Shown here: positions 1-5,770 of the stretch, piece by piece
Layout of the letters: each line of letters begins with the position of its first letter
How positions within the stretch are numbered: the first letter of the stretch is position 1
Virus record (IMG/VR): IMGVR_UViG_2778261673_000003
Source of the DNA: a virus
Taxonomy: Duplodnaviria; Heunggongvirae; Uroviricota; Caudoviricetes
Length of the DNA stretch: 5,770 bases
Strand: one strand, 5' to 3'
Program-made: the position numbers and the translations under genes
The notes under the pieces: generated by a model
Told to the model about the DNA's origin: nothing
Seen by the model: the letters and a program-made list of their open reading frames with translations, nothing else
Database searches by the model: none

Positions 1-199
1 GTGGCGGCCTCAGTCCGGAACAATTTGAAAACAAGAACCTCGCTTAGGCCTGTGTCCATATTACGTGGGTAGGATCATCCCTGGTGTGCGGCGTGTTCCC
101 CAACCAGGATGGAACGTTCACTGCCATGACGTATACCAAAAGCAAAACATTTAAAACCGAAACTGGTGCGCGCCGATGGTTGGAGAAGCACACAGTAAG

Positions 200-688
200 C
201 TAACGATTAAAACGTCTACTCCTGCTGTTCCAGAATAACTTCATAAAATGGGAGTATTTTTCGGTGACGAGATAATAAGAACAGTTTGCGCTATCACTCT
301 GATGTTGAATGATGCCCTTCCGTTCTAATTTTTTCATAACCGGGTTACGGCAAGGAGAAGTGATAATAAGATTTCCTGTTTTAAGGAAATCTTTAAATAC
401 AGCGATTTCTTTCTCAGATAAACGAAGCAATACTCGTTGCTCTGGTAGTAATGAATAATGCTTTTGAATATGTGCTCGCAATCTTGAGAAGGAAATGGCG
501 ACCACGAAAGAAAAGGCAAAAACGATAATCTGAAAGAGCCAAGGTATTTCAGTATAAGCATTGAATGCGACAGTAAACTCTTTCGGTATCAGCCAGAGAG
601 TGAGACCAAAAATGATAATCGTATACATAAGTCTTTCGAGTGGCTCGTTAGCAAAAAGTTTCAACAATGGAGTAAATGCATCCAACAT
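200..688 (-). CDS. sieB: Superinfection exclusion protein B (162 aa), predicted inner-membrane protein
   Basis: The 203-aa track ORF (200..811) contains MLDAFTPLLKLFANEPLERLMYTIIIFGLTLWLIP... from its 42nd codon. ATG is the reverse complement of 686..688 and the stop is TAG (reverse complement of 200..202). Two hydrophobic stretches (YTIIIFGLTLWLIP, IPWLFQIIVFAFSFVVAISF) fit a membrane protein. Start chosen to match the 162-aa SieB length I recall; the upstream Shine-Dalgarno (GAGAG) is weak. Confidence 0.8.
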   Translation of the reverse strand: MLDAFTPLLKLFANEPLERLMYTIIIFGLTLWLIPKEFTVAFNAYTEIPWLFQIIVFAFSFVVAISFSRLRAHIQKHYSLLPEQRVLLRLSEKEIAVFKDFLKTGNLIITSPCRNPVMKKLERKGIIQHQSDSANCSYYLVTEKYSHFMKLFWNSRSRRFNR

Positions 689-906
689 ATCAATAACTCT
701 CAACTGTAAGGGTATTGAAATGTTAACACAAGCTCTCGCTGTAGGGGTATAGCCGAGACCACCGAAGCCCGGAGGTGGTGAAATAAAACCGGGCACAACA
801 CGAAGGCGCATTTCCGATATCCATAAAGAGTCGGTCTTGTCTGTTAAATTTAAATGGTGGGAGTGCGCCTCCGGTTGTAAATAACGACATTGCTGTGTGT
901 AGTCCT

Positions 907-954
907 GGCGGCATCAGTTTTTTTCTTGAAGTTCGGCTGATGTCCGCCCTTTTT
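907..954 (+). terminator. Terminator-like hairpin upstream of kilR: 11-bp GC-rich stem with one bulge, followed by CUUUUU
   Basis: GGCGGCATCAG (907..917) pairs with CTGATGTCCGCC (937..948), with T943 bulged; the loop is 19 nt and contains a T7 run (918..924); CTTTTT follows at 949..954. Read directly from the sequence. The long loop and short U-tract make this non-canonical. Confidence 0.3.
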
Positions 955-1129
955 AAAGTGAATTTTGTGATGCGGTGAATGCGGCTAAGCGCACGTGGCA
1001 CAGTTAAAAGTCATGTTAGTCCTTATTGGTTTGGGTGGGAAAGCCGACTGTAATTGTTAACTGGTTGCAGTCACCTGGAGGCACCAGGCACCGCATCAAC
1101 AAAGTTCATTTGTAAAAATGGAGATAATT

Positions 1130-1351
1130 ATGATTGCACATCACTTCGGAACTGATGAAATACCACGTCAGTGTGTGACTCCTGGCGATTATGTTCTTCA
1201 TGAAGGCCGGACATATATTGCCTCGGCAAACAATATTAAAAAGCGAAAACTATATATTCGTAACCTGACCACAAAAACATGCATTACTGACCGCATGATT
1301 AAAGTCTTCCTCGGTCGTGATGGTTTACCTGTAAAGGCGGAGTCATGGTGA
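1130..1351 (+). CDS. kilR: Killing protein KilR (73 aa), FtsZ / cell-division inhibitor
   Basis: Translation [40 protein letters not shown]...ESW. GGAG at 1120..1123 lies 6 nt before ATG 1130. The track ORF start at 1118 (MEII...) has no ribosome-binding site and is rejected. Stop TGA at 1349..1351. Confidence 0.85.
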
Positions 1352-1521
1352 TGACTAAGAAAATAAAATGTGCTTACCACCTTTGCAAAAAAGACGTTGA
1401 AGAAAGCAAAGCTATTGAAAGAATGCTTCACTTCATGCACGGGATTTTATCAAAAGACGAACCGAGAAAATATTGCAGTGAAGCTTGTGCCGAAAAAGAC
1501 CAGATGGCACATGAACTTTAA
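1351..1521 (+). CDS. ydaE: Small Cys4 metal-binding protein YdaE (56 aa)
   Basis: Found by manual translation; it is below the size cut-off of the ORF track. [59 protein letters not shown] 1351..1353 overlaps the kilR stop (TGATG). GGAG at 1339..1342 lies 8 nt upstream. Four Cys residues (C7, C12, C42, C46). Stop TAA at 1519..1521. Confidence 0.7.
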   Translation: MTKKIKCAYHLCKKDVEESKAIERMLHFMHGILSKDEPRKYCSEACAEKDQMAHEL

Positions 1522-1595
1522 TTAATTGACTATTCGAAACTGAATTTATGCCAGAAATGGCAGGTATTCGCTCAACCTTAATTAAGGAGAAAAAC

Positions 1596-1871
1596 ATGAT
1601 TACCAATTATGAAGCCACTGTTGTAACTACCGATGACATTGTTCACGAGGTGAATCTGGAAGGAAAGCGCATTGGCTACGTAATTAAAACAGAAAATAAA
1701 GAAACCCCATTCACTGTGGTTGATATCGATGGTCCATCAGGCAACGTAAAAACACTTGATGAAGGTGTCAAAAAAATGTGCCTGGTGCATATCGGAAAGA
1801 ATCTGCCCGCAGAAAAAAAAGCCGAATTTCTGGCAACTCTAATTGCAATGAAATTAAAAGATGAAATCTGA
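1596..1871 (+). CDS. racC: RacC (91 aa), function unknown
   Basis: MITNYEATVVTTDDIVHEVNLEGKRIGYVIKTENKETPFTVVDIDGPSGNVK...KLKDEI. Strong Shine-Dalgarno AAGGAGA (1584..1590) 5 nt before ATG 1596. The track ORF start at 1548 has no ribosome-binding site. Stop TGA at 1869..1871. Confidence 0.85.
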   Translation: MITNYEATVVTTDDIVHEVNLEGKRIGYVIKTENKETPFTVVDIDGPSGNVKTLDEGVKKMCLVHIGKNLPAEKKAEFLATLIAMKLKDEI

Positions 1872-1876
1872 AAGAA

Positions 1877-1901
1877 ATAGCCTGCGTATGGCGCAGGCTA
1901 T
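1877..1901. other. Perfect 10-bp stem / 5-nt loop hairpin in the racC-recE intergenic region
   Basis: ATAGCCTGCG (1877..1886), loop TATGG, CGCAGGCTAT (1892..1901); every pair checked. No U-tract follows on the + strand. On the - strand the hairpin is followed by UUCUUUC (reverse complement of 1870..1876). Confidence 0.4.
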
Positions 1902-1972
1902 GAACAGTGTGTATCCGGCAAGATCATTCACTGAACAAAACGAATTTTAATCTGAGTTGAGGTTAAAAAACA

Positions 1973-4573
1973 ATGAGCACAAAACCACTCTTCCTGTTAC
2001 GGAAAGCGAAAAAATCATCCGGTGAACCTGACGTCGTCCTGTGGGCAAGCAACGATTTTGAATCGACCTGTGCCACTCTGGACTACCTGATCGTTAAGTC
2101 AGGTAAAAAACTGAGCAGCTATTTTAAAGCTGTTGCCACGAATTTTCCTGTCGTTAATGACCTGCCCGCTGAAGGTGAGATCGATTTTACCTGGAGTGAA
2201 CGCTATCAACTCAGCAAAGACTCCATGACATGGGAACTAAAACCGGGAGCAGCACCAGACAACGCTCACTATCAAGGCAATACCAACGTCAACGGCGAAG
2301 ACATGACTGAGATTGAGGAGAATATGCTACTCCCAATTTCTGGCCAGGAACTGCCCATTCGTTGGCTTGCTCAACACGGCAGCGAAAAACCGGTAACGCA
2401 CGTTTCACGCGACGGACTCCAGGCATTACACATTGCTCGGGCTGAAGAACTACCGGCTGTTACTGCCCTGGCTGTTTCCCACAAAACCAGCCTGCTCGAC
2501 CCGCTGGAAATTCGCGAACTCCACAAACTGGTTCGTGACACTGACAAAGTTTTCCCTAATCCTGGTAATTCAAACCTGGGACTGATAACTGCTTTTTTCG
2601 AAGCATACCTGAACGCTGACTACACCGATCGAGGACTGCTGACAAAAGAGTGGATGAAGGGTAATCGTGTTTCACACATCACTCGCACGGCTTCCGGTGC
2701 TAATGCTGGCGGCGGAAACCTCACCGATCGCGGCGAAGGTTTCGTACACGATCTGACGTCACTGGCGCGCGACGTAGCCACTGGCGTACTGGCCCGTTCA
2801 ATGGATCTGGACATCTATAACCTTCATCCGGCACACGCTAAACGCATTGAGGAAATTATCGCTGAAAATAAACCGCCCTTTTCTGTTTTCCGCGACAAAT
2901 TCATCACCATGCCTGGCGGGTTGGATTATTCCCGCGCCATCGTGGTTGCGTCCGTAAAAGAAGCACCAATTGGGATCGAGGTCATCCCCGCGCACGTCAC
3001 TGAATATCTGAACAAAGTACTGACTGAAACCGATCATGCCAACCCTGATCCGGAAATCGTGGATATTGCCTGCGGTCGCTCCTCTGCCCCGATGCCGCAG
3101 CGAGTAACAGAAGAAGGAAAACAGGATGATGAAGAAAAACCGCAACCATCTGGAACAACGGCAGTTGAACAGGGAGAGGCTGAAACAATGGAACCGGACG
3201 CAACTGAACATCATCAGGACACGCAGCCGCTGGATGCTCAGTCACAGGTAAATTCTGTTGATGCGAAATATCAGGAACTGCGGGCAGAACTCCATGAAGC
3301 CCGGAAAAACATTCCATCAAAAAATCCTGTCGATGCCGATAAATTGCTTGCTGCATCACGTGGTGAATTTGTTGACGGAATTAGCGACCCGAACGATCCG
3401 AAATGGGTAAAGGGGATCCAGACTCGCGATTGTGTGTACCAGAACCAGCCAGAAACGGAAAAAACCAGCCCAGATATGAATCAACCTGAGCCAGTAGTGC
3501 AACAGGAACCGGAAATAGCCTGCAATGCCTGCGGCCAGACTGGCGGGGATAACTGCCCTGACTGTGGTGCGGTGATGGGCGACGCAACATACCAGGAAAC
3601 ATTCGATGAAGAGAGTCAGGTTGAAGCTAAGGAAAATGATCCGGAGGAAATGGAAGGCGCTGAACATCCGCACAATGAGAATGCTGGCAGCGATCCGCAT
3701 CGCGATTGCAGTGATGAAACTGGCGAAGTCGCAGATCCCGTAATCGTAGAAGACATAGAGCCAGGTATTTATTACGGAATTTCGAATGAGAATTACCACG
3801 CGGGTCCCGGTATCAGTAAGTCTCAGCTCGATGACATTGCTGATACTCCGGCACTATATTTGTGGCGTAAAAATGCCCCCGTGGACACCACAAAGACAAA
3901 AACGCTCGATTTAGGAACTGCTTTCCACTGCCGGGTACTTGAACCGGAAGAATTCAGTAACCGCTTTATCGTAGCACCTGAATTTAACCGCCGTACAAAC
4001 GCCGGAAAAGAAGAAGAGAAAGCGTTTCTGATGGAATGCGCAAGCACAGGAAAAACGGTTATCACTGCGGAAGAAGGCCGGAAAATTGAACTCATGTATC
4101 AAAGCGTTATGGCTTTGCCGCTGGGGCAATGGCTTGTTGAAAGCGCCGGACACGCTGAATCATCAATTTACTGGGAAGATCCTGAAACAGGAATTTTATG
4201 TCGGTGCCGTCCGGACAAAATTATCCCTGAATTTCACTGGATCATGGACGTGAAAACTACGGCGGATATTCAACGATTCAAAACCGCTTATTACGACTAC
4301 CGCTATCACGTTCAGGATGCATTCTACAGTGACGGTTATGAAGCACAGTTTGGAGTGCAGCCAACTTTCGTTTTTCTGGTTGCCAGCACAACTATTGAAT
4401 GCGGACGTTATCCGGTTGAAATTTTCATGATGGGCGAAGAAGCAAAACTGGCAGGTCAACAGGAATATCACCGCAATCTGCGAACCCTGTCTGACTGCCT
4501 GAATACCGATGAATGGCCAGCTATTAAGACATTATCACTGCCCCGCTGGGCTAAGGAATATGCAAATGACTAA
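1973..4573 (+). CDS. recE: Exodeoxyribonuclease VIII (RecE, 866 aa); C-terminal PD-(D/E)XK 5'->3' dsDNA exonuclease domain
   Basis: Uninterrupted 866-codon [25 protein letters not shown]...[14 protein letters not shown] at 1959..1962 lies 10 nt before ATG 1973. Motif RPD...IMDVK puts Asp at codon 748 and D-V-K at codons 759-761, consistent with the RecE catalytic residues as I recall them. The central part is a D/E-rich low-complexity region. Confidence 0.95.
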
Positions 4574-5375
4574 GCAACCACCAATCGCAAAAGCCGATCT
4601 GCAAAAAACTCAGGGAAACCGTGCACCAGCAGCAGTTAAAAATAGCGACGTGATTAGTTTTATTAACCAGCCATCAATGAAAGAGCAACTGGCAGCAGCT
4701 CTTCCACGCCATATGACGGCTGAACGTATGATCCGTATCGCCACCACAGAAATTCGTAAAGTTCCGGCGTTAGGAAACTGTGACACTATGAGTTTTGTCA
4801 GTGCGATCGTACAGTGTTCACAGCTCGGACTTGAGCCAGGTAGCGCCCTCGGTCATGCATATTTACTGCCTTTTGGTAATAAAAACGAAAAGAGCGGTAA
4901 AAAGAACGTTCAGCTAATCATTGGCTATCGCGGCATGATTGATCTGGCTCGCCGTTCTGGTCAAATCGCCAGCCTGTCAGCCCGTGTTGTCCGTGAAGGT
5001 GACGAGTTTAGCTTCGAATTTGGCCTTGATGAAAAGTTAATACACCGCCCGGGAGAAAACGAAGATGCCCCGGTTACCCACGTCTATGCTGTCGCAAGAC
5101 TGAAAGACGGAGGTACTCAGTTTGAAGTTATGACGCGCAAACAGATTGAGCTGGTGCGCAGCCTGAGTAAAGCTGGTAATAACGGGCCGTGGGTAACTCA
5201 CTGGGAAGAAATGGCAAAGAAAACGGCTATTCGTCGCCTGTTCAAATATCTGCCCGTATCAATTGAGATCCAGCGTGCAGTATCAATGGATGAAAAGGAA
5301 CCACTGACAATCGATCCTGCAGATTCCTCTGTATTAACCGGGGAATACAGTGTAATCGATAATTCAGAGGAATAA
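4566..5375 (+). CDS. recT: Recombinase RecT (269 aa), single-strand annealing protein of the RecT/Red-beta family
   Basis: [36 protein letters not shown]...VIDNSEE. AAGGA at 4553..4557 lies 8 nt before ATG 4566. The start overlaps the recE stop by 8 nt (ATGACTAA), implying translational coupling. The in-frame upstream ATG at 4509 used by the ORF track has no ribosome-binding site and lies inside recE. Confidence 0.95.
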
Positions 5376-5382
5376 TTCAGCC

Positions 5383-5403
5383 TGGCGGTGTAATGCACCG
5401 CCA
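5383..5403. other. 8-bp stem / 5-nt loop hairpin between recT and ralR
   Basis: TGGCGGTG (5383..5390), loop TAATG, CACCGCCA (5396..5403). A T6 run (5414..5419) begins about 10 nt downstream, so this is not a canonical intrinsic terminator. Confidence 0.3.
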
Positions 5404-5431
5404 ACTTGAAATATTTTTTATGAGAAAAATT

Positions 5432-5626
5432 ATGAGATATGACAATGTTAAACCATGTCCATTTTGTGGTTGTCCATCAGTAACGGTGAAAGCCATTTCA
5501 GGATATTACCGAGCGAAGTGTAACGGATGCGAATCCCGAACCGGTTATGGTGGAAGTGAAAAAGAAGCACTCGAAAGATGGAATAAACGAACCACTGGAA
5601 ATAATAATGGAGGTGTTCATGTATAA
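5432..5626 (+). CDS. ralR: Restriction alleviation protein Lar / RalR (64 aa), Cys-rich zinc-ribbon-like; reported as a DNase toxin of a type I toxin-antitoxin pair
   Basis: MRYDNVKPCPFCGCPSVTVKAISGYYRAKCNGCESRTGYGGSEKEALERWNKRTTGNNNGGVHV, with Cys at positions 9, 12, 14, 31 and 34. Start taken at ATG 5432 to give the 64-aa length I recall. The track ORF begins at ATG 5393, which sits inside the upstream hairpin; a further in-frame ATG lies at 5420. The Shine-Dalgarno is weak. Stop TAA at 5624..5626. Confidence 0.75.
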   Translation: MRYDNVKPCPFCGCPSVTVKAISGYYRAKCNGCESRTGYGGSEKEALERWNKRTTGNNNGGVHV

Positions 5627-5770
5627 AATTACCGCCACTATTGAAAAGGAAGGTGGCACTCCTACTAACTGGACAAGATATTCAAAATCTAAAGGAAGAT
5701 GCGAATAAGCAGGTCATTTCTTCCCAAGCTGACTCGCTGATTAAAATTTCGCGGATCTGGGCCGATTTTT
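5611..5770 (-). ncRNA. ralA: Possible location of the RalA antitoxin sRNA (antisense, overlapping the 3' end of ralR); position inferred and partial
   Basis: From my recollection of the literature, RalR is neutralised by a small RNA of about 180 nt with 16 nt of complementarity to ralR mRNA. I cannot identify its promoter or terminator in the sequence, and its 5' end would lie beyond the window edge. Coordinates are a guess. Confidence 0.2.
5619..5708 (+). CDS. Hypothetical 29-aa ORF with a strong Shine-Dalgarno, overlapping the ralR stop; may be spurious or the 5' part of a downstream gene
   Basis: Consensus GGAGG at 5609..5613 lies 5 nt before ATG 5619; the ATG overlaps the ralR stop (ATGTATAA). 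Translation MYKITATIEKEGGTPTNWTRYSKSKGRCE, stop TAA 5706..5708. It is below the size cut-off of the ORF track. A different frame stays open from 5608 to the window end (...QDIQNLKEDANKQVISSQADSLIKISRIWADF) but has no ATG. Confidence 0.25.
   Translation: MYKITATIEKEGGTPTNWTRYSKSKGRCE

Follow-up and report, generated by a model that had tools for sequence, protein, structure and literature searches.

A predicted DicF-type small RNA gene and a pseudoknotted leader RNA in the sieB–kilR spacer of the Rac prophage

Introduction

It is because of KilR that Escherichia coli K-12 does not survive when Rho or NusG function is lost, and the 441 bp that precede its gene in the Rac prophage are unannotated. 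What does this spacer encode, and does it take part in keeping kilR silent? The window analysed here, a stretch of 5,770 nt from IMG/VR virus record IMGVR_UViG_2778261673_000003, is the early-left region of Rac and is 99.7–100% identical to E. coli K-12 and to many other strains. In the K-12 annotation, kilR is followed downstream by ydaE, racC, recE, recT and ralR. The gap at positions 689–1129 is the longest non-coding stretch in the window; sieB ends at 688, kilR begins at 1130, and the RefSeq annotation has no feature in between.

An earlier note on this DNA had drawn attention to the gap and to a terminator-like hairpin within it, and had proposed that a structured leader serves as an attenuator of kilR connected with Rho and NusG. 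This interpretation of the spacer is partly supported. The fold and the homology to the DicF terminator bear out a terminator-like hairpin on the kilR sense strand, inside a structured non-coding leader; the role given to Rho and NusG is not supported for the spacer (see below). Two things escaped the note: that a predicted small RNA gene of the DicF type ends with this hairpin, and that the next 140 nt form a conserved pseudoknotted domain. The newly predicted elements of the spacer are a small RNA of the DicF type with a different conserved seed, an intrinsic terminator, and a pseudoknotted domain supported by covariation (Table 1).

Table 1. Features of the sieB–kilR region, in coordinates of the window.
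Feature	Position	Strand	Basis or remark
sieB	200–688	−	K-12 annotation
sieB-proximal segment	689–745	−	probably sieB's own promoter; appears to belong to an inserted sieB 'moron'
Hairpin region A	758–794	+	ACCACC...GGUGGU or, alternatively, GCCCGG...CCGGGC
Long helix B	795–878	+	795–813 with 861–878, variable interior; candidate processing structure upstream of the small RNA
A/U-rich linker	879–888	+
Conserved Rac-type 5′ 'seed' AUUGCUGUGUGUAGUCCU	889–906	+	replaces DicF's UUUCUGGUGACGUUU
Intrinsic-terminator stem-loop with C-UUUUU tail (predicted)	907–954	+	homologous to the DicF terminator
Pseudoknotted RNA domain forming the kilR leader	964–1103 (140 nt)	+	covariance model, pair counts
P1, closing helix	964–977 with 1089–1103
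Junction J, AAU	978–980
P2, with bulged A993	981–996
Pseudoknot	1001–1007 with 1057–1063		CAGUUAA with UUAACUG
P3, variable	1008–1045
P4	1046–1052 with 1066–1072
P5, loop AGGCA	1074–1088
Short linker, then kilR Shine-Dalgarno and start codon	1104–1132	+	annotation, sequence; GGAG 1120–1123, start codon 1130–1132
kilR	1130–1351	+	K-12 annotation

A terminator homologous to that of DicF

The coordinates given earlier for the hairpin are exact. The stem arm GGCGGCATCAG (907–917) pairs with CTGATGTCCGCC (937–948), with T943 bulged, and is followed by C949 and by TTTTT at 950–954. The U7 run described for the loop corresponds to seven T residues at 918–924, at the start of the loop. For the hairpin, the folding energy is −19.5 kcal/mol (z −2.87), a level that 2 of 200 shuffled sequences reach; together with the 5′ segment it is −21 kcal/mol (z −3.6). 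A simple terminator scan missed it only because loops were capped at 8 nt.

The hairpin is more than a chance fold, because it aligns with DicF over the full length and because all eleven of the divergent relatives tested have a stable hairpin and a U-run. In a permissive Rfam scan, positions 894–949 match DicF (RF00039) at model positions 1–52 of 52 with 39.1 bits (E 4.9e-6), which is below the gathering score of 48 bits; genuine DicF copies score 75.8–76.7 bits. The hairpins of the eleven relatives fold at −10.7 to −25.6 kcal/mol despite changes in the stem, and these changes are compensating, as in the arm pairs GGCGGCAUCAG/CUGAUGUCCGCC, GGCGGAUAUCAG/CUGAUAUCCGCC, GGCGGUACCAG/CUGGUUUCCGCC and GGUGG/CCACC.

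Within the same K-12 genome, the Qin prophage has the closest counterpart. Window positions ∼906–1105 align to the 3′ half of Qin dicF and to the whole dicF–dicB spacer with ∼85–90% identity. The base of the terminator stem (GGCGG.AUCAG ... CCGCC) is found in both, and the tail is identical, reading CCGCCC-TTTTT-AAAGTGAATTTTGTGATG in DNA and CCGCCC-UUUUU-AAAGUGAAUUUUGUGAUG in RNA, with AAAGUG following the U-run. In this alignment the 5′ 14 nt, the loop and the ribosome-binding region of DicF have no counterpart in Rac. The two hairpins differ also in that the Rac stem is more perfect and stronger (−21 versus −15.9 kcal/mol for true DicF), and in that the loop has 19 nt in Rac versus 11 in Qin DicF. 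A loop of 19 nt is long for an efficient terminator.

By anatomy and homology, the Rac hairpin is predicted to be a terminator of the intrinsic, Rho-independent type, homologous to that of DicF. Termination at this site would be expected from its homology to a proven terminator with the identical tail.

A DicF paralogue with its own seed

Qin DicF is an RNA of 53 nt with a Rho-independent 3′ end and a 5′ end produced by RNase E, and a 72-nt form arises from RNase III cleavage of read-through RNA. DicF acts on xylR and pykA through its 5′ end and on the ribosome-binding site of ftsZ through its 3′ region (PMC5069750). In Rac, the 5′ 14–18 nt, with the pairing segment UUUCUGGUGACG for xylR and pykA, are replaced by the unrelated conserved segment AUUGCUGUGUGUAGUCCU, and the ACUCCG of the DicF loop, which pairs with the ftsZ ribosome-binding site, is not found in the Rac loop. 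Because the Rac loop is without this anti-Shine-Dalgarno sequence, the targets of the Rac small RNA probably differ from those of DicF.

Viral contigs and phages that carry this module display two alternative 5′ segments on one terminator scaffold, the DicF type, UUUCUGGUGACGUUU, and the Rac type, AUUGCUGUGUGUAGUCYU. Seven relatives keep the Rac-type segment upstream of terminator stems that have themselves diverged. In one further set of contigs, the L007 group, the Rac-type seed and its terminator are located downstream of the structured domain, not upstream. Hybrids are also found, with two contigs combining a Rac-type seed and a DicF-type loop. The seed–terminator unit is present in 1,836 of the 5,426 complete E. 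coli genomes, in 1,234 of them with at least 99% identity, and is also found in active phages, phage genome records and viral contigs. No annotated feature underlies the unit among the 30 matches listed. Base-pairing small RNAs usually show this combination, a conserved single-stranded segment with a terminator stem that covaries.

The genomic setting is likewise that of DicF. The Rac unit is in a lambdoid early-left operon, upstream of a conserved leader and a division-inhibitor gene, and Qin DicF has the same operon position, immediately before a gene for a small cell-division inhibitor; that gene is dicB in Qin and kilR in Rac. From sequence and setting, the Rac unit is predicted to be an unannotated small RNA gene and a DicF paralogue with its own seed, not a decayed DicF.

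An alternative is that the Rac sequence is a dead DicF remnant, at most a terminator, in which neither the 5′ segment nor the domain that follows it has a separate function in Rac. In favour of this, the prophage is defective, both Rfam scores (that for DicF above and that for STnc100 below) are sub-threshold, and the DicF seed and the anti-Shine-Dalgarno loop are missing. The 3′-end mapping supplement of Adams (2021) has no entry for kilR or sieB, and a search of the operon with the seed gave no complementary site beyond chance, the best duplex being −17.6 kcal/mol compared with a mean best of −18.3 kcal/mol for shuffled seeds. Duplex energies with the start regions of ftsZ, kilR and sieB do not discriminate, as even the validated DicF–ftsZ pairing is not separated from shuffles (z −0.7 versus −0.9). 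A mere relic is nonetheless unlikely, since the Rac-type seed persists despite divergence of the stems and in two gene orders, phage records and viral contigs included, the stem changes are compensatory, and the unit is kept almost unchanged in the 1,234 genomes cited above. The condition of the adjoining domain also speaks against decay.

A conserved pseudoknotted domain in the kilR leader

The sequence that follows the terminator belongs to a family of structured RNAs. Its members were gathered with the invariant motif CACCNGGAGGCACCNGGCAC from at least 120 viral contigs, and 91 unique elements were trimmed to the closing helix. The family fold has a constant order: P1, an AAU junction, P2, the first pseudoknot strand, a variable region, P4, P5 and the return strand of P1. 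P2 has five pairs, a bulged A and a loop of five nucleotides, the P4 loop holds the second pseudoknot strand, and P5 has five pairs and the loop AGGCA. The nucleotides of the GGUGAAU junction, the P2 loop, the bulged A and the AGGCA loop are invariant, and the helices covary.

A covariance model was built only from 19 copies of the Rac/Qin type. It scores the window at 139.8 bits (E 6e-28), with all helices and the pseudoknot preserved, so that the domain is intact in Rac; it also retrieves STnc100-type copies over their full length, with E values of 1e-5 to 1e-10. Among 87 distinct sequences, in an alignment fitted to the model, 96.2% of cells form standard pairs, compared with 38–44% when partners are slid. 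Changes on both sides are found in 24 of the 31 pairs, and the covariation score is 0.446, versus at most 0.069 in controls. Since the family was fished with a P5 motif, the invariance of P5 is partly by construction. The pseudoknot is not in the model and thus provides an independent test: complementarity between its strands averages 7.1 nt, compared with 4.9 nt in shuffled sequences and 4.8 nt in a neighbouring window, and reaches 6 nt or more in 92% of cases versus 26% of shuffles, with 44 distinct strand pairs represented. One P4 pair is predominantly G-U (57 of 87 sequences), and because of this pair the RNA is read on the kilR (plus) strand. The Rac domain alone folds at −61 kcal/mol.

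In Rfam, positions 951–1137 match STnc100 (RF02076) over the full length with 35.5 bits (E 4e-5), below the gathering score of 47 bits. The Qin spacer gives a similar sub-threshold STnc100 match (34.4 bits) downstream of a DicF match of 76.7 bits. The resemblance between Rac and the Qin dicB leader, which includes the structured domain with its ∼85–90% identity, ends by alignment in the short linker at 1104–1132 that carries the kilR Shine-Dalgarno sequence.

The closing helix P1 differs in length according to context. It has 10–14 bp in copies that follow a DicF-type terminator versus 6–8 bp in promoter-proximal stand-alone copies; in Rac it is interrupted by a bulge into 10 + 4 bp. By coordinates, the end that RNase III leaves on the 72-nt form of Qin DicF is located within the 5′ arm of the 14-bp P1. 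On this ground, and from product lengths quoted in reviews, P1 of the embedded copies is probably an RNase III processing stem. For RNase III cleavage alone, a simpler structure than this conserved tertiary fold would seem to suffice.

Two further candidates were considered and rejected. An open reading frame of 15 codons within the domain (1013–1060) shares its stop codon with an 11-codon frame in Qin, which might have indicated a leader peptide; two relatives have no such frame. A second, collapsed copy of the domain at 775–803 was also considered, and the model gives ∼0 bits there.

Relation to STnc100 and PasD RNAs

Matches to the query are found in 4,406 of the 5,426 complete E. coli genomes, and most of these cover only window positions ∼944–1110. 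In lambdoid phages the domain stretch is located upstream of kil or dicB, and it is also present in P7 and D6. The STnc100-type copies are mostly stand-alone, with a promoter 4–6 nt upstream in 13 unique cases, and consist of the domain, a spacer of 20–45 nt and a strong terminator; some contigs have tandem copies. In annotated phages they are situated between Q and the holin gene.

STnc100 and PasD RNAs share with Rac the helices P1, P2, P4 and P5 around the GGUGAAU junction, as well as the pseudoknot. They are stand-alone RNAs of ∼170–200 nt, either under a promoter of their own or located in the late operon, and have a seed and a terminator at the 3′ end, whereas in Rac the seed–terminator unit is upstream of the domain. 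In the Rac/Qin subtype, P2 also differs in sequence and P1 is longer (10–14 bp); this subtype is found after a DicF-type terminator, has no terminator of its own and runs into kilR, dicB or other small genes. The Rac/Qin domain is a diverged subtype of the STnc100/PasD family of prophage RNAs.

PasD1 and PasD2 of EPEC (EcOnc13) are ∼172 nt in length, with a mapped seed that adjoins the 3′ terminator, and PasD has been related to STnc100 (2026 preprint). Direct membership of PasD2 in the present family was rejected, as the model gives no match, P5 is truncated and the partial resemblance is by eye only. The late leaders of lambda and HK022 were also rejected as members; neither match is significant, and lambda retains only a non-significant relic of the domain in its late leader (E 0.36).

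What might the domain do? One proposal is that it is mainly a platform for a protein that controls translation or stability of the kilR mRNA. For example, CsrA could bridge two GGA motifs, one in the invariant P5 hairpin and one in the kilR Shine-Dalgarno sequence ∼40 nt downstream. Invariant junction and loop nucleotides amid covarying helices are typical of a specific tertiary fold or protein site, and kil, dicB and holin genes repeatedly have the domain immediately in front of them. In EPEC, no RNA is more abundant in ternary complexes with CsrA than the distantly related PasD2 (bioRxiv 10.64898/2026.08.12.744399). Yet PasD2 is not matched by the model and has a truncated P5, the P5 GGA is half buried in the stem, P2 of the Rac/Qin type is without the second GGA found in STnc100-type copies, and part of the P5 invariance comes from the motif-based collection. 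As the domain's main function, a protein platform thus appears quite improbable, and it would be compatible with the processing role favoured below.

A cis-acting antiterminator, comparable to HK022 put and carrying transcription through kilR–recET, was also considered. The put RNAs are phage-encoded structured RNAs that act in cis near promoters and so offer a functional analogue; many copies of the domain are 4–6 nt downstream of strong promoters or within long phage operons, and the conserved fold is complex. However, put RNAs are 70-nt, two-stem structures that bear no resemblance to the domain, and HK022 gives no motif or model match. Stand-alone copies have a strong terminator within 20–45 nt and accumulate as terminated RNAs of ∼170 nt (PasD), so the next terminator is not suppressed. 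In Rac and Qin, moreover, the domain comes after the terminator, not before it. With a context that is incompatible, this role was rejected and has next to no probability.

The upstream half of the spacer

Relatives without sieB (two contigs) join other sequence at window positions ∼735–746. For this reason sieB, together with the ∼57 nt on its upstream side, resembles an insertion, which would carry its own predicted promoter; the promoter-like match on the minus strand is weak (−35 at 731, −10 at 708). Nothing convincing as a promoter was found within the spacer on either strand. A published sieB–ydaU deletion that leaves kilR without RacR is viable, which speaks against the gap containing a strong promoter for kilR.

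The plus strand of 689–888, which includes region A, folds better than shuffled sequences (z −3.4), owing to long helix B. Region A is conserved in four relatives, and a variant form, ACCACCGAGCCUGAAGUGGU, is found in another contig and in the L007 group. For helix B, RNAalifold with eight sequences from about four lineages gives 21 pairs, six of them changed on both sides; G-C is replaced by A-U at columns 14/78 in three sequences, for example. The helix is kept around unrelated interiors in three relatives. The order of helix B, A/U-rich linker and seed is suggestive of a structure at which the small RNA is processed to give its 5′ end.

The lambda pL operon offers a broader comparison. It is transcribed leftward, includes kil and recombination genes, has internal terminators (tL), and its double-stranded N leader is processed by RNase III. 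There is no sequence or structural relation between lambda pL and the Rac spacer, and the Rac window has no N gene.

Silencing by Rho and NusG

Defects in rho or nusG are lethal only in the presence of Rac, and deletion of intR–kilR allows nusG to be deleted; silencing of kilR by Rho and NusG, on which the earlier note had relied, is thereby upheld. The site has been placed by others. The terminator t_rac, which is Rho-dependent and strongly NusG-dependent and which silences kil, is inside racR and functions there in reporter fusions (PMC4150792). It is ∼1.5 kb upstream of the spacer.

If the structured leader were itself the Rho/NusG-dependent attenuator, its position between the upstream promoters and kilR would be explained, as would the appearance of KilR toxicity when Rho or NusG is compromised. 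Several properties make this very unlikely, beginning with the location of t_rac. The plus strand of the spacer is G-rich, with a C/G ratio of 0.44–1.07 in 78-nt windows across 689–1129; it is nearly fully base-paired, and no rut-like stretch (C-rich, G-poor, poorly structured, ∼70–80 nt) was found in it. This G-rich, heavily structured sequence is the opposite of a Rho loading site, and the hairpin has the anatomy and homology of an intrinsic terminator. Since t_rac is in racR and the spacer is G-rich and structured, the Rho part of the idea belongs upstream. An intrinsic terminator in the Rac spacer must be leaky, because kilR still kills when Rho fails.

A model for the Rac spacer

The preferred reading is that positions ∼746–1103 are the Rac counterpart of the Qin dicF region, with a DicF-type small RNA, a leaky second barrier and a leader processed by RNase III; its probability is put at roughly 60%. 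Of its parts, the homology, the structures with their covariation, the strand and the distribution are shown by the analysis. We infer termination in Rac, the 5′ processing, the RNase III cleavage and any trans activity of the small RNA.

Transcription would enter the spacer from the immunity side, which in the lysogen means read-through from the racR promoter, normally stopped by Rho and NusG at t_rac. Polymerase that reaches the hairpin at 907–954 would be partly terminated there, and the terminated RNA may be trimmed at its 5′ end in the A/U-rich linker behind helix B, giving a DicF-type small RNA of ∼65 nt in which the conserved seed AUUGCUGUGUGUAGUC takes the place of DicF's. Transcripts that read through would fold the 140-nt domain, and the long closing helix would be cut by RNase III as in Qin. 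The kilR message would thereby be detached from the small RNA and acquire its 5′ end at the cut. For the role of the domain, processing and insulation with RNase III are favoured; protein binding, with CsrA as a lead, is the main alternative.

Significance

A bolder proposal is that the 140-nt domain represents a distinct class of phage regulatory RNA that gates toxic proteins, and that the Rac DicF paralogue is a separate regulator acting in trans. This is tentative, with the odds against it. If it were true, the domain would recognize a particular partner, be it a protein (CsrA, for instance) or a small ligand, and would gate KilR, DicB and holins, and the identical fold would form the 5′ body of the abundant PasD/STnc100 small RNAs. 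A Rac-type DicF paralogue with its own host targets would then be carried by one in three E. coli genomes, K-12 among them.

The domain is widespread in prophages of E. coli, with its core matched in 4,406 of the 5,426 complete genomes. It unites in one structural family the dicB and kilR leaders, an operon of P7, and the STnc100/PasD RNAs that lambdoid phages, those encoding Shiga toxin included, have in the late operon. For the silencing of division inhibitors by prophages, the spacer provides elements that can be tested, and the domain offers a defined RNA fold for structural and binding studies.

Sequences flanking the domain in the Rac window

Together with approximately 57 nt of upstream sequence (window ~144-745), sieB looks like an inserted 'moron', judging from sequence comparison. 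In the sieB-less relatives L091 and L056 (L-numbers denote the phage, prophage and viral contig sequences compared), a ydaF-like gene or other DNA is joined to window ~735-746; the exact boundary of the sieB insertion is uncertain, as ambiguous bases (NN) lie within the L091 junction. At the other side of the non-coding region, an alternative in-frame ATG is present four codons 5′ of the annotated kilR start (window 1118-1129) and gives a 77-amino-acid reading, MEIIM...; a GGAG sequence is better placed for the annotated start (1130) than for the upstream ATG. Two features further downstream are listed below. If the inverted repeat in the racC-recE gap is a terminator, it would act against antisense transcription.

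Features downstream of kilR in the window
Feature	Window position	Strand	Basis
Perfect 10-bp inverted repeat, racC-recE gap	1877-1901	terminator score on - only	Terminator scan
RalA antitoxin small RNA (RalR/RalA toxin-antitoxin pair), 3′ part; match incomplete, RNA cut off by window end	5625-5770	-	Rfam RF02694, 63.3 bits

The pseudoknotted domain in other phages and prophages

In the E. coli MLI114 prophage (L002 2455-2930), dicB is missing from its usual place after DicF and the domain; IsrK, a C4 antisense RNA and a gene resembling Rha-family antirepressors occur there instead. The annotation of this prophage labels part of the domain as a 'partial DicB' pseudogene. The P1-like phages P7 (L004 2494-2622) and D6 also have a domain copy of the Rac/Qin type, which is situated inside their ban operon, with tRNA genes upstream and a terB-like gene downstream; no DicF-type terminator is present ahead of the P7/D6 copy. 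Phage lambda displays a degenerate domain relic between tR′ and S (44852-44946; L132 11853-11947), with an E value of 0.36, which is not significant. It has a helix resembling the closing helix P1, GUUGUGCUG/CAGCACAAC, as well as GAAU-UAAGCG, and its interior is homologous to the flank of the P7 domain copy.

Arrangements of seed, terminator and domain

STnc100-type units are found in tandem, two to five or more, in L017, L105, L033, L051 and L126; each has its own terminator and they are spaced within a few hundred bases. Seven sequences (L007, L009, L022, L024, L055, L078 and L111) show a swapped order, in which the domain is followed by UUUAU and then by the Rac-type seed and terminator, a layout that resembles that of the PasD/STnc100 RNAs. 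Hybrid small RNAs are found at L020 4760-4812 and L077 4665-4717. These join the Rac-type 5′ segment to a DicF-type loop, which bears the anti-Shine-Dalgarno sequence ACUCCG, and therefore the sequences suggest that seed and scaffold are exchanged by modular recombination.

Follow-up and report, generated by a model that had tools for sequence, protein, structure and literature searches.

A cysteine cluster in the N-terminal part of RecE

RecE/RecT is a workhorse of recombineering. In two reviews from 2023, the full-length RecE protein is reported to favour linear–linear recombination, and the N-terminal ~600 residues of RecE are called 'of unknown function'. Two closely spaced CxxC pairs within these residues, pointed out in an earlier note made from the sequence alone, raise the question of whether this part of RecE holds a metal site and what such a site might do. 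The window analysed here is a stretch of 5,770 nucleotides from a Caudoviricetes record (IMGVR_UViG_2778261673_000003). Its RecE matched the NCBIfam equivalog NF007259 over the full length (score 1831 bits, cut-off 1269) and was 100% identical to the protein cluster P0001, and E. coli Rac prophage regions annotated as sieB-kilR-racC-recE-recT showed 99.8–100% identity to the window. The gene and its parts are as follows.

1973–4573, plus strand: recE coding sequence (exodeoxyribonuclease VIII, 866 aa), carrier of the Cys4 module; ORF, NCBIfam NF007259 and recE annotation in matching E. coli genomes
1976–2506, plus strand: N-terminal Exonuc_VIII domain (aa 2–178), function unknown
3416–3520, plus strand: Q/P/E-rich disordered linker (aa 482–516), 5' of the module; AF2 pLDDT <50, variable and with indels among close RecE alleles
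3521–3535, plus strand: predicted zinc knuckle 1, C517-N-A-C520-G521; second Cys shifted in one subfamily (C-x5-7-C-x2-CPDC)
3536–3553, plus strand: Gly-rich inter-knuckle loop, Q522-T-G-G-D-N527; G-G pair at least 90% conserved (alignment A4), loop of 6–7 residues across contexts
3554–3568, plus strand: predicted zinc knuckle 2, C528-P-D-C531-G532 (CPxCG signature); CPDCG shared by RecE-type, Dam-type and small-protein contexts, also where CPDCG was no criterion of selection
3569–3604, plus strand: conserved module tail (A533 to 544), putative docking surface; T-Y and x-x-[MT]-[FV] conserved though not required by the searches, low-confidence AF2 helix 532–554
3605–3784, plus strand: acidic disordered linker (aa 545–604) from the module to the nuclease domain; D/E content, pLDDT <50 up to residue 586, acidic in module-less homologues too
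3785–4570, plus strand: PD-(D/E)XK 5'–3' exonuclease domain (aa 605–866)

Re-translation reproduced the CxxC-x7-CxxC cluster at 3521–3565 as the earlier note had given it, with the same peptide and the gap of seven residues; the codons lie at 3521–3523 (Cys517), 3530–3532 (Cys520), 3554–3556 (Cys528) and 3563–3565 (Cys531). Downstream of the cluster there are 12–14 D/E residues per 40-residue window, the segment upstream is Q/P/E-rich, and AlphaFold2 gave full-length RecE a pLDDT <50 over residues 482–516 and 523–586. The nuclease domain, which the note had placed from about codon 588–606, is represented by residues 605–866 in PDB 3H4R and by residues 615–850 in Pfam PF12684, in good agreement. 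When the residues of RecE (14 Cys among 866) were shuffled 20,000 times, any arrangement of the type CxxC-x(2–25)-CxxC arose with a frequency of 0.095%. Nothing else was found at the cluster in the DNA or RNA itself: there was no inverted repeat, no Rfam match and only one 11-nt direct repeat attributed to chance. Two minus-strand ORFs (3356–3799 and 3381–3602) overlap the conserved coding region and were taken as spurious.

Alignment of the sequences described below led to the consensus C-x2-C-G-x2-G-G-x(1-2)-C-P-D-C-G-x-V-M-G-D-x-T-Y-x-x-[MT]-[FV], which K-12 RecE matches at every conserved position. This comparison indicates that Cys517, Cys520, Cys528 and Cys531 are the core of a mini-domain of ~28 residues (RecE 517–544), set in the acidic disordered linker between the N-terminal region and the nuclease. 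A discrete conserved element is now defined inside the 'unknown' N-terminal region of RecE.

Likeness to zinc ribbons and structure models

The earlier note had read the cluster as the signature of a zinc knuckle or small zinc ribbon, and the profile comparisons are in keeping with this. The cluster follows the CxxCG...CPxCG grammar, and the module gave sub-threshold scores with Pfam DZR (PF12773; 16.7 bits, gathering score 27.3) and Zn_ribbon_3 (PF13248; 14.6 bits, gathering score 27), together with marginal PDB profile matches to solved zinc ribbons (E=0.0085–0.13). No Pfam or NCBIfam domain model covered the RecE cluster above threshold, the zinc-ribbon models being missed by at least 10 bits. 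In AlphaFold2 models, the pLDDT of the module was ~46–50 in full-length RecE and 60–66 in a 61-residue model (RecE 500–560) built with a 41-row module alignment; it never exceeded 70, no hairpin was formed, and the helix at 532–554 was of low confidence. We consider that the RecE module probably binds zinc.

Like RecE, the Cys4 zinc ribbons and knuckles (DZR, Zn_ribbon_3, the C-terminal ribbon in PDB 2LCQ, a PIN-domain protein, and the N-terminal one of TFIIB) have two CxxC-type knuckles with CPxCG. The TFIIB ribbon (CPECGLVVGD) also shares a hydrophobic stretch followed by G-D after the second knuckle, and known zinc ribbons, like the module, are often terminal accessories appended to nucleases. 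However, the Gly-rich inter-knuckle loop of the module is shorter than in classical ribbons, its 6–7 residues leaving no room for their usual β-hairpin, and the RecE-type module has an invariant extension of its own, VMGDxTYxx[MT][FV], and is acidic rather than basic.

The earlier note knew of no described metal site at this position, and literature searches with the motif strings, for a zinc site in RecE or exonuclease VIII and for zinc in P2-like Dam found none; the module is likewise absent from the two 2023 reviews. As far as the searchable literature and Pfam show, we could not find a previous description of this Cys4 module.

Conservation within RecE and carriers outside it

Among clusters of close RecE alleles, all four cysteine residues were kept in 114 of 120, while both flanks vary and contain indels; the natural variants were C517F, in five singleton clusters, and one deletion of residues 488–536. 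Beyond these alleles the picture was different. With clustering at 50% identity, the module was present in 1 of the 12 other full-architecture RecE clusters (N-part plus nuclease domain), in 7/49 clusters with the RecE N-part and in none of 92 nuclease-only clusters, and module-less RecE relatives keep the acidic linker with 0–2 Cys. A divergent Salmonella RecE-like protein (P0211; 991 aa, ~32% identity, unrelated flanks) does carry it. The earlier note had proposed an alignment of RecE homologues and named cysteine residues that are not conserved among orthologues as evidence against the site; since most relatives lack the whole module, the cluster fails as a site of the RecE family, and the module must be dispensable for core RecE function. 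The sequence comparisons indicate instead that the Cys4 module is an accessory, shuffled element and not a RecE-family feature.

The module is in fact not specific to RecE. It was found in fusions of the RecE N-part to a DnaQ-like 3'–5' exonuclease, C-terminally in the Dam methyltransferases of P2-like phages, in a P2 gpB-like replication protein adjoining gpA, in small early-region proteins of Mu-like phages and in further phage proteins without annotation from Enterobacterales and Aeromonadales. A species-level genome scan gave module-bearing Dam-like methyltransferases in Salmonella, Enterobacter, Kluyvera, Klebsiella, Mixta, Raoultella and Kosakonia, and small proteins in Oceanisphaera and Plesiomonas. 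At least 246 module-bearing ORFs were obtained in total, nearly all on viral contigs; among the matches listed there were 102 Dam proteins, 79 fusions of RecE-N to a DEDD exonuclease, 26 true RecE proteins and 12 others, class proportions that are biased because the collection scans demanded CPDCGxVMGD and count only the matches listed. Stand-alone small module proteins (P0276 and P0277) came from a profile search of a 5.8-billion-protein set with module alignment A3, which gave only 11 short fragments, its word-based candidate selection favouring tiny ORFs. Scans for variants with a relocated cysteine residue yielded four loci on viral contigs and three on metagenome contigs, with one new context (L249).

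In all carriers, the module occupies a terminus or a disordered linker. Some Dam tails contain 6–8 Cys, for example GGGCCPDCGPCCGD and CAKCCPGIAACEEGWSFDCRGNCDIC, and some end, downstream of the module, in an acidic–aromatic tip (..FDDLEAF-stop, ..EENPIPL-stop). The carrier phages are unrelated to each other, comprising P2-like Peduoviridae, Mu-like phages carrying both a transposase and a MuB-like gene, and the phages encoding the gpB-like protein beside gpA. All-against-all clustering of 3,542 neighbouring ORFs revealed no phage-encoded partner common to the carrier classes, the only shared families being repressor, integrase and other generic ones.

Retention of the four ligands was assessed in ORFs picked on CPDCGxVMGD alone. 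Among the matches listed, two or more further Cys lay within the 13 residues upstream of this motif in 240/245 ORFs, against a background of 13/641 for other CxxC sites in the same test, and the T-Y of the module tail was present in 222 of the 245. The variants C-x5-7-C-x2-CPDC and H-x3-C-x2-CPDC still present four ligands; homologous modules retain four predicted metal ligands even with one moved or replaced by His. Between RecE and non-RecE contexts, 5–11 of the 17 module codons showed synonymous differences, a divergence that reflects selection at the protein level and not recent DNA transfer. The existence and boundaries of the module, its distribution, the retention of its ligands and this protein-level selection are thus established.

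A putative docking surface

Temperate phages that are unrelated to each other carry the same module on Dam methylases, on exonucleases other than RecE and on small early proteins, which suggests a docking tag common to them. The best reading, which we hold to have an even chance of being correct, is that of a single-zinc knuckle presenting a conserved docking surface to a common partner, perhaps a host protein. One Zn2+ on the four cysteine residues would staple both knuckles together and thereby fix the invariant non-ligand residues D530, G532, V534-M535, G536-D537, T539-Y540 and F544 as a small acidic–hydrophobic surface, which could act as the docking handle. In RecE, the handle would lie on flexible acidic tethers and so could bring the nuclease ring to the partner. 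The most likely candidate would be a host protein that acts in DNA replication or repair, because the carriers come from three lineages of temperate phages that are not related and have no neighbouring gene in common; drawn from distribution, this assignment is tentative. Against the docking reading stand the natural variants that lack a ligand or the module, the many RecE homologues without it and the sufficiency of RecE residues ~588–866 for RecT interaction and recombination. Enhanced linear–linear recombination, moreover, was reportedly ascribed by Fu and colleagues, in 2012, to the whole RecE N-terminal region.

RecT was rejected as the partner. Residues ~588–866 of RecE, which we take to be sufficient for RecT interaction and recombination, lie outside the module, and no RecT-like gene was seen near it in the P2-like and Mu-like early operons encoding the Dam-, gpB- and Mu-type carriers. 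The conserved tail was also considered, and rejected, as a clamp-binding motif (QL[SD]LF) or an SSB tip, as the Q position lacks conservation and the spacing is wrong. The C-terminal tip of SSB (DDDIPF) and the β-clamp motif offer a functional analogy only: like the module, each is a short conserved element that DNA enzymes of many unrelated kinds carry terminally or within a disordered linker, and it recruits them to one hub. The acidic–aromatic tips of some Dam tails add to the likeness. The module matches neither consensus and is putatively metal-stapled, not linear.

Weighing the docking surface against other explanations, we consider it unlikely that the module is a zinc staple of structural use only, tying disordered tails and linkers into a compact knot that resists proteases and having no specific partner. 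The constant location in disordered or terminal regions, the Cys4 knuckle grammar and the many homologues that manage without the module would all fit such a staple. Yet D530, V-M, G-D, T-Y and [MT]-[FV] are conserved across unrelated carriers despite saturated synonymous change, and a staple would not need these residues; moreover, module-less RecE linkers work as plain acidic linkers. A nucleic-acid-binding zinc finger, helping nucleases, methyltransferase and replication protein to grip DNA ends or ssDNA, is unlikely. In its favour, every annotated carrier acts on DNA, nucleic acids are the ligands of many zinc ribbons, and the earlier note had suggested a role at DNA ends as one of two options; however, the module is net negative (in RecE it has four acidic residues and none that is basic), conserved K or R residues are missing from every carrier context, and in RecE the flanks are poly-acidic. 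DNA-end binding is therefore unlikely, whereas the other option of the note, protein–protein interaction, is the better reading, and we put docking rather than DNA binding at about one chance in two.

An intermolecular zinc hook of the Rad50 type, in which CxxC pairs of two chains would share the zinc, dimerize or bridge RecE tetramers and tether two DNA ends, appears very unlikely. If true, it could underlie the boost to linear–linear recombination by full-length RecE, an activity whose reported preference for the full-length protein speaks in its favour. The CPDCG of the module resembles the Rad50 hook motif CPxCG, and in Rad50/SbcC, as in RecE, this motif belongs to a DNA-end-processing protein and is held at a distance from the catalytic domain by a long tether, flexible in the case of the module. 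The Rad50/SbcC hook, however, has one CxxC per chain at a coiled-coil apex with the zinc between two chains, whereas RecE has two CxxC and thus four ligands per chain, and its flanks are predicted to be disordered, neither helical nor coiled coil. Variants with one relocated cysteine residue also keep four per chain, pointing to one intramolecular site, and the module occurs on monomeric-type enzymes such as Dam. That the module is a switch sensing redox state or metals, or holds some other metal or a cluster, and so regulates the attached enzyme is highly improbable: the Dam tails with 6–8 Cys could hold more than one metal, but the RecE-type module has exactly four cysteine residues and no Fe-S-like spacing. 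We give hardly any credence to a chance or decaying feature, functionless in K-12 RecE. Rac is a cryptic prophage in which recE is normally silent, C517F and deletion variants exist and most RecE homologues lack the module, but the shuffle probability is 0.1%, K-12 agrees with the cross-family consensus throughout its conserved positions and the module is intact in nearly all of the 120 allele clusters.

Implications of the docking reading

Because the module is so widely shared, the vague idea that RecE may contain a zinc site becomes a testable hypothesis, which predicts that a bait of 30–60 residues would pull down the same E. coli partner whichever phage protein supplies it. In a broader and more doubtful form of the docking reading, the module would be a universal address tag, grafted by lambdoid, P2-like and Mu-like lineages each onto their early enzymes for delivery to one host replication/repair hub. 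Its cargo would be a 5'–3' or 3'–5' exonuclease, Dam, a gpB-like loader or small effectors. If true, the tag would correspond, on the phage side, to clamp-binding or SSB-tail motifs, and would be the first functional element defined in the 600-residue N-terminal part of RecE, and a handle on the host factor needed for recombineering with the full-length protein. A host hub, if found, would explain the localization of diverse phage DNA enzymes and could be used to adjust recombineering or to send cargo to the replisome. Even if no partner exists, the module would be a new, unannotated Cys4 family deserving a Pfam entry.

Two further systems resemble the module in part. The cysteine-rich domain of DnaJ has paired Gly-rich CxxC knuckles and a compact zinc centre, as predicted for the module, and this centre serves protein–protein contacts. 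Each half of the RecE module can be read as CxxCGxxxG; the register differs, however (CxxCGxxG against CxxCxGxG in DnaJ), with one predicted centre against the two of DnaJ, and the Pfam DnaJ zinc-finger model gave no match to the module with hmmscan at E values up to 10. Lar/RalR (PF14354) is, like the module, a small Cys4 (CPFCG...CNGC) phage early protein, but belongs to another family with different spacing, has no VMGDxTY tail, stands alone and has a described phenotype. A Lar/RalR restriction-alleviation gene (PF14354) lies 0.8 kb downstream, in the same window and operon.

The Cys cluster and its gene

The window is the recombination region of the Escherichia coli Rac prophage, with 99.8–100% identity to many chromosomes annotated likewise. 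The protein carrying the Cys cluster is RecE: with the equivalog model NF007259 for exodeoxyribonuclease VIII (cut-off 1269), the recE product scores 1831 bits.

Features of the window and of RecE
Window, minus strand: sieB (annotation of matching E. coli chromosomes)
Window: kilR, racC, recT and ralR/lar (gene content, annotation of matching E. coli chromosomes)
1973–4573, plus strand: recE, ORF of 866 aa
3521–3523, plus strand: Cys517 (translation)
3530–3532, plus strand: Cys520 (translation)
3554–3556, plus strand: Cys528 (translation)
3563–3565, plus strand: Cys531 (translation)
3521–3604, plus strand: module, RecE aa 517–544 (consensus of alignments A2 and A4)
RecE aa 605–866 (PDB 3H4R) and aa 615–850 (Pfam PF12684): nuclease domain

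Translation of the window reproduced exactly the cluster peptide and the four Cys positions of the earlier note, and its description of the site as D/E-rich and upstream of the nuclease domain was also borne out (12–14 D/E per 40 residues in the acidic stretch beside the cluster). A Q/P/E-rich stretch flanks the cluster on one side and a strongly acidic stretch on the other. RecE contains 14 Cys residues in total, and any CxxC-x(2-25)-CxxC arrangement was found in 0.095% of 20,000 shuffles of its residues. RecE residues 179–614 have no curated domain model in Pfam or NCBIfam, and the DNA of the site showed no hairpin, no Rfam family and no repeat beyond one 11-nt chance direct repeat.

Two minus-strand ORFs, 3356–3799 (147 aa) and 3381–3602 (73 aa), overlap the module region; they are antisense to conserved coding sequence and were treated as spurious. 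The ORF finder placed the recT start at 4509 (288 aa); from the ATG at 4566 (MTKQPP...), recT would share 8 nt with the end of recE, whose stop codon is 4571–4573 (AATGACTAA), which suggests that recE and recT are translationally coupled. The ralR/lar ORF (5393–5626, plus strand, 77 aa by ORF finder) encodes a match to Pfam Lar_restr_allev (PF14354, E=5e-14) with a Cys4 pattern of its own (CPFCG...CNGC). The recE operon thus specifies another small protein that resembles a zinc ribbon and is unrelated to the module.

A module shared by unrelated phage proteins

The homologue P0211 is ~32% identical to RecE and shares the same module despite unrelated flanks, so the conserved unit reaches beyond the Cys residues. 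Its consensus across carrier contexts (A2 and A4) was [V]-C-x-x-C-G-x-x-G-G-x(1-2)-C-P-D-C-G-[APS]-[VCA]-[MCA]-G-[DN]-[AS]-T-Y-x-x-[MT]-[FVL]. Scanning one genome per bacterial species with back-translated CPDCGxVMGD gave 20 loci, among them the expected Escherichia and Shigella RecE genes and a few more matches to RecE or its N-terminal region (N-part) in MAGs labelled Roseburia, Veillonella and Proteobacteria. The module was also found at the C-terminus of 316–348-codon frames of Salmonella, Enterobacter soli, Kluyvera, Klebsiella spallanzanii, Mixta, Raoultella and Kosakonia, which are D12-class Dam methyltransferases (PF02086, E=5e-63), and it terminates small proteins of Oceanisphaera and Plesiomonas. 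A locus in a Saprospiraceae MAG, with the second knuckle only, was rejected as a chance match.

Two IMG/VR scans enlarged the set to at least 246 module-bearing ORFs, in proportions that are biased by the search pattern and the listing; architecture classes were assigned from phmmer matches to four reference domains.

Architecture classes among the matches listed (246 ORFs)
Dam methyltransferase: 102
RecE N-part + DnaQ-like DEDD 3'-5' exonuclease (PF16473, as in P0122): 79
True RecE: 26
Partial RecE N-part (contig-truncated or without recognisable nuclease): 25
DEDD exonuclease only, no N-part match: 2
Other carriers: 12

Carriers in the 'Other' class include, with their surroundings
Small early-region proteins of Mu-like phages: adjoin genes for a transposase (phrog_310) and a MuB-like protein (phrog_296)
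P2 gpB-like 'replication initiation protein' of Oceanisphaera (phrog_154): adjoins a gpA homologue
Hypothetical protein of Aeromonas phage 14AhydR10PP: 299 aa
phrog_1376 protein: 447 aa
Stand-alone small proteins: 60 and 76 aa

The Dam carriers belong to P2-like Peduoviridae (phiT5282H, SW3 and SI7; for SEN4/5 the match was restricted to the start of the Dam tail), and the early operon of phiT5282H has dam placed between cox and the gene for the gpA replication nickase. Across temperate phages of Enterobacterales and Aeromonadales (lambdoid, P2-like and Mu-like), the module has been shuffled into six or more protein architectures, and its position is always a terminus or a disordered linker. 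The host range of the carriers may be set by the phage gene pool and not by partner specificity.

The commonest 'RecE' architecture among the matches listed, a sample chosen by pattern and drawn mostly from viral contigs, was N-part plus module plus DEDD exonuclease (PF16473; 79 versus 26 with PD-(D/E)XK), as in P0122, loci L002 and L015 and viral loci such as L121 and L073. Behind the same N-part and module, the catalytic domain is swapped for one of opposite polarity, 3'-5' DEDD versus 5'-3' PD-(D/E)XK.

Ligand retention and selection

A2 and A4 were built with patterns requiring some consensus residues, so their invariance is partly circular, and three non-circular tests were therefore made. 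Among matches listed that were selected just on CPDCGxVMGD, at least two extra Cys residues were present within 13 residues upstream in 240 of 245 ORFs (84 of 88 distinct sequences), against a background of 13/641 other CxxC sites in neighbouring ORFs, and T-Y stood at the expected place in 222/245. Dam homologues were searched with the methyltransferase itself, so that the tail had little part in their selection; a Cys-rich tail followed right behind the conserved EVIGVL in 89 of the best 120, mostly the canonical module or variants in which V-M is replaced by C-C, C-M or A-M, and the remainder had other tails or none. A metal site predicts that the number of ligands is retained despite relocation, as was seen here: one subfamily has a relocated second ligand (C-x5-7-C-x2-C-P-D-C) and one protein has His as the first ligand (H-x3-C-x2-C-P-D-C), with four potential ligands always present in these variants.

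Between RecE and non-RecE contexts, 5–11 of 17 module codons differed synonymously and just 2–6 non-synonymously, mostly at x positions; of the 17, 10 were fixed by the search pattern, and the A-T-Y codons were free. The similarity has thus been kept at the protein level and does not reflect recent DNA exchange. The module is real, autonomous and under purifying selection; the K-12 sequence fits the consensus at every conserved position, which speaks against a motif that arose by chance or is in decay.

Occurrence within the RecE family

All four Cys residues are kept in 114 of the 120 closest 90%-identity clusters (≥78% identical to K-12 RecE), among which both flanks vary, with indels; the x positions vary among close RecE proteins as well (N/T/A, A/T, Q/K/H, T/S/A, D/G). 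C517F occurred in five singleton metagenome-assembly clusters, and one protein had lost residues 488–536. C517F was always seen together with C487S, and all but one of these variants (P0068, P0079, P0098, P0112, P0116; P0006) came from singleton metagenome-assembly clusters; they may stem from prophages in decay or from faulty assembly.

When 1.84 billion 50%-identity representatives were searched exhaustively with phmmer, 460 proteins matched at E≤1e-30, and the best 150 of them were classified. Among these, the module was present in 7/49 representatives with any N-part and in 0/92 with the nuclease domain alone. Conservation of the Cys residues among RecE homologues, a check proposed in the earlier note, did not hold at this depth: only one of the 12 representatives with N-part and PD-(D/E)XK domain, P0211 of Salmonella, had the module. 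Module-less homologues (e.g. Salmonella P0126 and Citrobacter P0123) keep a plain acidic linker of 67–122 residues with 0–2 Cys in the same place. The cluster is thus no conserved RecE feature; it is an optional element inserted into an acidic linker that is disordered.

The P0133 cluster (E. coli, 678–682 aa), annotated 'RecE family exodeoxyribonuclease', has N-part and module with no recognisable nuclease domain, and probably corresponds to the nuclease-less 'RecE-2' proteins of PMC12315714. A different Cys4 cluster (CANCGGSNINDDEQCNDC) was seen in two RecE-family nucleases with unrelated N-terminal regions, P0202 (aa 447–464) and P0244 (aa 454–471), where it directly follows a poly-acidic stretch and precedes the nuclease domain by ~50 residues; the design of acidic linker plus mini zinc site appears to have arisen there independently.

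Structural relatives and novelty

AlphaFold2 analysis of full-length RecE with 139 aligned homologues (mean pLDDT 76) was confident in residues 1–98, 153–378, 428–481 and 587–866, with pLDDT <50 in 482–516 and 523–586; residues 517–522 had pLDDT ~46–50 and no secondary structure, from a method that models no metal applied to a tiny module. For RecE 500–560 with a 41-row module alignment, the equally metal-free prediction (mean pLDDT 60.6) gave a low-confidence helix at 532–554 as its sole element.

Profile comparisons gave generic zinc-ribbon signals only. Neither Pfam DZR (16.7 bits) nor Zn_ribbon_3 (14.6 bits) reached its gathering score; the other matches were to PDB 2LCQ, at the C-terminal ribbon of a PIN-domain protein (E=0.0085), and, for the second-knuckle stretch, to the TFIIB ribbon (CPECGLVVGD, E=0.13). 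The zinc knuckle or ribbon signature proposed earlier stands as Cys4 knuckle grammar and falls below every curated zinc-ribbon threshold. Unlike known zinc ribbons, the module has an unusually short, Gly-rich inter-knuckle loop and a family-specific extension. We infer that it behaves as a small zinc knuckle or ribbon of the Cys4 type.

Two 2023 reviews describe the RecE N-terminus as of unknown function, and in the one searched neither 'zinc' nor 'cysteine' occurs. A 2025 survey of lambdoid Rec modules (PMC12315714) mentions DnaQ-type nucleases, nuclease-less 'RecE-2' and 'shuffling of partner interaction domains', without analysis. Motif strings of the module were not found in papers of the searchable literature; Pfam has no model in any carrier context checked, PHROGs cover it just as an internal stretch of 'exonuclease' families, and there is no dedicated model in these or NCBIfam. 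The earlier note, which knew of no described metal site here, agrees with these searches, and we therefore class the module as a new family of putative mini zinc modules, unusual in how it is distributed across phages. It is no new principle; it is the first defined element in the enigmatic N-terminal part of RecE.

Proposed role and partner

On the basis of the knuckle grammar and the ligand-retention test, the four Cys residues would bind one Zn2+. Across unrelated carriers, conservation of the non-ligand residues D530, G532, V534-M535, G536-D537, T539-Y540 and F544 equals that of the ligands, suggesting that the module presents a fixed surface built from them, which a plain structural staple would leave unexplained. 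The RecE module is net acidic (four acidic, no basic residues), no basic residue is conserved in any context and the surroundings in RecE are poly-acidic; the surface would thus bind protein, not nucleic acid. Of the two roles suggested in the earlier note, protein–protein contact is favoured by this acidic conserved surface, and the charge contradicts a finger that binds DNA.

A Rad50-like intermolecular zinc hook would be attractive for end tethering, but it is disfavoured by the lack of a coiled coil around the module and by the relocation of ligands within the chain. The sole hint of a redox or multi-metal site comes from Dam variants with extra Cys residues. Such residues surround the module in some Dam tails (P0298, P0307, P0345–P0350 and others; GGGCCPDCGPCCGD), and other tails carry a different 8–9-Cys sequence (CDGCGRYEGGHCAKCCPGIAACEEGWSFDCRGNCDICE); either kind may form a binuclear or an alternative metal site.

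For a protein-binding module, the partner would be common to all carriers and probably host-encoded, because the carriers belong to three unrelated lineages of phage and clustering of their 3,542 neighbouring ORFs turned up no common gene save repressor, integrase and the like. Since the annotated carriers all act on DNA (exonucleases of 5'-3' and 3'-5' polarity, Dam and a gpB-like replication protein), the natural guess is a hub of replication or repair, and the module offers a concrete, cheap route to a shared partner. RecT is an unlikely partner: Dam-, gpB- and Mu-type carriers lie in P2-like or Mu-like early operons, with no RecT-like gene seen near the module, and Muyrers et al. in 2000 reportedly found RecE 588–866 enough for RecT binding. 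The core exonuclease and recombination activity of RecE presumably do not need the module.

The consensus of the module tail does not fit a beta-clamp or SSB-tip reading. Among the Dam homologues P0282–P0401, many P2-like tails end past the module in an acidic-aromatic tip (..TFDDLEAF*, ..GAFDGAEGF*, ..ESEENPIPL*, ..SDNPETW*) reminiscent of the SSB C-terminal tip DDDIPF*, and some module-less Dam tails end likewise (..FVDEDAF*).

What the first reader, a model, noticed from the sequence alone, without database searches (positions are those of the whole stretch)
5383..5770. ralR toxin region: hairpin upstream, possible antisense antitoxin RNA and a strongly SD-led small ORF at the window edge
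RalR/Lar is a Cys-rich (CxxCxC ... CxxC) 64-aa protein reported both to alleviate restriction and to act as a DNase toxin held in check by an antisense small RNA. In the sequence there is an 8-bp hairpin (5383..5403) that contains the alternative upstream ATG 5393. There is also a consensus GGAGG driving a 29-codon ORF (5619..5708) that overlaps the ralR stop, and a second frame that stays open to the window end without an ATG. Which of these is real (small protein, start of the next gene after a frame shift, or antisense sRNA template) cannot be decided from the window alone.
Basis: partly seen in the sequence, partly recalled or inferred. Interest (0 to 1): 0.45.

Follow-up and report, generated by a model that had tools for sequence, protein, structure and literature searches.

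The report
IS-truncated rcbA/RalA beside intact ralR
This is the well-known ralR toxin / RalA antitoxin-RNA / rcbA corner of the E. coli Rac prophage, except that in this strain an ISKpn26 insertion sequence has cut the downstream gene and the antitoxin RNA gene in two, which explains the odd "29-codon ORF" at the window edge.

Summary
Window 78-5693 is Rac prophage DNA. Positions 5300-5693 are 100% identical to E. coli K-12 and carry recT, an intact ralR (5432-5626) and the start of rcbA/ydaC (ATG 5619, GGAGG at 5609).

At 5693|5694 the Rac sequence stops. The last 77 nt are the terminal inverted repeat and end of an IS5-family ISKpn26 element. The "29-codon ORF" is therefore rcbA codons 1-25 fused to four codons and a TAA from the IS. 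The "second open frame" simply runs across the junction. There is no frameshift.

The antitoxin sRNA RalA (179 nt in K-12, antisense inside rcbA, equivalent to window 5625-5803) is cut at nt 110/111. Only its 3' 69 nt with the terminator remain next to ralR. Its 16-nt anti-ralR box, 5' end and promoter lie beyond the IS, out of view.

This junction is absent from 5,426 complete E. coli genomes and four other collections. In 1,900 of 1,922 genomes that carry the segment, ralR and rcbA/ralA are intact together.

Side result: DUF1187/rcbA homologs in other genera are under purifying selection and lack ralR and RalA, so rcbA is a real protein gene. The locus is already known; this is a rare IS-disrupted allele of it.

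The parts
4566..5375 (+). recT (recombination protein RecT), upstream neighbour; stop TAA at 5373-5375
   Evidence: K-12 annotation L001 767-1576 maps to the window by +3799. Window 4300-5693 differs from K-12 at 1 of 1394 positions.
5383..5403 (+). GC-rich hairpin 8 nt after the recT stop: 9 pairs, loop AAT, containing the non-conserved ATG 5393. It can extend to 5376-5410, followed by AUAUUUUUU.
   Evidence: -15.9 kcal/mol, z = -4.35. The stem is kept with a different loop in ETEC1716 and is identical in EC14. Homology to ETEC1716 starts exactly at 5383 (H14). The simple terminator scan does not call it.
5432..5626 (+). ralR (lar), intact: a 64-aa Cys-rich toxin / restriction-alleviation protein. 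An in-frame ATG at 5420 is an alternative start.
   Evidence: 100% identical to K-12 ralR. Pfam PF14354 at 53.5 bits. ATG at -12 or -15 is conserved in frame in all variants; the annotated start is TTG in EC14.
5554..5569 (+). 16-nt box in ralR mRNA (AAGTGAAAAAGAAGCA) that RalA pairs with; intact here
   Evidence: position. PMC4041452 for its role and the M1/M2 mutants.
5609..5613 (+). Shine-Dalgarno GGAGG of rcbA, inside the 3' end of ralR
   Evidence: The same SD and the ATG overlapping the ralR stop are found in K-12, E. ruysiae, ETEC1716 and EC14.
5619..5693 (+). rcbA (ydaC, DUF1187) codons 1-25: the truncated 5' part of a 69-codon gene
   Evidence: K-12 rcbA is L001 1820-2029. Pfam PF06688 at 51.1 bits covers profile positions 1-24 of 61 only. 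Alignment with K-12 breaks after 5693.
5694..5708 (+). Fusion tail of the 29-codon ORF: 4 codons (GRCE) and TAA, read from the IS inverted repeat
   Evidence: translation; IR alignment.
5625..5693 (-). RalA remnant: nt 111-179 of the 179-nt antitoxin sRNA. It includes the terminator stem-loop (arms 5653-5658 and 5633-5638) and the UUUU tail. It lacks the 16-nt anti-ralR box (RalA nt 63-78), the 5' stem-loop and the promoter.
   Evidence: Rfam RF02694: 63.3 bits in the window, with only the 3' part aligning confidently, against 225.1 bits full length in K-12. Coordinates. RalA anatomy from PMC4041452.
5694..5770 (-). Terminal 77 nt of an IS5-family ISKpn26 element. The 16-bp IR GGAAGATGCGAATAAG is at 5694-5709. 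The transposase gene would lie beyond the window on the minus strand, in the same direction as RalA.
   Evidence: annotated ISKpn26-family transposase next to the same sequence; 77/77 identity in 8 listed records, 5,597 places in 2,370 genomes; 1196-bp copies with YTAR duplications.

Best explanation
The region is the ralR-rcbA/ralA end of the Rac prophage recombination operon, in a strain where a 1.2-kb ISKpn26 (IS5 family) element has inserted into rcbA at codon 25/26. RalA is encoded antisense inside rcbA, so the same insertion cuts RalA at nt 110/111.

Shown here:
- ralR, its SD-less start region, the upstream hairpin and the rcbA SD and start are identical to K-12.
- The 29-codon ORF is an rcbA'-IS fusion.
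- Only the RalA terminator module (its 3' 69 nt) is still next to ralR.
- The 16-nt pairing box, the 5' end and the promoter of RalA are not in the window.

Inferred from published work on K-12 (PMC4041452): RalA normally blocks ralR translation by Hfq-dependent pairing of its nt 63-78 with ralR codons about 41-46. A construct ending at position 289 of ralR-ralA has no antitoxin activity. The Rac DNA contiguous with ralR here ends at position 262, so it cannot supply the antitoxin either.

If the event is a simple insertion, the RalA 5' half sits about 1.2 kb away. It would be transcribed into the IS in the transposase-sense direction without its own terminator or Hfq module, so antitoxin function is probably reduced or lost. 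RcbA protein function is lost as well. The cell presumably tolerates this because chromosomal ralR is poorly expressed; the K-12 rcbA/ydaC deletion mutant is viable and shows more chromosome breaks.

The hairpin at 5383-5403 is a conserved structure at the 5' boundary of the ralR-rcbA module. It most likely acts as a partial terminator or an RNA-stabilising stem between recT and ralR. It is not part of a longer RalR protein.
For: - Identity to K-12 up to 5693, and annotation as ralR / rcbA.
- IS identity.
- RalA mapping and truncation.
- RalA mechanism and the G289del result: PMC4041452.
- rcbA is a real, separately conserved protein gene. Homologs at 47-66% identity in Izhakiella, Buttiauxella and Symbiopectobacterium keep intact 62-75-aa ORFs with their own SD. 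Third-position changes dominate, and dN/dS is about 0.15 (L012/L017: 0.05/0.325; L017/L019: 0.237/1.52). None has a ralR homolog upstream or an Rfam RalA match.
- Rarity: the junction was not found in any collection, and 1,900 of 1,922 genomes keep the segment intact.
- Hairpin conservation and loss of ATG 5393.
Against: - The far side of the IS is not visible. The window ends 77 nt into it and is probably a short-read contig bounded by repeats (IS3 end at 1-77). Simple insertion, IS-mediated deletion and rearrangement cannot be told apart.
- The flank reads CTAAA|GGAAG. It is 1 nt off the YTAR 4-bp target seen at three of four complete copies examined, including both copies of this exact variant.
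- No expression data exist for this strain. Loss of antitoxin function is inferred from plasmid experiments in K-12.
- A RalA 5' fragment made elsewhere could still act in trans.
- The hairpin shows no compensatory changes, only an unchanged stem with a variable loop, and it fails the simple terminator scan.
Confidence: 0.88

Rival explanations
1. The 29-codon ORF is a genuine small-protein gene in its own right. The strong GGAGG and the coupling to the ralR stop drive translation of a 29-aa peptide that has a function.
For: The SD, spacing and ATG are optimal and conserved, so the peptide probably is translated whenever ralR mRNA is made. It retains the most conserved N-terminal DUF1187 motif, MYKITATI..GG..W.
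Against: The ORF ends only because of the IS inverted repeat. This junction exists in none of 5,426 complete genomes or the other collections. All intact homologs are 62-75 aa, and the conserved LT..ECEK...KEAGK...F.C part is missing here.
Confidence: 0.04
2. The downstream region is only an sRNA template: ydaC/rcbA is not a protein gene (the view of Guo et al. 2014), and the ORF and its SD are incidental.
For: PMC4041452: no YdaC protein was seen by SDS-PAGE or western blot. Start-codon and stop-codon mutants of ydaC still neutralised RalR. RalA made from the opposite strand is sufficient.
Against: DUF1187 ORFs are conserved at 47-66% amino-acid identity across genera, with dN/dS about 0.15-0.2 and saturated synonymous sites. 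They sit in loci that have neither ralR nor any RalA match. Pfam PF06688 matches at 51 bits. The experiments of Guo et al. show that the protein is not the antitoxin; they do not show that it is not made.
Confidence: 0.1
3. A frameshift or sequencing error splits the next gene, so that the open frame 5608-5770 is its continuation.
For: A frame stays open to the window end.
Against: From 5694 onward the DNA is 77/77 identical to ISKpn26 ends found at thousands of unrelated sites. It shows no similarity to the K-12 rcbA continuation. The open frame has no start codon and crosses the junction.
Confidence: 0.01
4. The junction is not a simple insertion. It is the edge of an IS-mediated deletion or rearrangement that removed the distal rcbA/ralA, xisR and intR, leaving ralR as a true orphan toxin gene.
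For: The flank CTAAA|GGAAG is 1 nt off the canonical YTAR target. The fragment is bounded by two different IS ends. IS-associated deletions at rcbA do occur: in strain BS-01, IS1 abuts the distal rcbA and ralR is gone.
Against: Nothing in the window distinguishes this from a simple insertion. Short-read contigs always break at IS copies.
Confidence: 0.25

Closest known systems
RalR/RalA type I toxin-antitoxin system of the E. coli K-12 Rac prophage (Guo et al. 2014, PMC4041452; Rfam RF02694; Pfam PF14354 Lar_restr_allev)
   Same: ralR is nucleotide-identical to K-12, and its 16-nt target box is intact. The RalA terminator module sits in the same position and strand.
   Different: RalA is interrupted at nt 110/111. 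The pairing box, 5' stem-loop and promoter are displaced by at least 1.2 kb or lost. The Rfam score is 63 bits against a gathering score of 170.
rcbA / ydaC, 'double-strand break reduction protein RcbA', Pfam DUF1187 (PF06688)
   Same: Same SD, same ATG overlapping the ralR stop, and identical first 25 codons.
   Different: Truncated after codon 25 of 69 and fused to GRCE-stop from the IS.
ISKpn26 (IS5 family, 1196 bp, 16-bp IRs, 4-bp YTAR target duplication)
   Same: The 77 terminal nucleotides are identical to complete copies that carry an annotated ISKpn26-family transposase.
   Different: Only one end is visible. The IR carries a G-to-A change at position 6, shared with a minority variant (14 records at 99% identity or more). 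The flank is 1 nt off the usual target.
pCA24N-ralR-ralA-G289del, an engineered truncation in Guo et al. 2014
   Same: ralR followed by a 3'-truncated ydaC/ralA segment that lacks the RalA 16-nt box. That construct lost all antitoxin activity.
   Different: The natural allele here is shorter, ending at position 262 rather than 289. It is chromosomal, and the missing half may still exist beyond the IS.

Membership tests
RalR / Lar (Pfam PF14354 Lar_restr_allev) | Profile match above the curated cut-off, covering the Cys-rich zinc-ribbon-like core | tested here: met
   53.5 bits against a cut-off of 28.6, residues 5-54. 100% nucleotide identity to K-12 ralR.
RalR / Lar (Pfam PF14354 Lar_restr_allev) | Non-specific DNase toxicity and restriction alleviation | not testable with these tools
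   Known only from experiments on the identical K-12 protein (PMC4041452).
RalA sRNA (Rfam RF02694) | Full-length covariance-model match at or above the gathering score (170 bits) | tested here: not met
   63.3 bits, with only the 3' part aligned confidently. K-12 scores 225.1 bits. Diverged E. coli loci score 215-220 bits.
RalA sRNA (Rfam RF02694) | 16-nt box complementary to ralR mRNA (RalA nt 63-78) | tested here: not met
   AGGTAAAAAAGAAGCA is absent from the window. Its K-12 equivalent would be 5726-5741, beyond the junction at 5693.
RalA sRNA (Rfam RF02694) | Rho-independent terminator (GC stem, 14-nt loop, U tail) at the 3' end | tested here: met
   Arms at 5653-5658 and 5633-5638, with the tail running to 5625; identical to K-12.
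Type I toxin-antitoxin locus | Toxin ORF together with an adjacent antisense RNA gene able to pair with the toxin mRNA | tested here: inconclusive
   The toxin ORF is intact. The part of the RNA gene that does the pairing is not contiguous and not in the window. It may or may not exist beyond the IS.
DUF1187 / RcbA (Pfam PF06688) | Profile match above the cut-off | tested here: met
   51.1 bits against a cut-off of 20.7, but only profile positions 1-24 of 61.
DUF1187 / RcbA (Pfam PF06688) | Full-length ORF of about 62-75 aa that includes the conserved LT..ECEK / KEAGK / F.C segments | tested here: not met
   The ORF stops after 29 codons, of which 25 are native.
ISKpn26 (IS5 family) | Terminal inverted repeat GGAAGGTGCGAATAAG and the adjacent end sequence | tested here: met
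   15 of 16 IR positions match. 77/77 identity to the ends of complete 1196-bp copies.
ISKpn26 (IS5 family) | DDE transposase gene and a second inverted repeat | not testable with these tools
   These lie outside the window, and the source genome was not found.
ISKpn26 (IS5 family) | 4-bp YTAR target-site duplication | tested here: inconclusive
   The flank is tCTAAa|GGAAG and only one side is visible. Matched duplications were seen at three of four complete copies: CTAA/CTAA (L003, L026) and TTAG/TTAG (L025). L002 has unmatched YTAR flanks, TTAA and CTAG.
Intrinsic (Rho-independent) terminator, for the hairpin 5383-5403 | GC-rich stem immediately followed by a U tract | tested here: inconclusive
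   The stem is strong. The T run starts 13 nt after the core stem and is adjacent only if the weaker extended stem 5376-5410 forms. The scan reported no terminator.

The most novel reading that the evidence does not exclude
The ISKpn26 insertion has rewired, rather than simply broken, the type I TA system. The transposase gene and RalA point the same way. Transcripts leaving the IS would therefore acquire the RalA Hfq/terminator module, or, on read-through, become a fully complementary cis-antisense RNA across ralR. That would replace a 16-nt trans-type antitoxin with an IS-driven antisense one. Alternatively, this strain carries a truly unguarded DNase toxin gene and shows a mutator or DNA-break phenotype.
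Probability: 0.06. Interest if true: 0.45.

Novelty: already known. Interest (0 to 1): 0.17.

Why it matters
The main value is clean annotation. The window-edge ORF should be labelled as rcbA interrupted by ISKpn26, and RalA as disrupted; neither is a new small protein or a frameshifted gene.

Two modest points go beyond that. First, the strain is a natural near-equivalent of the engineered ralA truncation that abolishes antitoxin activity, while the DNase toxin gene remains intact. If the strain can be identified, it could show whether chromosomal ralR is harmful without RalA and RcbA. Second, the comparative data show purifying selection on DUF1187 in genera that lack ralR and RalA. [quoted passage not shown] It also places the RalA pairing box on the conserved KEAG codons of that protein, so the rcbA chromosome-break phenotype and the RalA antitoxin phenotype still need to be separated genetically.

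Tried and rejected
- Exact-junction searches found nothing: GTDB species representatives, JGI metagenomes, PLSDB plasmids, INPHARED phages and 5,426 complete E. coli genomes. The source strain and the far side of the IS remain unknown.
- The frameshift reading was rejected, because the downstream DNA is IS sequence and not rcbA.
- A longer RalR starting at ATG 5393 was rejected. That ATG is lost in ETEC1716, and it sits in the hairpin with no SD.
- The hairpin could not be established as a canonical intrinsic terminator: the scan was negative and there is no covariation, only a variable loop.
- I looked for an outward sigma-70 promoter in ISKpn26 and in the last 77 nt and found none.
- The partial hit in strain BS-01, which starts just across the break point, turned out to be an unrelated IS1-associated deletion that removed ralR.
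- The RalA remnant and the IS-RalA chimera show no unusual stability (z = +0.37 and +0.23).
- Felczak & Kaguni 2012 (PMC3347072) is not held. Its content is cited only through PMC4041452.
- No ribosome-profiling paper mentioning ydaC was found.

Full report
**What is in the sequence**

The window carries the Rac prophage genes in K-12 order: sieB (minus strand), kilR, ydaE, racC, recE (1973-4573), recT (4566-5375), ralR (5432-5626) and the start of rcbA/ydaC at 5619. Window 5300-5693 is 100% identical to E. coli K-12. Window 4300-5693 differs from K-12 at 1 of 1394 positions.

- The hairpin at 5383-5403 has 9 pairs including one G-U, -15.9 kcal/mol, z = -4.35, and contains ATG 5393.
- GGAGG lies at 5609-5613, 5 nt before ATG 5619.
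- The ORF 5619-5708 has 29 codons and overlaps the ralR stop.
- Another frame is open from 5608 to the window end without an ATG.
- RalR is a 64-aa protein with CPFCGC and CNGC motifs. It matches Pfam Lar_restr_allev at 53.5 bits against a cut-off of 28.6.

Similarity to Rac stops at 5693. From 5694 to 5770 the sequence matches a multi-copy element, with 5,597 places in 2,370 of 5,426 complete E. coli genomes, on both chromosomes and plasmids. In annotated records this element is the end of a 1196-bp IS5-like ISKpn26, with the transposase on the minus strand in window orientation.

The 16-bp inverted repeat here is GGAAGATGCGAATAAG. The G-to-A change at position 6 also occurs in a minority of complete copies, and eight listed records are 77/77 identical.

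K-12 reads ...AAAATCTAAACTAACGAAATCAGAATGC..., where the window reads ...AAAATCTAAA|GGAAGATGCGAATAAGCAGG....

**Consequences for the ORFs**

K-12 rcbA encodes 69 aa: MYKITATIEKEGGTPTNWTRYSKSKLTKSECEKM... The window ORF encodes MYKITATIEKEGGTPTNWTRYSKSK + GRCE + stop. It is therefore rcbA codons 1-25 fused to four codons and a TAA that lie in the IS inverted repeat. Pfam DUF1187 matches it at 51.1 bits, but only over profile positions 1-24 of 61.

The 'second frame open to the window end' crosses the Rac/IS junction and has no start codon. It is a chance open frame, not the continuation of a frameshifted gene.

**Consequences for the antitoxin RNA**

Rfam RalA (RF02694) matches K-12 full length at 225.1 bits on the minus strand of L001 1826-2004. 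That corresponds to window-equivalent 5625-5803 and lies wholly inside rcbA. In the window the score drops to 63.3 bits against a gathering score of 170, and only the 3' part aligns with confidence.

The junction at 5693 corresponds to RalA nt 111. The window therefore keeps nt 111-179, which include the terminator stem-loop (arms 5653-5658 and 5633-5638) and the U tail.

According to Guo et al. 2014 (PMC4041452):
- RalA is a 179-nt Hfq-dependent sRNA.
- Its nt 63-78 pair with a 16-nt box in the ralR coding region and block translation.
- Mutating the box abolishes antitoxin activity.
- A construct truncated after position 289 of ralR-ralA, which removes the box, 'completely abolished' antitoxin function.

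In the window the ralR target box (AAGTGAAAAAGAAGCA, 5554-5569) is intact. The RalA box would lie at K-12-equivalent 5726-5741 and is absent. The Rac DNA contiguous with ralR ends at position 262, shorter than the inactive G289del construct.

**How common is this?**

The exact junction was not found in complete E. coli genomes, PLSDB plasmids, INPHARED phages, GTDB species representatives or JGI metagenomes.

Of 1,922 complete genomes that carry the K-12 ralR-rcbA segment, 1,900 have at least 80% of it intact in one piece. Diverged E. coli and E. ruysiae versions still score 215-220 bits for RalA.

One partial hit, strain BS-01, begins just across the break point. It turned out to be a different event, in which IS1 abuts the distal rcbA and ralR has been deleted.

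**Limits**

Both window edges are exactly 77-nt IS termini. Positions 1-77 are an IS3 end, 100% identical at thousands of sites, and most strains match the window only from position 77 onward. The window is therefore probably a complete k=77 short-read contig bounded by repeats, and what lies beyond ISKpn26 is unknown. It could be a simple insertion with the other half of rcbA/ralA about 1.2 kb away, or a deletion or rearrangement.

One oddity remains. Complete ISKpn26 copies are flanked by YTAR tetranucleotides. Three of the four examined have matched 4-bp duplications, CTAA/CTAA (L003, L026) and TTAG/TTAG (L025); L002 has unmatched TTAA and CTAG. The window flank is CTAAA|GGAAG, 1 nt off.

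**Is the SD-led ORF a real gene start?**

Yes. [quoted passage not shown] Their reasons were that no product was detected and that start- and stop-codon mutants still neutralised RalR. Those experiments show that the protein is not the antitoxin.

The comparative evidence says the ORF is coding:
- Homologs at 47-66% amino-acid identity in Izhakiella, Buttiauxella and Symbiopectobacterium keep intact 62-75-aa ORFs with their own SD-like sequences.
- Between genera, third-codon-position differences dominate (for example 27/22/37 and 27/24/48 by codon position). Synonymous sites are saturated (pS 0.72-0.82), while pN is 0.25-0.40.
- Unsaturated pairs give dN/dS of about 0.15 (L012/L017: 0.05/0.325; L017/L019: 0.237/1.52).
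- These loci have no RalR homolog by tblastn and no RalA match even at E = 0.01.

So DUF1187 is a protein gene that exists independently of the TA pair, and in Rac the RalA gene is superimposed on it. The RalA box coincides with the rcbA codons for SGKKEAG, part of the conserved KEAGK motif. It is a 14/16 direct repeat of the ralR codons for SEKEA.

**The hairpin and the ralR start**

The stem GGCGGTG/CACCGCC is unchanged in the EC14 and ETEC1716 variants. ETEC1716 has a different loop (TAGCCT), which removes ATG 5393. In that strain the upstream recombinase is a different RecT-family gene, and homology to the window begins exactly at 5383 (H14).

The hairpin therefore marks the 5' edge of the ralR-rcbA module. 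It most likely works as a partial terminator or stabiliser. The simple scan does not call it a terminator, because the T run is 13 nt from the core stem, and there are no compensatory changes, so this function is inferred rather than shown.

The in-frame ATG at 5420 (-12; -15 in ETEC1716) is conserved in every variant. The annotated start is TTG in EC14. The true RalR N-terminus may therefore be 4-5 residues longer than annotated.

**Most likely mechanism and consequence**

- Shown: ralR is intact, rcbA is truncated and RalA is split.
- Inferred: RcbA function is lost. RalA antitoxin function is lost or weakened, because the pairing half, if it still exists, lacks its terminator and Hfq module and would run into the IS in the transposase-sense direction.
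- No outward sigma-70-like promoter was found in the IS, and the IS-RalA chimera has no special structure.
- Tolerance is plausible. The K-12 rcbA/ydaC deletion is viable with more chromosome breaks (Felczak & Kaguni 2012, as cited in PMC4041452), and native ralA expression is described there as low.

**Verdict**

This is a known system carrying a rare, strain-specific IS disruption. Interest is low, apart from the natural 'antitoxin knock-out' and the evidence that rcbA is a protein gene.

Noticed in passing
window 1-77: The left edge of the window is the terminal 77 nt of an IS3 element (100% identity, 12,772 places in 3,596 genomes). Rac DNA begins at about 77/78. Both edges are exactly 77-nt IS ends, so the window looks like a whole k=77 short-read contig: a Rac fragment bounded by IS3 and ISKpn26.
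   Followed up: partly
window 5689-5694: The ISKpn26 junction reads tCTAAa|GGAAG, 1 nt off the YTAR tetranucleotide that directly abuts the IR at every complete copy examined. K-12 has a second CTAA immediately after (5694-5697 equivalent). This could be an atypical target, a 5-bp duplication, or a sign of deletion or rearrangement.
   Followed up: partly
window 5420-5434: An in-frame ATG 12 nt upstream of the annotated ralR start (15 nt in ETEC1716, after a 3-nt indel) is conserved in all variants examined. In strain EC14 the annotated start position is TTG. RalR may begin at 5420 (68 aa) rather than 5432.
   Followed up: partly
window 5554-5569, and L001 1927-1942 (K-12 rcbA): The 16-nt ralR/RalA pairing boxes are a 14/16 direct repeat that encodes S-E-K-E-A in RalR and G-K-K-E-A in RcbA. 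The RcbA copy lies on the KEAGK motif, which is conserved in DUF1187 proteins of genera that have no ralR. The antitoxin seed is therefore constrained by the protein sequence on the opposite strand.
   Followed up: partly
window 894-949 and 951-1137: There are sub-threshold Rfam matches between sieB and kilR: DicF-like (39.1 bits against a gathering score of 48, E = 5e-6) and STnc100 (35.5 bits against 47, E = 4e-5), both on the plus strand just upstream of kilR.
   Followed up: no
window 5406-5433: A sigma-70-like site, TTGAAA-16-AATTAT (9/12), lies on the plus strand between the hairpin and ralR. Its -10 element overlaps the annotated ATG 5432, so a transcript from it would lack the ralR start. 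The number of such sites is no more than chance predicts (2 found, 1.3 expected).
   Followed up: no
L001 2043-2070 (K-12), window-equivalent 5842-5869, minus strand: The best promoter-like site for RalA in K-12 (TTGACG-16-AATAAT, 10/12) ends 39 nt upstream of the RalA 5' end mapped by primer extension. RalA may therefore be processed from a longer primary transcript. In the present strain this site lies beyond the IS.
   Followed up: no
L015 1743-1943, L016 1743-1936, L020 2807-3001 (Symbiopectobacterium): In several Symbiopectobacterium loci, isrK and C4 antisense RNA (a P1/P7-type immunity region) lie downstream of the DUF1187 gene: directly downstream in L015 and L016, and about 1.2 kb downstream in L020. 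Several paralogs there are truncated (L018, L020, L021) and evolve almost neutrally (dN/dS about 0.7-0.9).
   Followed up: no
L027 (E. coli BS-01) 2401-3140: This is another natural disruption of the locus. An IS1 remnant abuts the distal rcbA from K-12-equivalent 5698 onward, ralR and recT are deleted, and a RalA 5' fragment is left orphaned (83.9 bits). The assembly has many frameshifted genes, so its quality is doubtful.
   Followed up: partly
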